This document shows positions 1-63,105 of a stretch of 63,105 nucleotides of DNA, piece after piece; the stretch's first letter is position 1, and each line of letters opens with the position of its first letter. The stretch comes from Candidatus Coprovivens sp. (GTDB lineage: Bacteria; Bacillota_I; Bacilli_A; RF39; UBA660): assembly GCA_051886175.1 (NCBI GenBank), contig JBJEXV010000003.1, positions 1-63,105 of the forward strand, given 5' to 3'. Under the pieces are notes generated by a model. The model saw only the letters and a list, made by a program, of their open reading frames with translations. It did no database searches and was not told the origin of the DNA. Both the position numbers and the translations under genes were made by a program.

Positions 1-60
1 CAACTAGGTTTTAAATAAATATTTTTTTAGTGTCTACTTTTCGTTGACAACTTCAGCTTT

Positions 61-591
61 TTAAGCTCCTTTAATTTTTTTCTTAACATATTCGTCTTTC
101 TTAAGTACTGATAGTAAATCGTTTAAGAATACATAACTACTATAGAATAGTATGAATATTATTAATACACCAAACATTAATACTACGTACCATGATGGTT
201 GGATTTCTACCATATAAGAATAGAATATTGTTTTAAAGAAAAGTAATACATACACTAGTAAGGAATTTACTAATGATGGAAATACTTTTAATAAATTTAA
301 ATTTAATATATTGAATATAACGATTGGAATCATTAATAGCAAAAATTGATAAATTGAATTTTCTACTACGAAGAAAGATTCAATTATTAAAAAGTAATGC
401 ATTATTAATAATGATATAGATATAATATCAATTGTTCTCAAATTCATGAATAGTCCATAGAATGTTGCGTTTTCATTAGTAATTGCTCTTTTGGAAAGGA
501 AATGGAAGACTAACGCTAATATAGCAACAAGGACTGGGAAGATGATAAAGTATGGTAGTAAACTACTTAATTGATATATCACTTGTTCCAT
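61..591 (-). CDS. Polytopic membrane protein; last gene of the F1-like ATPase cluster and a possible membrane (X0) component
   Basis: The 176-aa ORF is almost entirely hydrophobic helices (LLPYFIIFPVLVAILALVF, ISISLLIMHYFLII, FLLLMIPIVIFNIL, VVLMFGVLIIFILFY). Its start lies 4 nt after the epsilon-like stop. No family motif recognised. Confidence 0.6.
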   Translation of the reverse strand: MEQVIYQLSSLLPYFIIFPVLVAILALVFHFLSKRAITNENATFYGLFMNLRTIDIISISLLIMHYFLIIESFFVVENSIYQFLLLMIPIVIFNILNLNLLKVFPSLVNSLLVYVLLFFKTIFYSYMVEIQPSWYVVLMFGVLIIFILFYSSYVFLNDLLSVLKKDEYVKKKIKGA

Positions 592-594
592 ATC

Positions 595-2192
<1,598 letters not shown>

Positions 2193-2197
2193 CTACA

Positions 2198-2983
2198 TCA
2201 CCCCTTCAATATCCTATAGTTACTTATTTGTTTCTTAAATGCTTTTTGTTTCTTTTCTTTACGTTCTTGTTTAATTTGTTCTGTTTCGATTTCTTCAATC
2301 TTTTTCAACGATTCTCTTGTAACACGTTCACGCATTACATTTTCACTTGCCCAGCTGTTACTTTCAAATATTTTAATTTGGTAACAAATACATAGAACCA
2401 TAACACTACTAATGAAGTTATCTAGATCTGTTTCGACAACGTAGTCAATGTTTAAATCTTCTGGTTTAACGTTAGCAGAGTTAATATCTACTGGGAATAG
2501 TCTTTTTCTTTCGAAAGTGATATCACTAACTGAATGGTAATAGTTGCAAATTACATTAATTTCTTTAACTTTCTTTTCTTTAATGTATTCACTAATTAAA
2601 TCATTGATTTTTACGTATTCAGTTTGAAATTCATCTTTATTAATCATTAATAATATCTTTGGATCTTTGATATGAGCCATCTTTTTACCAATAACGATTT
2701 TATATGCATCTTTATCGGCCATTATAGCACTTTGTACTGAGTGGTTGAAGTTACCACAGAACCCCATATCGTTTCCAATATAGACATTTAATACTACTCC
2801 ATTTGGATTTTCGATAAATAGTTTTTTATCTAGTTTTAAGTTAACATTGTTAACTAGTGCCGCTAAAATCCTCGATAAGTCGTTTTCGACTTCGAAGAAT
2901 TTAGCTGCTTTTTTCTTTGCTTTATCTACTCTAATTAAAGAGTGGAAGTTCATAACTTTTACAATATTCTTAACACTAGACAT
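2198..2983 (-). CDS. F1 gamma-like central-stalk protein
   Basis: The 261-aa ORF sits between the alpha-like and beta-like genes, as atpG does. It has N-terminal and K/E-rich C-terminal helical segments and overlaps the alpha-like gene by 8 nt. Sequence similarity to canonical gamma is weak. Confidence 0.55.
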   Translation of the reverse strand: MSSVKNIVKVMNFHSLIRVDKAKKKAAKFFEVENDLSRILAALVNNVNLKLDKKLFIENPNGVVLNVYIGNDMGFCGNFNHSVQSAIMADKDAYKIVIGKKMAHIKDPKILLMINKDEFQTEYVKINDLISEYIKEKKVKEINVICNYYHSVSDITFERKRLFPVDINSANVKPEDLNIDYVVETDLDNFISSVMVLCICYQIKIFESNSWASENVMRERVTRESLKKIEEIETEQIKQERKEKKQKAFKKQISNYRILKG

Positions 2984-4508
2984 CTTTATTTTGCTCCTCT
3001 ACAAAACTAAATTTCTCAATAATTTGATCCATAGTTAGAGGAGTATATTTATATTGATTTAAGCTATCAAGTATTCTTTTACCTTCTTTAAGTTTGAATT
3101 GTAATTCTGGTGACATTTCGTCAACGTTTGCTAATTCGTAAACTTCTCTAGTTTCTAGATAACTTAATAGTTTTTGTCTTACTTTGGCACCTAGTTTTTT
3201 CATTTCAGGAGTTTGAACAGCACCACCTAAACGTGATACTGAAAGTCCGTAATCTATCGCAGGTTTGATACCTTTTTGATAGTTCTTAGATGAAAGAACT
3301 ATTTGTCCATCTGTAATTGAAATAACGTTTGTTGAAATATAGTCTGTAATGTCAGCACCTTTAGTTTCGATAACTGGTAATACAGTTATACTTGAACCAC
3401 TCTTGTATTGACATCCTCTTTCAAGTAGTCTTGAATGAGCATAGAATATATCTGCAGGATATGCGTCACGTCCTGGTGATTTACCAGAGATCAAACTGAT
3501 TTCACGGTAAGCATCGGCATGTTTCTTTAAGTCGTCGATTAATACTAGAACGTCAAATCCTTGTTCCATATATTTATTTGCTACTGACATAGCGAAATAT
3601 GGAGTTAAGTTAATTGCTGGAGGAAGGTCATCATAGAATGCTGTTATGAATACTGTGTAAGCTGTTGCATCTCTTTTTAGTAATTCATAATAGATTTCTT
3701 TAGTTTCCTTTTTAGTTTTACCAATAGCTACGTACATACAAATTACGTTTTTACCTTTTTGGTTAGCGATTGTATCTAGTAATAATTGTGTTTTACCTGT
3801 TCTTTTATCTCCAATGATTAACTGTCTTTGTCCTTTACCTATTGGGTAAATTAAGTCGATACCAGCAATACCTGTTTCTAATGGACGTTTAACATCGGTA
3901 CGATCCATAATTGATGCTGGAATTTCTTCGATTGGAATTTTTGTTGTATTTGAGAATTTTTGATTAGTTAATTTATCATAACCAAAGATATCAACAATTC
4001 TTCCTAATGAATCACTTGAGTAATCACCCATGAATTCTTCATTTGTTTGATATACCTCATCACCTATTGCTATCTTCTCTGTTTGAGTTAGAACGGCAAT
4101 AATTGCATGGTTTGATTCTAATTTTGTAACATAACCAATTGCTTTATTAGCAATGTTAATCTTTTCATAGAATGCTGCATTTTCTAGCCCTACTACTTCG
4201 ATAATGAAGTCTTTAACTTTAGTTACTTTACCAACACCATACACATTTTTCTTATTTTTAATATCGTGCATTTTTTGTTGAATTAGTGAATCAACATAGT
4301 TAGCATCTTTGGATTCAACTGTAACAACTTCTTCAGCTGGTTCTTCCTTCTTTTCTTCTTTTTTAGGTTCTTCAGCTGGAGTTGGTTCTGTATCAACTAT
4401 GATACTTGGTTGAACTTTTTCTGTCTCTGTGTTTGGTGTTTCAGTAGCTGGTACTTCAGGAGTAGTTACTACTTTTTCATCAAACTGAGGTTCTGTATTT
4501 TCCTTCAT
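2976..4508 (-). CDS. F1-ATPase alpha-subunit-like protein with a low-complexity N-terminal extension
   Basis: Alpha-type Walker A GDKRTGKT; NQKGKNVICMYVAIGKTKKE block; the first ~70-90 aa are P/E/T/K-rich; RBS AGAGGTGG. Confidence 0.85.
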   Translation of the reverse strand: MKENTEPQFDEKVVTTPEVPATETPNTETEKVQPSIIVDTEPTPAEEPKKEEKKEEPAEEVVTVESKDANYVDSLIQQKMHDIKNKKNVYGVGKVTKVKDFIIEVVGLENAAFYEKINIANKAIGYVTKLESNHAIIAVLTQTEKIAIGDEVYQTNEEFMGDYSSDSLGRIVDIFGYDKLTNQKFSNTTKIPIEEIPASIMDRTDVKRPLETGIAGIDLIYPIGKGQRQLIIGDKRTGKTQLLLDTIANQKGKNVICMYVAIGKTKKETKEIYYELLKRDATAYTVFITAFYDDLPPAINLTPYFAMSVANKYMEQGFDVLVLIDDLKKHADAYREISLISGKSPGRDAYPADIFYAHSRLLERGCQYKSGSSITVLPVIETKGADITDYISTNVISITDGQIVLSSKNYQKGIKPAIDYGLSVSRLGGAVQTPEMKKLGAKVRQKLLSYLETREVYELANVDEMSPELQFKLKEGKRILDSLNQYKYTPLTMDQIIEKFSFVEEQNKDV

Positions 4509-4529
4509 ATTTCCACCTCTTTTTTCTTT

Positions 4530-5272
4530 TTAACTTAAACTATAATCGTATAGTTTGTTTTTATAAATTATTTTTATACCTTTATATACTCTATCATCGA
4601 AGATAGTTTTGATTCTATCATCTAAATTATCGTAATTTTCGTCTTCACCACCAACAATTACATATATTGTTGGATCACATGTTCCCATTTCATTTTCTAC
4701 ATAGTTTAAGAAATCTTCAATTTCAAATTCATCAGCTGTCATGATGTATCTATGATAGATTTTATGGTCTATCTTTTCTATTTCTCTTTCAACGTTTTCA
4801 ATGAAGTTTTCTTCACTTGTTGTAAGGATTTGGTATACACCTAAGCTCATAATATAATCTTTAACTCTTTTAAGTTTCTCGTATTTTTTGAAGTTATCAG
4901 TTTCAACCTTTTCTTTGATGAAAGCTTGAATTACTGCTTCATTATCTACGATAAATCCTTTTTCGATTTTCTTAACTAGTTTAAGTAAATCTGATACTTG
5001 GTAATCGAGTTTTTCGTCAACATAAACTAATGAACCTGATTTCGCAATTTGAGAGATACTCTTAACATTATTTGTTCTTTGTTCTTCTAACCCTTTATTT
5101 CTTTCGTCATCATTTGCGTGTTTTCCCTCAAATTCCTTTTCATATTGTTGTAGTTTTAAGGTGAAGTAAACACGACCTTGCTCGTTTATATTAGAGACCG
5201 TGTTCTTCAAGATGAAGAAGATAACCACGGTCATCAGTAATAAAACGACAATAATTGCTATTATTGTTCCCA

Positions 5273-5273
<1 letters not shown>
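4530..5273 (-). CDS. Single-pass membrane protein with a long helical region, sitting where the b (and delta) peripheral-stalk genes would be
   Basis: N-terminal TM (IIAIIVVLLLMTVVIFFIL) followed by a charged helical region. Located between the c-like and alpha-like genes, where atpF/atpH normally lie. The TAATG overlap with the c-like ORF shares 1 nt (position 5273). Confidence 0.5.
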
Positions 5274-5524
<251 letters not shown>

Positions 5525-5531
5525 TCACTCC

Positions 5532-7124
5532 TTATTCGTTGAAAAATTTATAACTAACTACCATGTCAGATGTTGGACATGATGTTATGTTCGAATCTGT
5601 GTATCCATTACAGAATTTAATGTTGTCTAATTGAACGACATTTTTATCACTTAATGAATATCCTTTATTCAGTGCAATTGTTCCATAGTATACTCCACTA
5701 TTGTCAATATTACTGTCTGATAATTGTGTAGCTGGTGATGAGTTGTTTTGTACCCATTTTTCATATTCTTCGGAATATTTATATCCTAAGTATTGGATAT
5801 TTGCTGATGTAAATTTATATTCATTATCTACTGTTAATTCATAATGTAATATATATTGATCTACAGGATCCCCATCGTCTCCAGTTACTCTTTCTTTTGT
5901 TATTTTATATACTTGAATATTGTAAGAATCTTTTTTAGTTGTAACAACTAAAGTATCTTCTATAGTTTCTTCACTTGTACCAACTTTATAATATGTTAAA
6001 TCAATTGTATATGATGTATTTGGTTTTAAATCTCTGACAGTATATACATAATCGTTTTTATTTAATGCATGTACTGTTTTATCAGGGTCTACACCATCAG
6101 GTCCTGGTTGTGCAGGTCCATCTACAACTAAGTGAACAACTTGATATTCATCACTTGGATCGAATATTGTATATTCAACTTGAATTGTCGATACACCAGT
6201 TTTTATTGATTTTAATGCTAACCATTTAACGAAATCATAATATACATCGTTCTTGTTTAAGGCTAGGATTGCGTTGTTGTTTGAACCAACAACTGATGTT
6301 GTTAAGTTGTTAACACTCTTAATAACGTCATTAAAGTATTTATCATAGTAACCAACTACTGTATCCATACTTTGGTCTATGTTATCTTGAACTGCTTGTA
6401 GTTTATCATCTGTTAAGTCTTCTTTTTCTTCCTCTTCTGGTTCTGGTTCTACATATTGATTTGAACTACCGATGATATTTTTTAGATTAACTTCTGTATC
6501 TTCATATATTAGTTTTTCTAATGCTATATCAAATTTAAATGTTGAACCTGTTAGGATTAATTGACTTATTGTTTTGAAATTTACTAAGTGATTTGAGAAA
6601 GATGGGTTACCTTGTTTATCCATATTTATTATTACATAATCCTTAGTATCTAGTATTTCAGAATCTACTGTTCTTAATTCTGGGTCTACCATTAAGTATT
6701 GTCTATCATCTAGTTTAAAAAATTTAGTAGGAGAAGATTTAACGACTTTTGTTTCTCCTTTAACTACTTCTACATCACCAGTTGATAATACTTGGTAAGC
6801 TGTTCCATAAAGATATAGATACATATCCCCTTCTTTATAGATTACAGCATTTTTACCAATTTTATGTTTTGTTGTATCACCATCTACTTCTTCATATAAG
6901 TAGTAGTTTCTATCAACTTTTTGAGTAAGGTAAGCGTCGCCTTCTACCTTTATGTATTCATTGTCTTCATTGTAGACAACGCTTCCTACTTTTACTTCAA
7001 ATTCTGTTTTATCATATTGTAGGAATCGATAAATAAAGAATGCAAATATTGCTACTACTGCAATAATTATTATTGCTAGTAGAACAAATGATTTTCCGTT
7101 TTTCTTTGGTTTTTGTGGTTTCAT
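5532..7124 (-). CDS. N-terminally anchored surface protein with Ig/FN3-like beta domains
   Basis: 530 aa. Short basic N-terminus plus one TM (FVLLAIIIIAVVAIFAFFIY), an acidic linker EPEPEEEEKED, and an FN3-like strand pattern (LKPNTSYTIDLTYY). Confidence 0.6.
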   Translation of the reverse strand: MKPQKPKKNGKSFVLLAIIIIAVVAIFAFFIYRFLQYDKTEFEVKVGSVVYNEDNEYIKVEGDAYLTQKVDRNYYLYEEVDGDTTKHKIGKNAVIYKEGDMYLYLYGTAYQVLSTGDVEVVKGETKVVKSSPTKFFKLDDRQYLMVDPELRTVDSEILDTKDYVIINMDKQGNPSFSNHLVNFKTISQLILTGSTFKFDIALEKLIYEDTEVNLKNIIGSSNQYVEPEPEEEEKEDLTDDKLQAVQDNIDQSMDTVVGYYDKYFNDVIKSVNNLTTSVVGSNNNAILALNKNDVYYDFVKWLALKSIKTGVSTIQVEYTIFDPSDEYQVVHLVVDGPAQPGPDGVDPDKTVHALNKNDYVYTVRDLKPNTSYTIDLTYYKVGTSEETIEDTLVVTTKKDSYNIQVYKITKERVTGDDGDPVDQYILHYELTVDNEYKFTSANIQYLGYKYSEEYEKWVQNNSSPATQLSDSNIDNSGVYYGTIALNKGYSLSDKNVVQLDNIKFCNGYTDSNITSCPTSDMVVSYKFFNE

Positions 7125-7138
7125 TCTCTATTCACCTC

Positions 7139-10100
7139 CTAATTGATAATTATGTCATATGATTCAGAATCAACTAATTTACCTTCTGCATCTTTATATG
7201 AAATCTCTAATGTATATGTACCTCTTGTTAAAGGTAGGTTAATATCTAAGTAATAGTATGATCCTGTTTCATCAGTTGCCCATACAGTACTTACATCTGT
7301 ATATGCATTTGATGTTCCTGTTGCATTCGATGATATTGTATAGTCTATTGTTTTAATTGATGTAATCATGTATGAATTTGTATATCCAATTCTTACACCA
7401 CTAGTATTTGTGCTAATAATAGAAGATTGTCCAATATCTGCTGATGAACCAATTGTTATTTCTTTTATTTCATTATATGTAAGTTTAACACCTGTATTTG
7501 TGATATCGGCATCATATGTTACATATACTTGGCAGATTGTACTACCTTTACATATATCAACTTTATTGTAAGTTTTTCTTGCCCAGTATGTTGATAATTC
7601 TAAATCTGCAACTTTATGTAATCCTGTGTCATTCATTACTTGGATTGTATAACCAGCAGGTACTGGATTTTTTAATGAATATCCACCAACAGCTCTATAA
7701 CGGTCATAAATTGTTACTTGGAATGAGAATTCACCAAGTTTGTCACCTTCAGAGTCAATACGTTGAACTTTGATTGTTGGTTTATTAATATAGAATACAA
7801 ATCTTTGATTTGTTGGTTCTAACATTCTCTTTTTATCAAAACAATCTAATCCACTTGTACAATCTTGATATGCGATTATACTGAAGTAGTAAACTGTATT
7901 AGATTCTAGTGTTGCAAACGTTGTACTAGCATCAATTTGGAATGTTGTTGTGTATGTACTGCTTATCTCGCTTATCTCCATTGGCTTTAGTGTTTGTTTA
8001 ATATTTTCAATATTTGTTATTTCATTTAAATCTTTATCTAGGATTGTAAAATCGAATCCATCATAGTTTTCTAGTGTATCAACTGAGAATGTAGCAGTTA
8101 ATGATCTGTTATATTCGTCATGTTGTTTTGCTATATCTTCAGCTTTGTCATAAGATGTTGAGTTTGATTTTATTGTTCCTGTATCATATCTTATTTTGAA
8201 ATCTGTTATTGTCGGTTTAGCAAGTGTTTCAAAATTATATACTCTTCTATCTGGATTTCCAGCATTATGATATACTGCACCATAGAAGAAATCTTTTTCA
8301 ACATTATCATTTAGTTTATAAGTAAATACTAAACAATAACTTTGCCCTTTTCCTAAATCCATTTCTGATATTGTGAAATCAGATTTGCCAGCTATATCAG
8401 TTTCATAAGAATGTGTGTATTGTTTTTCTACTACGTTTTGACAAGTTCCATCATCATTTTGTCTAAACATTTTTGTAACTAATGTTAATTGGTTCTTGAT
8501 TGAATCATCTACAACCATTGTTGGTTTAATTCTTACACCACCAATTACTGGTTCAATGTCAGCGTCATCTAAATAGAATGTTGGTCTAATACTATCGAAT
8601 GAGAAGTCACACCTTGTAGATTCTGCTGAGCATGTTACTGCTTTTGCTGATAATACTTTAACATTTACGTATGCAGGATATCCTGCTGCATTGTTGTAGA
8701 ACATACCTTTTGTACTCTTTTGTAAACTCTTAGTATAATGATTTCCTTTTATATCATCGAATGATAATGTACCAGATTCATAATCGAATGATACATTTTT
8801 AAATACTTTTGTTTTTGATCCGAATGTTTGATATGAAGTAGCTCCATTTATTGCTTCTTCAATTACATAACCTTCGTTATTAGCATCTTCCGTGTCGAAA
8901 CCAGGTAACTCTCTATCATATACAAATGATATTTCTGGAGTTATTGTTCCTTTTCCCATTAATGCTGATATTTCTGAGAAGTCTACACTCAACTCTGCAT
9001 TGGTTGCATCCAATGAGTCTTTATTATCCATATCTTTATATATTATAGCTGTAGTTCCATCCGCTGCAGTAAATTTTAATTTAACATGAGCAACATATTT
9101 CTTTAATGTACTTAATGTATATCCACTAAATTTAAATTTAATGTCATTTCCACTATCTCCCATTTCAAGTCTATATGTTGGTACGTCAATATTATTTACA
9201 ACATTGTAGAATAACATTTCGTCTACTAATCTTATTTCTTCCACTTGATCGATGATACCATAACTTGAATCAATAGCGCCTTGTAGTAATAGTGCATTTG
9301 TTCTTACAATTAGTGATCCTGCTGCAAGTTTTGTTCCGAATGTTCCAGATGTTCCTGCTAAACAATTCCTTGTTTCAGTATATGAATCACCACATGTTAT
9401 TTGAGACCAAGATGAACCAGTTGCTGTTCCATATTGACCTGTTATACCAAGTGCATTGTCATTTATTAAAGCTTTGTCAACGTCATTAATGTAATATTGC
9501 CATCTTTGGTTTGCTGCTGTATCACGTGTTTTTAAATAAACTCCAATTGATGGTATTTGCTTTTTAGGTTGTTCTTTAAATGCTTTGAAATTTTTTGCAC
9601 ATGCCGTATCTTCTTTTGTGTCTTTTACGCCAATGTTGTATGTTACACAATATTTTAATGCGTATGAATGACCACGTCTATATACAAAGCCATTTGGATC
9701 ATCAGCAACATCGCTAAATACTATTGCTATTGCATTGTTTCCGTCATCTTGTGTTTCAGTATATAATTTTCTTATTTCTCCATCTGATAAAGTATGAGTC
9801 TTATTAGTTGTTAAATCCATTAAAGTATATTCTAGTTTATACTCACTTCTTTTTACGTTAGGAATTGCAATATCAGGAACTACTTTATACCCGATTATTG
9901 TATCAGAATATAAGTTTGGTTCCTCATAGTCTCTAAGAATTGCTTTATTATTTAATATCGCTTCATCAATGAATATTTTATTTTTAATAACACTATTCAC
10001 TGAAGCATTTGGATTGAATGGTATTTGACTATTTATAATCGGCAAGTCGTTTGGATACTCTGTATAGTCAAATGCATTTACTACTTCAAATATGTAGTTA

Positions 10101-12622
10101 CCATAAGTTAAATCTGTGGAATCAATATCGAATGTAGCAGGTGTAAACTCATATGTATTATCAAAGAACATTCCTCTTAATGTACTTTGATACTCATCAG
10201 CATTATTGTCACTAAATGTTCTTATCCAACATCTATTAGTTGGAAGACAATCAGTATTTAAATCATAATCTTCAGCTCTTACACGGAATTTAATACTTAC
10301 CATTGTATTTACCTCGTTTGGATTTTCTCCTTGTGTATCCGCTTCTGTTACACCTAATTTGAAATTAATTTTAAATTGAGTTTCAGTTGATTCACCAGTT
10401 AAGTCTGTTATTAATGCTGCTAAATTTGTTGGTAATGCTGTATTTACCGCGAATGTACCAATTTCAGCATATACGTAACCATTTTCGTCGTTGTAGTTAA
10501 TCCATCCCATAATTGTATATAGGTAACTTGTATTTGATTTTAAACCGTTGTCATTAATAGGGATTGTAAATGATTTTTTATTTGGTAAAGTTTGAAGGTC
10601 AATTTCATATGAATTTATTACAACTGATGAACCAACTGTTCTATTTTGAATTATTATATCAATTGGTTTTGATAAATTAATAGTTTCATTTGCATCATTA
10701 ATTGTTAATTTTCCTTCGATTCTTTCATGTGTTATTTTAGTCTCTTCAAATGTTACTGAAGGCCCGACAACCGAATTCATTATCATATCTTGTGTTCCAA
10801 GGTATATTTCATATTCCATTTCATTGTCGAAGAAAGTTAAGTATAGTTTTGCACGATAATTAGTATTTCTTGAAATTATTTTCCCATCAACATCAACATT
10901 AATTGTAGAAGATGTTGTTGCTTCTCTTGTCGTTACTATATCTGCTTTACTATTTTCTTTTCCAAGTTCGTAAATATCAGCTCTATAATTGATTGCCCCA
11001 TTGTCGGGGTCTTTAACGTTGTTTAGGTATAAGATAAATTTTGAACTTTGTTTATTGATAGCAACTGTTGTATCTCCGAACTTTGGAGAAGCTTTTAAAG
11101 TTCTAAGTTTTTTACTTATAAAATATGTATTTGATAATTCTTCATTTCCATATACTATTCCATAAATTTTTAATATGTAATCTGTATTTGATCTTATTTT
11201 ATAATAATCTGTTGTTTTAAACACTAATGAAATAGGAACATCTACACCTGTATTTGCAGGTTGAGGCAATGTATAAGTTGCTTTTTGAATTATAGCTCCT
11301 TCAGGGCCAATCAAGTCGTAGTTGAAGCTTTTTATTGATGAGTGTCCGTTTGCTTCTACTAAGAAAGCAACCTCTCCGCTTCTTACATAATCTTTTTCTA
11401 TTGTTAATCCCATTGATTTAGTAACGAATGTTTTTTGTACGAAGTCTTTCTCGTAATTTACATCATTCTTAGTATAACCAGATCTAACAATTACCGAATA
11501 GTTAGTTTCTGGAGCAAGGCCACCACAGTCAAATCCGAAATTTGCAGTTCCTTTTTCTATTGTTCCCATACAAGCAATCAAATTTGTCGAATTTTCCACT
11601 ATCTTCCAAGACATATCTCCTGTAAGTACTCCAGCTTCATCTTTTACTTTAATACTTACGTTAACTGATTTAACAGTTACTGTAATACCTTGAACATCGA
11701 ATTCTGCATCTGGCACTGTTTCATTTTCTTCTACAACCTCATCTGGTCTTTTTGTTGAAGTATCAACAACTCCTGATTGCATTCCCCCGATATTAACATT
11801 TGGTGCAGTAATTGGTTGGTTTTCGAAGTGTTCTACACTTAGTGAGTCATCTTCAATTTCTTCTTCTTTCTTTTCATCTTCAGGAACAATTTCAATATTA
11901 TCATCAGAATCAATTGTTATTTCACCAAGATTAACTTTTGTTTCTCCATCATATACAATTCTTTTGTTTAGTAAGTCAACTGTTATGCCATCTATCACTA
12001 CACTTAAATCTTTTGAAATGTTTTTTATATTCAATTCTTGATTTGTTATTTGGATGATATTTCCGTCCATGTATTCTATTTCCACATAGCCATCAGATAT
12101 AATTTTTTCTTCGTCACCATATTTAACTGTTAACCCGCTACCTACAATCATGTATTTAGTTTCTGTTACTTTTATCAAGAAATCTTTAAATGCAAGTTTG
12201 TGGTCTAAGTGGTCAATTTGATGTCCGTCTGATGCTTTAGTAAATACAGAACCATCATATACGTTGTAAAATTGTAATGTTGAATTTTTTACATTTGGTA
12301 AATTAAGCACTACAGCTTTTTTGAAAGTCGCTATCGAACCATCTGTATAATGTACAAACGTATCACTAGGTATAGTAATTTCTTCAGATTCAGTGTTTTC
12401 AAACACTACCTCATTTTTTGATTCATTAACTTTATATTTGTTTTCTTTCAAGAAGTAATACTTATTAGCATCTTTTCCTTCAGCAAGTCCTAATACATAT
12501 CCATCTTCGTGGAATGTACTATAACTATCGTTATAAACTTTGATACCAAATAGTAAAATTGCCGCTGTAATAGCAAGCACTGGTACCACTATAGTAAATA
12601 TTTTCTTAAACATATCATTCAC
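7139..12622 (-). CDS. Giant (1827-aa) N-terminally anchored surface protein made of repeated beta-sandwich domains
   Basis: N-terminal TM (IFTIVVPVLAITAAILLFGI). FN3/Ig-like signatures recur (LAPETNYSVIV, IRSNTDYILKIYG, ISRNTNYRAKLY, LKSNTSYLYTIMG, LESNTVYYFSIIAY). Confidence 0.7.
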   Translation of the reverse strand: MNDMFKKIFTIVVPVLAITAAILLFGIKVYNDSYSTFHEDGYVLGLAEGKDANKYYFLKENKYKVNESKNEVVFENTESEEITIPSDTFVHYTDGSIATFKKAVVLNLPNVKNSTLQFYNVYDGSVFTKASDGHQIDHLDHKLAFKDFLIKVTETKYMIVGSGLTVKYGDEEKIISDGYVEIEYMDGNIIQITNQELNIKNISKDLSVVIDGITVDLLNKRIVYDGETKVNLGEITIDSDDNIEIVPEDEKKEEEIEDDSLSVEHFENQPITAPNVNIGGMQSGVVDTSTKRPDEVVEENETVPDAEFDVQGITVTVKSVNVSIKVKDEAGVLTGDMSWKIVENSTNLIACMGTIEKGTANFGFDCGGLAPETNYSVIVRSGYTKNDVNYEKDFVQKTFVTKSMGLTIEKDYVRSGEVAFLVEANGHSSIKSFNYDLIGPEGAIIQKATYTLPQPANTGVDVPISLVFKTTDYYKIRSNTDYILKIYGIVYGNEELSNTYFISKKLRTLKASPKFGDTTVAINKQSSKFILYLNNVKDPDNGAINYRADIYELGKENSKADIVTTREATTSSTINVDVDGKIISRNTNYRAKLYLTFFDNEMEYEIYLGTQDMIMNSVVGPSVTFEETKITHERIEGKLTINDANETINLSKPIDIIIQNRTVGSSVVINSYEIDLQTLPNKKSFTIPINDNGLKSNTSYLYTIMGWINYNDENGYVYAEIGTFAVNTALPTNLAALITDLTGESTETQFKINFKLGVTEADTQGENPNEVNTMVSIKFRVRAEDYDLNTDCLPTNRCWIRTFSDNNADEYQSTLRGMFFDNTYEFTPATFDIDSTDLTYGNYIFEVVNAFDYTEYPNDLPIINSQIPFNPNASVNSVIKNKIFIDEAILNNKAILRDYEEPNLYSDTIIGYKVVPDIAIPNVKRSEYKLEYTLMDLTTNKTHTLSDGEIRKLYTETQDDGNNAIAIVFSDVADDPNGFVYRRGHSYALKYCVTYNIGVKDTKEDTACAKNFKAFKEQPKKQIPSIGVYLKTRDTAANQRWQYYINDVDKALINDNALGITGQYGTATGSSWSQITCGDSYTETRNCLAGTSGTFGTKLAAGSLIVRTNALLLQGAIDSSYGIIDQVEEIRLVDEMLFYNVVNNIDVPTYRLEMGDSGNDIKFKFSGYTLSTLKKYVAHVKLKFTAADGTTAIIYKDMDNKDSLDATNAELSVDFSEISALMGKGTITPEISFVYDRELPGFDTEDANNEGYVIEEAINGATSYQTFGSKTKVFKNVSFDYESGTLSFDDIKGNHYTKSLQKSTKGMFYNNAAGYPAYVNVKVLSAKAVTCSAESTRCDFSFDSIRPTFYLDDADIEPVIGGVRIKPTMVVDDSIKNQLTLVTKMFRQNDDGTCQNVVEKQYTHSYETDIAGKSDFTISEMDLGKGQSYCLVFTYKLNDNVEKDFFYGAVYHNAGNPDRRVYNFETLAKPTITDFKIRYDTGTIKSNSTSYDKAEDIAKQHDEYNRSLTATFSVDTLENYDGFDFTILDKDLNEITNIENIKQTLKPMEISEISSTYTTTFQIDASTTFATLESNTVYYFSIIAYQDCTSGLDCFDKKRMLEPTNQRFVFYINKPTIKVQRIDSEGDKLGEFSFQVTIYDRYRAVGGYSLKNPVPAGYTIQVMNDTGLHKVADLELSTYWARKTYNKVDICKGSTICQVYVTYDADITNTGVKLTYNEIKEITIGSSADIGQSSIISTNTSGVRIGYTNSYMITSIKTIDYTISSNATGTSNAYTDVSTVWATDETGSYYYLDINLPLTRGTYTLEISYKDAEGKLVDSESYDIIIN

Positions 12623-12702
12623 CTTTACCTATCATATACATATATAATATCACATTACAAATACAAAATAAATAGGAAAATACAAAAAAAAGAGGTTAAA
12701 AG

Positions 12703-15700
12703 CTATGCTTTTGCCTCTTTTCTTTTTTCAGAAATTTTATTCTCTTTTTTTACGTTTCTACCAAGGATTAACACTGCTCCTGTAATGCCTAAAATAATAC
12801 CAATAACAATTAAAATTGCTGATATTATAGTAACTTTTTTTCCTCCTGCTTCACGATAGTATTCTATCATTAAAGGGTCTGCATCAATTATTGAATCTAC
12901 AGTCTTATCTAGCGATCTTGTTAACGAATTAACATTACTATCTGTTTCACCCGGTAGTTCGTATACATCATATTTTCCAGTTGATGGATTATATACAATG
13001 CTATATTTGCTACTTGTTAATGTCCCAACACCTTCTGTATCTTCACCTAAATGGAAACTAGATAATGGTCTTGTATTAAGTTTTTCAACTAATCTTTTAG
13101 CTTCTGCATACTCTGGATTGTTTGTAGATGTTACTTTGTCAAAACTCATTTCTAAATATTGTTTAATATAGTCTTCTAGACTAATATCTTCATCACTTTG
13201 TTTTATGATTAATTGACCAGTTCTATAGTTAAACACTGTATAACTTCCGTCATTATATTCTACAAATACCATATCTGTTGTCGAATCAGCGTTTGTACTG
13301 ATACTCTTAATATTAATATTTTTGAATCCATCAGGGAATACAATATCATCTTTTATACTATATAGTTTCCCGTCTGAGCCTAAATAGATTAGATAATTTT
13401 TATCATTATAATTATCTACTAATATTTGGTTCTTTTTGTTATCTATTTCAGTAGCAACTATTTCTATTTGACCATTTTTTACATAAACTTGTTTGTCCAC
13501 TCTTTTTCCATCAATTAACGTATGATAATAGAACGTTTCTATTCTTTGACCAGCGTAATTATACTCATGCAAAGATTGTGTTTCAGTTAATGTAAGGTTT
13601 TTAAAGTCATTTTCATATGTTTGACCTGTTTCGATATTGTAGATATCTTTGTTGTCTAATAATATTTCATTACCATATATATTTGTAGCGTTACCCACAA
13701 CTTTTTTTGTGTTATTTTCAGTATCGGAAACCGCTAGATTTTTTTGTAATCCAACAGGTCCTCCCACTGAAAGTGTTGTTAAGTTATTAGCCACATAAGC
13801 TACAATATTATCATTTAATCCAGTATCGTAAGAAGAATTGTCATCCTCTTCTTCAACAGGTTTTTCATTATTATTTTGAGTTGGCATTTGAACATTTCCG
13901 CTTGCTTCATACTCATTTTTTTCTTGATTAGAAGACGATTCTTCTTTTTCTTCAACTTCATCCTCTAATGTAATTTTTTCATTATTTGTAATTACTTCTC
14001 CGTCTTTTAAGTAGTAGAAGTATTCACCTATAACTGTTACACCATTTTTAACCTCATCTGCAGTTATTAAAGATACTTTTTCGTTGTACTTATCAGAAAT
14101 AGTTACTTCGAAATCTTCTTTAAAGTCGTAATAGAATGTGAATACTGGTTGTTCTACTGGGTATGACACACCATTTACTGTTAATTTAGTATATGGGTCA
14201 ACATTTTCGAATTCAATATTTATCTTATCTACGTCAACTGCATAAACTTTGAAGTCAGGTAATTGATGATATAATGGCGTATTATTTGCTGAATACATTA
14301 CATTTCCAGAACCAGGTAAGTTAAATGAAATTGGGTTTGGATAATTCGCTATTCCTTCAGCTCTGGTCATATATGGATAGTATTCTAATCCTGTTGTTTT
14401 AGATGCATCTATTGGAGCTCTTGTCATTACACTTCTATTTAAAATGCTATATAGTGACCAATCTTTCAAGTAATTTAGATCGATACTTCTTAAGTAATCA
14501 GCAGGAATAACGACTTCTGAAGCATTTATATCTGCTAGATGTGTTCCAAACGTAACACCAGCTGCTCCTCTACTTGGAGTAATTAGCGTTGTATCTTCAT
14601 ATACGTAAATACGTTTTGCGTATGATAGCAATGTTGTATCGTTCTTTTGATATAAGAAGTTATCACCGAACGTTTCAGTAAAGTCTACTGTAACTGTATC
14701 TACTACATTACCTTCTGAATCTTTAATTGTATATGTGTATTTGTATTCAGAACCACCAATTACATATCCGGCCATATTATCAGTTTCTGCTTTAACAGTT
14801 GCTGAAATAATATTGTCGTAAATATAGTTGTATGGGAAGTTTCTTTCTACACGACCAATTAATCCACCTACATATGCTCTTGTTGGATTAGTAGCTACAA
14901 CTGTACAGTTTGCTACTAAGTTGTCATATACATAGTGTCTTGATCCAGTTTTAGATTCATTTCTATTTTCTACAAATCCGATTAACCCACCTACACGATG
15001 GTAACCAGTAATTATAGCTGTAACTTCGTTACGATAAATTGAGTGACCACCTGTACTTAAATATCCTACTGCTCCACCAATGTTGTATGAACTTGTTCCT
15101 TTACCAGTTATCTTAGTAATTTCACTATTATAAATTGAAACTTGGCAATCATATAAGTTACCAGAACCTATACCACCACATAATCCTCCTACGTAGCCAT
15201 ATCCTGTTACTGATCCACCTATTGTACTTGAGTTCAATAATGTGTAACCAGCCCATCCTGATACACCACCTACATAGTAGTTACCATTAACATCACAATT
15301 TATTGCTTTAGCATTATAACAGTTCCAACGATAACCGCAGACACCACCAACGTAATATCCACCAGTTATACTTATGTCTTTAGCATAGTTATAATATGGA
15401 TAGCATGACGAGAATTGTCCAGCTACGCCACCTACATAGTTATTTGTACCATGTACTATGTTGTATGTTTTACCAGTTGGTTCATACTTGTTAGTAGTTC
15501 CGCGTACTTCAATATTTCTACCACTACCATATCCGTATGCTCCACCAACGTATGCTCTACCATACACGTATACACCTGTTAGTATTGTTTTAAACGTAAA
15601 TGTTTTACCCCAATACCCGTTTTCATATCCAAGTAATCCACCTACATAGTTATATGATGCATCAACATAAATATTTTTACCGATAATATCTGTTTTATCT

Positions 15701-18700
15701 ACTGCATAAGATCTGCCTATAAATCCACCTACAAATTGGTATCCTTTTACATAAACATCTGAATATTCAATATAGTGAATATCTGGCGATTTATTATACG
15801 CGATAATACCTGTATAACTTATTCTTTGACCATCTAAATGAATATTTGTAAATTTCATTCTTTGGTATGTATTCGTTTTTTGGTCCCAATAACCTTTCAT
15901 TGTTCCGTTTAGGAATTTAATTACACCGAAGTAATTTCCGGATCTATTAGTAGTTGCTACAAGTTTTATATTATCAAAGCTTACATTTCTTATTTCTGAT
16001 ACAACTGTATCAATTACGCCTGTACCACTACTCAATCCAGTTCGTGTAATACCTTTTATCACCGGCGCTCTTTTACCAATTACTGCATTTGTTTCTGGAT
16101 CAATTTCATCTTGATCTAATCCAACCAATTTATTGAATGAAATATTAATATTCGCTGTATTAGTTGGTACTCCAGATAAGTCAATATCATTAACTAATAC
16201 AAAGTTTTGGTAAGTACCTGCTTTAATATCTTGCCAGTTTTCTGCTGTTTTTATTTGTCCATAGAAAGGAATTGTTAATTTAATAACTTGTGTATATGTT
16301 TGAGTTACCGTCTGACCTGTCATATCAGTAGTGAAGTATTCAATACCTGTTATCTTATAACTATCGTAGTTTTTATTTAAAGCTGCTTTTGCTCTAAATG
16401 AAACATCTGTTACACCAGGTTCGTTACTTGAATATTCGATGTTTGTTCCTTCTAAGTATACTAAATCCTCTAAGAAGATATTTGCTAATTCGAAATTGTT
16501 TTCATTCTTTAATCTCATCGAAACCATAACGTAATCAGCATCCCATGGATTTTGTACTGGTGTATGTAATGAGAAATCCGTCGGAGATGTGTTTTTCATG
16601 TATGTTACATTAGGGTCTTCAAGTAAACTGAATAATTCTACATAATGGATGATTGTATCTTGATCTGCTTCTTGGTTGTTTAGTATTTTTCCTGTACTTG
16701 TATGAAGTATTTTTGGGATTATACCATATTCAACAGTTTCAGCTTTCATTGAACCATCATCTTGTTTTACCATGATAAATTCATCTATTAATTCGCCGTT
16801 TTCATCATATCTCTTTTTATAGTTATCTACTCCAACAGCAAAATCAAATTCTGATAATCCTATTTTTGAGTTATAAACAACTGAGTTATTTAATTCATCA
16901 TCATTTAATAGTTCTTCCATTTTAGTATTGGCACTAACTATTGAGTTAATACTTTGTCTATTCCATGCAAAGTTTTGGTTTGGTGTGATTTGGATACCAC
17001 TAGTTCTGTCTAAATTCACTGCTGAATCTGAACTAGTTAATAAGTCACCCATAACTAATGTTTTTGAAGCTAAGTTTGTGTCATCACTCGAAATGTTTCC
17101 AAGGATACCACCAACGTTATCTCCTATTGTATAAATATTTACTTTTGTAATTGCCGATCTTATATATCCTGACGTTTCTCCTGCAATACCACCAACAGTT
17201 CCGAATTTTGTATTAATTGTACCTGTTACATATACGTTTTCGATAACACCATGGTTTGCGTATCCAATCATACCTCCTGAAGCGATGTATTTAGATACAC
17301 CGAGCGTTTTTGGAGTATGTGTTTTTAGATCTTCCTCTATATAAGAATTTAGTTCCATATTAACTTTTCTTACAAAACTATTGTTAATGTTTGTTGATGA
17401 ACCATATGCTACCATACCACCTGCATAGGCATTTTTACCTTTCATGGCTTCTATGCTTGTGATCTTGAAGTTTGATACTGAACTATTTCTAATTTTTGTA
17501 TTTGTTGCATTTGCAATTAATCCAGAAAGATATAGTGTATCTGCTCCACCAGCTGTTACATCAACATTTGATAAATGAACATTATCTACAACTCCACCTG
17601 TTGTTGAGTTACAAATAAACGAACCGTATCCTTGCTTCATATTATCATTTGTTATAGTTAATGTTTCAATATTTAAGTTCTTTATTGTTCCAGATAGATT
17701 TGGTACAAAACAGTTACCTGTAGTGATATTACTGATTGTATGCCCATTTCCATCTAGTACACCTTTAATATCTGGCAATCTTGTATTTGGTGCACTACTT
17801 AAATCTATGTCTTTTGACATTCTGAAGTTTAAGTGTCCAGCTTTTTGAGCTGCTTCAATATCTGCGATTGTTTCAACGTATTTATATAAATCTAAGCTTA
17901 GGATTGGGAAGTCCGAGCAATCTACTTCGTTTGTTACCTTACCATTTTCACAACTTATTGAGTTACCAGTCATTGTATTGTTACCATTTGATGGATTTAA
18001 GTAAATATCTGTAACTTGGTAATTTGTTTTAAATACATTTGGTGATTTTATATAAATCGTTAAAATACCAATTTTATCTGAGTTACCTGCTGTTTGAGAA
18101 TCCACTATGATTTCACCAGCATTTTTACTATTTCCTACTCCATCAATTGTTAGTCCAGCAATTTTTAAATTACGTGGATTATATATTGAAAGTTGTACTC
18201 TAGCAAAGTAACCATCTTTGTATTGTGATTTAAAATCTTTATGTTCTTTGTCTTGTATTACCGAGTCAACTGATAGTATTTTTAAATAATTTGACTCATT
18301 TTTCTTTGGTACATCAATTACTGGTTGAGATGGCATGTATGTTGGCCATACAAGTGTTGGGAACACTCCGGCTTGCCATGCTGCAACTGTATTAAATTTA
18401 TTTTCTGAATTTAATCTTGCTGACATGAAGGATTCATTACTTAAGTGAGATATTACAGCTTCTTGAGTTACACTATTAGAATAGTTGAAGTTACCTATAT
18501 AATAGATATCTTCTAGTATTGAGCTGCTATAACTATAGAATGAAACATCTTTTCCATAATTTCTGTAAGTTGTGTTGTATAAGTATTTTTCGTTTGTTTG
18601 ATAAACGATACGTGGATCAACTAATAATACGTTTGTTATTTCTGCTCCACTGGCACTTGCCACAATGTTTCCAACTATGAAATCATTTGTGTAATTACCA

Positions 18701-21700
18701 GCTTCATCTTTAGAAATATTTGGTCCTAATTCGACATCTATTAATGAATAAACATTTTCTATTTTTGAGTTAGTTCCAGACGATACTGATAATACCCCAA
18801 CATCTTTACCATTTCCATCAGCTGTATATCCAGCTTCTATGTTAACTCCTGTTACATATCCATTTTTTATTGTACCTGAGTTTGCTCTAAATCCTAGCGT
18901 ACAATCTTCCATACAATAGATTGGAGCATTTAATTCAACAACAAAATTCTCAACAGTACCAAAGTTTTGTTCTCCCATTAGTGAGAAGTATTTGTGTCCT
19001 GTTGGTTCTGTATATGAATATACTTTATCTACTTTAATTGGGTTTCCTTCTGCATCTACACCATCTTCTTGTACTGTATATGTTCTTGTTCTTATTGGTT
19101 CGACACTGCTATCTACAGTTAATTTAACGTTACTAATTAATCCATAGTTTTCGTATACTAATCCGTAATACCATTCATCAATTGTATCTTGATTTAAGAT
19201 GAAGTGTACATCAACATTTTTTAACGTTCCACCACCACCTATACGACTGATTATTGCATTTAATCCAGATTTTTGTGAAACAGTTACTTTATGTCCTTGG
19301 AAGTCAATTGATCCTTGGAATGTTGAACCATAACCACTACCCACCTCAGTTAAGTTAAGGTCTTCACTAACTAAATAATAACCGTACATATGCATGTTTA
19401 AGAATTCGGCTACATTCTTTATCGTACGTGTTTCTGCTTCTGATGTGAATTCTACTGTTTTAAGATCATAATATCTTATGAATCCACCCTCTTCAGAACC
19501 ATCACTGATTGCAGCTTTAACACTTAATCGTGCTTCAAAATCCGCATCGGCTGGTATATTTGTTTTAATGAATGTATCTTTTACACTTGTTACAAATTGA
19601 TTTGTATATTGATTTACTCTTTCAAATTCTAGAGTGTAGGCCATATCAGTCATTTCTTCGCCATTTAAGAAGAATCTAACCATGTAATCATATTCTAGTT
19701 CATTGAAGTATAATTCTCGACCAGCATCTGCGTTAACTGTGACTTTACCTGTAATAATATCATCAAATGATACATTGAAGTTACCAGCATATTCAGTTTC
19801 ATATGTTTGACCACCTTTATCTCCAAACGCAGAGTAATCTGATGGTTCTTCATCAGCACGTAAAATTAATTCCAATTTTACATCTTTTAATTTTAATGTT
19901 GTCTTTTTAGATGTTGTAGTATTTTCCCAAATATAGAATGTAATATATTCTCCGACTGAAATGCCTTTTTCAGCCATCTCATTGGCATTAATTTTATAAT
20001 TTAATCTTTCTGGACTATCAGTAGATAAGTCATTAGTTATATTTTTATGACATAATTCGTTGTCATCATCAAAACTGATACATACTTTTTGTCCTGATGC
20101 TGTACCAACTGTATATTCATAATCGAACGATAAGATGTATGATGTATCTTTTAATTCTGGTATATAGTATGAATATTGTCTCCATCCTTTATAAGCAGAT
20201 AATACTACTTCATTATCTTCTATTCTAATTTCTTTTAAATCTGTCGTATTTTGATGTCCTGCAGTTTTCCATCTTGTGTTGTTGCTGATATCAAATAAGT
20301 TAACATCATCAACTACTTCATAGGAATAGTTTTCTGCAGCATTACGATACTGACTTACATCGTGATTAACCATATTAATTAAACTGTTTAATTGTAAGTC
20401 CCCTGTAGTTCCTTCAACTTTAACACTTTCAGAACGTATAGTGTAGTTTGATTTTAATGTATTTGACATGTGACCAGTGTTATACTCTGGAGCTTCAATT
20501 TGAAGTGAATATGTGTCTTTGTCTAATCCTCTAGCTTGAATTCTTTTATAAACATCTTGTGTTGATTCTCCTTCTCCCGGAGTACAACTTGTTCTTTTCT
20601 TGATTGTTTCTATGTGTTCAACATTGCCTTCTGAATCAACTACTTTTACCAATACGTTATCACCAACGATAGCCCCGTCGGAATCTAATACACATACATC
20701 ATAGTCTACATATCCTAATGATACGAATCCACTTGATATGAATACTTCAGCATCATTTTTTAATGTTTGGAACTCTCTTTGTGATAAGTTAGTATTTACA
20801 ATATAAGTTTTGTCGGCAGATTTTATTGTCGGTATTACATCAATTCTATAAACCGTATCTGTATTCATATAGAATTGAGTTTGTTCTGATAATGTAATTG
20901 TTACTTTTTGTTGGAAACTTAATTTATCATAAACTTGTGAATACGATGTTCCAGTCATCATATCTGTTATAACAATTTCAATATCTTGTTCTATTAATTC
21001 ATATACCGGGTTGGTTTCTTTGTAGTTTGTATATTGGAATGATATAACCGCGGCTTCTTTTGTAACGTTTTCAACGTTTACTGTAAAATCTATTGCACCT
21101 AATCTTCCAACATCATATGTAATAAATTCATAACTCGATAATACTTCTCCTGTTACCATTTCGCCTTTAGCATTTCGATAATCAGCATATACTTTAACTA
21201 TATATAGCGATTCTGCATATAGATTTTTGATTGTTTTAGTTTGACTGCCTTCTTTAAGCACGCCATTTCCGTTATGGGCATCAGCACCTAATTCTTTACC
21301 AAAAGCATCAAATACTTTATAAGTATAATGTGTGTCTGTCATACCATCAGGGTTGCTTATTTCAAACTTTATATCAGCTTGAGTGAAGTTTTTCGATAGC
21401 GATACAGATATTTTCGCACTTGGTGGTGCTTTTAATGTTTTAAATTTAAAGGTATTTCCTTTAATCTTTATTATGTTTCCTGTTATATTACCAGCTATAT
21501 CCACCAATTGAATTGATGAAGGATATTCAGTATTAGATTGTAAAATTTTATCTGTTTTGTAATCTATTTTTTCTAGTGCTATTAAGTTTTTAATATCACC
21601 AGCGTTTAATTTTAAGTGGGATTGTCCAATTTGAACGATACCTGATTTTAATCCTTTTAATACTTCGTCGGTTGGATTGTTGTGTAATTGGATTCCGTTT

Positions 21701-22893
21701 ACTACTACACTCTTTACATCAGGTGTTGTTCCATCAATTGACATTTCAAAAGTTTCTAATGTTCCGATGTCTCCTGTTGTAATTTCAGTTTTTAAGAATG
21801 TATTTTTCATTTTTTGTTGGAATTCGTCATGATAATAGTAATAACCAGTTACTTCATATGTTGTATTTGGCATTAATCCTATTGTTTCAATTTTCCCGGA
21901 TTTATTGAATGAGTTTCTTAAATAAACTGCACCTTTGTAACGATATTCAAGCGTTGGAGTTTTATAGATACGAGTTTTTGGGTCATAAACTGTTAATGAT
22001 CCACTATATGAATATACTCCAGTTTTTGTTTTTTCTAAAGTAACAACTGGTTTAATATATTCTTCTTTAACAACGTGACCACCACTTGGTGTTTCTCCAC
22101 CAACTAATCCTTGGCTTGGAGCAGTTGTTGATGGTGTGTTAATTACTGGTGGTTTTTCCGGTTCTAATTCAATTTCTTCAATAATTTCAGGCAATTCTTC
22201 ATCTTTTGGAGTAAGCACTCCTAAATTGATTAATAGGTCATAATATTTATATTCATCTTCGCCAACTAAAGTTTTTGTAGAATCAGAAATATTAGGCATT
22301 TCATAATATTTATACGCTTTATTTTCTAACGTATAGTATCTTAGGAAAGATTGTTCAAAATAAATAAATGAATTTATAGGAATAATATGGTTTCCACCAT
22401 CTCTTTTAATATTTAATTCAACTAAGTTAACAAATATTCCATTATTTAATTCTAGGAAATAGTACTTGTCATCCCCAGTTCTTTCTAAGTTTTGTCCATT
22501 GTATAAGTATCCATCAGTTAATACAGTATTTTTAAAAGTTGTTTCTTTAATAAAATTGGAATCAATATAGTTTCCTGTATCATTAAGTACATATACACTA
22601 GATGTATCTTCAGAAATAATCGGATAGTCTAAGTTAACATTTTTCTTTGTTTCTTCTCCAATGTAATATTTTTTACCACTTTGATAAATTGTATCGCTTA
22701 CTTTAACATTTTCAAATGTTACCTTTTCGCTATTTTCTGTTAATCCTGCCGAAAGGTTTACCGCTATGTTATTTGTATCAAAAATATAACCATCTACATC
22801 TGAAACATGGAATATAGTAAAACGATTTAAATACATAAATACTCCAAAGATAACCAATAAGATTATCCCTAGAGGTACTATCGCTTTCTTCAT
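12703..22893 (-). CDS. Giant (3396-aa) surface protein with TM anchors at both ends, FN3-like domains and GLUG-type repeat arrays
   Basis: N-terminal TM (IVPLGIILLVIFGVFMYL) and C-terminal TM (VTIISAILIVIGIILGITGAVLIL) followed by a basic tail. There are many YVGGxxG / GGLIG / GGIAG repeats (about 14946-15996 and 17016-17826). LDGNGHTISN-type lead-ins precede them, as in GLUG-motif proteins. Confidence 0.75.
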   Translation of the reverse strand: MKKAIVPLGIILLVIFGVFMYLNRFTIFHVSDVDGYIFDTNNIAVNLSAGLTENSEKVTFENVKVSDTIYQSGKKYYIGEETKKNVNLDYPIISEDTSSVYVLNDTGNYIDSNFIKETTFKNTVLTDGYLYNGQNLERTGDDKYYFLELNNGIFVNLVELNIKRDGGNHIIPINSFIYFEQSFLRYYTLENKAYKYYEMPNISDSTKTLVGEDEYKYYDLLINLGVLTPKDEELPEIIEEIELEPEKPPVINTPSTTAPSQGLVGGETPSGGHVVKEEYIKPVVTLEKTKTGVYSYSGSLTVYDPKTRIYKTPTLEYRYKGAVYLRNSFNKSGKIETIGLMPNTTYEVTGYYYYHDEFQQKMKNTFLKTEITTGDIGTLETFEMSIDGTTPDVKSVVVNGIQLHNNPTDEVLKGLKSGIVQIGQSHLKLNAGDIKNLIALEKIDYKTDKILQSNTEYPSSIQLVDIAGNITGNIIKIKGNTFKFKTLKAPPSAKISVSLSKNFTQADIKFEISNPDGMTDTHYTYKVFDAFGKELGADAHNGNGVLKEGSQTKTIKNLYAESLYIVKVYADYRNAKGEMVTGEVLSSYEFITYDVGRLGAIDFTVNVENVTKEAAVISFQYTNYKETNPVYELIEQDIEIVITDMMTGTSYSQVYDKLSFQQKVTITLSEQTQFYMNTDTVYRIDVIPTIKSADKTYIVNTNLSQREFQTLKNDAEVFISSGFVSLGYVDYDVCVLDSDGAIVGDNVLVKVVDSEGNVEHIETIKKRTSCTPGEGESTQDVYKRIQARGLDKDTYSLQIEAPEYNTGHMSNTLKSNYTIRSESVKVEGTTGDLQLNSLINMVNHDVSQYRNAAENYSYEVVDDVNLFDISNNTRWKTAGHQNTTDLKEIRIEDNEVVLSAYKGWRQYSYYIPELKDTSYILSFDYEYTVGTASGQKVCISFDDDNELCHKNITNDLSTDSPERLNYKINANEMAEKGISVGEYITFYIWENTTTSKKTTLKLKDVKLELILRADEEPSDYSAFGDKGGQTYETEYAGNFNVSFDDIITGKVTVNADAGRELYFNELEYDYMVRFFLNGEEMTDMAYTLEFERVNQYTNQFVTSVKDTFIKTNIPADADFEARLSVKAAISDGSEEGGFIRYYDLKTVEFTSEAETRTIKNVAEFLNMHMYGYYLVSEDLNLTEVGSGYGSTFQGSIDFQGHKVTVSQKSGLNAIISRIGGGGTLKNVDVHFILNQDTIDEWYYGLVYENYGLISNVKLTVDSSVEPIRTRTYTVQEDGVDAEGNPIKVDKVYSYTEPTGHKYFSLMGEQNFGTVENFVVELNAPIYCMEDCTLGFRANSGTIKNGYVTGVNIEAGYTADGNGKDVGVLSVSSGTNSKIENVYSLIDVELGPNISKDEAGNYTNDFIVGNIVASASGAEITNVLLVDPRIVYQTNEKYLYNTTYRNYGKDVSFYSYSSSILEDIYYIGNFNYSNSVTQEAVISHLSNESFMSARLNSENKFNTVAAWQAGVFPTLVWPTYMPSQPVIDVPKKNESNYLKILSVDSVIQDKEHKDFKSQYKDGYFARVQLSIYNPRNLKIAGLTIDGVGNSKNAGEIIVDSQTAGNSDKIGILTIYIKSPNVFKTNYQVTDIYLNPSNGNNTMTGNSISCENGKVTNEVDCSDFPILSLDLYKYVETIADIEAAQKAGHLNFRMSKDIDLSSAPNTRLPDIKGVLDGNGHTISNITTGNCFVPNLSGTIKNLNIETLTITNDNMKQGYGSFICNSTTGGVVDNVHLSNVDVTAGGADTLYLSGLIANATNTKIRNSSVSNFKITSIEAMKGKNAYAGGMVAYGSSTNINNSFVRKVNMELNSYIEEDLKTHTPKTLGVSKYIASGGMIGYANHGVIENVYVTGTINTKFGTVGGIAGETSGYIRSAITKVNIYTIGDNVGGILGNISSDDTNLASKTLVMGDLLTSSDSAVNLDRTSGIQITPNQNFAWNRQSINSIVSANTKMEELLNDDELNNSVVYNSKIGLSEFDFAVGVDNYKKRYDENGELIDEFIMVKQDDGSMKAETVEYGIIPKILHTSTGKILNNQEADQDTIIHYVELFSLLEDPNVTYMKNTSPTDFSLHTPVQNPWDADYVMVSMRLKNENNFELANIFLEDLVYLEGTNIEYSSNEPGVTDVSFRAKAALNKNYDSYKITGIEYFTTDMTGQTVTQTYTQVIKLTIPFYGQIKTAENWQDIKAGTYQNFVLVNDIDLSGVPTNTANINISFNKLVGLDQDEIDPETNAVIGKRAPVIKGITRTGLSSGTGVIDTVVSEIRNVSFDNIKLVATTNRSGNYFGVIKFLNGTMKGYWDQKTNTYQRMKFTNIHLDGQRISYTGIIAYNKSPDIHYIEYSDVYVKGYQFVGGFIGRSYAVDKTDIIGKNIYVDASYNYVGGLLGYENGYWGKTFTFKTILTGVYVYGRAYVGGAYGYGSGRNIEVRGTTNKYEPTGKTYNIVHGTNNYVGGVAGQFSSCYPYYNYAKDISITGGYYVGGVCGYRWNCYNAKAINCDVNGNYYVGGVSGWAGYTLLNSSTIGGSVTGYGYVGGLCGGIGSGNLYDCQVSIYNSEITKITGKGTSSYNIGGAVGYLSTGGHSIYRNEVTAIITGYHRVGGLIGFVENRNESKTGSRHYVYDNLVANCTVVATNPTRAYVGGLIGRVERNFPYNYIYDNIISATVKAETDNMAGYVIGGSEYKYTYTIKDSEGNVVDTVTVDFTETFGDNFLYQKNDTTLLSYAKRIYVYEDTTLITPSRGAAGVTFGTHLADINASEVVIPADYLRSIDLNYLKDWSLYSILNRSVMTRAPIDASKTTGLEYYPYMTRAEGIANYPNPISFNLPGSGNVMYSANNTPLYHQLPDFKVYAVDVDKINIEFENVDPYTKLTVNGVSYPVEQPVFTFYYDFKEDFEVTISDKYNEKVSLITADEVKNGVTVIGEYFYYLKDGEVITNNEKITLEDEVEEKEESSSNQEKNEYEASGNVQMPTQNNNEKPVEEEDDNSSYDTGLNDNIVAYVANNLTTLSVGGPVGLQKNLAVSDTENNTKKVVGNATNIYGNEILLDNKDIYNIETGQTYENDFKNLTLTETQSLHEYNYAGQRIETFYYHTLIDGKRVDKQVYVKNGQIEIVATEIDNKKNQILVDNYNDKNYLIYLGSDGKLYSIKDDIVFPDGFKNINIKSISTNADSTTDMVFVEYNDGSYTVFNYRTGQLIIKQSDEDISLEDYIKQYLEMSFDKVTSTNNPEYAEAKRLVEKLNTRPLSSFHLGEDTEGVGTLTSSKYSIVYNPSTGKYDVYELPGETDSNVNSLTRSLDKTVDSIIDADPLMIEYYREAGGKKVTIISAILIVIGIILGITGAVLILGRNVKKENKISEKRKEAKA

Positions 22894-22905
22894 GTTGTAT
22901 ACCTC

Positions 22906-23664
22906 CTAATCTGTTAATACTGGTAAATTTTCTATATTTTTTTGTAACAAGAATGAGCCATCACTCACCGCTACTGAATCATAACTTAAATTAATTGTAT
23001 AATCTTCAAATTCCATAATTACATCATCTGTTACATTTTCGTATAAAACAGCTTCGTTTTTTTCGTAATTATAGACTGACAAATCTCCATGATAGTAGCA
23101 ATCTACAAACGACATAGGAGATAATTCAACTACGTTAGATCCCCATTTTAACGTTCCTGCTTCTGTAAAGAAATATAAATCTCCACCATCATAGATAAAC
23201 CCATCTATTAAGGCATACTTTAGTCCTTGATTTGTTATAATAGTTTGAATTCCTTCAGCATTTGCTACTGTATATCTGTTAAGTTTCTTTTGAATTTTTC
23301 CTTCTATCGGAAATATAACTGACATTGTATTTGGGAAGACTGCTTCTTCTTTATTAGCATAATATAAAGGTTCATTCATCAAATCCATTTCAAAATCATC
23401 ATCTATATAAAGTTTTGTTACCTTTTCATCATGATCTAATGTTATTTGCGAATCAAATTCCATTATCGCATCTTGTATAACCAAGTAAACTGGTTCGTTT
23501 TTAATTGAATATTGAACTAATTCTTGTTTAGCTTGGAATACTGCTAATAAAACCCCTACTAATAGTACGAACGCTGCAAAACTTATCACAATTGCAGGTG
23601 CGTGTTTAATTATCCATTTCTTAAAAGAAAACTTCTTTTTCTTATTTTCTGTTGTTTTAGTCAT
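22906..23664 (-). CDS. N-terminally anchored extracytoplasmic protein; first gene of the operon
   Basis: I chose the start at 23664 (MTKTTENKKKK) because GGAAGG lies upstream of it, which shortens the listed ORF by 5 codons. TM is PAIVISFAAFVLLVGVLLAVF. Only 12 nt separate it from the 3396-aa gene. Confidence 0.6.
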   Translation of the reverse strand: MTKTTENKKKKFSFKKWIIKHAPAIVISFAAFVLLVGVLLAVFQAKQELVQYSIKNEPVYLVIQDAIMEFDSQITLDHDEKVTKLYIDDDFEMDLMNEPLYYANKEEAVFPNTMSVIFPIEGKIQKKLNRYTVANAEGIQTIITNQGLKYALIDGFIYDGGDLYFFTEAGTLKWGSNVVELSPMSFVDCYYHGDLSVYNYEKNEAVLYENVTDDVIMEFEDYTINLSYDSVAVSDGSFLLQKNIENLPVLTD

Positions 23665-23707
23665 ATCTTTACCTTCCAATTCTATACAATTCTACACTAT
23701 ATACAAT

Positions 23708-23736
23708 ATAATAACACTAAAGTCCAAATCTATCAA
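23708..23736 (-). promoter_or_regulatory. Sigma-A-type promoter of the surface-protein/F1-like ATPase operon
   Basis: Minus strand reads TTGATA-17 nt-TATTAT, about 40 nt upstream of the 23664 start and just downstream of a terminator. Confidence 0.55.
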
Positions 23737-23758
23737 CGAATATCATTGATTTTTATTC

Positions 23759-23790
23759 ATAAAAAAAGAGTTTTTTTTGAAAAACTCTTA
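23759..23790 (-). terminator. Rho-independent terminator after the 540-aa gene
   Basis: Stem AAGAGTTTTT/AAAAACTCTT (23766-23775 and 23780-23789) followed by a T-run on the minus strand. It overlaps the stop codon. Confidence 0.7.
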
Positions 23791-25410
23791 GTTTGTATCT
23801 TTTGCGTTTGGTGTAGTTTCAATTATGTAATTTACTTCAGTATCAATCTTTGTTTTTTTACCATCATAACGATATAATGTTCCTGTTTTTGTTGTGTCAT
23901 TATAATCTGTTATATAGTATAAACCTTCCTCTTTAATATAGATGTATTTTTTCACTTCTTCTGATATTTTAGTTGATTTTTTACCATCAAATACATTTAA
24001 TGTTCCTACTCCACTAGCCATATCTTTCATATAATAGATTGATTTGCCATCATTTGAGATTGTTAAACTATTTCTACTGATATCATCAGCAATTTTAGTT
24101 GTTTTAGTACCACTTGCTATATAGTATGTTGCATCATTGTTTTCGTTGATGCTTTTATAGTAATAAACCCCATCTTCGTACGGATATAATTCACTTTGAA
24201 CTTCTTTTGCAATCTTTTTTGCTTTTCCTACAGACGAGCCGTTTAATTTTGAATACATCAAATTATCCTCATTATCTACATAATATACAGCATTTTCTGT
24301 CATAACTACACTACTTCCGTAATCGTAGTTATCAGTTACTTTAGTTGGTTTATTATTTTTATACAGGTAATACAGCGATAATTCATTTTCATTTGTAACT
24401 GTATATAAAACTTTTCTGTTTTCAACATCAATTTCAACTATGTCATAAATATTATCTGTAAGTTGTTTTTCTTTAGAATTAGAATAATATTTTAATGTAA
24501 ATGTAGGCGTATTTTGAATATAATATAATTTATCACATGATGAGTCATCACAATAGAAACTTTCTACATCTGATGCTATTTTAGTATGTTTATCTTTTTT
24601 TACATCATATCTATATAAAGCATTATTTGTATTAGTATATAATACATATTTTCCGTTTTCGCTTAGTTCAGCTAGAATGTATCCATCTACCAGTTTAGTT
24701 CTATCTTCTTTAGTGACATCAAAACTAATAAAATATAACGCTGAATTTTTTTCATAAATCATATTCTTATCATTATAATCTTGTACTGATGTAACGTCAT
24801 TATCAAGCAATTGTTTTGCTTCTTTAAAGTCGTATATGTATAAGTCGCTATCTGAATCTTGACCATAAATATATGTATCTTTTGGTGTAAATCCGTAGCT
24901 ATATGAAATATCATCAATAACTTTAGTTGATTCACCTTTTTTTGTATCATATACATATAAGTCTGTATTATTTTTAAATAAAATGTATCTACTAGAAGTA
25001 TTGGAATATTCTATACTACCAGTGCTTTGCATTTTTTTTACTTGTTCTTTATCTTTTACATCAGCACCGTGTTCTAGCATATAAACATCGTTATTAGACT
25101 TTTGATAGATTATAGGATATCCAATGTTACCTATACCTGCTCCTACGATAATATTTTTAGCAATGATAGCTATTATTACTACTGCAACTAAGATACCTAA
25201 AGATGTAAGTGTTCTAACAACTTGATTCTTATGGAATCTTACGTAATCTTTAGTTTTATCTACTATTTTTTTACATGTAGTAGCTAGTTTTTTAACTAAT
25301 CTTTTACATACTTTTTTTATGTTAAATTCCTTAGTTTCTTTTTTATCTACTTTTTCTGTTTTTTCTATTTCTTTTTCAGTATCTTTTTTTACTTTTTTTT
25401 CTTTTTCCAT
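23788..25410 (-). CDS. Single-pass membrane protein with a K/E-rich cytoplasmic head and an extracytoplasmic beta-propeller-like repeat domain
   Basis: 540 aa. Lys-rich N-terminal ~65 aa, then TM (LGILVAVVIIAIIAKNIIV). The rest shows repeated ...LY.YD / YYI... strand patterns, like TolB/DUF5050-type propellers (by eye). Confidence 0.55.
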   Translation of the reverse strand: MEKEKKVKKDTEKEIEKTEKVDKKETKEFNIKKVCKRLVKKLATTCKKIVDKTKDYVRFHKNQVVRTLTSLGILVAVVIIAIIAKNIIVGAGIGNIGYPIIYQKSNNDVYMLEHGADVKDKEQVKKMQSTGSIEYSNTSSRYILFKNNTDLYVYDTKKGESTKVIDDISYSYGFTPKDTYIYGQDSDSDLYIYDFKEAKQLLDNDVTSVQDYNDKNMIYEKNSALYFISFDVTKEDRTKLVDGYILAELSENGKYVLYTNTNNALYRYDVKKDKHTKIASDVESFYCDDSSCDKLYYIQNTPTFTLKYYSNSKEKQLTDNIYDIVEIDVENRKVLYTVTNENELSLYYLYKNNKPTKVTDNYDYGSSVVMTENAVYYVDNEDNLMYSKLNGSSVGKAKKIAKEVQSELYPYEDGVYYYKSINENNDATYYIASGTKTTKIADDISRNSLTISNDGKSIYYMKDMASGVGTLNVFDGKKSTKISEEVKKYIYIKEEGLYYITDYNDTTKTGTLYRYDGKKTKIDTEVNYIIETTPNAKDTN

Positions 25411-25478
25411 ACGATTACCTACTCTCTTAACTATATCAATTATAATATTTTAGGAAGTTAAAATCAATCTATTTATAA

Positions 25479-25513
25479 ATAAAAAATAATGACAGTATTA
25501 TGCTGCCATTATT
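25479..25513 (-). terminator. Rho-independent terminator after the 508-aa gene
   Basis: Minus strand AATAATGGCAG-cataata-CTGTCATTATT followed by TTTTTT. It overlaps the stop at 25498. Confidence 0.65.
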
Positions 25514-27024
25514 ATTTCTGGTTCTTCATATTGGAAGTTAATATCTTCTACAAATTTAATTAATTTAGAAATTGAAATATTAGCTTCAAATGTAACTTTT
25601 CCTGTTTCAGGATTTATTATTTTTATAGATACTTTTTTGTTATCTAATGGATTTATATTTATTTGACCATAGATAGCTGCTTGATGTAATAGGTATCCGA
25701 TTTTAGGATTATCAAAGCTTATTTCATCTATGTCATGTGTTTTATGATAGTAAAGAACATTTTGTAGTGAATTTCTTTTTTCAATTAGTTGTTCTTTATC
25801 TAATTCTATCTTTTTATATTTAGCAAATAAATCGTTGATTATTTTTTGTTTATGAGACAATTCTTCTCTATCTTTTTCAGCATCTAGTTCATTTATTTCA
25901 TCCATTAATGTAGCTATTTTTCTTTTCATATCTGCTACTTCAGGTGATGTTTCAGTGTGATCAATAACTGATATTATTTCATTTAATGTTATTTGTGTAT
26001 CTTGATGACTTTGTGATAGATATGTATCTATACTGAAATCACTTAATGATACTGTATCGTATTCTAAGTTACCATAGTTTAATAATGTGAATAACATAGT
26101 AGTTAATCCACAGATAGATTGTTGTTTTTCTTTATGTGGTAATCTAGATACATCTTTTTGTTCTTTAATTAATAGTGTTTTTTGTAATGTAGATAGTGCT
26201 ATATCATTAGATAGCATGTATTCTGTAAGCCACTTGCTTATTAAACGTTGTTGTTCAGTAATTTGGGCGTTATAAAATAATGGGCCTAATTCATTAGCTC
26301 TTTTTACTATGTATACCGGTGAAGGAATAGTAAATTTAGTTATACTAGGATTTAATTCTTCAGGAGTATATCTTGTAAATGTATCTATTATGTCATCTAC
26401 TTTTACTTGTTCTTTTTGAGATATTGTATTAGTAGTTTTCTTTCTTATTTTATTATATGTATCTTCCATATCTAATGTTGGAAGATTTGTTAATGTAACT
26501 TGGAATGTTTTAGTTTGATTTAAGTATATTATTAATGATTCTTCATCATATATTTTTGCATCTTTGTTTTTGTTATAAATGAATACATTATGATATTTAT
26601 ATGATTTCATAGTTTCTGCTAATCTATGTAACCAGATTGGGAAGATTGTTGTATCTAGTTCAGAACTAGTTATATGGATATTACCTTCTTTATCAAATTC
26701 ATATTCATTATTCTTTAATGCAGTTAATAATCTTTCATAAAATAAATCAGGATTATTTTTATAACTTAAATCTATATGTGGACATTCTATTGTAGTTTCA
26801 TACAATCCGGGGATTATTCCATTTTCTAAGAATGATTCTTGAGGAAATAATGGATTATTGTCATAGTATTTTAATAATGTATTTATTGATATTCTATTAA
26901 ATAAATATAGTTTAGAGTTAGTAAAAGAATCTGATTCACTTGGTAATACTGGAACAGTTTTGTTACCTTTGGAAGTTAAGCTATTCATTAAAATCTCGAT
27001 TGCTCTTAATTCATCTGTTGGCAT
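25498..27024 (-). CDS. Hypothetical 508-aa protein with a coiled-coil-rich C-terminal half
   Basis: Long ORF with an upstream RBS (AGAGGTG) and its own terminator. No motif recognised. Confidence 0.6.
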   Translation of the reverse strand: MPTDELRAIEILMNSLTSKGNKTVPVLPSESDSFTNSKLYLFNRISINTLLKYYDNNPLFPQESFLENGIIPGLYETTIECPHIDLSYKNNPDLFYERLLTALKNNEYEFDKEGNIHITSSELDTTIFPIWLHRLAETMKSYKYHNVFIYNKNKDAKIYDEESLIIYLNQTKTFQVTLTNLPTLDMEDTYNKIRKKTTNTISQKEQVKVDDIIDTFTRYTPEELNPSITKFTIPSPVYIVKRANELGPLFYNAQITEQQRLISKWLTEYMLSNDIALSTLQKTLLIKEQKDVSRLPHKEKQQSICGLTTMLFTLLNYGNLEYDTVSLSDFSIDTYLSQSHQDTQITLNEIISVIDHTETSPEVADMKRKIATLMDEINELDAEKDREELSHKQKIINDLFAKYKKIELDKEQLIEKRNSLQNVLYYHKTHDIDEISFDNPKIGYLLHQAAIYGQININPLDNKKVSIKIINPETGKVTFEANISISKLIKFVEDINFQYEEPEIIMAA

Positions 27025-27092
27025 TCTTTACACCTCTATTCTATTTTGTATTATATCATATATATTATATCATAGATAGTAAATTTTAGAAG

Positions 27093-27122
27093 ATAAAAAA
27101 AGTGCATTTTTTGATGCACTTT
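27093..27122 (-). terminator. Rho-independent terminator after gltX
   Basis: Stem AAAGTGCAT/ATGCACTTT (27099-27107 and 27114-27122) followed by a T-run on the minus strand, 3 nt after the stop. Confidence 0.7.
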
Positions 27123-27125
27123 ATT

Positions 27126-28778
27126 TTATTTAATGTTTGAAATTCTATTCATTATTCTTTCTTTGCCTAATAGTCCTAGGATAATATATAGGTCTGGAGT
27201 TTGTGATTTAGTTGTTACTCCTACTCTAATAATGTTAGATACATCAGCAATGTTTCCTTTGTAGTTATCAGGATTCTCTTTATATTCTTTCATATTAGTA
27301 CAGTAACCTAGTTTTTCTGCCATTTCTTTCATACTATTGAACCAAGTATCTTTATCATCTGATTCGTTATAGTATTCATTAAAGTAAGTAGTTAATACTT
27401 CGTTTATATCTTCTTTAGAGAATTTAGGATCAAATTCATATTCTAAATCATTATATAATTCATCATACATATACCATACTTGTCCTTTAATTTCAGAGAA
27501 TGAAGCATAGTCTTTACGAGGTTTCTTTTGTTCTCTTTCGATATTTAATACATTAATTGTATATTCTTTATATTTATTAATTAATTCATTGAAGTCTTTA
27601 TCATATTCTTTAGACCAGTTATCTAATAAATCAAATACTTCAGTAGCTTTTAATTTACTAATATAGTTTTTAGAAATGTTATCTAGTTTGTCTAAATCGA
27701 ATAATGCTCCTGATGCTGACATTTTCTTTGGTGAAAAATCAAATTCAGTGAAGTGTGCATCTGGGTGCCCTTCTCTCCATGCTTCGTAGTTTGAATTAAC
27801 GATAGTCATGATTGCTTCGATTAAAGCAAGTACTGGATATCCTTTTTCTTCATAGTAACTCATTCTTGCTTCTGGGTCTAAACGTTTTGATATTTTTCTA
27901 ATTTTGTCGCCATCTTTTTTAAGAATTAATGGAGTATGAATATATTTTGGCATTTTGAATCCAAATGTTTTAAATAATTCATAGTGAACTGGAACTGAAC
28001 TAATCCATTCTTGTCCACGAACTACGTGTGTAGTACGCATTAAGTGATCATCTACTAAGTGTGCAAAATGGTATGTTGGAAGTAAGTTAGATGATTTCAT
28101 GATTGGAATATCAATATCATTTTCAGGGAATTCCATTGTACCATTAGCTAGATCTTCGAATTTAAATTTCTTGTTAAAGTCACCAGAACTTTTTAATCTT
28201 ATAGTATATTTTTCACCATTATTAATTTTTTCGGCAGCTTCATCTGGAGTTAAGTTTCTATATTTTGCATAACGTCCATAGATACCAATTCTTCTTTTAT
28301 CTTTAGTTTGTGATTCTCTAATTGAATCCATTTCTTCTTGAGTTAAGAAGCATGGGTATGCTTTACCTTTTTCAATTAAATGTTTAATAAATGCATGATA
28401 AATTTCTTTTCTTTCAGATTGAATATATGGTCCATAGTTACCTTTTGTTTCATTAGTATCTCTGTATTCATATTCATCTGGGTTCATATTATAATGATCT
28501 AATACATGTCTTATGTATTCTACCGCACCATCTATTTCACGTAATGAGTCAGTGTCTTCGTTACGTAAATAGAATACTCCGCCATTGTTATGTGCTAAAC
28601 AATAGTCGATTGTTGCAGACATGAAGTTACCAATATGCATGAATCCTGTTGGTGATGGTGCATAACGAGTTACTTTTGCTCCTTCTGGTAAATCTCTTTC
28701 TGGATACATTTTTTCATAGTCTTCGATTGTTTTTGTGATATTTGGGAATATCAAGTTAGCTAAATCTCTGGTAGTCAT
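27126..28778 (-). CDS. gltX: Glutamate--tRNA ligase (class I GluRS)
   Basis: HIGH-type motif PSPTGFMHIGN and KMSKS-type KISKRL. The start is moved to 28778 (MTTRDL...) because the upstream codons of the listed ORF are the T-box terminator hairpin. Confidence 0.85.
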   Translation of the reverse strand: MTTRDLANLIFPNITKTIEDYEKMYPERDLPEGAKVTRYAPSPTGFMHIGNFMSATIDYCLAHNNGGVFYLRNEDTDSLREIDGAVEYIRHVLDHYNMNPDEYEYRDTNETKGNYGPYIQSERKEIYHAFIKHLIEKGKAYPCFLTQEEMDSIRESQTKDKRRIGIYGRYAKYRNLTPDEAAEKINNGEKYTIRLKSSGDFNKKFKFEDLANGTMEFPENDIDIPIMKSSNLLPTYHFAHLVDDHLMRTTHVVRGQEWISSVPVHYELFKTFGFKMPKYIHTPLILKKDGDKIRKISKRLDPEARMSYYEEKGYPVLALIEAIMTIVNSNYEAWREGHPDAHFTEFDFSPKKMSASGALFDLDKLDNISKNYISKLKATEVFDLLDNWSKEYDKDFNELINKYKEYTINVLNIEREQKKPRKDYASFSEIKGQVWYMYDELYNDLEYEFDPKFSKEDINEVLTTYFNEYYNESDDKDTWFNSMKEMAEKLGYCTNMKEYKENPDNYKGNIADVSNIIRVGVTTKSQTPDLYIILGLLGKERIMNRISNIK

Positions 28779-28784
28779 TTTCAT

Positions 28785-29012
28785 CATCCTTTCTTTCATC
28801 AAAAAAGACATATTCATCATAAGGACGAATATGTCGTGTTACCACCTTAGTTTATGTATTGCTACACCTCAAAATCTTAACGCGATTAACGGAATATCTT
28901 GTATACAATATTCAACTCCAAAGCTTCTTCAATTAGTTTATATGTTCTTTTACACCTACCAAGAACTCTCTATAATATAAGGTCTAATTTACTCTTCTTT
29001 TTCTTCGTTTGT
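28785..29012 (-). promoter_or_regulatory. T-box leader (Glu specifier) controlling gltX
   Basis: On the minus strand: AGAGAG and GGTAGGTG stem-I elements, GAA codons in ...AATTGAAGAAGC..., and the T-box core AACTAAGGTGGTAACACG (core 28835-28846). The terminator GACATATTC/GAATATGTC (28807-28835) is followed by TTTTTT. Confidence 0.8.
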
Positions 29013-29018
29013 GATTAG

Positions 29019-29047
29019 ATTATAGTAAATTATTTTTTTATTGTCAA
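29019..29047 (-). promoter_or_regulatory. Consensus sigma-A promoter for the gltX T-box leader
   Basis: Minus strand TTGACA-17 nt-TATAAT. Confidence 0.7.
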
Positions 29048-29048
29048 A

Positions 29049-30812
29049 TTATTTTTTTGATTTTGTTAATGTTGATGATTTCTTTTCTTTATTTTTTTCT
29101 ATTTTAGTATCTATGAAATCTATCATAATATTTATATTAGGTGGCATTACTAATTGATAGAAATCAGCATATCTAATTGTTAAGTAATATGTTAATGCTC
29201 CATTATATATATCTTGCATTGTAATAAGTTGATCTTTTAGAGTATCTCCTTTTACATATGGTTTTATTCTGACGTTACCATGAGCAAATGAGTTACGGAT
29301 ATGAGCTATAATGTTAAAGTTTTTAACATGGTTATTAAAGTCTTTGTCCATAAATCTTTTTGCTTTTTCATATAATTCCTTTGCATCTTTTTCGGCTTGT
29401 TCACAAGCAATTACAGCATCCATTAGTTGTTGTTCTTTCGCTTCAGTTTTCTTAGCAGATGATCGACGATATCCTTCTAAATTTCTTTTCGCAATTTCTG
29501 TTCTTGCTGCTAAATCTATTGGGGCTTTTCTTAATGCTTTTAATTGGTTTTCAAAATCTTTAAATGAGACATCAATTGTCATATGGTCATCATCAAACCA
29601 ATCTAGTTTTAATCTTGCGAAGTTTAAGCATTCTCCTGATGCTATATCTTTTAGCGAAGTACTTCCTTGTTTAGAATATATTTCATCTAAACCATAGTGA
29701 TAGATACAATAGAAAGCATTCATTAATCCTGCTACTGTTATTTCATCTAGATACATCATGGATTGTCGTTGTAAGAATGAGACATCAGCATATACATCTT
29801 TATGTTCTGCATATGCTTTTATTACATTCATACTATTATATATAGCATTAGCAATTATTATGTTATCATCATCTTTTTCATTTAAGATTGCTCCTGCTAT
29901 TTTTTGCATTATTAATCTTTTTTCAATTGGTGATAATTTATTAAATAATTGTTTTTTATTCTTTAAAAAGAATGTTTCAATACGATTATAGTATTCAGTA
30001 TCAGGTACTGATATTTTTTCATATGATAGTTGAATATGAAGTTTTTTTAGTGCTGGTTGGTAAGCTGGATAGACACTATTAAAGATTTGTTCAAATTCCA
30101 AGTGTGGATGAGTATTTTTTATGTTCCACATTATTTCAAAGAATTGATCTAATCCTTGGCCATATTCTAACGTTCTTTCAAATCCTGGTTCAGGTATGTC
30201 TATAAATCTATAATAATAAACACCACTCATATAAGTACGTAATTGTTTTAGTGATTGCATTCTATTTTCTTTTTCAATATTTTGTTTTGTTGTCGATATT
30301 ATAGGGCGAATATTAGGACCAGTTAGTTTAAATTTTTCTACTGGTAATAATAATGTACTCATTCTATATAGTTCTTCAATTGTTATAGAACCAGTAAGAC
30401 CTTTGTTATTTAAAATTATATTATCTTTTTCAATGTAATAGTCACCATGTAATAGTTTGTTTCTTAATGTTTCTAATACATCTATTTTTTCTTCAAAAGA
30501 TAGTTCTCCTATTTTGTATTTAGTACCATCTGGTTGGATTAGGTTACCCATTAATGTTGTAAATACTGGATCGGATATTTTTAATTTTAATGAATCGTCT
30601 TCTTTTTTTAATAATCTTTCTTTAAATACTGATAATAATAATATTGCATGTGTGATAATTAAGTTTTTATATTCTTCACGAGTACCATTACCATCTAATT
30701 GATATGTTGAACCAATTTGTCCTGGAACGTAGTATTCATGATTTAGAAAGTTATTATATCCGCATGCTGTTCTTATTAAGGTTTGAGCATTTTTTAGTTT
30801 TTTACTTTCCAT
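29049..30812 (-). CDS. Tandem-HEPN protein (two RNxxxH motifs); putative RNase-type defence effector
   Basis: RNKLLH (30447-30464) and RNSFAH (29280-29297) were checked codon by codon. They lie about 390 aa apart, separated by a helical/coiled-coil region. Start set at 30812 (MESKKL) behind RBS AAAGGGG. Confidence 0.55.
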   Translation of the reverse strand: MESKKLKNAQTLIRTACGYNNFLNHEYYVPGQIGSTYQLDGNGTREEYKNLIITHAILLLSVFKERLLKKEDDSLKLKISDPVFTTLMGNLIQPDGTKYKIGELSFEEKIDVLETLRNKLLHGDYYIEKDNIILNNKGLTGSITIEELYRMSTLLLPVEKFKLTGPNIRPIISTTKQNIEKENRMQSLKQLRTYMSGVYYYRFIDIPEPGFERTLEYGQGLDQFFEIMWNIKNTHPHLEFEQIFNSVYPAYQPALKKLHIQLSYEKISVPDTEYYNRIETFFLKNKKQLFNKLSPIEKRLIMQKIAGAILNEKDDDNIIIANAIYNSMNVIKAYAEHKDVYADVSFLQRQSMMYLDEITVAGLMNAFYCIYHYGLDEIYSKQGSTSLKDIASGECLNFARLKLDWFDDDHMTIDVSFKDFENQLKALRKAPIDLAARTEIAKRNLEGYRRSSAKKTEAKEQQLMDAVIACEQAEKDAKELYEKAKRFMDKDFNNHVKNFNIIAHIRNSFAHGNVRIKPYVKGDTLKDQLITMQDIYNGALTYYLTIRYADFYQLVMPPNINIMIDFIDTKIEKNKEKKSSTLTKSKK

Positions 30813-30837
30813 AGTTATTCCCCTTTTAATGGTGGTT

Positions 30838-30866
30838 ATTATAGCATTAAGAGTGTTTTTTAACAA
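30838..30866 (-). promoter_or_regulatory. Sigma-A promoter of the tandem-HEPN gene
   Basis: Minus strand TTGTTA-17 nt-TATAAT, about 25 nt upstream of the start codon. Confidence 0.6.
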
Positions 30867-30891
30867 ATTATTGTATAAAAAAAGAAAGAAA

Positions 30892-31806
30892 CTATTTCTT
30901 TTCATTCTTTTTAGTTGTTTTCTTTTTAGGTTGTTTTGTTACGTAATCTTTGTTATATAGTTTTATTTCACCGTTATGGTAAGCTATTAAGATATGTTTC
31001 CATATTGATGAATGAACGTAACGAGCATTTTTAGGATCAACTGAATAACGTACTGTGTATTCTACATAGTCACCTACTATTTTCATATATATAGTTGGTT
31101 CGTAGCTATTGAAGTAAATACGATAGTCAGTTGAGACGTCATTAACTTGTTTTTTAAATTTTTCTGGGTTTAGTTTGATGATGTCGTTTTTGTTTACGAT
31201 ACGATATATTACTTCACGTGTTTTTTCAATGTCTGCATCTAATGGAATATTTATTGTAATTTCGTTCCAGATGAAATCGAATGCTTTGTTGTAGTTACGT
31301 AGCGGATATGTGAATATAATTGAGTTAGGTACGTGAGTTATGATACCTGTACTTTGACCTATGAAGTCAGCATTATTTACTTCTAGTAATTCGAAGTTTA
31401 AGGCATTTAAGTTGACTACGTCACCTTTATAGTTATTTATTTCTATTCTGTCTTCTATATCAAATGGTTTAGCTACTTTGATATATATTCCAGAAAAGAA
31501 ATTAAAGATGAAGTCTCTTAAGGCAATTGTGAATGCTGCAGATAGGAATGTAATTAATGTAAGGATGTTTGATAAATTAGCTGACCATATGAATATAAAG
31601 AATACTATTTTAATAATACTGATAGTTATTTTTAGTTTTTGTGTATATTCATATTCTTTTTTGTTGTTATCTATTTTCTTTAATAGTCTAATAATTATCT
31701 TTTTTATTATATCTAGTATTAGCCATATAATTATAGTAGTTATTGTTAGTACTATGTATTTTGGATCAATACTTAGTAATTTACTTATGTATTCTATTGT
31801 TTTCAT
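30892..31806 (-). CDS. Small-conductance mechanosensitive channel (MscS family)
   Basis: Three N-terminal TMs followed by the MscS signature region FFSGIYIKVAKPFDIEDRIEINNYKGDVVNLNALNFELLE. Confidence 0.7.
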   Translation of the reverse strand: MKTIEYISKLLSIDPKYIVLTITTIIIWLILDIIKKIIIRLLKKIDNNKKEYEYTQKLKITISIIKIVFFIFIWSANLSNILTLITFLSAAFTIALRDFIFNFFSGIYIKVAKPFDIEDRIEINNYKGDVVNLNALNFELLEVNNADFIGQSTGIITHVPNSIIFTYPLRNYNKAFDFIWNEITINIPLDADIEKTREVIYRIVNKNDIIKLNPEKFKKQVNDVSTDYRIYFNSYEPTIYMKIVGDYVEYTVRYSVDPKNARYVHSSIWKHILIAYHNGEIKLYNKDYVTKQPKKKTTKKNEKK

Positions 31807-31900
31807 ATTTATCTCCCCCTTTTATATAAGTTAATATTCTACTTAATATATTATTTTTAGTAAATAAAAGTAGAATTATTTTTTTAAATTTGACGTCAAA

Positions 31901-32719
31901 TTACATTAATTTATTTTTTGTATCTTTTTCTAGTTCTTTTAAACTTTTTTCTGGTGTAGGAAGTTGTTCTGGCATTGTTCCACCATTTTTCTTTATTACT
32001 TCTCTAATATTCTTGCCAATATTGTAATGAGTTTCATTGGCGTTTTTTTCGCCAGTGATGTTATCCTTTTTTAATTTTGACTCTGTTTGAGTTATTCTAA
32101 AAAGATTAGCTGCTAGTTCTTCACTTCCCATATTATCAAGAATGTCTTCTCTATATCTTAATCCTTTTCTTTTGGCTATATCATCAGCAGTTTCTCCATT
32201 ATATAATCCTTTATAACCTGAGTTATGAAATTTATCAAAATTCTTTACTCCTGCTTCTTTAGCTGCTTGATTTAGTGAATAATTTCCTTTACGTGTTAAG
32301 TTTCTTTGATAGAATCGTTTTTCGTCTTCAGATAATGAATTGTACTCTTTTTCGGTTAATTCCATTTTTCGTGTTTGAATAGCAAAGTAAGTTTGGGCAA
32401 GTGCAATTACTTGTTTTCGGCTATCACCGTTTTGTGCTATTAAATAACAGGCGTGTCTTGATAATTTGTAATCTGTTTGTTTTCTAAGAGCTCCAGAACC
32501 TATTTGAACCATTTTGCCGGCGTGGGCAAAATGGTCATCAACGCATAGATTTGAATTCTTACATGCTAATATTGCCTTATTTATTGCATTTTCAAATCTT
32601 CTCCATTGTGTATACTCTAGTGCTTTTTGCAATTCTCTTGCTAACCAATATTCATTACCATACTCGTCGATATGTTTTATATCTTCAAATAAAATATTTC
32701 TTTCTTGTATAGTGTTCAT
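31901..32719 (-). CDS. dinD: DNA-damage-inducible protein D-like protein
   Basis: N-terminus FEDIKHIDEYGNEYWLARELQKALEYTQWRRFENAINKA...DHFAHAGKMV matches the DinD family pattern as I recall it. Confidence 0.65.
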   Translation of the reverse strand: MNTIQERNILFEDIKHIDEYGNEYWLARELQKALEYTQWRRFENAINKAILACKNSNLCVDDHFAHAGKMVQIGSGALRKQTDYKLSRHACYLIAQNGDSRKQVIALAQTYFAIQTRKMELTEKEYNSLSEDEKRFYQRNLTRKGNYSLNQAAKEAGVKNFDKFHNSGYKGLYNGETADDIAKRKGLRYREDILDNMGSEELAANLFRITQTESKLKKDNITGEKNANETHYNIGKNIREVIKKNGGTMPEQLPTPEKSLKELEKDTKNKLM

Positions 32720-32727
32720 ATAATCAT

Positions 32728-32770
32728 CTCCTACTTATATCTTATAGGTAAGAGTTTAATTTCCTTTTTT
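32728..32770 (-). repeat. Conserved ~45-bp intergenic element, copy 1 (upstream of dinD-like gene)
   Basis: Minus strand AAAAAGGAAAT-N11-CTATAAGATATAAGTAGGAG. The two blocks and the 11-nt spacer are shared with copies 2-4. Confidence 0.7.
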
Positions 32771-32789
32771 TCATAATAAAAAAGCTAAA

Positions 32790-34691
32790 TTATTTAGCTT
32801 TTTTGAAGATTATTTCTTCTATATTTCCCATATCAGAATATTTATGTCCACTAATTGGAACGATATCAAAGTAATCTTTTTTAGTTAGTTTACACATTAT
32901 TAATGTTAGTACTTGATAATAACGTTTACTTACTTGGTTATCTTCTATTAATGGAAGATTATGTTTTGTCATTATATCTAGTACTAGTTTTGTTAATCTT
33001 AATGGTACATGGAAGATAGTACCATCAAAGTTTTTCATAGATAATATATCTAATCCATTACATCTTAAGATATGTAATATTTCTTTGTTATCTTCTGGAT
33101 CTAGCATGTAAGGGATTGCTCCTTCGAATTCTGGATATCTATCAAAGAATGAAGCGTTTTCTTTTACATGTTCTACTATCATGTCATCATAGAAGTTTTC
33201 TTGATTAATCATTTCACTTATTAATGGTTCATTTAAGAATGGTATAGAGATATTTCTATATGTACTTAGCTGATGATAGAATAATGATTTAATTACGTTT
33301 ATATCTCCTTTAGATACTTCAGGAATAGACATTATTTGGATGAATGTATCTTCATTCATATGTACTAGTTTTGTTAGTTTTTTTAGATAATATATAAGAT
33401 CTATATTATTTTTGAATAGTTCTAATAGTTTAGGATGTTTATTTACTTCTTGGATTTCTTTTACTGTTAGGTATTCAAATAATGCTAGGTTATCGTATTT
33501 ATCTGCTTCTATTTCTTCTGCAACTTTTAGCATTTCAGCATGTGATAATCTTTTTTTGATACCTACTGCTCTTAAGAATGATTCGAATGTTGTTTCTGAT
33601 TTTATTGCACTTATATTACCCATTTGGTCATAATCAGTAATGCCATATCTTAAGAAGAATTCTATTTCTTCTTTTTTTAAGTCATTACAGAATATTGTTA
33701 CATAGTCTTTAGGATTTATTCCTGGCATTTCTGTTATTTCTTTTATTTCATCAAATTTATAATCTTTAGCACTGAATAGTAGTCCTAGAAGGCCATATGC
33801 GTCTGTTTTAGAACTATATAGATTAAATATGTCTCTTAGTTCGTTTGCAGGACGATATACTAAATCTGGGTTTTCTAAAGCCATGATTTTACCATATCCT
33901 TCTATTGGATCATAGTTGATATCATCATTACATTCATGTATTGTTTTAATACTCATGATAATGTCACTCATTAAGTCATATATGCTTTTAAAATCAAATT
34001 CTTTATCATGAGGATTGTTTGAGAAGTATCTAAGTCTTGTGAAGATATCGCCACTTTCTCTTATTGTATTTCTTCTTAAGTTTATGATTCTTTCACGTAC
34101 TGCTTGTTCTTCTTCTTCATCCATCATTGGACGAACTGTGTATTCTGGGAAGATTACGTCCTCAAAGTTTCTTCGTTCATCTTTTGATAATGGTTCTTTT
34201 TTAATTTCTCTTGATAACATACTATATTCAATTATTTTGTAAAAGCTTTTAGCTTGGTTAGGCATTAATTTTTCTATTATCATAAATAGGTAATCAAAGT
34301 TATGGAATGGTTGGTTGTTAATATCTTCATAGTTTAATAAGGCATTTAGTTCTTCTTCACTTAGGTGTTGTCTTAGTGCTAGTGTTTTTACTTGGCCTTT
34401 TTTAAATAAGGCATCTTTTCTAAATTGATCTAGAGTTTGATTAGGATATAGTTCTAATTGTTTTAGTTTAATAATGTATTTAAGTGCTAGTTCTCCTACT
34501 CTTCCTAAATCAACTAGTAATTCGTTTAGACGAGCCTTTTTTCTAGTTATAGTTTGTTCGTCATCTTCTTCTGTTATTGTAAATTTATCTTTATGCGATT
34601 GGTATAGAAAGTCAATGTTTTCAAATTTAGCTAGTGCACTTTTGTAATCACTTAAGATATCTTGCATTTTTAATGCTTTATCTACTGCCAT
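32790..34691 (-). CDS. Hypothetical 633-aa protein with a possible N-terminal HEPN-like domain
   Basis: Start at 34691 (MAVDKAL) behind GGGGTG. The pattern GELALKYIIK ... FHNFDYLFMIIEKL ... RYFSNNPH (Rx6H, 34008-34031) resembles classical HEPN helices. The rest is unrecognised. Confidence 0.35.
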   Translation of the reverse strand: MAVDKALKMQDILSDYKSALAKFENIDFLYQSHKDKFTITEEDDEQTITRKKARLNELLVDLGRVGELALKYIIKLKQLELYPNQTLDQFRKDALFKKGQVKTLALRQHLSEEELNALLNYEDINNQPFHNFDYLFMIIEKLMPNQAKSFYKIIEYSMLSREIKKEPLSKDERRNFEDVIFPEYTVRPMMDEEEEQAVRERIINLRRNTIRESGDIFTRLRYFSNNPHDKEFDFKSIYDLMSDIIMSIKTIHECNDDINYDPIEGYGKIMALENPDLVYRPANELRDIFNLYSSKTDAYGLLGLLFSAKDYKFDEIKEITEMPGINPKDYVTIFCNDLKKEEIEFFLRYGITDYDQMGNISAIKSETTFESFLRAVGIKKRLSHAEMLKVAEEIEADKYDNLALFEYLTVKEIQEVNKHPKLLELFKNNIDLIYYLKKLTKLVHMNEDTFIQIMSIPEVSKGDINVIKSLFYHQLSTYRNISIPFLNEPLISEMINQENFYDDMIVEHVKENASFFDRYPEFEGAIPYMLDPEDNKEILHILRCNGLDILSMKNFDGTIFHVPLRLTKLVLDIMTKHNLPLIEDNQVSKRYYQVLTLIMCKLTKKDYFDIVPISGHKYSDMGNIEEIIFKKAK

Positions 34692-34728
34692 ATTAACACC
34701 CCACAAATGTGGTGATTATTATACTTGA

Positions 34729-35562
34729 TTAGTTAGTTTTTAACAAATTTTTGTTAGTTTCTATCATTTTTATTTGTTTAATTGCTATTTTATTTAGTTT
34801 AATTAATCTTTCACTTTGTGGTATGTTTCTTTCTATCATATCAGCATTAATGTTTTCTAGATTGCATAGTATTAGTAATTGAATGATTGATGCATAATCT
34901 CTAATATTTCCTTTTAATTCTGGATTTGCATCACGCCATTCTTTTGCTGTTAAACCAAATAATGCAACATTTAGAACATCTGCTTCTTCAGCGTAAACAA
35001 ATCTTATTTGTTGCTCTGTTACTGTAGGAATTATATTTTCTTTTATTGCTTCTGTATGAATAAGATAATTTACTTTTGAAAGCATGCGATTGGCATTCCA
35101 TTCTATGTTATGGCGATAAGCTTCGTCTTTTTTTAGTCTTTCAAATTCAGTTATTAGGTATAATTTAAATTCTGGGCTGATCCAGCTTGCGAATTCAAAA
35201 GCGATATCAGGATGTGCATATGTTCCCGAATTGTATCTTCCACCTTTTGATTTTATACCAATAGAATTAGTTCGTCTTATCCATTGTGTTGGAGACATGG
35301 AAAATGAGTTTTTTCCATATTCTGTTTTAATTTGGTCGAATTCGACCAAATTAAAATTATCGTTATTTATTCTTTCCCATAAACCTATGTAATCGATTGT
35401 TGAAATTTTTCTCAGCCAATTTTTTACCGTAAAGGAAGGATCACTTGAGTTTTGATATCTTGCGATATCAGTTAATGATATGTACTCGACATTATTTATT
35501 CTTATAACTTCGACACCATGGTCTTTTATTTTTATTTGTGTTTTGATTATATTATTGTTCAT
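34729..35562 (-). CDS. KilA-N domain DNA-binding protein
   Basis: VEYISLTDIARY...NWLR...GLWE...GGRYNSGTYAHPDIAFEFASWISPEFKLYL is the typical KilA-N/Bro-like core. Confidence 0.7.
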   Translation of the reverse strand: MNNNIIKTQIKIKDHGVEVIRINNVEYISLTDIARYQNSSDPSFTVKNWLRKISTIDYIGLWERINNDNFNLVEFDQIKTEYGKNSFSMSPTQWIRRTNSIGIKSKGGRYNSGTYAHPDIAFEFASWISPEFKLYLITEFERLKKDEAYRHNIEWNANRMLSKVNYLIHTEAIKENIIPTVTEQQIRFVYAEEADVLNVALFGLTAKEWRDANPELKGNIRDYASIIQLLILCNLENINADMIERNIPQSERLIKLNKIAIKQIKMIETNKNLLKTN

Positions 35563-35570
35563 TAAAGCAT

Positions 35571-35615
35571 CTCCTCTACTCTATATCTTATAGGTAGAAG
35601 AAAGATTTCCTTTTT
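35571..35615 (-). repeat. Conserved ~45-bp intergenic element, copy 2 (upstream of KilA-N gene)
   Basis: Minus strand AAAAAGGAAAT-N11-CTATAAGATATAGAGTAGAGGAG. Confidence 0.7.
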
Positions 35616-35647
35616 AAATAAAAAAAGTATTAGATTGTTCTAATACT

Positions 35648-37765
35648 TTAGTTTGAAAAATCAAATACTACTTTGTTTTCGTTATCTAATTTTAGTTTGG
35701 CATTGAACTCTTTACCATTTTTAGATATGAATCCTTCTATTTGAGATGTGGTTCCTTCTGATAGTAATTTAATTACATTACTTTTTGATATTACTCTATT
35801 ACAGATAGAAGTATTTATTTTGAATTTACAGTTTTGGTAATCTCTACAACCATATGCGTATCTATTTTTAATTACTTCGTTACCACATATTGGGCATTTA
35901 CCTACTATATCACCGTAGAAGCCGATATCTTTATCTTTTTCTATAGATACATCTTTGTGTTCGAATACTTCTTTTATTTCATTTTGTGCTAGTTGTACTG
36001 AGTTATCAACAGTCATTTCCGAGTGGAATACTTTTTTTAGCGCTTTACCTAGTTCACTAGTTTTATATTTATCCATAGATATATTCATTTGAAGAAGTGA
36101 TTCGATTAGGAATTCACCACCTGGTAAGATAGTATAGACATCTTTTTTTAGTGCTATGTATTCGCTTTTTTTAGCATTATCTATGATACCTGTTCTTGTT
36201 GCATCTGTACCTAGTTCTAGACCGTCTAGAATAGCTCTATAATCTTCTGTATCATCTACTTCTTCACCGTTTTCTATCTTCTCATCTAATTCTTTTTTAT
36301 CTTCTTTAAATGGGTTCATAAGATAGTTATTTAGTGTTTCTATAGTATAATGTTTTGGTGGTGTTGTTTCTTTTTCTTTTAATGTAAATTTAGTATTTAC
36401 TTTATCACCAATATTTATGTTAGGTAGGATTTTATCTTTAGAAGATGGTTGATCAAATTTAGTCCATCCTGGTTCAGTAATAATCATACCTTTTAAAGTA
36501 AAGTCTTCTAAGTCACCAACACTTATTTTTATTTCTGTTTTTTCTACTTTACAGTCTTCGCTACAGAAGACTGCTACGAATCTTTTAAATACTGTTTGGT
36601 ATATTAAGAATTCTTCTTCTGTAAGATTGTTTTTATTAGGTATTTTATATGTAGGTATTAAGGCACTATGTGATTCAATCTTTGAATCATCAAAGATTGT
36701 TTTTTTATCTTTGAATTTAACTGGGTATCCTATTTTAGATATGTTTTCTATAATAGTTTTTATTTTACCTTTTTCATTAACAGCTAGGTATTCTGAGTTT
36801 GTTCTTGGATATGTTAGATATCCATTTTCATATAGTCTTTGTACTATTTCTAATGATTTATCCATAGGTATTTTATATTTTTTACCTAGTAGGTTTTGTA
36901 GTTTAGTAAGTGAGAATAGTTTTGGAGGATTCATAGTATCTTTTTTTACTTTTTTATCTACTACTATTGCATCTACTTCATTATATTTATTACATAGTTC
37001 TTGGGCTTTATTTTGGTCTTTTTTATCGAACTTTTCTTTGCTATTAAGTTCGATTAGTTCACCATTAGTTTCTTCATTAGACCACATACCATAATACATT
37101 TCAGGTTTGAAGTTTCTTATAGCCATATCTCTATCATAGATTGCTTTTACGATAGGTATTATTACTCTACCTACTCTTAGTAATGTACCTGTTTTAAGGG
37201 TTGCGTATCTGGTTAAGTTAACTCCGTATAACCAATCTATGTATGTTCTAGCAAATCCTTCATTAGCTAGGTTGTCATAGTCACTGTCTGGCTTCATTTC
37301 TTTTAATGCTTGGTTTATGGTTTCAGATGTTTGATCTGGTAACCATAAACGATAGATATCTTTATCAGTTTTAAGAGCATTGTTAATACATAGTCTTACT
37401 ATTATTTCTCCTTCTCTATCGGAGTCGCCAGCATTGACTATTTTATCTACATCATCTCTATTACATAGAGATGTTATTATATCGAATTGTTTTTTTACAC
37501 CAGGATCTATTTCTTTGTTGTTATTCTTTTTTAAGTTAAATTTAAATTTATTAGGGAAGCATGGTAAGTTATCCATTTTCCATCTTATTTCTTTAGGGGG
37601 ATTATCTTCATAGTCTTCTATATCTGCTAATGTGAATAAGTGTCCGAATGCCCAAGATACTAGGTACTTGTCATTCGAATAAAAACCATCATTTCTTTTC
37701 ATGTTACCAATAGCAGAAACTATGTTTCTAGCTAATGATGGTTTTTCTGCAATAATAAGAATCAT
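35648..37765 (-). CDS. topB: DNA topoisomerase III (type IA)
   Basis: Toprim start MILIIAEKPS, acidic cluster GDSDREGE, active-site Tyr motif GYLTYPRTNSEYL, and C-terminal Cys-rich zinc-ribbon region (CPICGN...CRDYQNC). Confidence 0.85.
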   Translation of the reverse strand: MILIIAEKPSLARNIVSAIGNMKRNDGFYSNDKYLVSWAFGHLFTLADIEDYEDNPPKEIRWKMDNLPCFPNKFKFNLKKNNNKEIDPGVKKQFDIITSLCNRDDVDKIVNAGDSDREGEIIVRLCINNALKTDKDIYRLWLPDQTSETINQALKEMKPDSDYDNLANEGFARTYIDWLYGVNLTRYATLKTGTLLRVGRVIIPIVKAIYDRDMAIRNFKPEMYYGMWSNEETNGELIELNSKEKFDKKDQNKAQELCNKYNEVDAIVVDKKVKKDTMNPPKLFSLTKLQNLLGKKYKIPMDKSLEIVQRLYENGYLTYPRTNSEYLAVNEKGKIKTIIENISKIGYPVKFKDKKTIFDDSKIESHSALIPTYKIPNKNNLTEEEFLIYQTVFKRFVAVFCSEDCKVEKTEIKISVGDLEDFTLKGMIITEPGWTKFDQPSSKDKILPNINIGDKVNTKFTLKEKETTPPKHYTIETLNNYLMNPFKEDKKELDEKIENGEEVDDTEDYRAILDGLELGTDATRTGIIDNAKKSEYIALKKDVYTILPGGEFLIESLLQMNISMDKYKTSELGKALKKVFHSEMTVDNSVQLAQNEIKEVFEHKDVSIEKDKDIGFYGDIVGKCPICGNEVIKNRYAYGCRDYQNCKFKINTSICNRVISKSNVIKLLSEGTTSQIEGFISKNGKEFNAKLKLDNENKVVFDFSN

Positions 37766-37834
37766 ATACTAAAACCTCCCTTACTTATATAGTTATTTAA
37801 TCAATAGTTATTATAACATAAGATTTGTTTAAAA

Positions 37835-37923
37835 TTAAAGAGACTTATTGTTGGTAAGTCTCTTTAATAGAAGTTGAACCTAGGGTTTCAACTTTAGAAT
37901 TCTAAGCCTGGGGGCTTAGAATT
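37835..37923 (-). terminator. Cluster of three consecutive hairpins at and after the RT 3' end; the last is terminator-like
   Basis: Three stems: an 11-bp stem AATTCTAAGCC/GGCTTAGAATT (37898-37923, inside the last RT codons); GTTGAA/TTCAAC (37873-37892); and a 13-bp stem TTAAAGAGACTTA/TAAGTCTCTTTAA (37835-37867) followed by TTTT. Confidence 0.55.
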
Positions 37924-39252
37924 TATTTTGTTAAATCTAATAAATATTCTTTTTTTTACCATATCTTTAAAAGATATTATATATTTTTCGTTTGGAAATA
38001 CTCTTTTTGCTCTGTTAACATAGGTGATAAATTTTAGATCTTCACTATTTCCTTGTTTCAATTGCTTTAATATCCAATGCTTATCTATTTTACTCTTTTT
38101 CTTTTTATTTAACAAAATACGATATTGTTCTCTTTCAACCATCGAATCAATTTTTCTATATATTTTATAGAAAAATTTTGTTAATGTTTTATCTCTAAAT
38201 TTAATATTAGTACCATCAAACGAAAAACCTAAATATGGAATAAAATTACCGGATGGTTTAAATCCATTTTCTTCATTATGTAACGACTTTATTTTACAAT
38301 TTTCATAAATATAACCTGACGTTTTGCTTTTATTTATTTTTAAATATTTGTAATCTTCTTTAAGTGTAGTTATATAATTCCATAAATCATCAATGGAATT
38401 AACTTCTTCTTTAGGTATTATTAAGATTAAATCATCAGAATATCTCATGTATAATCCACGCTTGTTCTTTGCATATTCATTTAATTTATAATCAAAATCT
38501 ATCATAAATACGTTAGCAAAAATGCCACTTAATGGAGACCCTTGGGGAATCCCATATTCATCATCATGTCGTGTAATTATTATATTTTTTTTAACATCAT
38601 TCCATGAAACTGTTTCAAAAAAAGATTTCAATTTTATAATAGAAGATTCCGTTTCGTACTTATTATTAATTAAAAAATCAATTATATCTTGACGTTCTAC
38701 ATAAGAATAAACTGTCATACTTCTAAATACCTTATACCAATCAGCATCTAATTTATTAACTTTTAATACCCTACAAATATTGTTCTTTAATATTGAATGT
38801 TCCAATGTGTCAAAGAAATCAGAAAAGTCACTGACTAGAACGTAACACTCTTTCAGTGCTTTCATTTTTTCAAAAGCATTAGAAGCAAACTCAATATTTG
38901 TCTTACCTCTTAAGTTAGTTCTATAAGCAACACTGCATTTATTTAAATCATTTTCATTACAGTAAATATTATATGCTTGATTAAGTTTAGATGAATACCA
39001 TTGGTATATATAGCGATCTATGTGAGATGCATATTTTATTGGTCTATCTTTATATTTATAATGATGACCTTCTATTATCTCTTCAGAATATTTTTTTAAT
39101 CTTATTGTTGAACTAATGAACGGGTAAAATCCGTGATGTGTAATGTATTCTTTATTCTGAATTCTATTCATAATATTACGATGCTTATATATATTAAACG
39201 GCATATCTATATGTTTATAATTTTTTTCTTTATATAGTCTTTTCTTTATCAT
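37894..39252 (-). CDS. Stand-alone reverse transcriptase (defence-associated DRT/UG/Abi-like)
   Basis: RT motif A VLVSDFSDFFDTL, motif GIPQGSPLSGIFANVFM, and catalytic YSDD (38431-38442, checked). YLGFSF follows, then a ~100-aa tail. No maturase, endonuclease or other fused domain. Confidence 0.8.
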   Translation of the reverse strand: MIKKRLYKEKNYKHIDMPFNIYKHRNIMNRIQNKEYITHHGFYPFISSTIRLKKYSEEIIEGHHYKYKDRPIKYASHIDRYIYQWYSSKLNQAYNIYCNENDLNKCSVAYRTNLRGKTNIEFASNAFEKMKALKECYVLVSDFSDFFDTLEHSILKNNICRVLKVNKLDADWYKVFRSMTVYSYVERQDIIDFLINNKYETESSIIKLKSFFETVSWNDVKKNIIITRHDDEYGIPQGSPLSGIFANVFMIDFDYKLNEYAKNKRGLYMRYSDDLILIIPKEEVNSIDDLWNYITTLKEDYKYLKINKSKTSGYIYENCKIKSLHNEENGFKPSGNFIPYLGFSFDGTNIKFRDKTLTKFFYKIYRKIDSMVEREQYRILLNKKKKSKIDKHWILKQLKQGNSEDLKFITYVNRAKRVFPNEKYIISFKDMVKKRIFIRFNKINSKPPGLEF

Positions 39253-39558
39253 AAAACTCCCCTAAAAATGAAGAAACACATCCAGGTGCAGCGCCCTATA
39301 TGGATGTGCTCATACTCAACTTTTCAAGATTTAATTCTTCATTATTGTCTTTACTTAGCTCTTTTTAATGCTGCTCCTCTAAACATTAGATGTTATATAA
39401 TTATATTAAGTAAAGTACTGAATGTCATAATTCAATTCTTCACTACAATTATACTGTCAAAGCGAGGTGGTTCAATAATGAACTTTAACTTTAACATCAT
39501 AATCGTCAATATAGTATTGACAATTAACATTCTAACCTACGATACAATTTACCGTAGC
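39253..39558 (-). ncRNA. Candidate structured non-coding RNA or long 5' leader upstream of the RT
   Basis: About 300 nt lie between a good promoter and the RT start, with no credible minus-strand ORF. Hairpins include CTACG/CGTAG (39537-39557), GTCAATA/TATTGAC (39505-39521) and GC-rich CACATCCA/TGGATGTG (39277-39308). Confidence 0.35.
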
Positions 39559-39565
39559 AATATAT

Positions 39566-39593
39566 ATTATACTCAATAACCACAAAAAATCAA
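39566..39593 (-). promoter_or_regulatory. Sigma-A promoter for the RT leader
   Basis: Minus strand TTGATT-16 nt-TATAAT, directly after the upstream terminator. Confidence 0.5.
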
Positions 39594-39594
39594 T

Positions 39595-39627
39595 AAAGAA
39601 AAAGGATATTAATGGTTAATATCCTTT
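39595..39627 (-). terminator. Rho-independent terminator after the 188-aa membrane protein gene
   Basis: 12-bp stem AAAGGATATTAA/TTAATATCCTTT (39601-39627) followed by a T-rich tract on the minus strand. Confidence 0.7.
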
Positions 39628-39710
39628 AGTATGTAAGTTTATATAGTATTCTTTATAACTATAATAATTAAATAGATTAATATCTATTATAGATAGATAT
39701 ACTGTATAAG

Positions 39711-40277
39711 CTATTGTTTTTTTGTGCTAATAGTTGCTATAGAGTATGCTGCATAAACTAATATTATTTGATATAAGATAATATTAACTACAATATTAAT
39801 AACAGTTTGTATTTTCATTGCACCATATCCTAAGGCACAACCAATTGCAATACTAAATATACCGCCGATAATATTATTAATTTTTTTTGTTTCTTTTTCT
39901 TTTTTATTTGTAAAAAACATTATTATTCCAACAATTACGAACAACCATGCACCAGCAACAAACTTTATCAACTTATTTCCTGGTGTTGTTTCTGTAACAA
40001 AAATATTATTAAGATAATTTTCTTCTTTTGTTTCTATTTCTTCCAAAATCAAGTTATATTCTCTTTCCAATTTTTCGTTACTATATATTTCTTCTTTATC
40101 TATTACTGTTATTTTTTCTAAAATCTCAATTCTATTTGAAATTCTTTTATAATATAAAAAATTGGCGTCTATTATTGGATAGCACATAATAACTAGCAAA
40201 ACAAATATAATGAATGCCCATGCAATCTTTTTATAATTTTTAGTATCTTTTAATATATTTAATATAATTTCTTTCAC
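39711..40277 (-). CDS. Membrane protein: one N-terminal TM, a coiled-coil, then three C-terminal TMs
   Basis: 188 aa. TMs are WAFIIFVLLVIMCYPII, AGAWLFVIVGIIMFF, IIGGIFSIAIGCALGYGA and VVNIILYQIILVYAAYSI. No family motif recognised. Confidence 0.55.
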   Translation of the reverse strand: MKEIILNILKDTKNYKKIAWAFIIFVLLVIMCYPIIDANFLYYKRISNRIEILEKITVIDKEEIYSNEKLEREYNLILEEIETKEENYLNNIFVTETTPGNKLIKFVAGAWLFVIVGIIMFFTNKKEKETKKINNIIGGIFSIAIGCALGYGAMKIQTVINIVVNIILYQIILVYAAYSIATISTKKQ

Positions 40278-40458
40278 ATTATCTCTCCTTTAACAAAATT
40301 TCATTAACTAATACATTTTTTTTAATATTCTTTACTCCTTTCTTTTTAGATTTTTAACACTTCTTCAGTAGTATATTATAAGTTTTTATTTATAAAAGAC
40401 AATAGAAATATGGATTTTAGAATATATTATTTGATTATATTAAATATAGTTTTATATA

Positions 40459-40486
40459 ACAAAAAACATATCTTGCGATATGTTTT
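40459..40486 (-). terminator. Rho-independent terminator after the HTH-ImmA gene
   Basis: Stem AAAACATATC/GATATGTTTT (40463-40486) running into Ts on the minus strand. Confidence 0.6.
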
Positions 40487-41513
40487 ATTCTTCTATTAAT
40501 GGGTTGTGTTCTTGGTATAGAGATGAATTGTAGTTTATTATTTTATCGTGTGCTAGTCTATATACATAGAATGATTTAATTATGTTTAGGTTGTTTATAT
40601 TGTTACTTTGTTTTTTTATTGTTTGATATAGTTTATCATCTATCATCCAATTGAATGCAGTTTGATCTGCTTTTATTTCATAGTCTTCTACTTGTTTATC
40701 TTCAGTAGTTACTATACTACCACTTTTTGCTCTATTGAAGTCACTTTTGCAATGTGCTAGTTCATGTAGTAATGCAAAGTAGATGTCTGCATATCTTTTA
40801 TGTTTTTTAGTTATATAGATAGCTGGTTTATCATTTAATACTTTAAATGCTCCACGTATTTTAGATCCAGTTAAGTCTTTTTCTATAGCTAGGAAGATAC
40901 CATTATCATTAAATACTTTTATTAGTTCTTCTTTATTGAATATGTTTTTATGAGCTTGTTCTCTTATATAGTTAACTATTTTTTCAATATTTTCTTTTTT
41001 ATATTCTTTTACTTGTTGTTCTGATACTACTTTATAACATCTTTCTAACCATAGTACTAATAGTTCTTTTTTGTTATTATTGCTTTTATATAGTATTGAG
41101 TTATCTTCTTTATATATTGTTTCTGGATTAGTTATTCTTAAGTATTTTAATATATCTTTTGCTATTTCATAATCATCTAATATATCTGTATATCTATAGT
41201 TATATTCTTTACTTAGTTCTTTATAGTTAAATCTATTTATGAATTTACGTATTGTTAGATTATGTTTATCTAAGAATGCTTTTATTATTTTATCCATTTT
41301 AAAACTACGTTCTACATTTTCAATATATGATACTGGTATTTCTGTAACAAATGCTATGTTATATATCATATTTTGAGATATTTCAATGTTACCTTTTATT
41401 ATATCGATCATGTTCTTAGGTGTTGTATTTACTCTTTCAGCAAATTCTTTAACACTTATGTTTTTGTATTCTAGAAATTCTCCTAGTTGTTTACCAAATT
41501 CATTCATCATCAA
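40485..41513 (-). CDS. XRE-type HTH fused to an ImmA/IrrE-family zinc metallopeptidase (putative antitoxin/regulator)
   Basis: N-terminal HTH (ISVKEFAERVNTTPKNMIDIIKG) and C-terminal HExxH (FALLHELAHC). Overlaps the upstream toxin-like ORF by 14 nt. Confidence 0.7.
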   Translation of the reverse strand: MMMNEFGKQLGEFLEYKNISVKEFAERVNTTPKNMIDIIKGNIEISQNMIYNIAFVTEIPVSYIENVERSFKMDKIIKAFLDKHNLTIRKFINRFNYKELSKEYNYRYTDILDDYEIAKDILKYLRITNPETIYKEDNSILYKSNNNKKELLVLWLERCYKVVSEQQVKEYKKENIEKIVNYIREQAHKNIFNKEELIKVFNDNGIFLAIEKDLTGSKIRGAFKVLNDKPAIYITKKHKRYADIYFALLHELAHCKSDFNRAKSGSIVTTEDKQVEDYEIKADQTAFNWMIDDKLYQTIKKQSNNINNLNIIKSFYVYRLAHDKIINYNSSLYQEHNPLIEE

Positions 41514-41841
41514 ATATCACTCCTTTTGGATTAAAATCATTATAGTGATTCATACTTATATATACTAATTCAATAATTATTATATTATCCTGATAACGTC
41601 CAATTAATCTTATTGGACTTTTCTTTTTAGATAATCTAAACGAGAAGTAACCTGTTAAATTATCTTTTAGTTCCTCAAAGTCATAAAGGTATGCAAGAGG
41701 AGTATTTTTTAGTAAGTCATAAGTATTAGATCTTTTTATTAATTTAATAATTTTTTCTAATGTATTAAGTTCTTCTGTTTTATGTTTTTTCTTTAACTCT
41801 TTTATTCCTTTTATGTAATTCTTGCTGTATCTAAGTTGCAT
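41500..41841 (-). CDS. RelE/ParE-superfamily toxin-like protein
   Basis: 113 aa. The pattern ...GYFSFRLSKKKSPIRLIGRYQDNIIIIELVYISMNHY is typical of RelE/HigB-like folds (by eye). Toxin-first order with an overlapping HTH gene. Confidence 0.5.
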   Translation of the reverse strand: MQLRYSKNYIKGIKELKKKHKTEELNTLEKIIKLIKRSNTYDLLKNTPLAYLYDFEELKDNLTGYFSFRLSKKKSPIRLIGRYQDNIIIIELVYISMNHYNDFNPKGVIFDDE

Positions 41842-41865
41842 TAAAACCTCCTGATTTATATTTGT

Positions 41866-41894
41866 ATATTAACATACAAGTTAATATATGTAAA
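41866..41894 (-). promoter_or_regulatory. Promoter with an embedded inverted repeat (probable TA operator)
   Basis: Minus strand TTTACA-17 nt-TAATAT. The spacer and -10 contain ATATTAAC-n6-GTTAATAT (41866-41887). Confidence 0.5.
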
Positions 41895-41907
41895 TGTTTT
41901 TTATTAT

Positions 41908-41953
41908 CCACTTCTACACTATATATTATAGGTGGATTTGCTATTTCCTTTTT
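41908..41953 (-). repeat. Conserved ~45-bp intergenic element, copy 3 (upstream of the RelE-like promoter)
   Basis: Minus strand AAAAAGGAAAT-N11-CTATAATATATAGTGTAGAAGTGG. Confidence 0.7.
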
Positions 41954-41954
41954 A

Positions 41955-41984
41955 CAAAACAAAAAACATACTAAAAAGTATGTC
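41955..41984 (-). terminator. Rho-independent terminator after the Panacea-antitoxin gene
   Basis: Stem ACATACT/AGTATGT followed by TTTTTT on the minus strand, immediately after the stop at 41985. Confidence 0.6.
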
Positions 41985-42995
41985 TTATTTTGTTTCTAAA
42001 TTTAATTGTGCTCTTTCAAATAAATCAGTACTGTACTCTTTTAAGTCATCTATTTTATTTATATTATATTTTTTTATAATTTCATTCACGTAAAAATCAA
42101 TATCTTTTAAATCAATAATTCTATTAGAAGATTCATCTTCTTCTAATCCTTCACGAGCCATTTGCCATGGCTTAGTTAAGTGAGTCATTTCTCTTAGTAC
42201 TCTAGCACTATAACATCCAAAATATTTAATAATAGAATCTAAGTATTGTTTTTCATCTTCTTCTAATGTAAATTCATGTTCTTTTAATAATTCATTATAG
42301 TTAATAGTATTATTTTTATAATATGAAAAGCAGTCGTATATGTCTCTATATACAGGGCCATATTTCCATGCTTCTGCCGGTACTAAGAATAAATTTTTAT
42401 TTAGAAATTTTTCACTAAAGCATTGTGCAAAGTATAATATTTTTTGTAATGCTAATGGTGTTGTATCTTCAAGTTCTTTTACTATATATAGAGCACTATC
42501 ATATAGTTTAGAATTATCTTTATTCATTTGTAACTGTTTAGTTTTACCTAATGATTTTTTAAATGCTACTTCTGTTATTTTATCTTTATTACCTAGTAAA
42601 AATAGTTCATATAAATGTGGATCTTTATTTATATTTTTTAATAATTCTGAATTTTCTTTAGTTGGGTTTTGACCATCTAAGTATCTAGTAATAGTTATTT
42701 CACCTAATCCAAGTAATAATGATAATGGCTTTTTACCAATGTTATATTTTTCAATTATTTCTTCTATTTCTGAAATAGTTACTGTACCATATGCTTTTCT
42801 TATTTCGTTGTTAGCAGTTAAAACATTATAATCATTTAAATCATCATAAAATTCGTTATTACATTCATTACATACATAGTATTTTTCTAAAAATTCGAAT
42901 TTTTTATTATCGTAAAAAAATGTTTTTATTCGTTCATTGTATTTACAGTCAACATCTTTAAAACAATGTTCACAAAATTTTTTATATTTTTTCAT
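41985..42995 (-). CDS. Antitoxin-like protein: MqsA-type zinc ribbon + HTH + Panacea (DUF4065) domain
   Basis: CxxC...CxxC (CEHC...CNEC), HTH (KKPLSLLLGLGEITITRYLDG), and Panacea-like ALQKILYFAQCF...AWKYGPVYRDIY. Start set at 42995 (ATG behind AGGGTG). Confidence 0.6.
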   Translation of the reverse strand: MKKYKKFCEHCFKDVDCKYNERIKTFFYDNKKFEFLEKYYVCNECNNEFYDDLNDYNVLTANNEIRKAYGTVTISEIEEIIEKYNIGKKPLSLLLGLGEITITRYLDGQNPTKENSELLKNINKDPHLYELFLLGNKDKITEVAFKKSLGKTKQLQMNKDNSKLYDSALYIVKELEDTTPLALQKILYFAQCFSEKFLNKNLFLVPAEAWKYGPVYRDIYDCFSYYKNNTINYNELLKEHEFTLEEDEKQYLDSIIKYFGCYSARVLREMTHLTKPWQMAREGLEEDESSNRIIDLKDIDFYVNEIIKKYNINKIDDLKEYSTDLFERAQLNLETK

Positions 42996-43018
42996 GTATT
43001 TCACCCTATTCCTTATTT

Positions 43019-43396
43019 TTAGAAGCTATGCTTAGCATCATGAAAAGATATTACTATTATAGTCTTACCTTTTTCATTAATGCTAAGCTTTATATATAAC
43101 GTCTCATTAACTTCTTTTGGTGTAGCGTCAGTAAGCGTTACATCCTTTGAAAAGACATATAAATTTTCTTTAGGAAAATTTGTATTTCTATTCAAAGTAA
43201 TTTCTTCTAAATTATCAATTGTCAGTTCACCAAGTATACGTCTAACATATTCATCTGTTATACTGTATAGATATCGAAAGACACAGTTTTTGTCGTTTTC
43301 CCAACAAATTTTTAGCCTGGTTTTCTTGTCTTTCAATAATCTTGATAACGATTTCAATGCAGCAGTACCTTTAGCTTTATCTTCGCTGCTTAACAT
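43019..43396 (-). CDS. MqsR-like (RelE-superfamily) toxin
   Basis: 125 aa from the ATG at 43396 (RBS GGAAAGGAG). The C-terminus ...LYIKLSINEKGKTIIVISFHDAK parallels E. coli MqsR ...VYLKFTVIHDVLIVSFKEK. It sits directly upstream of the MqsA-like gene. Confidence 0.5.
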   Translation of the reverse strand: MLSSEDKAKGTAALKSLSRLLKDKKTRLKICWENDKNCVFRYLYSITDEYVRRILGELTIDNLEEITLNRNTNFPKENLYVFSKDVTLTDATPKEVNETLYIKLSINEKGKTIIVISFHDAKHSF

Positions 43397-43442
43397 ATTT
43401 CTCCTTTCCACCCTTTTCGGGACCTTCTTTTCTACAACTTTT

Positions 43443-43494
43443 ATTATACGCTTATTTGTTCAGGAGTCAACACTTTTTAGTATCATTGATACTA
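43443..43494 (-). promoter_or_regulatory. Promoter plus a 17-bp palindrome (candidate operator) of the MqsR-like/Panacea pair
   Basis: Minus strand TTGACT-16 nt-TATAAT (43443-43470). The palindrome TAGTATCA-T-TGATACTA (43478-43494) lies just upstream of the -35. Confidence 0.55.
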
Positions 43495-43506
43495 TTTTTA
43501 TTTTTT

Positions 43507-43550
43507 CCTCCTACTATATATGTTATAGATGGAAAAGAGATTTACTTTTT
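43507..43550 (-). repeat. Conserved ~45-bp intergenic element, copy 4 (upstream of the MqsR-like promoter)
   Basis: Minus strand AAAAAGTAAAT-N11-CTATAACATATATAGTAGGAGG. Confidence 0.65.
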
Positions 43551-43629
43551 AAAGTTTCAGCTTTGAACCTTAAAATTAGATTTATGGTCGAAAATTTCGA
43601 CCTCAAATTATAAACCAAAAAGACGATTA

Positions 43630-44043
43630 TTAATCTATGTCTTCATAGTAATAATCGTCTTCTTCTAATTCTTCCTCTTCAAATTGGTATGGTTCATACA
43701 TTCCTTGAAGTGGATCTGGTTGTGGTTCGGGTTCGTCTTCTAAAAACCAAAGTTCCTTTTCTTCATAATCATCTAATTGACAATCTTCTATTTCGTCTAC
43801 AAAATCGTCTACTATAGTTTCTAATTCGTCTATATCATCTTGCATTCTATCTAGTATAACTTCATTTAAAGTATCTCTATTATATTTTTTATATTCTGTT
43901 ATGACCACTTCATATTGAAGTATATATGAAAAATCATCAGCTATGTCTTTTTTATTTTGAAATGATTTATATGCCATTTTAGCATCTCTTATATATCTTT
44001 CCATTTCTTTTAAATTGTTTTCAAATTGTATTTTATAGTTCAT
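43630..44043 (-). CDS. Small, highly acidic hypothetical protein
   Basis: 137 aa. The C-terminal half is dominated by D/E (DDFVDEIEDCQLDDYEEKE...EEEELEEDDYYYEDID). A 12-bp hairpin overlaps its 3' end. Confidence 0.55.
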   Translation of the reverse strand: MNYKIQFENNLKEMERYIRDAKMAYKSFQNKKDIADDFSYILQYEVVITEYKKYNRDTLNEVILDRMQDDIDELETIVDDFVDEIEDCQLDDYEEKELWFLEDEPEPQPDPLQGMYEPYQFEEEELEEDDYYYEDID

Positions 44044-44053
44044 ATGATACCTC

Positions 44054-44596
44054 TTATTTTTGTATTGGTTTATCTAAGCTATTTATGTAATTGTTAAACT
44101 CTTTAAATGATAAGTTTGGTTCTACTGTATGGAATTCAGTTACTGGACGAGGTTGGCCTTCGGCCATTTCTATGTATACTTGGTTTATTTTATTAATTGC
44201 ATCATTCTCCGATTCAAATTCATATATACCTACTCTTTCCCAGTTAGGATGTTCTATTTGGTATACTTTATCTCCTATGTAATATAGTAAGAAACAATGC
44301 ATGTGTTCATCTGCATCTGGATCATTGAAGTCTTCGCCTTCATATAATCTAGTGCAGAACATTTTTGTTGGTATGTTTATTTCTCTTAGTAGATAGTTCA
44401 TTAAGAATACTTGTTCTATACAAGTACCTATACCATGTTGTAGAGTTTCTTCTAATGAAGAAGTTCTATATAATGTTCTAAATCCTTTCATATTACCAAT
44501 ATGTTCTTCATTGTTTTGATCTAACCAACCATATTTAATATGAGATTTCATGAATTCTAGAACATCTTGTGGTGTTTTAATATCTTTCATTTCCAT
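44054..44596 (-). CDS. Transglutaminase-like (papain-fold) domain protein
   Basis: Candidate Cys-His-Asp/Glu pattern: GIGTCIEQVFLMNYLLR ... EHMHCFLLYY ... YQIEH. Assigned by eye. Confidence 0.4.
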   Translation of the reverse strand: MEMKDIKTPQDVLEFMKSHIKYGWLDQNNEEHIGNMKGFRTLYRTSSLEETLQHGIGTCIEQVFLMNYLLREINIPTKMFCTRLYEGEDFNDPDADEHMHCFLLYYIGDKVYQIEHPNWERVGIYEFESENDAINKINQVYIEMAEGQPRPVTEFHTVEPNLSFKEFNNYINSLDKPIQK

Positions 44597-44627
44597 AAGT
44601 ATCTTCCCTTTACTTCTTTTATTATAA

Positions 44628-44656
44628 TAAAAATGCTAGAATGTGTCCATTCTAGC
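44628..44656 (-). terminator. Rho-independent terminator after the GH13 gene
   Basis: Stem GCTAGAATG/CATTCTAGC (44635-44656) followed by ATTTTTATT on the minus strand. Confidence 0.7.
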
Positions 44657-46528
44657 TTATTTCTTTATTGCTATAGCTCCGTATGGGCCCACTGAACCAG
44701 GGCAACTTTTCTTAAGTGTATAAACTTGAGAAGAATGTTGGTATTCTTCTGGTACTATAAATAATTGTTCTTGTGGTGTTCTATTAACTACTACGAATGT
44801 TTTTTCTTCTCCATTTGTTCTTTCAAAGGCCATATAGTTAACATTTATATCATGTACTTTTAAATCAGCTTCTTCCATAAATGGTTGTTCTTTTCTTACT
44901 TGGCCCATTTTTCTAAAGAATTCTAGTAGTTCTTTATCTCCACCATCCCACGGGAATGGTTGACGATTATTTAAGTTACCAATACCTTGTACTCCTACTT
45001 CATCACCATAGAATACTGATAGTATTCCTGGCATGAATGTTAAGCTAAATACATAGGCCATGTATATTTCTTTTGCTCTATCATATTCTTCTTGAGTCAT
45101 GTTATATTTTTTACAGAATTCATGGGAATCATTAATTAGATTCCATGGCCAGCCATAGTCATTTTTAAATATTCTTGAATCCCAAAGGTTAATTCCTCTT
45201 GTCATATCGTGTGTTGAAGTAAAGTTCATACCAGCATTGATTGCATCAGCTGGATATAAGTTTCTTATTTCTCTAATACGATTAGCTAATCCAGTTACAT
45301 CACCATATCTAAAGTATTTTATTAATGGTCCGATAAAATAATAATTCATTACTGAATCCATACCTGTTCCTTTTTTAAGGTATTGTCTATTATCTTTAGT
45401 CATTGGGTTTTCCCATACTTCACCTAATATGAATCCATCTTCTTTATTTCTTTTAACTGCCACTCTTATCATATCGATAAAGTCATCTGTTAGTTCATCT
45501 GCTACATCTAGTCTTAATCCATCGATACCTAGTTTAAACCACTGATCAATAATACCACCTTCACCTAGTATGTATTGTTGCCATTCAGGTGAGTAACCAT
45601 TGCATACTGGTAATGTATCGAATCCCCACCAGTAGTCGAATTCCATTTTGCCGGTATTAAAGTCATAATGTTTGCGATAGAAGTTTGTATATTTTGATTC
45701 TTCACTTTGATATGCTCCTACTTCAGGGAAGGCATTATATTTATTAAAGTATTTACTATCACTACCTGTATGATTGAATACTGCATCTAGTACTACTTTC
45801 ATTCCACGTTTATGTGCTTCATCGCATAATGCTTTTAAATCTTCATTAGTTCCGGCATATGGGTCGACTGTTTCGTAATCTGAAGCATCATAACGATGTG
45901 TTGATTGTGAATAAACTATTGGACTTAAGTATAGTATTGATACTCCTAAAGATTCTATGTAATCTAGTTTTTCAATGATACCTTTTAAGTCTCCACCATA
46001 GAAGTCATTATTCCAAATACCTTCTTCATCGCCACCAATTACAACTGGTTCATCCCATGATTTGTGGATATGTCTTCTAGGCATTGGTTGCATTGGTTCA
46101 GTACTACCACGATTAAATCTATCAACAAAGATGTGATACATCATTTTGCCTTTAGCCCAATCTGGTACTTTATAGTTAACACTCATCTTCCACATCTCAT
46201 CTTGAATGATACGATGCGGTTCGATTTTTTCTTCTTTTTTTACTAATTTAAGTTGGTTATTTATTAAACAAGAGAAATAATAACGATATATAGCTCTTGT
46301 TTCTAATTCTATTTCTTTTTCAAAGTAAACTATACCATTTTCATTTTTTACATGATCTAATCTAAAGTATAGTGTTTCTCTTCCTTTTTCTACAACAAAG
46401 TTCATATGTTCTATCCATCCTGCAGACATAGGAACTTGTATTTGTATTTTATATTTTTTACCATTAGCTGTTTTATCTAATGGTAAGATATTAAAAGATA
46501 TATTATCTTGTCTATTATTTACTGTCAT
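44657..46528 (-). CDS. Glycoside hydrolase family 13 enzyme (neopullulanase/cyclomaltodextrinase-like alpha-glycosidase)
   Basis: GH13 conserved regions DAVFNHTG, GIDGLRLDVADEL, ILGEVWE and FTSTHDM. Confidence 0.85.
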   Translation of the reverse strand: MTVNNRQDNISFNILPLDKTANGKKYKIQIQVPMSAGWIEHMNFVVEKGRETLYFRLDHVKNENGIVYFEKEIELETRAIYRYYFSCLINNQLKLVKKEEKIEPHRIIQDEMWKMSVNYKVPDWAKGKMMYHIFVDRFNRGSTEPMQPMPRRHIHKSWDEPVVIGGDEEGIWNNDFYGGDLKGIIEKLDYIESLGVSILYLSPIVYSQSTHRYDASDYETVDPYAGTNEDLKALCDEAHKRGMKVVLDAVFNHTGSDSKYFNKYNAFPEVGAYQSEESKYTNFYRKHYDFNTGKMEFDYWWGFDTLPVCNGYSPEWQQYILGEGGIIDQWFKLGIDGLRLDVADELTDDFIDMIRVAVKRNKEDGFILGEVWENPMTKDNRQYLKKGTGMDSVMNYYFIGPLIKYFRYGDVTGLANRIREIRNLYPADAINAGMNFTSTHDMTRGINLWDSRIFKNDYGWPWNLINDSHEFCKKYNMTQEEYDRAKEIYMAYVFSLTFMPGILSVFYGDEVGVQGIGNLNNRQPFPWDGGDKELLEFFRKMGQVRKEQPFMEEADLKVHDINVNYMAFERTNGEEKTFVVVNRTPQEQLFIVPEEYQHSSQVYTLKKSCPGSVGPYGAIAIKK

Positions 46529-46607
46529 ATTTACCTCTTATCTTCTTAATATTAGAATATCAAATATAGGTAGATTAAAGCAATAAAAAAAGAGTTATAA
46601 ATAACTC

Positions 46608-47498
46608 TTATATTTTATGTGATTTTAATTTTTCTTTATCTTCTTTATAATCTAAAATATCATTTTTTATATTGAATACTAATAATCTAAGATATTTTTT
46701 ATTATCTTTTAAGTAACAATATTCTTCATAAACTGATTCATTCCATTCTCTTATGAATGGTTTATATTTCATTTGTTTAAGTTTAGTACATATTTTATTT
46801 AGTAATTCTAGTTCTTGATTAGAAAAGAATTCTTCTTGAAATTTATGTATTTTAAATTTATCAAAACAATTGAATACATCATTTATTACTTCACCAAATT
46901 CATGAGAATGGAAGTGATCATAATAGTTTTCTCTATTAGGTCCACCATATTGGTAATAGAAGTTGTTTTGATATACTTCTTCTAATGCGTATGTAATATT
47001 TTGATAATATTGTCCACATGATACAAAGTAATGATGTTTAAATTCTTTAGAATATATTTTTTTAGGCCATCTAATATCTTTGTATTTTTTAGATATTTTT
47101 TGTTCATATAGCATTGTTTTTAGATTAGGTAAATCTCTTAATCTAAATTTATATTTATATGAATATGGTCCTTCATATGTATACATATTATTTATTAAGT
47201 TTTTTTGTAGTTTATTAATATATGATAATTCATCTTTACTATATTCATCATAATATTTTTTAGAGATTTTAAATTTTTTAGGATGTAATAGTAGTTGTTC
47301 TATGACATTTGTTAGATTATGAACTATTTTTTCTTTATTATTTATTTCTATATGATATGTTAGTTCATAATCTACAAAGTCTTTAAATAGTTCATTTAGT
47401 TCATAATATTTTTTATCATTATAAATATAATATGTATAGTTTTCTTTTTTGTCCCATAAGCAATATGGTACTGTTATATTCTTATATTTTCTTTTCAT
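46608..47498 (-). CDS. Hypothetical protein (Y/K-rich)
   Basis: Long ORF. Start set at the ATG at 47498 behind AGGTG. No motif recognised. Confidence 0.5.
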   Translation of the reverse strand: MKRKYKNITVPYCLWDKKENYTYYIYNDKKYYELNELFKDFVDYELTYHIEINNKEKIVHNLTNVIEQLLLHPKKFKISKKYYDEYSKDELSYINKLQKNLINNMYTYEGPYSYKYKFRLRDLPNLKTMLYEQKISKKYKDIRWPKKIYSKEFKHHYFVSCGQYYQNITYALEEVYQNNFYYQYGGPNRENYYDHFHSHEFGEVINDVFNCFDKFKIHKFQEEFFSNQELELLNKICTKLKQMKYKPFIREWNESVYEEYCYLKDNKKYLRLLVFNIKNDILDYKEDKEKLKSHKI

Positions 47499-47516
47499 AG
47501 TATTCACCTACTTAGA

Positions 47517-48698
47517 TTATATCATTTTTTTAATAAAGGAATCATTGGCTACGCATTTGTTAGCAGCGCAAGCGAATTTGTTTTTGTATACTTGAGCTTT
47601 TCTAGCAATATCGTTAATGTCTTCTGTAGTGAAGAATGTACTATATTCACTTTGTAATGTATTCCATATTTTGTTATATGAACTTATTAATGCTCTTACT
47701 TCTTGTTCTGTTAAGATACCTATTGATTGTAAGTAAGAAGTTCTTGCATTAACGAAGTTTGATACTTCTGTCATAAATAGTTTTACTACTTTTTTCATTT
47801 CATCAGTAAATACTCTAGTTCTTAAATATTCAGTAAATATTTTATCCATTTTTATCATTAATCTTTCGTATTTACCTCTACCCATTATTTGATCATATTC
47901 TTCTTCAATTGCTAATGGATTGTGAAGTAAGTTATGTAAGTATGAGTTAGTTAATACGGTATGACCATTTGCTAATGTTACTTTACAATCGAATATTGAA
48001 CCACCATTTTGGAAGGTTGCATCATATCCTACTTTAGCACTATTAGCAAATGCTGCTATCCATAATCTAGTTAATGATGTAAATAAGGAATATCCTGTAC
48101 TAGAGTCATTCCATTTATCGTATCTTTCTTTAAATACTGTATCTAGTGTGGTACCATTTTTACGATAATAATTCATATTAGCAATAAGGGAACCAGATGT
48201 AAGTATGTCTACTGTTGTTTCCATAGTCATTTTACCTATTGTTCTAGTTTGGTTATGGTTATATTCATCCATTTCATATATATAACCACCAAATGGTATT
48301 TTTATTACTGGTCTTCCTTCTACATCGAATGTATATTTCTTTTTACCTTGTGTACCTAAGTAATTGAAGTAATTTATTATTGCATGCCAAAGTTCATGGG
48401 CATATTCATGGACTGTATATAAATCTTGATCTGGTCTATCTGCTCTAAATGAGTACATTTCAATATCACATCTACCATCTGATCTACTCATACACATACC
48501 AGGTTCTCTTACTGATACCCATCTTCCTTTTTGACCATATGGTAAAACAACTAGTGAGTTAATGTTATTTAATAATGCATTTTTATATTTGTTTATTTTG
48601 GCTAGATTGTTTTTACCACATAGTAAGTGTAAGTTGTTATCTGTTACTCTATTAATTGTATCGATATCTCTTTGTTGTGTTACATTAATCTTTGACAT
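47517..48698 (-). CDS. Hypothetical protein with an HExxH motif (possible zinc peptidase)
   Basis: Start at 48698 (MSKINV) behind AAGAGGGG. The motif VHEYAHELWH is the only recognisable feature. Confidence 0.45.
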   Translation of the reverse strand: MSKINVTQQRDIDTINRVTDNNLHLLCGKNNLAKINKYKNALLNNINSLVVLPYGQKGRWVSVREPGMCMSRSDGRCDIEMYSFRADRPDQDLYTVHEYAHELWHAIINYFNYLGTQGKKKYTFDVEGRPVIKIPFGGYIYEMDEYNHNQTRTIGKMTMETTVDILTSGSLIANMNYYRKNGTTLDTVFKERYDKWNDSSTGYSLFTSLTRLWIAAFANSAKVGYDATFQNGGSIFDCKVTLANGHTVLTNSYLHNLLHNPLAIEEEYDQIMGRGKYERLMIKMDKIFTEYLRTRVFTDEMKKVVKLFMTEVSNFVNARTSYLQSIGILTEQEVRALISSYNKIWNTLQSEYSTFFTTEDINDIARKAQVYKNKFACAANKCVANDSFIKKMI

Positions 48699-48771
48699 AA
48701 TAAAAACCCCTCTTTTATTGGGGTTTATTATAAATTTTTTTGTCAATTTTAGCAAATTTTACTATGTTTTT

Positions 48772-49644
48772 TTAAGTTCTTTTTAGATGTTGAATTAGGT
48801 CTTCATTATAGTAAATTGTAATACCATTTGGTATTAATTCTATATCAAATTCATTATCTTCTAGTTTTTCACCATCTATATTACATGTAATTTTAGTTGG
48901 TGATTTAATTAATATTTTATCAGTAGTTATCTTTTCTAATCTTTTTGAGTTTTCATGTTTACCTTTTTTCATTGATAGAATTAGTTTTATCATCGATAGT
49001 TTATTTAGTTTAGGTACTAGATATACTTCAAATTTACCATCATTTAAGTTACTTGATGGACCAATGTTATAACCACCACCATAGTAATCGCCGTTACATA
49101 TAGCAATTGTTGTAAAATATCTATTTATTTCTTTATTTTCTACTTTAACTTCAAAGTTACGACATTTATATTTAAAGAATGTATATAGTAGTGCTAGTGT
49201 GTATTTAGAACTTTTAGTTATCCAACTTGCTTTAATCATATTTTTATTATTTGCTACATCAGCATCTATACCAAAGCAAGCTGTATTAATAAAGTATTTG
49301 TTATTTATTCTTATTACATCACATTTGTTATTACCTATTTTAAATTGTTTTTCTACTGTTTTATAAAAGTCATTACCTGTTCCATATGGTATGAAACTTA
49401 GAATATTTTTTGTATTAATAATTTTATTTAATGATCTATTAATGATACCATCACCACCAATAGCATGAATAATATATTTAGTATCTTGATATTTATCTAA
49501 GATATCTTCTGTTTCTATTCCATTACCATTTACTTCTATTTCATAATTAATTTTGTTTAATTTACAATATTCATTTATTTTTTCTTTTAAGTTATCTAGG
49601 TCATCTTTTACTGTATAATTATTAATTAAAAATATATGTTTCAT
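48772..49644 (-). CDS. Diacylglycerol/lipid kinase family protein (DagK/YegS-like)
   Basis: AIGGDGIINRSLN and IPYGTGNDF motifs. Start at 49644 (MKHIFLINN) behind AAGAGG. Confidence 0.7.
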   Translation of the reverse strand: MKHIFLINNYTVKDDLDNLKEKINEYCKLNKINYEIEVNGNGIETEDILDKYQDTKYIIHAIGGDGIINRSLNKIINTKNILSFIPYGTGNDFYKTVEKQFKIGNNKCDVIRINNKYFINTACFGIDADVANNKNMIKASWITKSSKYTLALLYTFFKYKCRNFEVKVENKEINRYFTTIAICNGDYYGGGYNIGPSSNLNDGKFEVYLVPKLNKLSMIKLILSMKKGKHENSKRLEKITTDKILIKSPTKITCNIDGEKLEDNEFDIELIPNGITIYYNEDLIQHLKRT

Positions 49645-49693
49645 AGTACTACCTCTTAAGTAGATTATATCATATAAAAAAAAGAAGCGGATT

Positions 49694-50086
49694 TTATTCC
49701 TCTTCTTCATTATCTAAATACTTAGCATTAGTAAATGTTCTTGTTTCTTTATCAAATTTTAGGACTAATGTATCTTTAGTATGTTTAATTACTTTTATTT
49801 TTTCATTAGGTCCATAACAATTTAATGTTATTGTTTTTGATTTAGGATTGTAAGTATAAGTTTCACACATATCTGCATTATCTACTGGATTTCCACAAGA
49901 ACACCAGTATGAGAATTCACCTTCACTACTGAATGATAGATGTTCTTCATCAGAATCATATCTTATCCAGCTTTGGTTAGCGAATGGTGGGATAGAGTTT
50001 TTACTCGTTTTAGCAAGGGATGCTATTACAATACCTGTTGTAAGTACTAATACTAATATTAATGTCATTATTATTGCTTTTTTCAT
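49694..50086 (-). CDS. Small exported protein
   Basis: 130 aa with an N-terminal signal/anchor (AIIMTLILVLVLTTGIVIASLA) and four Cys in the mature part. Confidence 0.5.
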   Translation of the reverse strand: MKKAIIMTLILVLVLTTGIVIASLAKTSKNSIPPFANQSWIRYDSDEEHLSFSSEGEFSYWCSCGNPVDNADMCETYTYNPKSKTITLNCYGPNEKIKVIKHTKDTLVLKFDKETRTFTNAKYLDNEEEE

Positions 50087-50088
50087 TA

Positions 50089-51273
50089 TTATTCGTCTGA
50101 GAAATTATCAAAGTATCCTTGAATAAATACGATTGGTGTTCCTTTATCTCCAGAACCACTTGTTAAATCACATAGTGAACCAATTAAATCTGTTAATCTT
50201 CGAGGTGTTGTACCTTGAGTTTCCATCTTCCCTTTTAAATTCTTATCTTTTGTTGATATTTCTTTTTTCATTGCATCGATTAATTCTTGTCCAGATAAAT
50301 CTTTGTATTTGTTATCAGAAATATATTTTAATTTTAATTCATTTGGAGTTCCTTCTAATCCTTTTGTGTAAGCTGGACTTACTACTGGATCAGCTAGTTC
50401 CCAAATTTTACCAACTGGATCTTTAAATGCACCATCACCATAAACCATTACTTCTAATGTTTTACCAGTTTTTTCTTTTAGCATTTTTTGAATTTTCTTA
50501 ACTAATACATCACCAGTTTTAGGGAATAGTTTTAGCTTTTCTTCAGTTGATTTATTAGAACCTAATAAACCATATTCAGGATTACAGCCACTATCTCCAA
50601 TTGGTTTACTCATTATATCAGCTAAACTATATACTGTAGTTTTTTTACTACTTAGTAATTTTTTTGTTTTTTCTCTAGTATGGATATCACATACTAATAC
50701 ATTATTTGTATATTCTAAAATAGTTTTTGGATCATTAGAGAAGACGAATTCTACTTCGCAGTTTTCGCTTTTAACTAATTCTCTATAGAAATCAACCATA
50801 TTAATTCCAGTAAATGGATGGATGAATTTCCCAAATACTTTATCGTATTCTTTTTCAGTTATAACACTACTTAGAGTGTATTTACTTTTTTCAAAAGTAT
50901 CTTCATCTAAGATTCCGTTTCCTACTTCATCTGAAGGGAAGCTTAGTTGGATATATATTTTATCCATTCCTCTTGCCATTCCTTTTAAGCATATAGAAAA
51001 TCTATTTCTTGAAAGTATTGGGAATAGTATACCTACTTCTTTTGAAGGGTATTTTTCTTGCATATCTGTTGCAATATCATCTACGGTAACGAAGTTACCT
51101 TCAGCTTTACCTACTACTGCTTCGGTAATTGCAACGATATCCTTATCATGAAATTTGAATCCTTCTGATTCATGAGCAGCCATGATTGAATCGACTACTA
51201 TTGATGCTAAATCATCGCCTGCTTTAATTATAGGGGCTCTTATGCCTCTAACTACTGTACCTACTGTTCTCAT
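50089..51273 (-). CDS. CofE-like (F420-0:gamma-glutamyl ligase family) protein
   Basis: N-terminus VVRGIRAPIIKAGDDLASIVVDSI...DKDIVAITEAVVGKAEGN fits the CofE-family pattern as I recall it. Start at 51273 behind GGAGG. Confidence 0.45.
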   Translation of the reverse strand: MRTVGTVVRGIRAPIIKAGDDLASIVVDSIMAAHESEGFKFHDKDIVAITEAVVGKAEGNFVTVDDIATDMQEKYPSKEVGILFPILSRNRFSICLKGMARGMDKIYIQLSFPSDEVGNGILDEDTFEKSKYTLSSVITEKEYDKVFGKFIHPFTGINMVDFYRELVKSENCEVEFVFSNDPKTILEYTNNVLVCDIHTREKTKKLLSSKKTTVYSLADIMSKPIGDSGCNPEYGLLGSNKSTEEKLKLFPKTGDVLVKKIQKMLKEKTGKTLEVMVYGDGAFKDPVGKIWELADPVVSPAYTKGLEGTPNELKLKYISDNKYKDLSGQELIDAMKKEISTKDKNLKGKMETQGTTPRRLTDLIGSLCDLTSGSGDKGTPIVFIQGYFDNFSDE

Positions 51274-51379
51274 TTCTTTCCTCCGCAAATATTATACCAC
51301 TATAACTTTAGGTTAACTCAAAAATTTTTAATTTTTTCATAATATTTTGGAATATAAAAAGATAGTGTTTATAACTATC

Positions 51380-52219
51380 TTATTTATTACCTACTATTAC
51401 TTTTCCATCTAAGTTACATATATAGCAATCTGGGAGTTGTTCTTTTATGTATTTTAGTAGTTCTTTATCTTGTTCTACTTTTCTACCAACAAATATACCT
51501 TCTATAAGTTTGGCTGGTAATCCAAACATTATAGCAGTTTCTCTATTTGTTGTATTTGCATTTCTATTTAATCTATCGTTCAAGAATTTCTCATAGTAAC
51601 GATAATCTATGAATTGTTTTACTGTTTCTGGAGATAGACTTGGGTTCCATACGTCATTTTTTATCATTTCTTTACCAATTTCGTTATCCATATTTAAAAT
51701 GAATGCTATTTGTCTTTTATTGGCTACTAAACTAGGTATGAATCTAACTTCTTTAGTTTGTTCTCCCCAGAACATCCATACGTCTTCTTTATTGTTTAGT
51801 GTTTCTGTGTATTCATCAAATTTATGGTATGGAATTAGTTCTGATACTTCAGTAGAACCTGGTCCTCTACCTATTGTGTATGTGATAGTAAATCCACTAT
51901 ATTCGTTTATATATTCTTTTAAGTAACAATCTTTTTGTATATCCCACATACCTATGCTACTTTTTATTTTGCTTGTTACTGATTGGTTAGTAAAGTCATT
52001 ACCAATAAATCCATTTTGGATGATCCAATCAAAGTTATCTTTTAATCCTGGTATGCCATGGATATGTGTTCCTTTTTTTAGGTATACTTCATCTCCTATA
52101 TTGTATTTGTTTTTTTCTATTGATGTATCTTTGTAGAATAGTTCTACTTGTTTAAGTAGGAGTTCTTTGGTTTCATCTTCGTAGTTGTTATTTATAAAGT
52201 CTATGTATTGTTGTTTCAT
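51380..52219 (-). CDS. Hypothetical protein
   Basis: 279-aa ORF with an extended -10 promoter (TATGCTATAAT) and GGTGAT RBS upstream. No motif recognised. Confidence 0.5.
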   Translation of the reverse strand: MKQQYIDFINNNYEDETKELLLKQVELFYKDTSIEKNKYNIGDEVYLKKGTHIHGIPGLKDNFDWIIQNGFIGNDFTNQSVTSKIKSSIGMWDIQKDCYLKEYINEYSGFTITYTIGRGPGSTEVSELIPYHKFDEYTETLNNKEDVWMFWGEQTKEVRFIPSLVANKRQIAFILNMDNEIGKEMIKNDVWNPSLSPETVKQFIDYRYYEKFLNDRLNRNANTTNRETAIMFGLPAKLIEGIFVGRKVEQDKELLKYIKEQLPDCYICNLDGKVIVGNK

Positions 52220-52268
52220 AAAATATCACCAATATTATTATAGCATAGAAAAAAGACCTTTATGGTCT

Positions 52269-53636
52269 TTATCCTATTGCTTTATATATAAAGTCTATTA
52301 TAAATAGTATTGTAAATATATAAATTATTGGTGATACTTTATGTTCTTCTCCATCATCTTTTTTACTATGTACTAGATTTACTATACAATAGAAGATGAA
52401 ACCAAATTGAATACCTGTTGTAATTGAGTATGCTAGAGGCATCATTATGATAATAAAGAACGCTGGTATTCCAATTAATTTATCTTTCCAATCTATTTTT
52501 ACTACATTTTCTACCATTGATAATCCTACAAATATTAGAATTGGTGCGATTGCTTGCATTGGTACACATTCAACTATTGGTGCTAAGAATATTGCTAGTA
52601 TGAAACATATTGCAGCACTTACTGCAGTAAGTCCTGTACGTCCACCAGCTTCTATACCAACACTACTTTCAACAAATGTAGTTATGTTACTAGTTCCTAA
52701 TAATGCTCCTACTGTTGTCGTTGCCGAATCACATACTAATGCTTTTTCTAAGTTTTTAGGCATGTTACCTTCTTTATCTAGTTTAAATATTCCAGCTTTT
52801 TTACCTGTACCAATGAATGTTCCAATTGTATCAAATAAATCTGATATTACTAGTGTAAATATTGTCATTATAACTACTACTATTCCTGCTTTTGCTGTAA
52901 ATAAGCCAGCAAAATCTAATTTTAGGAATGTAGGTGCTAATGATGGTATTACTCCGTTGTCAAAGTTTGGTAATTGAGTTACTCCCATAAAAAGCCCTAA
53001 GAAGCTAGTTAGTAATATTGATATTAAATATGAGTTTTTAACTTTTTTTGATACTAATACTCCAGTTATTATTAAACCAATTATGGATAGTATTATTTCT
53101 GGTGTATTGAATGTAGATAGTTGTGGGACAACTCCTTTAGCTATTCCTTCTTCAATAAAATCTGCTCCAAATTGGATTAGACCAGATTTTATTAAGCCAA
53201 TGTAAGTAATAAATAGTCCTATACCTACGGTAATGGCTTCTTGCATAAATTCTGGTATTGCTTTTATTATTTTTTTCCTTACACTTGTTAGTGTAACTAG
53301 AACGTTAATTATTCCGCATATAAATACCATTGCTAATGATTGTTGCCATGTAAATCCAAGTGTTCCACATAAGGTATATGTAAATAATGCATTAAGTCCT
53401 AATCCTGCACTTTGAACATAAGGGACATTAGCAATGATTCCCATCATAAATGTTCCAATAGCAGATGCTAGTATTGTAGCCATATATATTGCACCTTTAT
53501 CCATACCTGCACCTTCAAGTATTATTGGATTTAGGAAGATGATATATGATATTGCCATAAATGTAGTAAGACCAGCAAGTATTTCGGTTGATACTTTAGT
53601 CTTATGTTGCTTTAATTTAAATATTTTATCAAGCAT
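52269..53636 (-). CDS. NCS2-family nucleobase permease (adenine/guanine/hypoxanthine type)
   Basis: N-terminus FKLKQHKTKVSTEILAGLTTFMAISYIIFLNPIIL and about 12 TMs, typical of AzgA/PbuG-type permeases. Confidence 0.8.
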   Translation of the reverse strand: MLDKIFKLKQHKTKVSTEILAGLTTFMAISYIIFLNPIILEGAGMDKGAIYMATILASAIGTFMMGIIANVPYVQSAGLGLNALFTYTLCGTLGFTWQQSLAMVFICGIINVLVTLTSVRKKIIKAIPEFMQEAITVGIGLFITYIGLIKSGLIQFGADFIEEGIAKGVVPQLSTFNTPEIILSIIGLIITGVLVSKKVKNSYLISILLTSFLGLFMGVTQLPNFDNGVIPSLAPTFLKLDFAGLFTAKAGIVVVIMTIFTLVISDLFDTIGTFIGTGKKAGIFKLDKEGNMPKNLEKALVCDSATTTVGALLGTSNITTFVESSVGIEAGGRTGLTAVSAAICFILAIFLAPIVECVPMQAIAPILIFVGLSMVENVVKIDWKDKLIGIPAFFIIIMMPLAYSITTGIQFGFIFYCIVNLVHSKKDDGEEHKVSPIIYIFTILFIIDFIYKAIG

Positions 53637-53706
53637 GTTTTCACTCCTATTATTCTATTATAGATTTATTATATCATATAAGAAATAAAAAAAGTAAATC
53701 ATTGAT

Positions 53707-54315
53707 TTACTTTTTAATAACTTTTTTAGCCCAATGTCTTCTTTTACATTTTGGACATTTTAGATATCTTGTTGTTCCCATATGTATAGCCCATAATGCT
53801 TCTTTGTAAGTTGGTACAATTTCGTGACCACAATTTTTACATTTGTAAGCACCTACACTTACTTCTAGTTTTAATGCATAAAAGCAAGGTATTAAAAATA
53901 TTATACATAATCCTATTATTATAACTGCTTGTAATGGTCCTTCTGGTACTAAGAATGTAGTTGCGAATATACCACCGAAAAGTGCTAGAATACTTACTAG
54001 CATAATAACCCACATAGAAGTCCATATTATTTTATTTTTTTCTACTTCTTGTTCTGCTATTTCTAATAATAGTTTTTCGTTTTTGTCTTTGTAATCTTTC
54101 ATATCAATTTTTTCACCGCTTAAAAGTTCATTAACATTTATATCTAGTATTTGACATAGTTCAAGCATAATACTAGCATCTGGTAAACATATTCCTCTTT
54201 CCCATTTACTAACTGCTCTATCTGAGATATTAAGTTTTTCTGCTAATTGTTCTTGTGTTAGTTTTTTTAATTTTCTTCTAGTAGAAATAAACTCACCTAT
54301 TTTATTTAAGTCCAT
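53707..54315 (-). CDS. Membrane-tethered XRE-family HTH regulator with a C-terminal zinc ribbon
   Basis: HTH LTQEQLAEKLNISDRAVSKWERG, two TMs, then CKNCGH...CPKCKRRH. Confidence 0.7.
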   Translation of the reverse strand: MDLNKIGEFISTRRKLKKLTQEQLAEKLNISDRAVSKWERGICLPDASIMLELCQILDINVNELLSGEKIDMKDYKDKNEKLLLEIAEQEVEKNKIIWTSMWVIMLVSILALFGGIFATTFLVPEGPLQAVIIIGLCIIFLIPCFYALKLEVSVGAYKCKNCGHEIVPTYKEALWAIHMGTTRYLKCPKCKRRHWAKKVIKK

Positions 54316-54386
54316 AAACTTTTCTCCCTTCTTATGGTAATTGTATAATTTATTTATAGAATATAAAACAAACCAGTGGTTGAGTT

Positions 54387-55346
54387 TTATATTCTATATA
54401 TTATATCGTTATATATTTTTAATAATTTATCTTTATTTTCAATGAAGTTAAGTAGTTCTTTTGTCATACTGATACTATCATCTATTCTATTTGGTTCATC
54501 AATGTTACTTAGTAAGTATTCATACCATTGTAGTTTACCATTTATTGCACATGTAAGGGCATCACTATAGTTGGTATTTAATGGACCATATGTTTTCATG
54601 TAACTATTAATATATAGTTTGTAATAGTCATAATTTATAGTACCATTTTGTCTTGATAATGCAAATGCTGATTCAGCGAGTGATACTGCTGGATTTGATA
54701 ATGATGATGCATCGAAGTCAATTAGGTATATTTGTTCATTATTCCATAAGATATTTTTTAGTTTGTAATCATTATGACTTATGCATAAGTCTTTATTTAT
54801 TTTAGGTAATAGTTTATTACAGTTATTAATTAGATTAGTTAATTCTTTTTTATGAGTTAACATTAGTTGATATAGTTCTTTATATTTATCTTGTTGTTTT
54901 AGTTTAGTTAGGTATGAATCATAATCTATGTTAATTGTTTTATATTGTATAGGTAGATTGTAATGTAATTTTAGTTTGTGTAATGATGCTAATGTTGAAG
55001 ATAATGTTTCTATATAATAGTTATTAAGTTCTTTAGAATCTAATGTTTTATATTCTAAGTAGTTATATATTAAATAATAGTTATTATTATAATGAATAAA
55101 GTTTTCATTATTAAATTCTATTGGTAATATTGTTGGTATTCCACTACTATTTAATACTTTACTTATATCTATTTGTTTTTTTCTAGTATTTAGATCTTGT
55201 TCATTTTTTATAGCAGCTTTAGAATATTGTTTTACTAAGTATTCGTTATCTAATGTAGTTACTTTTACTACTGAGTTTTGAGAACTATCTACTGGTTCAA
55301 TATTAGTTATTATACCTAGATTAAGTTGTTTAAACAATTCGTTCAT
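54387..55346 (-). CDS. Aminoglycoside/choline-kinase-type phosphotransferase family protein
   Basis: Catalytic loop ISHNDYKLKNILW and IDFDAS (HxDxxxxN ... DxD). Confidence 0.65.
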   Translation of the reverse strand: MNELFKQLNLGIITNIEPVDSSQNSVVKVTTLDNEYLVKQYSKAAIKNEQDLNTRKKQIDISKVLNSSGIPTILPIEFNNENFIHYNNNYYLIYNYLEYKTLDSKELNNYYIETLSSTLASLHKLKLHYNLPIQYKTINIDYDSYLTKLKQQDKYKELYQLMLTHKKELTNLINNCNKLLPKINKDLCISHNDYKLKNILWNNEQIYLIDFDASSLSNPAVSLAESAFALSRQNGTINYDYYKLYINSYMKTYGPLNTNYSDALTCAINGKLQWYEYLLSNIDEPNRIDDSISMTKELLNFIENKDKLLKIYNDIIYRI

Positions 55347-55383
55347 ACTATCACCTATTATGATTATAACATAAAAAGAATGG

Positions 55384-55818
55384 TTATTTTAATGACCATT
55401 CTTTTTTTAGTAATTCTCCGATTTTTTTTCTTTCTTCTTTTGTAAATATATCTTTTTGGCATTTGAATCTATTAGTTGCCCACTTCCAAAAGTTATATCC
55501 GAAATGTTTATCTTTATATTTTTTATTTAAGATAGTAGTTACTTCTTTGTATCTTGGGAAGAAATGAAAGTGAACGTGTGGTGTTTCGTTATCACGATAA
55601 GCATTGTTCATTAAGCAAGTGAAGTTAAACATAGTAGCTCCGAGTACTTTTTTACATACTCTTTCTAGTTCTTTTTCAATAATACCTAATTCTGTCCATG
55701 CTTCTGGTTCTAGATCACTTAATGTTTCTTTATCATTTCCTATAATACAATAGCCAGGGAATTCTTGGCACCAATCACCATATATTACATCCCAATATTT
55801 TCCTTTATGTAGTTCCAT
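55384..55818 (-). CDS. HIT-family nucleotide hydrolase/transferase
   Basis: Histidine triad HVHFHFFP. Confidence 0.7.
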   Translation of the reverse strand: MELHKGKYWDVIYGDWCQEFPGYCIIGNDKETLSDLEPEAWTELGIIEKELERVCKKVLGATMFNFTCLMNNAYRDNETPHVHFHFFPRYKEVTTILNKKYKDKHFGYNFWKWATNRFKCQKDIFTKEERKKIGELLKKEWSLK

Positions 55819-55866
55819 ATTATCACCAATTATATTATAGCATAGAAAAAGAGAGTTATTACTCTC

Positions 55867-56226
55867 TTACCATATAATATTATTTATTACTATTCCTAAA
55901 AAATAAGAACATAGATTTAATATTAATGATAGTAGGAAGCCATTTATCTTTTTGTTAGTTAAACATTTATGATATATGAATCCTTCTATTAGGAATGCAC
56001 TTAGTTCAAATATAGGCATTGCTATATTATAGGCTTTTATACTAATACATACTTTTATTAATGTAGTTGAAGCTACAAGTATGGGATTAGTTAAAATATT
56101 TACTAGCAGTACATTCATTAAATCTTTTTTATCTCTTATTTTAAGGATAAAAGCAATAGTACACTCTATTAAGAGTGTACTTATTAAACATATTATCATT
56201 ATCTTAGGTAATGCATATAAAAGCAT
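55867..56226 (-). CDS. Small membrane protein (4 TMs)
   Basis: 119-aa hydrophobic ORF that begins 7 nt after the stop codon of the 720-aa gene. Confidence 0.5.
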   Translation of the reverse strand: MLLYALPKIMIICLISTLLIECTIAFILKIRDKKDLMNVLLVNILTNPILVASTTLIKVCISIKAYNIAMPIFELSAFLIEGFIYHKCLTNKKINGFLLSLILNLCSYFLGIVINNIIW

Positions 56227-56233
56227 ATGTCAC

Positions 56234-58396
56234 CTATTTTTTATTTTTTTTCTTTTTTTTGTTCTTTTTAGCAGCTGGTTTTTTAGGTGCTTCTGGTTTT
56301 TCTTCTTTTTTAAGAGCTTCGTCTAGTAATCTTACTAGTTCTTTGTGTTCAATTGTAGCATCTGAATCGATATGTTTATCTAATTCTAATGCTTCATCTA
56401 ATAATCTTACTAGTTCTTTATGTTCCATTGTAGCTGCAGAATCAACATGTTCTTCTTTTAATGCTTCATCTAATAATCTTACTAATTCTTTATGTTCAAT
56501 TGTAGCATCTGAATCAATATGTTCTTTTTCTAAAGCTTGGTCTAATAATCTTACTAATTCTTTATGTTCAATTGTAGCATCTGAATCAATATGTTCTTTT
56601 TCTAAAGCTTGGTCTAATAATCTTACTAATTCTTTATGTTCAATTGTAGCATCTGAATCAATATGTTCTTTTTCTAAAGCTTGATCTAATAATTTAACTA
56701 ATTCTTTATGTTCCATTGTAGCTGCAGAATCAACATGTTCTTCTTTTAATGCTTCATCTAATAATCTTACTAATTCTTTATGTTCAATTGTAGCATCTGA
56801 ATCAATATGTTCCTTTTTTAATGCTTCATCTAATAATCTAATTAGTTCTCTATGTTCAATTGTTGCATCTGATGGTTCGTTAACTTGAACTATTGATGGC
56901 TCATCATCTTTCTTCTTTTTGTTAAATAGTACGATCACTACTACAGTTGTAATAGATAGAATTACTGCTCCTCCTATGCAAATTAGAGCGGTTTCTAATG
57001 GTGTCATACTCTTTCCTCCCTTTTCTTCTTCTGGTTTGTCAGGTTCTTCAGTAGGTTCTTCTGGTTTATCAGGATCTACTGGTACAAACTCATAAGTCAC
57101 GTCTTCCTTAGATACCCATCCTATTACTCCATCGTATTCAACTAAAACGAAGCTACGTTCTATTGAAGATTCATTAGTAATATTAGGTATATCTTCTATA
57201 CTATACTCTTCACTAATATAACTCAATTTACTTCCTTTTGCAATAGTTATATCTAATTTTTCTGATTTATTGTTGTATTTATACATTGAAATTTTGCTTT
57301 TGGCATTAACTGTATTTTCTGCATTCCAACTGTATATTTCTGCAAAATCAGTTTCTTTTCCAAATATCCAATATTTTTTACCTTGGTAAGTAATATGATA
57401 TTTCATATCTAAGTTATTATAGTTTTCTGCACTTGTAATTATTTCATAATTAAAATCTAGTTTAGTTAAGTAAGGGATTGTTACGCCACTAACTGGTGTT
57501 GTGTCGTTATAGTTTTCATAAACTTTAAGACCATCTTTTTTAATTACTAGTAGTTCACCTTCGTATTCATCAGCAGTGATTGTTTCACCAGGTCCATTAT
57601 TGAAATAAGTAAATAACCAACCACTTATTCCATCTACTGTTACGTACATTGCTGTACATTTTGGTCCTGGATAAATGTATGTTGTATATGAAATGAATTG
57701 GCCACCTTTGATTGTACCTGTTATTGCACGATTTTCTTCATACAAATCATTTAAATTTGTATATAGATTAACATCAGCTGCTAGGAATGTTGTTTTTGGT
57801 TTTTTCATTACTACAACAGCTGGAATTGTGTTTTTGCTTTCGTATGGTGAATAACCTGCTAATCCATAAACATATACCCAACCTTTTATTCCGTTGTATT
57901 CAGTATATATCCACATTCTTCCAATACCTTCCATTGGATCGAAGCTATATTGAAAATCTAAATAAGTATCTTTTGGAATTAATGTATTTTCAATTTTACC
58001 GTAAACAATTGATGGTCCTTTATACATTTCTACATTTTCTAATAGTAGGTATCTGTCACCATCTTTGTTTTTTTCCATTTTGGAGAAGTCTATTTCATTT
58101 GAATAAACCATTACATCTTCAGCATTAAGTTCTAAATAATTATCATTGTAATTAACACTTAATGTAAGTTTACCTTCATATTGATGTTCGAATGTTACTG
58201 TTACTACTTCGTTATAAGGAATAATAACTTCTACTTCTTTTCCACCTTCCCAAGTTGTTGCAGTAGCTCCGTTTGGGTTAGTTATTATTACATCGTACTC
58301 GTATGATTCTGGTGCTCCCATGTCAGCATTTACTAACATTGGGAACACTAGGATTAAACATATTGTTAAAATGAACTTAAATAATTTATTCTTCAT
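56234..58396 (-). CDS. Exported SH3b-like repeat protein with a TM anchor and a cytoplasmic tail of eight 24-aa tandem repeats
   Basis: Signal peptide ...VFPMLVNA/DMGAPE. GWVYVY / GISGWLF / IGWVSKEDV SH3b-like signatures. TM ALICIGGAVILSITTVVVIVLF followed by KKKK, then (DATIEHKELVRLLDEALKEEHVDS)x8. Start set at 58396. Confidence 0.65.
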   Translation of the reverse strand: MKNKLFKFILTICLILVFPMLVNADMGAPESYEYDVIITNPNGATATTWEGGKEVEVIIPYNEVVTVTFEHQYEGKLTLSVNYNDNYLELNAEDVMVYSNEIDFSKMEKNKDGDRYLLLENVEMYKGPSIVYGKIENTLIPKDTYLDFQYSFDPMEGIGRMWIYTEYNGIKGWVYVYGLAGYSPYESKNTIPAVVVMKKPKTTFLAADVNLYTNLNDLYEENRAITGTIKGGQFISYTTYIYPGPKCTAMYVTVDGISGWLFTYFNNGPGETITADEYEGELLVIKKDGLKVYENYNDTTPVSGVTIPYLTKLDFNYEIITSAENYNNLDMKYHITYQGKKYWIFGKETDFAEIYSWNAENTVNAKSKISMYKYNNKSEKLDITIAKGSKLSYISEEYSIEDIPNITNESSIERSFVLVEYDGVIGWVSKEDVTYEFVPVDPDKPEEPTEEPDKPEEEKGGKSMTPLETALICIGGAVILSITTVVVIVLFNKKKKDDEPSIVQVNEPSDATIEHRELIRLLDEALKKEHIDSDATIEHKELVRLLDEALKEEHVDSAATMEHKELVKLLDQALEKEHIDSDATIEHKELVRLLDQALEKEHIDSDATIEHKELVRLLDQALEKEHIDSDATIEHKELVRLLDEALKEEHVDSAATMEHKELVRLLDEALELDKHIDSDATIEHKELVRLLDEALKKEEKPEAPKKPAAKKNKKKKKNKK
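56311..56872 (-). repeat. In-frame tandem repeat, 72-bp unit, about 8 copies
   Basis: The period was checked directly: gttctttttctaaagcttgg occurs at 56521 and 56593. Central copies are identical or nearly so. The array encodes the 24-aa repeat of the cytoplasmic tail. Confidence 0.9.
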
Positions 58397-59927
58397 ATTT
58401 TTTGTCATCCTCTTTTACTACTGGAAGAACTCCTGTAGTTGATGGAACTTTTATTTTGTTATCATCTTCATGTGTTTTTGCTACTGGTGTAATTTCTACA
58501 ACTGGTTCTTCTTTTTTATTTTGCTTTTTCTTGTTTACAAGAATAATACTTACTACTGCAGTTAATGTAGCAATAATTGCTGCTCCACCACAGATAAGTC
58601 CGATTTGTAAACCAGTTAGTTTTTTCTTTTTAACTGGTTGTGTTGGGTCTTCTGGTTGTTCTGGTGTTTCTATTACTTCTTCCATTTCATCATAATATTC
58701 AAATTCTTGTTTTGAATATTTTATTGTTTCATATTGAGCCCAACCTCTATCTTCACCATGTTCAATGTAATACCATGAATTGTTATCAGTATAATAAGTT
58801 AGTAAAACATCGATTGTTTCTCCTGATTTTATAGTAGTAACTTTTTCTAATGATTGTGGTTCTTTATATATTATTAAATCTTCTTTTAGTGTATAAATAC
58901 CTTTTGAGTATGATGTAATAAATAATTCACTATCACCTTTTAACCAATATTTTTCACCTTCGTATGTTACTTGATAAGCTTGGTTATATACAAAGTTCCA
59001 ATTATCATAGTCTGATTCTACTACTTCAGTAGTAACGCTATATTTTGCATCTAATAATGTATATTTATCAACAGTTAGTTTTGTTGGTTTTTCATCATAG
59101 ATATTTTTATAAAGTGCAAGTGGTTTATCAGATTTATGCATTAGTTTTAATTTACTGCTTACTACAGCATCTTCTACTGTTGGTTCACCATAGAATTCTC
59201 CCATATATACCCAACCACTTATTTTATCTGTTTCAATATAGTAACCAGTATTACGTGTATATGTATAACTATAATATTTTACGTCATATTCACCAGGTTC
59301 AAGTTCACCAGCAAGATTCTTTTTATAACGATCTGCATATATTGATAGTTTATTTTTTAGTACTAGTACTTTAGTATTTTTATTGGCGATTATTGCTACA
59401 CCTGAATTCATACCTGTTGTTGTGAATCCTTCATGTTGATATACGTAAATCCAACCTTTTGTTCCTTCATATTCAATGTATGCCCATTGTTCATCTCTAT
59501 ATTCAAAATCAAGTGTTACTCCTTTAGGAATTATTTTACCTACTTTGCCATACATAGTTGATGGACCTTTATACATTGCTACGTTTTCAAGTGTATAGTA
59601 CTTTATACCTTGTTCATTTTTATTAAAGTTTGTAAAGTCTATTTCTTCTGAAAAAACTTTAGCATCTTTTGAACTAATTTGACCATATATACCGTTATAT
59701 TCTACATCTAAATATAATTCGCCATCTTCTTCATATTCAAAATGTACTGTTATTTTTGTATCATATGGAATTGTTGTTTTTGTTCCGTTATAATCTTCTA
59801 TTTCTACACCATTTGGATTAGTTATTATTACATCATAATGATATGTTTCTGGTGCACCCATATCAGCATTAACCAATATTGGTAAAGTTAAAATACAAAT
59901 TAATGTTACTATTATTTTTTTTATCAT
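58386..59927 (-). CDS. Paralogous exported SH3b-like repeat protein with a TM anchor and a short tail
   Basis: It has the same signal peptide and mature N-terminus (LVNADMGAPETYHYDVIITNPNG) as the downstream gene. GWIYVY / ISGWVYM / RGWAQYE motifs; TM LICGGAAIIATLTAVVSIILV. No tail repeats. Confidence 0.65.
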   Translation of the reverse strand: MIKKIIVTLICILTLPILVNADMGAPETYHYDVIITNPNGVEIEDYNGTKTTIPYDTKITVHFEYEEDGELYLDVEYNGIYGQISSKDAKVFSEEIDFTNFNKNEQGIKYYTLENVAMYKGPSTMYGKVGKIIPKGVTLDFEYRDEQWAYIEYEGTKGWIYVYQHEGFTTTGMNSGVAIIANKNTKVLVLKNKLSIYADRYKKNLAGELEPGEYDVKYYSYTYTRNTGYYIETDKISGWVYMGEFYGEPTVEDAVVSSKLKLMHKSDKPLALYKNIYDEKPTKLTVDKYTLLDAKYSVTTEVVESDYDNWNFVYNQAYQVTYEGEKYWLKGDSELFITSYSKGIYTLKEDLIIYKEPQSLEKVTTIKSGETIDVLLTYYTDNNSWYYIEHGEDRGWAQYETIKYSKQEFEYYDEMEEVIETPEQPEDPTQPVKKKKLTGLQIGLICGGAAIIATLTAVVSIILVNKKKQNKKEEPVVEITPVAKTHEDDNKIKVPSTTGVLPVVKEDDKKYEE

Positions 59928-60070
59928 TTTATTTTTACTCCTTTTACTTCCTTATATACTAATATTGCTGTTATTAATATCATAATTAATGATGATATTA
60001 TTACGAATAAGAATGGCGTTAGACCATATCGTAATATTGCTTGGCTGAATATAAATGTTATGTTTTTCAT
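59924..60070 (-). CDS. Unlisted 48-aa small membrane protein ORF
   Basis: Translated by hand: MKNITFIFSQAILRYGLTPFLFVIISSLIMILITAILVYKEVKGVKIK. Its ATG overlaps the upstream stop (ATGA) and its TGA overlaps the downstream ATG (ATGA). Confidence 0.5.
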   Translation of the reverse strand: MKNITFIFSQAILRYGLTPFLFVIISSLIMILITAILVYKEVKGVKIK

Positions 60071-61131
60071 TTTACTTCATCCTTTCTTAGGATATTAAGC
60101 ATTATTATTATACATATTATTGAGAATACTGCTATCACTATACAGTTATATAATTTAGATAATTTAATAAAGAAGATTGGTACTGTACCGAGGAATAATC
60201 CTATTGTAGTTAAACCAAATGCTAAACCTGGTTTATTTTTTAATACTGATACTAGTATTGCTAATGTAATTGACATTGTCATACTAAACATTAATACTCC
60301 TATTAAAGATATTAACATTAAGTCATCTCCAAATAATAGGAATGGTAATGCTAGTAAGATACTAATAATTGCTGTTTTTCTAATACCTATCCAATCTGAT
60401 AATATTCCACCTAGGGCTTTTCCTGTACCCATAGCAAAATATAATAGAATTGTTTGGAATACTGTTTTATTCCAGGATGTTGGTATTCCATAACCCATAT
60501 AACCTCTTACTATTACAACAAATATTGCTAGTAAGATAATAATGAATGGGTTTATTTTTTTATTTATATAATTAAAGTTTTTACAAGGTTGGTTTTCTTT
60601 GTCGGCTTCTTTTCTATATTCATCTGCAAGTAAGATAAATGGTATCATTGTTAAACCAAGTAATACTAGAAATAAGTATGAGAAGTTTAGGGTTCCTAGT
60701 AATTTACCTGTTATAACTCCGAATGATCCTCCTGCTACGAATATGGCACTATGTGATAGTTTACCATCTGATGCACGAAGTGTTGTTTCAGCTCCACTTA
60801 CGTGCAAGCAAGCATTCCCTAAACAAAGGATAATTAATGGAATGTAACCTAATATATGTAAGTTACAAGTTATTAAACCTATTAATAAAAGAATAGTTCC
60901 TATAATACCTATGTTTATTTTAGGATATTTATCACTTATATAACCGATTAGGGATTGTGGTACGAATGCAAATGCATCATACATAAAAGGTGCTATCCAT
61001 AGGAATATAGAGTCTCCTAATAGTTTAGCTAATGTATAAAAGCAAATTACTTCTACTACAAAGTGAATATAGAAATATAAGTAGCCAGCTCCGATATTTT
61101 TTTGCATCAGAACAGACTTTAATGTTCGCAA
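60067..61131 (-). CDS. Polytopic membrane transporter-like protein (MFS-like)
   Basis: 354 aa with about 10 hydrophobic helices. No diagnostic motif recognised. Confidence 0.4.
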   Translation of the reverse strand: MRTLKSVLMQKNIGAGYLYFYIHFVVEVICFYTLAKLLGDSIFLWIAPFMYDAFAFVPQSLIGYISDKYPKINIGIIGTILLLIGLITCNLHILGYIPLIILCLGNACLHVSGAETTLRASDGKLSHSAIFVAGGSFGVITGKLLGTLNFSYLFLVLLGLTMIPFILLADEYRKEADKENQPCKNFNYINKKINPFIIILLAIFVVIVRGYMGYGIPTSWNKTVFQTILLYFAMGTGKALGGILSDWIGIRKTAIISILLALPFLLFGDDLMLISLIGVLMFSMTMSITLAILVSVLKNKPGLAFGLTTIGLFLGTVPIFFIKLSKLYNCIVIAVFSIICIIIMLNILRKDEVK

Positions 61132-61268
61132 TATATCACTTCCCTACTATTGTCAATATTATAGCATATAGAAATAATAAAAATAATAGTTTGTATTAAT
61201 ATTTTTTTATTTCTTGTAAGTGGTTAAAAATTATGATAGAGTAATAACCGTTTATGGAGGAAATTAAA

Positions 61269-62381
61269 ATGGGATTAAAAGATAGTATAAAGAAGATACT
61301 TGGTATAAAAAAAGAAGTTAAAGATACTTATGAAAAGGTACCTACTCAATTAGATATATTAATTGATAATGATGAATTGATTGTTACTTTAGGTCAATGG
61401 ATGGGTATTTATCCTGATACTGTTAAAAGTGGTGGTAATGGATTTTGTGTATATACACATTTAGATGCTAAAGATTATTTAAGAAGACATCGTCCTACTG
61501 TTAAAGAAAGAGATCAAATAGAAAATAGATTAGCTAATATATTAAGGCAAGTTGGTTATGATATTGAAGATATTTGTGTATTAGATGAATTTGATAGTGA
61601 AAACTTAAAGTTTATTGGAACTTTCTTATCTCTTACTGGAAATGCTGAGTTTAGTTTAAGATTCGGAGATTTCTTTGAAGAACCACGTAATTTAAGAATT
61701 GCTCATAATGGAAGTTATTCTATTTATAATTATCAACATGCTACTAAGAATAGACCTGATATGGTTACTTTAGATACTGTTACTAAAGATATTGATGAAA
61801 GTAGAGAGTTCCATAGATTTGTAAGTGAGTTTACTTATTATGGGGATTTATATGATGATGAAAATAGATTAGAAGTTGAAGTTAAGTATCCTGAAAGTTT
61901 AGGTAATGGGGATTCAATTGATAATCCTTATGTAGATACTAAAAAAATGGAAGAAATTATATCTGGAATTACATTCCCTTGTGATATTGAAGATGTATGT
62001 AGTAGAATTGCTGAAGGTTTAAGTATTGATGCTGCATTATTTCCAAGAGTATGCGTTATAGTTAAGAAAAAAATTAATGGTAAGGATCGTATTACTGATG
62101 AAGCTTATTTTAAAGATGGTAAGTTTGAGAAGTTAGTTATTACTAAGAATGGTAGAAGAATTATTATAGATAGATTTAATAATTGGACTTATGATACTGA
62201 TACTCATACTGTTAATCATATGGCTGAACATGAAGTTAGTTATGGAATTAAGGGAATGCCAATTGATCAATTAGAAGCAATGCCTACTCCACAAGAGTTA
62301 GTAAGTAATGCTGAGGCGGAAATCGAAAATGTAAGAGGTATGTCATATACTTTATTTAATAAAAAAAGCAAATCTAATTAA
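61269..62381 (+). CDS. Hypothetical cytoplasmic protein (the only plus-strand gene)
   Basis: Long ORF. Start placed at the ATG at 61269, behind GGAGGAAATTAAA. No motif recognised. Confidence 0.5.
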   Translation: MGLKDSIKKILGIKKEVKDTYEKVPTQLDILIDNDELIVTLGQWMGIYPDTVKSGGNGFCVYTHLDAKDYLRRHRPTVKERDQIENRLANILRQVGYDIEDICVLDEFDSENLKFIGTFLSLTGNAEFSLRFGDFFEEPRNLRIAHNGSYSIYNYQHATKNRPDMVTLDTVTKDIDESREFHRFVSEFTYYGDLYDDENRLEVEVKYPESLGNGDSIDNPYVDTKKMEEIISGITFPCDIEDVCSRIAEGLSIDAALFPRVCVIVKKKINGKDRITDEAYFKDGKFEKLVITKNGRRIIIDRFNNWTYDTDTHTVNHMAEHEVSYGIKGMPIDQLEAMPTPQELVSNAEAEIENVRGMSYTLFNKKSKSN

Positions 62382-63105
62382 GATTTGCTTTTTACATATG
62401 ATAATAATTTATCTTTGTGTGGTAATCCACTTGTATAGATACTAGACAGTAAACTATTTTTATTAAATGGTACTAATCTTTTTTCTATTTCAAATGACCC
62501 ATCTTTTGTTTCTTTTAGAACATAGTAGCAAGCGTCGCTATTTTCTTTTTTCGAATCGTAGCCCATACCTACTGCTCTTAAAGTATAGATTTCTGTATCT
62601 CCTACTATATCTTCCATATGGAAGTGAACGTGTCCTTGAATAATTGAATCATAAGATGTTACCATTTTGCCACCAAATAGTGGTTCGTTTCTAGAAGCAA
62701 CATATCCTTTTATTTTAGATGTATGTTTTTTATGTGTTGTAATAAAGTTATTTATTTTCTTTTTAGCTTCTTCACTATTTGTGTATAGGAATTGTTTTGC
62801 AGCATTACCCATTTTATAGTTTGCTTGGTAAGTATGGGTACTTCTTTCGTGATAGTCCCATCTTACATCGTTAGCAAAGTGGCATAGTGCTATTTTTTTA
62901 TTTCCAACTAATATATCTATTGATGCTGGATATAGTTTTATTTTGTTTATTCTAGATGGTCCTAATTGGGAAGCTGTCCATTCTTGGATTGCTTCTTTTT
63001 CTGGATAGAAGTATGTAAATGGTTTGGTACCTAATGTGTTATAGTATTCGCTATTACCAGCTACTGATACTACGCCATATTCTTCTAGTAAATCAAATAC
63101 TTCAG
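62378..63105 (-). CDS. Metallophosphoesterase-family protein; 5' end lies beyond the window
   Basis: The reading frame stays open upstream of the listed Met to the window edge (...VAGNSEYY...IALCHFANDVRWDY...). It contains GHVHFH (GHxH-type) and GN-type phosphoesterase motifs. Confidence 0.55.
   Translation of the reverse strand, partial: EVFDLLEEYGVVSVAGNSEYYNTLGTKPFTYFYPEKEAIQEWTASQLGPSRINKIKLYPASIDILVGNKKIALCHFANDVRWDYHERSTHTYQANYKMGNAAKQFLYTNSEEAKKKINNFITTHKKHTSKIKGYVASRNEPLFGGKMVTSYDSIIQGHVHFHMEDIVGDTEIYTLRAVGMGYDSKKENSDACYYVLKETKDGSFEIEKRLVPFNKNSLLSSIYTSGLPHKDKLLSYVKSKS

Follow-up and report, generated by a model that had tools for sequence, protein, structure and literature searches.

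A divergent DRT2 reverse transcriptase with an upstream structured RNA and a predicted concatemer-born repeat gene in a low-GC gut Bacilli-type genome

In the DRT2 defence system, a pseudoknotted non-coding RNA (ncRNA) of about 280 nt lies upstream of the reverse transcriptase (RT) gene, and its central template is bounded by ACA motifs, designated ACA-1 and ACA-2 in the Klebsiella type. Rolling-circle reverse transcription of the template yields tandem cDNA repeats. The length of the repeat unit is divisible by three and one antisense frame, neo, runs through it without stop codons, while a -10 and a -35 element come to stand 17 bp apart only across the junction of two units and are followed by a ribosome-binding site (RBS) and a start codon (Wilkinson et al. 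2024, PMC12039810; Tang et al. 2024, bioRxiv 10.1101/2024.05.08.593200). For divergent DRT2 clades, Tang et al. predicted associated ncRNAs and described the annotation of Neo as "more challenging" (bioRxiv 10.1101/2024.05.08.593200). Here we analysed a 63,105-nt stretch of DNA (the window), which makes up an entire contig of a metagenome-assembled genome (MAG) of Candidatus Coprovivens sp. (1.47 Mb, 75% complete; GenBank assembly GCA_051886175.1, contig JBJEXV010000003.1). From sequence and comparison among loci we obtained the RT family, the structure of the ncRNA, its template and the signals of the concatemer gene, and together these point to a two-part DRT2 (UG2) anti-phage system, made up of an ncRNA and an RT, with a repeat gene that would be born in the concatemer; we give this reading a probability of roughly 0.8. 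On each feature testable here, save the exact jump motif, the locus is DRT2 and not a new kind of system.

The RT gene had been noticed in a sequence-only reading of the window, which described a stand-alone 452-aa enzyme with three RT motifs and no fused effector. The open reading frame (ORF) and a Pfam search agreed with this description: the motifs SDFSDFFD, GIPQGSPLSG and YSDD occupy residues 141-148, 234-243 and 271-274, respectively, and RVT_1 (residues 70-315) was the sole Pfam domain, with no fused effector domain. The PADLOC Drt2 model matched residues 5-435 with an E-value of 5.5e-117 and about 390 bits, compared with at most 75 bits for the other families; the runners-up (UG39, Drt9, retron and CRISPR-associated RTs) all had E-values of 1e-21 or worse. 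Among solved structures, the only strong matches were Klebsiella pneumoniae Drt2 chains, and one of these, PDB 9c0i_A, aligned with the RT end to end (residues 7-423, E 3.1e-50). The NCBIfam Drt2 equivalog model gave 330.9 bits, and its curated cut-off of 390 was not reached. Because the PADLOC and PDB matches were accompanied by an NCBIfam score below the cut-off, the enzyme is, as judged from its sequence, a member of the UG2/Drt2 protein family on a divergent branch. The class of the RT, which the sequence-only reading had left open and proposed to determine by classification, is DRT2/UG2 according to these PADLOC, NCBIfam and PDB matches.

The promoter of the ncRNA and RT gene (TTGATT-16-TATAAT) had likewise been recognized, together with some 300 nt downstream that lacked a same-strand ORF. 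In about 30 homologous leaders the -10 was invariant and the -35 was conserved, and a search of the leader for same-strand ORFs found none, the longest sense open stretch in the 500 nt upstream of the RT being 108 nt long and located outside the leader. Conservation across the close relatives, whose RTs were 48-88% identical, started directly after the -10 and ran to the RBS of the RT gene. Homologous loci without a conserved upstream non-coding region, the observation that the earlier reading had set against itself, were not what we found; the region was conserved, and more so than the RT gene, with nucleotide identities between the window and its relatives of 76-78% in the leader and 66-69% in the RT gene. 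The leader element is present as a single copy in the genome, and the Rfam search of positions 36000-42000 returned no RNA family, riboswitch, leader or intron match. Both the conserved leader and the DRT2 class, which needs its ncRNA (PMC12039810), support the earlier proposal of an ncRNA-dependent defence RT.

The leader folded with an energy of -89.4 kcal/mol, compared with -67.5 +/- 5.2 kcal/mol for shuffled sequences (z -4.25; 0 of 100 shuffles as good). Covariation was examined in an alignment of 15 leaders over a 64-pair structure, with shuffles and slid partners as controls. The structure was paired in 97.8% of its cells, and 20 pairs had changed on both sides; shuffles had 6.3 +/- 1.7 such pairs (0 of 500) and the slid controls 3-6. 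Ten helices, including a pseudoknot, were supported by covariation (Table 1), so that the structured leader and hairpins first seen by eye have been borne out by folding beyond shuffles and by compensatory changes. The unusually GC-rich hairpin reported at that stage corresponds to CACATCC...GGATGTG (39310-39275), which is conserved and carries compensatory changes; its loop, GCUGC, is the 3' arm of the pseudoknot. A fifth complementary variant of the pseudoknot, GCGGG/CCCGC, was present in locus L103. A model of the 3' scaffold missed most of the distant Firmicutes loci as well as the proteobacterial loci, and gave two weak matches only (E about 0.02).

Table 1. Features of the predicted DRT2 locus, in window positions, listed in the direction of RT transcription
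Feature	Position	Strand	Details
ncRNA-RT promoter	39566..39593	minus	-35 TTGATT 39593-39588, -10 TATAAT 39571-39566; consensus scan
Predicted DRT2 ncRNA (5' handle, template, 3' scaffold)	39268..39560	minus	about 295 nt; predicted ends
5' handle hairpin P1	39535..39558	minus	9 pairs, 4 with compensatory changes (CG to UA)
Candidate jump repeat AAUGUU, 5' copy (first bases of the template)	39526..39531	minus	direct repeat
Predicted template unit, 144 nt	39388..39531	minus	reverse complement (plus) = predicted cDNA/neo repeat
Predicted neo -35 TTGACA	39517..39522	plus	9 nt from the end of the cDNA-sense unit
Predicted neo RBS and start codon	39464..39480	plus	GAGGTGG 39464-39470, N7, ATG 39478-39480; stop-free frame
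Predicted neo -10 TATAAT	39396..39401	plus	8 nt from the start of the cDNA-sense unit
Candidate jump repeat AAUGUU, 3' copy (directly outside the template)	39382..39387	minus	direct repeat
Pseudoknot 5' arm GCAGC	39370..39374	minus	partner 39288-39292; 4 of 5 pairs compensatory, 100% of cells paired
Scaffold hairpin P7/P8, between pseudoknot arm and terminal hairpin	39318..39360	minus	8 pairs, 6 changed on both sides
Terminal GC-rich hairpin P9/P10	39275..39310	minus	12 pairs, 4 with compensatory changes
DRT2/UG2 RT gene	37894..39252	minus	452 aa, YSDD active site, no extra domain

The strand antisense to the leader bears neo-type template signals that the sequence-only reading had overlooked. 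In nearly all of the 80 relatives from genomes, the longest open stretch on this strand is found about 100-300 nt upstream of the RT. Two copies of AATGTT (RNA sense), which precede the RT start by 279 and 135 nt, delimit a unit of 144 nt, a length divisible by three. When the reverse complement of this unit was joined head to tail, one frame had no stop codon per lap; the other two antisense frames had 9 and 5, and the sense frames 3, 2 and 11. The unit junction, TTGACAATTAACATT/AGATGTTATATAAT (the slash marks the join), forms a perfect TTGACA-N17-TATAAT with a 17-bp spacer. This joined sequence was absent from the window's own assembly, and neither the junction pattern nor the ncRNA pattern was found in the viral contigs searched. 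In the linear genome, GCTCCT stands 17 bp ahead of the neo -10; this hexamer is not a -35, and therefore no promoter exists at this position. The distance from the neo -10 to the ATG is 76 nt. The complement of the RBS, CCACCTC, was found in 15 of the 15 aligned leaders (L011 being aligned out of register), and the ATG stands in frame 0. The predicted 48-aa repeat peptide, MNFNFNIIIVNIVLTINIRCYIIILSKVLNVIIQFFTTIILSKRGGSI, has no acidic residues and a GRAVY of +1.31; stop-free shuffles gave 0.15 +/- 0.37, and 0 of 1500 reached the value of the peptide. In relatives the candidate jump repeat has the core AUG(U) and measures 3-8 nt, some loci sharing 3 nt only; in L084 and L092 both copies read UAUGUU, that is, they have changed together. 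Taken at the level of sequence and comparison, the leader template should be a neo-type unit whose concatemer is predicted to form a promoter and an endless gene of hydrophobic repeats.

For a single sequence, an open circular frame is not rare: it occurred in 3-8% of shuffled units, and the evidential weight therefore rests on comparison. Shuffles were used as the null because the contig is mostly coding and 52% of all its 144-nt windows were open, making that null uninformative. Nor is the combination of a split perfect promoter and an open circular frame unique when taken alone, since 75 unit placements on the 63-kb contig showed it. We collected 80 homologous loci from genomes and 11 from metagenomes, the latter by leader pattern, and a later sample of 12 further distinct loci (13 contigs) was fetched by RT protein alone. 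Unit lengths in close relatives were 138, 144, 147, 150, 153 and 162 nt, with indels in multiples of three, and 22 of the 30 close leaders with a template had a stop-free unit divisible by three. The loci were also scanned with reading frames ignored, by requiring a split promoter matching at 11 or more of 12 positions, along with a boundary repeat no shorter than 4 nt. This frame-blind scan gave a candidate unit in 66 of 81 loci, of which 57 were divisible by three and 56 were stop-free; in the controls, the sense strand gave 1 and shuffled sequences 0. The prediction was then applied to the leaders fetched later by RT protein alone, and 9 of 11 had a unit divisible by three with exactly one stop-free frame. 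The positive control was the drt2 gene that PGAP annotates on Photobacterium damselae plasmid pPHDD1; its unit was 111 nt long, the promoter matched at 12/12 positions and the frame was open, and 111 nt is among the unit lengths reported for DRT2 (PMC12039810). Template substitutions were distributed over the three codon positions as 38/30/38, with no third-position excess, and the coding constraints visible in the template sequences are the lack of stops, the length divisible by three and the hydrophobic bias only. This pattern fits what has been published on Neo, namely that nucleotide signals and a hydrophobic bias are its main constraints, yet gives no independent proof of translation.

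The locus resembles Klebsiella pneumoniae DRT2 in most respects. The two have stand-alone RTs of about 430-450 aa that can be aligned end to end, and one promoter drives an upstream ncRNA of about 280-300 nt with a 5' hairpin, a central template and a pseudoknotted 3' scaffold. In both, a short direct repeat (in the present case a candidate for the template jump) flanks the template, the unit is divisible by three with a stop-free antisense concatemer, and the -35 and -10 stand in the wrong order in the genome but 17 bp apart once units are joined, with an RBS, an ATG and a hydrophobic repeat product (predicted in the present case). The differences concern details. The candidate jump repeat is AAUGUU here, the jump motif being ACA in Klebsiella DRT2, and no ACA pair stands at the template boundaries; the unit is 144 nt (48 aa), compared with 111-129 nt in Klebsiella-type DRT2; the -10 and the ATG are separated by the 76 nt given above instead of 13 nt; and the active site is YSDD instead of YCDD. 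The ncRNA could not be aligned with that of Klebsiella DRT2, its scaffold model having no proteobacterial matches, and the host, unlike Klebsiella, is a low-GC gut Bacilli-type MAG. As in the divergent clades of Tang et al., a distant DRT2 homologue is associated with an ncRNA; unlike in those clades, the neo unit is clearly readable, by way of the split promoter and the boundary repeat.

Units of 152 or 149 nt occur in seven related leaders, which belong to at least three lineages. Here the conserved ATG opens a 50-codon ORF that spans one lap and ends overlapping the next ATG (TAATG or ATGA), and the endless frame is absent. Addition of one untemplated base, which was considered as a way of restoring the endless frame, works for the 152-nt units of the L005 lineage and fails for the L084 lineage, so that we did not adopt it. 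In L102 the RT, the 5' handle and the scaffold are kept and the template is almost wholly lost.

These shorter frames bear on what the product of the system might be. A DRT2-family RT and its ncRNA could make repeat cDNA with an effector other than an endless protein, either a short one-lap peptide or else the DNA or RNA as such; besides the seven leaders with 152- or 149-nt units and stops that overlap the next ATG, the failure to see amino-acid-level purifying selection in the template is in keeping with this. We nevertheless regard it as unlikely for this locus, as the unit of the window is itself divisible by three and stop-free, which is also the case in 22 of the 30 close relatives that have a template. 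In addition, both the RBS and the ATG are conserved, and the predicted product is strongly hydrophobic. It is very improbable that the leader is merely a regulatory 5' untranslated region and that the 103-aa plus-strand ORF at 39268-39579 is an ordinary small gene. Opposite the leader, one antisense frame does stay open over 113 codons, which is unusual at 28.7% GC. However, the linear antisense frame of the relatives is open over the template only and stops at its 5' edge, the ATG at 39268 has, as judged by eye, no RBS, and the Rfam search gave no riboswitch or leader family. This explanation is further disfavoured because a length divisible by three and a split promoter make sense for a concatemer only.

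Two other types of RT system were weighed against DRT2. DRT9 and DRT10 (PMC12483538, PMC12632851) are also ncRNA-templated defence RTs, which make repetitive or homopolymer DNA, and weak matches to Drt9 (E 1.6e-19) and UG39 (E 1.1e-21), along with a four-helix membrane protein of 188 aa encoded directly upstream (39711-40277), might suggest another class 2 UG system, either DRT9-like (poly-dA) or DRT10-like (telomerase-like short repeats with a membrane effector), having that protein as its partner. The similarity of the RT to these enzymes is much weaker, however, at 75 bits or less against about 390 for Drt2, and the template carries gene signals, unlike the short repeat or U-tract of DRT9/DRT10 templates. 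The membrane protein, which we considered as an effector and rejected, had no family match and was encoded in 0 of the 91 related loci, leaving the RT without a conserved partner protein; a system of this type is thus highly unlikely. Retrons, too, combine an RT with an adjacent ncRNA and are used in phage defence, and both retron and group II intron RT models match the catalytic core, which reflects general RT similarity. The retron models reached E-values of only 1e-9 to 1e-15, against about 1e-117 for Drt2, and the group II maturase model scored 61 bits, its cut-off being 300. Pfam searches found no maturase or endonuclease domain, no intron RNA family matched in 36000-42000, and a conserved effector neighbour was absent. 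The a1/a2 repeats and the branching G of retrons, which the sequence-only reading had looked for and not seen, are not expected at this locus, because its RT does not belong to the retron type. We therefore give hardly any probability to a retron, or to a group II intron RT or a remnant of one, and DRT2 is the reading followed below.

The DRT2 module appears to consist of the leader and the RT alone. The four neighbouring genes tested, which encode a topoisomerase III, a KilA-N protein, an HTH-peptidase and the 188-aa membrane protein, recurred together with the RT in 0 of the 91 related loci, and the RT was not found in 40 related genomes, 24 of them from the same genus. In relatives the loci lie among restriction, Mrr, Thoeris, AbiE, OLD-type and integrase genes. 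The lack of recurrence of these neighbours, the absence of the RT from those genomes and the defence genes around its relatives indicate a module that moves between defence islands.

By analogy with the Klebsiella system, the following course of events may be proposed. The single promoter would give rise to the pseudoknotted ncRNA, followed by the RT gene. The RT would bind the 5' handle and the 3' scaffold of the ncRNA, prime, and copy the 144-nt template from 39531 to 39388. At the 5' AAUGUU, the end of the nascent cDNA would pair again with the 3' AAUGUU, and copying would restart, generating tandem 144-nt repeats. Phage infection would lead to second-strand synthesis, making the cDNA repeats double-stranded, and the junction promoters could then direct transcripts with GAGGTGG-N7-ATG and the stop-free frame, expressing a very hydrophobic protein of 48-aa repeats. 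This repeat protein may arrest growth of the infected cell, which would amount to abortive infection. Binding, priming, the jump, the second strand, neo expression and growth arrest are all carried over here from the Klebsiella work.

Among the relatives, the AUG(U) jump repeat, the 138-162-nt units and the long leader before the ATG might define a DRT2 branch of gut Firmicutes with a code of its own, several lineages of which would have switched to a one-lap ORF; we put this forward tentatively and hold it to be doubtful. If the one-lap reading were true, the concatemer would be a tandem polycistron of small hydrophobic peptides, endless translation would be inessential to DRT2 immunity, and the working unit would be a single membrane-active peptide of about 50 aa. 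For the window itself, the DRT2 reading has a direct consequence for annotation, in that the 103-aa antisense ORF ought not to be called as a gene, and the annotation of the leader should read DRT2 ncRNA. The split promoter at the junction, taken together with the boundary repeat, offers a simple frame-blind reading of the hidden gene in divergent DRT2 branches. As a whole, our analysis would place the DRT2 mechanism, in which a gene exists only after head-to-tail copying of RNA into DNA, in a gut bacterium of low GC content, well removed from the proteobacteria in which this mechanism was worked out.

The DRT2 reverse transcriptase (RT), a 342-aa HTH protein matching PADLOC PD-Lambda-2_B (E 5e-17) and an overlapping 113-aa ORF that is weakly YoeB/RelE-like mark a defence island. 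Directly downstream of the RT lies a topoisomerase III-type gene encoding Toprim and Topoisom_bac domains and a C-terminal zinc repeat, the N-terminus of which also matches PADLOC DpdF (E 8e-54). A KilA-N domain protein strongly matches the candidate defence family PDC-S22 in PADLOC (E 1.3e-120). The 188-aa multi-pass membrane protein that adjoins the RT system on its upstream side had no Pfam or PADLOC match and was found in none of the 91 related RT loci; it was therefore rejected as a component and placed outside the system.

Features in the window
Feature	Position	Strand
KilA-N domain protein	34729-35562	-
Topoisomerase III-type gene	35648-37765	-
Invariant UCUUCA, ncRNA 3' end	39269-39274	
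GAAGAAU motif, scaffold linker copy	39334-39341	-
GAAGAAU motif, template copy	39435-39442	-
103-aa ORF antisense to leader (rejected as gene)	39268-39579	+
188-aa membrane protein	39711-40277	-
342-aa HTH protein and overlapping 113-aa ORF	40485-41841	-

The 103-aa plus-strand ORF antisense to the leader was rejected as a gene: it results incidentally from the stop-free frame of the template together with the adjoining sequence on either side. In the relatives, stops occur immediately at the template edge. The window ncRNA carries two copies of a (G)UGAAGAAU motif, one within the template and the other in the scaffold linker. UCUUCA, which is invariant and lies at the 3' end, could pair with either copy. 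This candidate interaction is reminiscent of the duplex that the 3' end forms with the linker in the Klebsiella complex during elongation.

In one homologous locus, L102 (about 960-1200), the template was almost entirely deleted, and the signals of the predicted repeat gene neo are consequently absent. This locus retains an intact 444-aa RT, the promoter, the 5' handle and the 3' scaffold (112 bits with the RNA model).

In seven other relatives, the template unit was not a multiple of three, measuring 152 nt in one group (L005, L088, L091 and L106) and in a second (L084 and L092), and 149 nt in L101, a state reached through different indels in at least three lineages. In these leaders, a 50-codon ORF starts at the conserved RBS-ATG, spans the repeat junction and is one lap long, its stop overlapping the following ATG as TAATG or ATGA. 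As predicted from these sequences, such concatemers would carry one small ORF repeated identically in tandem, and not an endless ORF.
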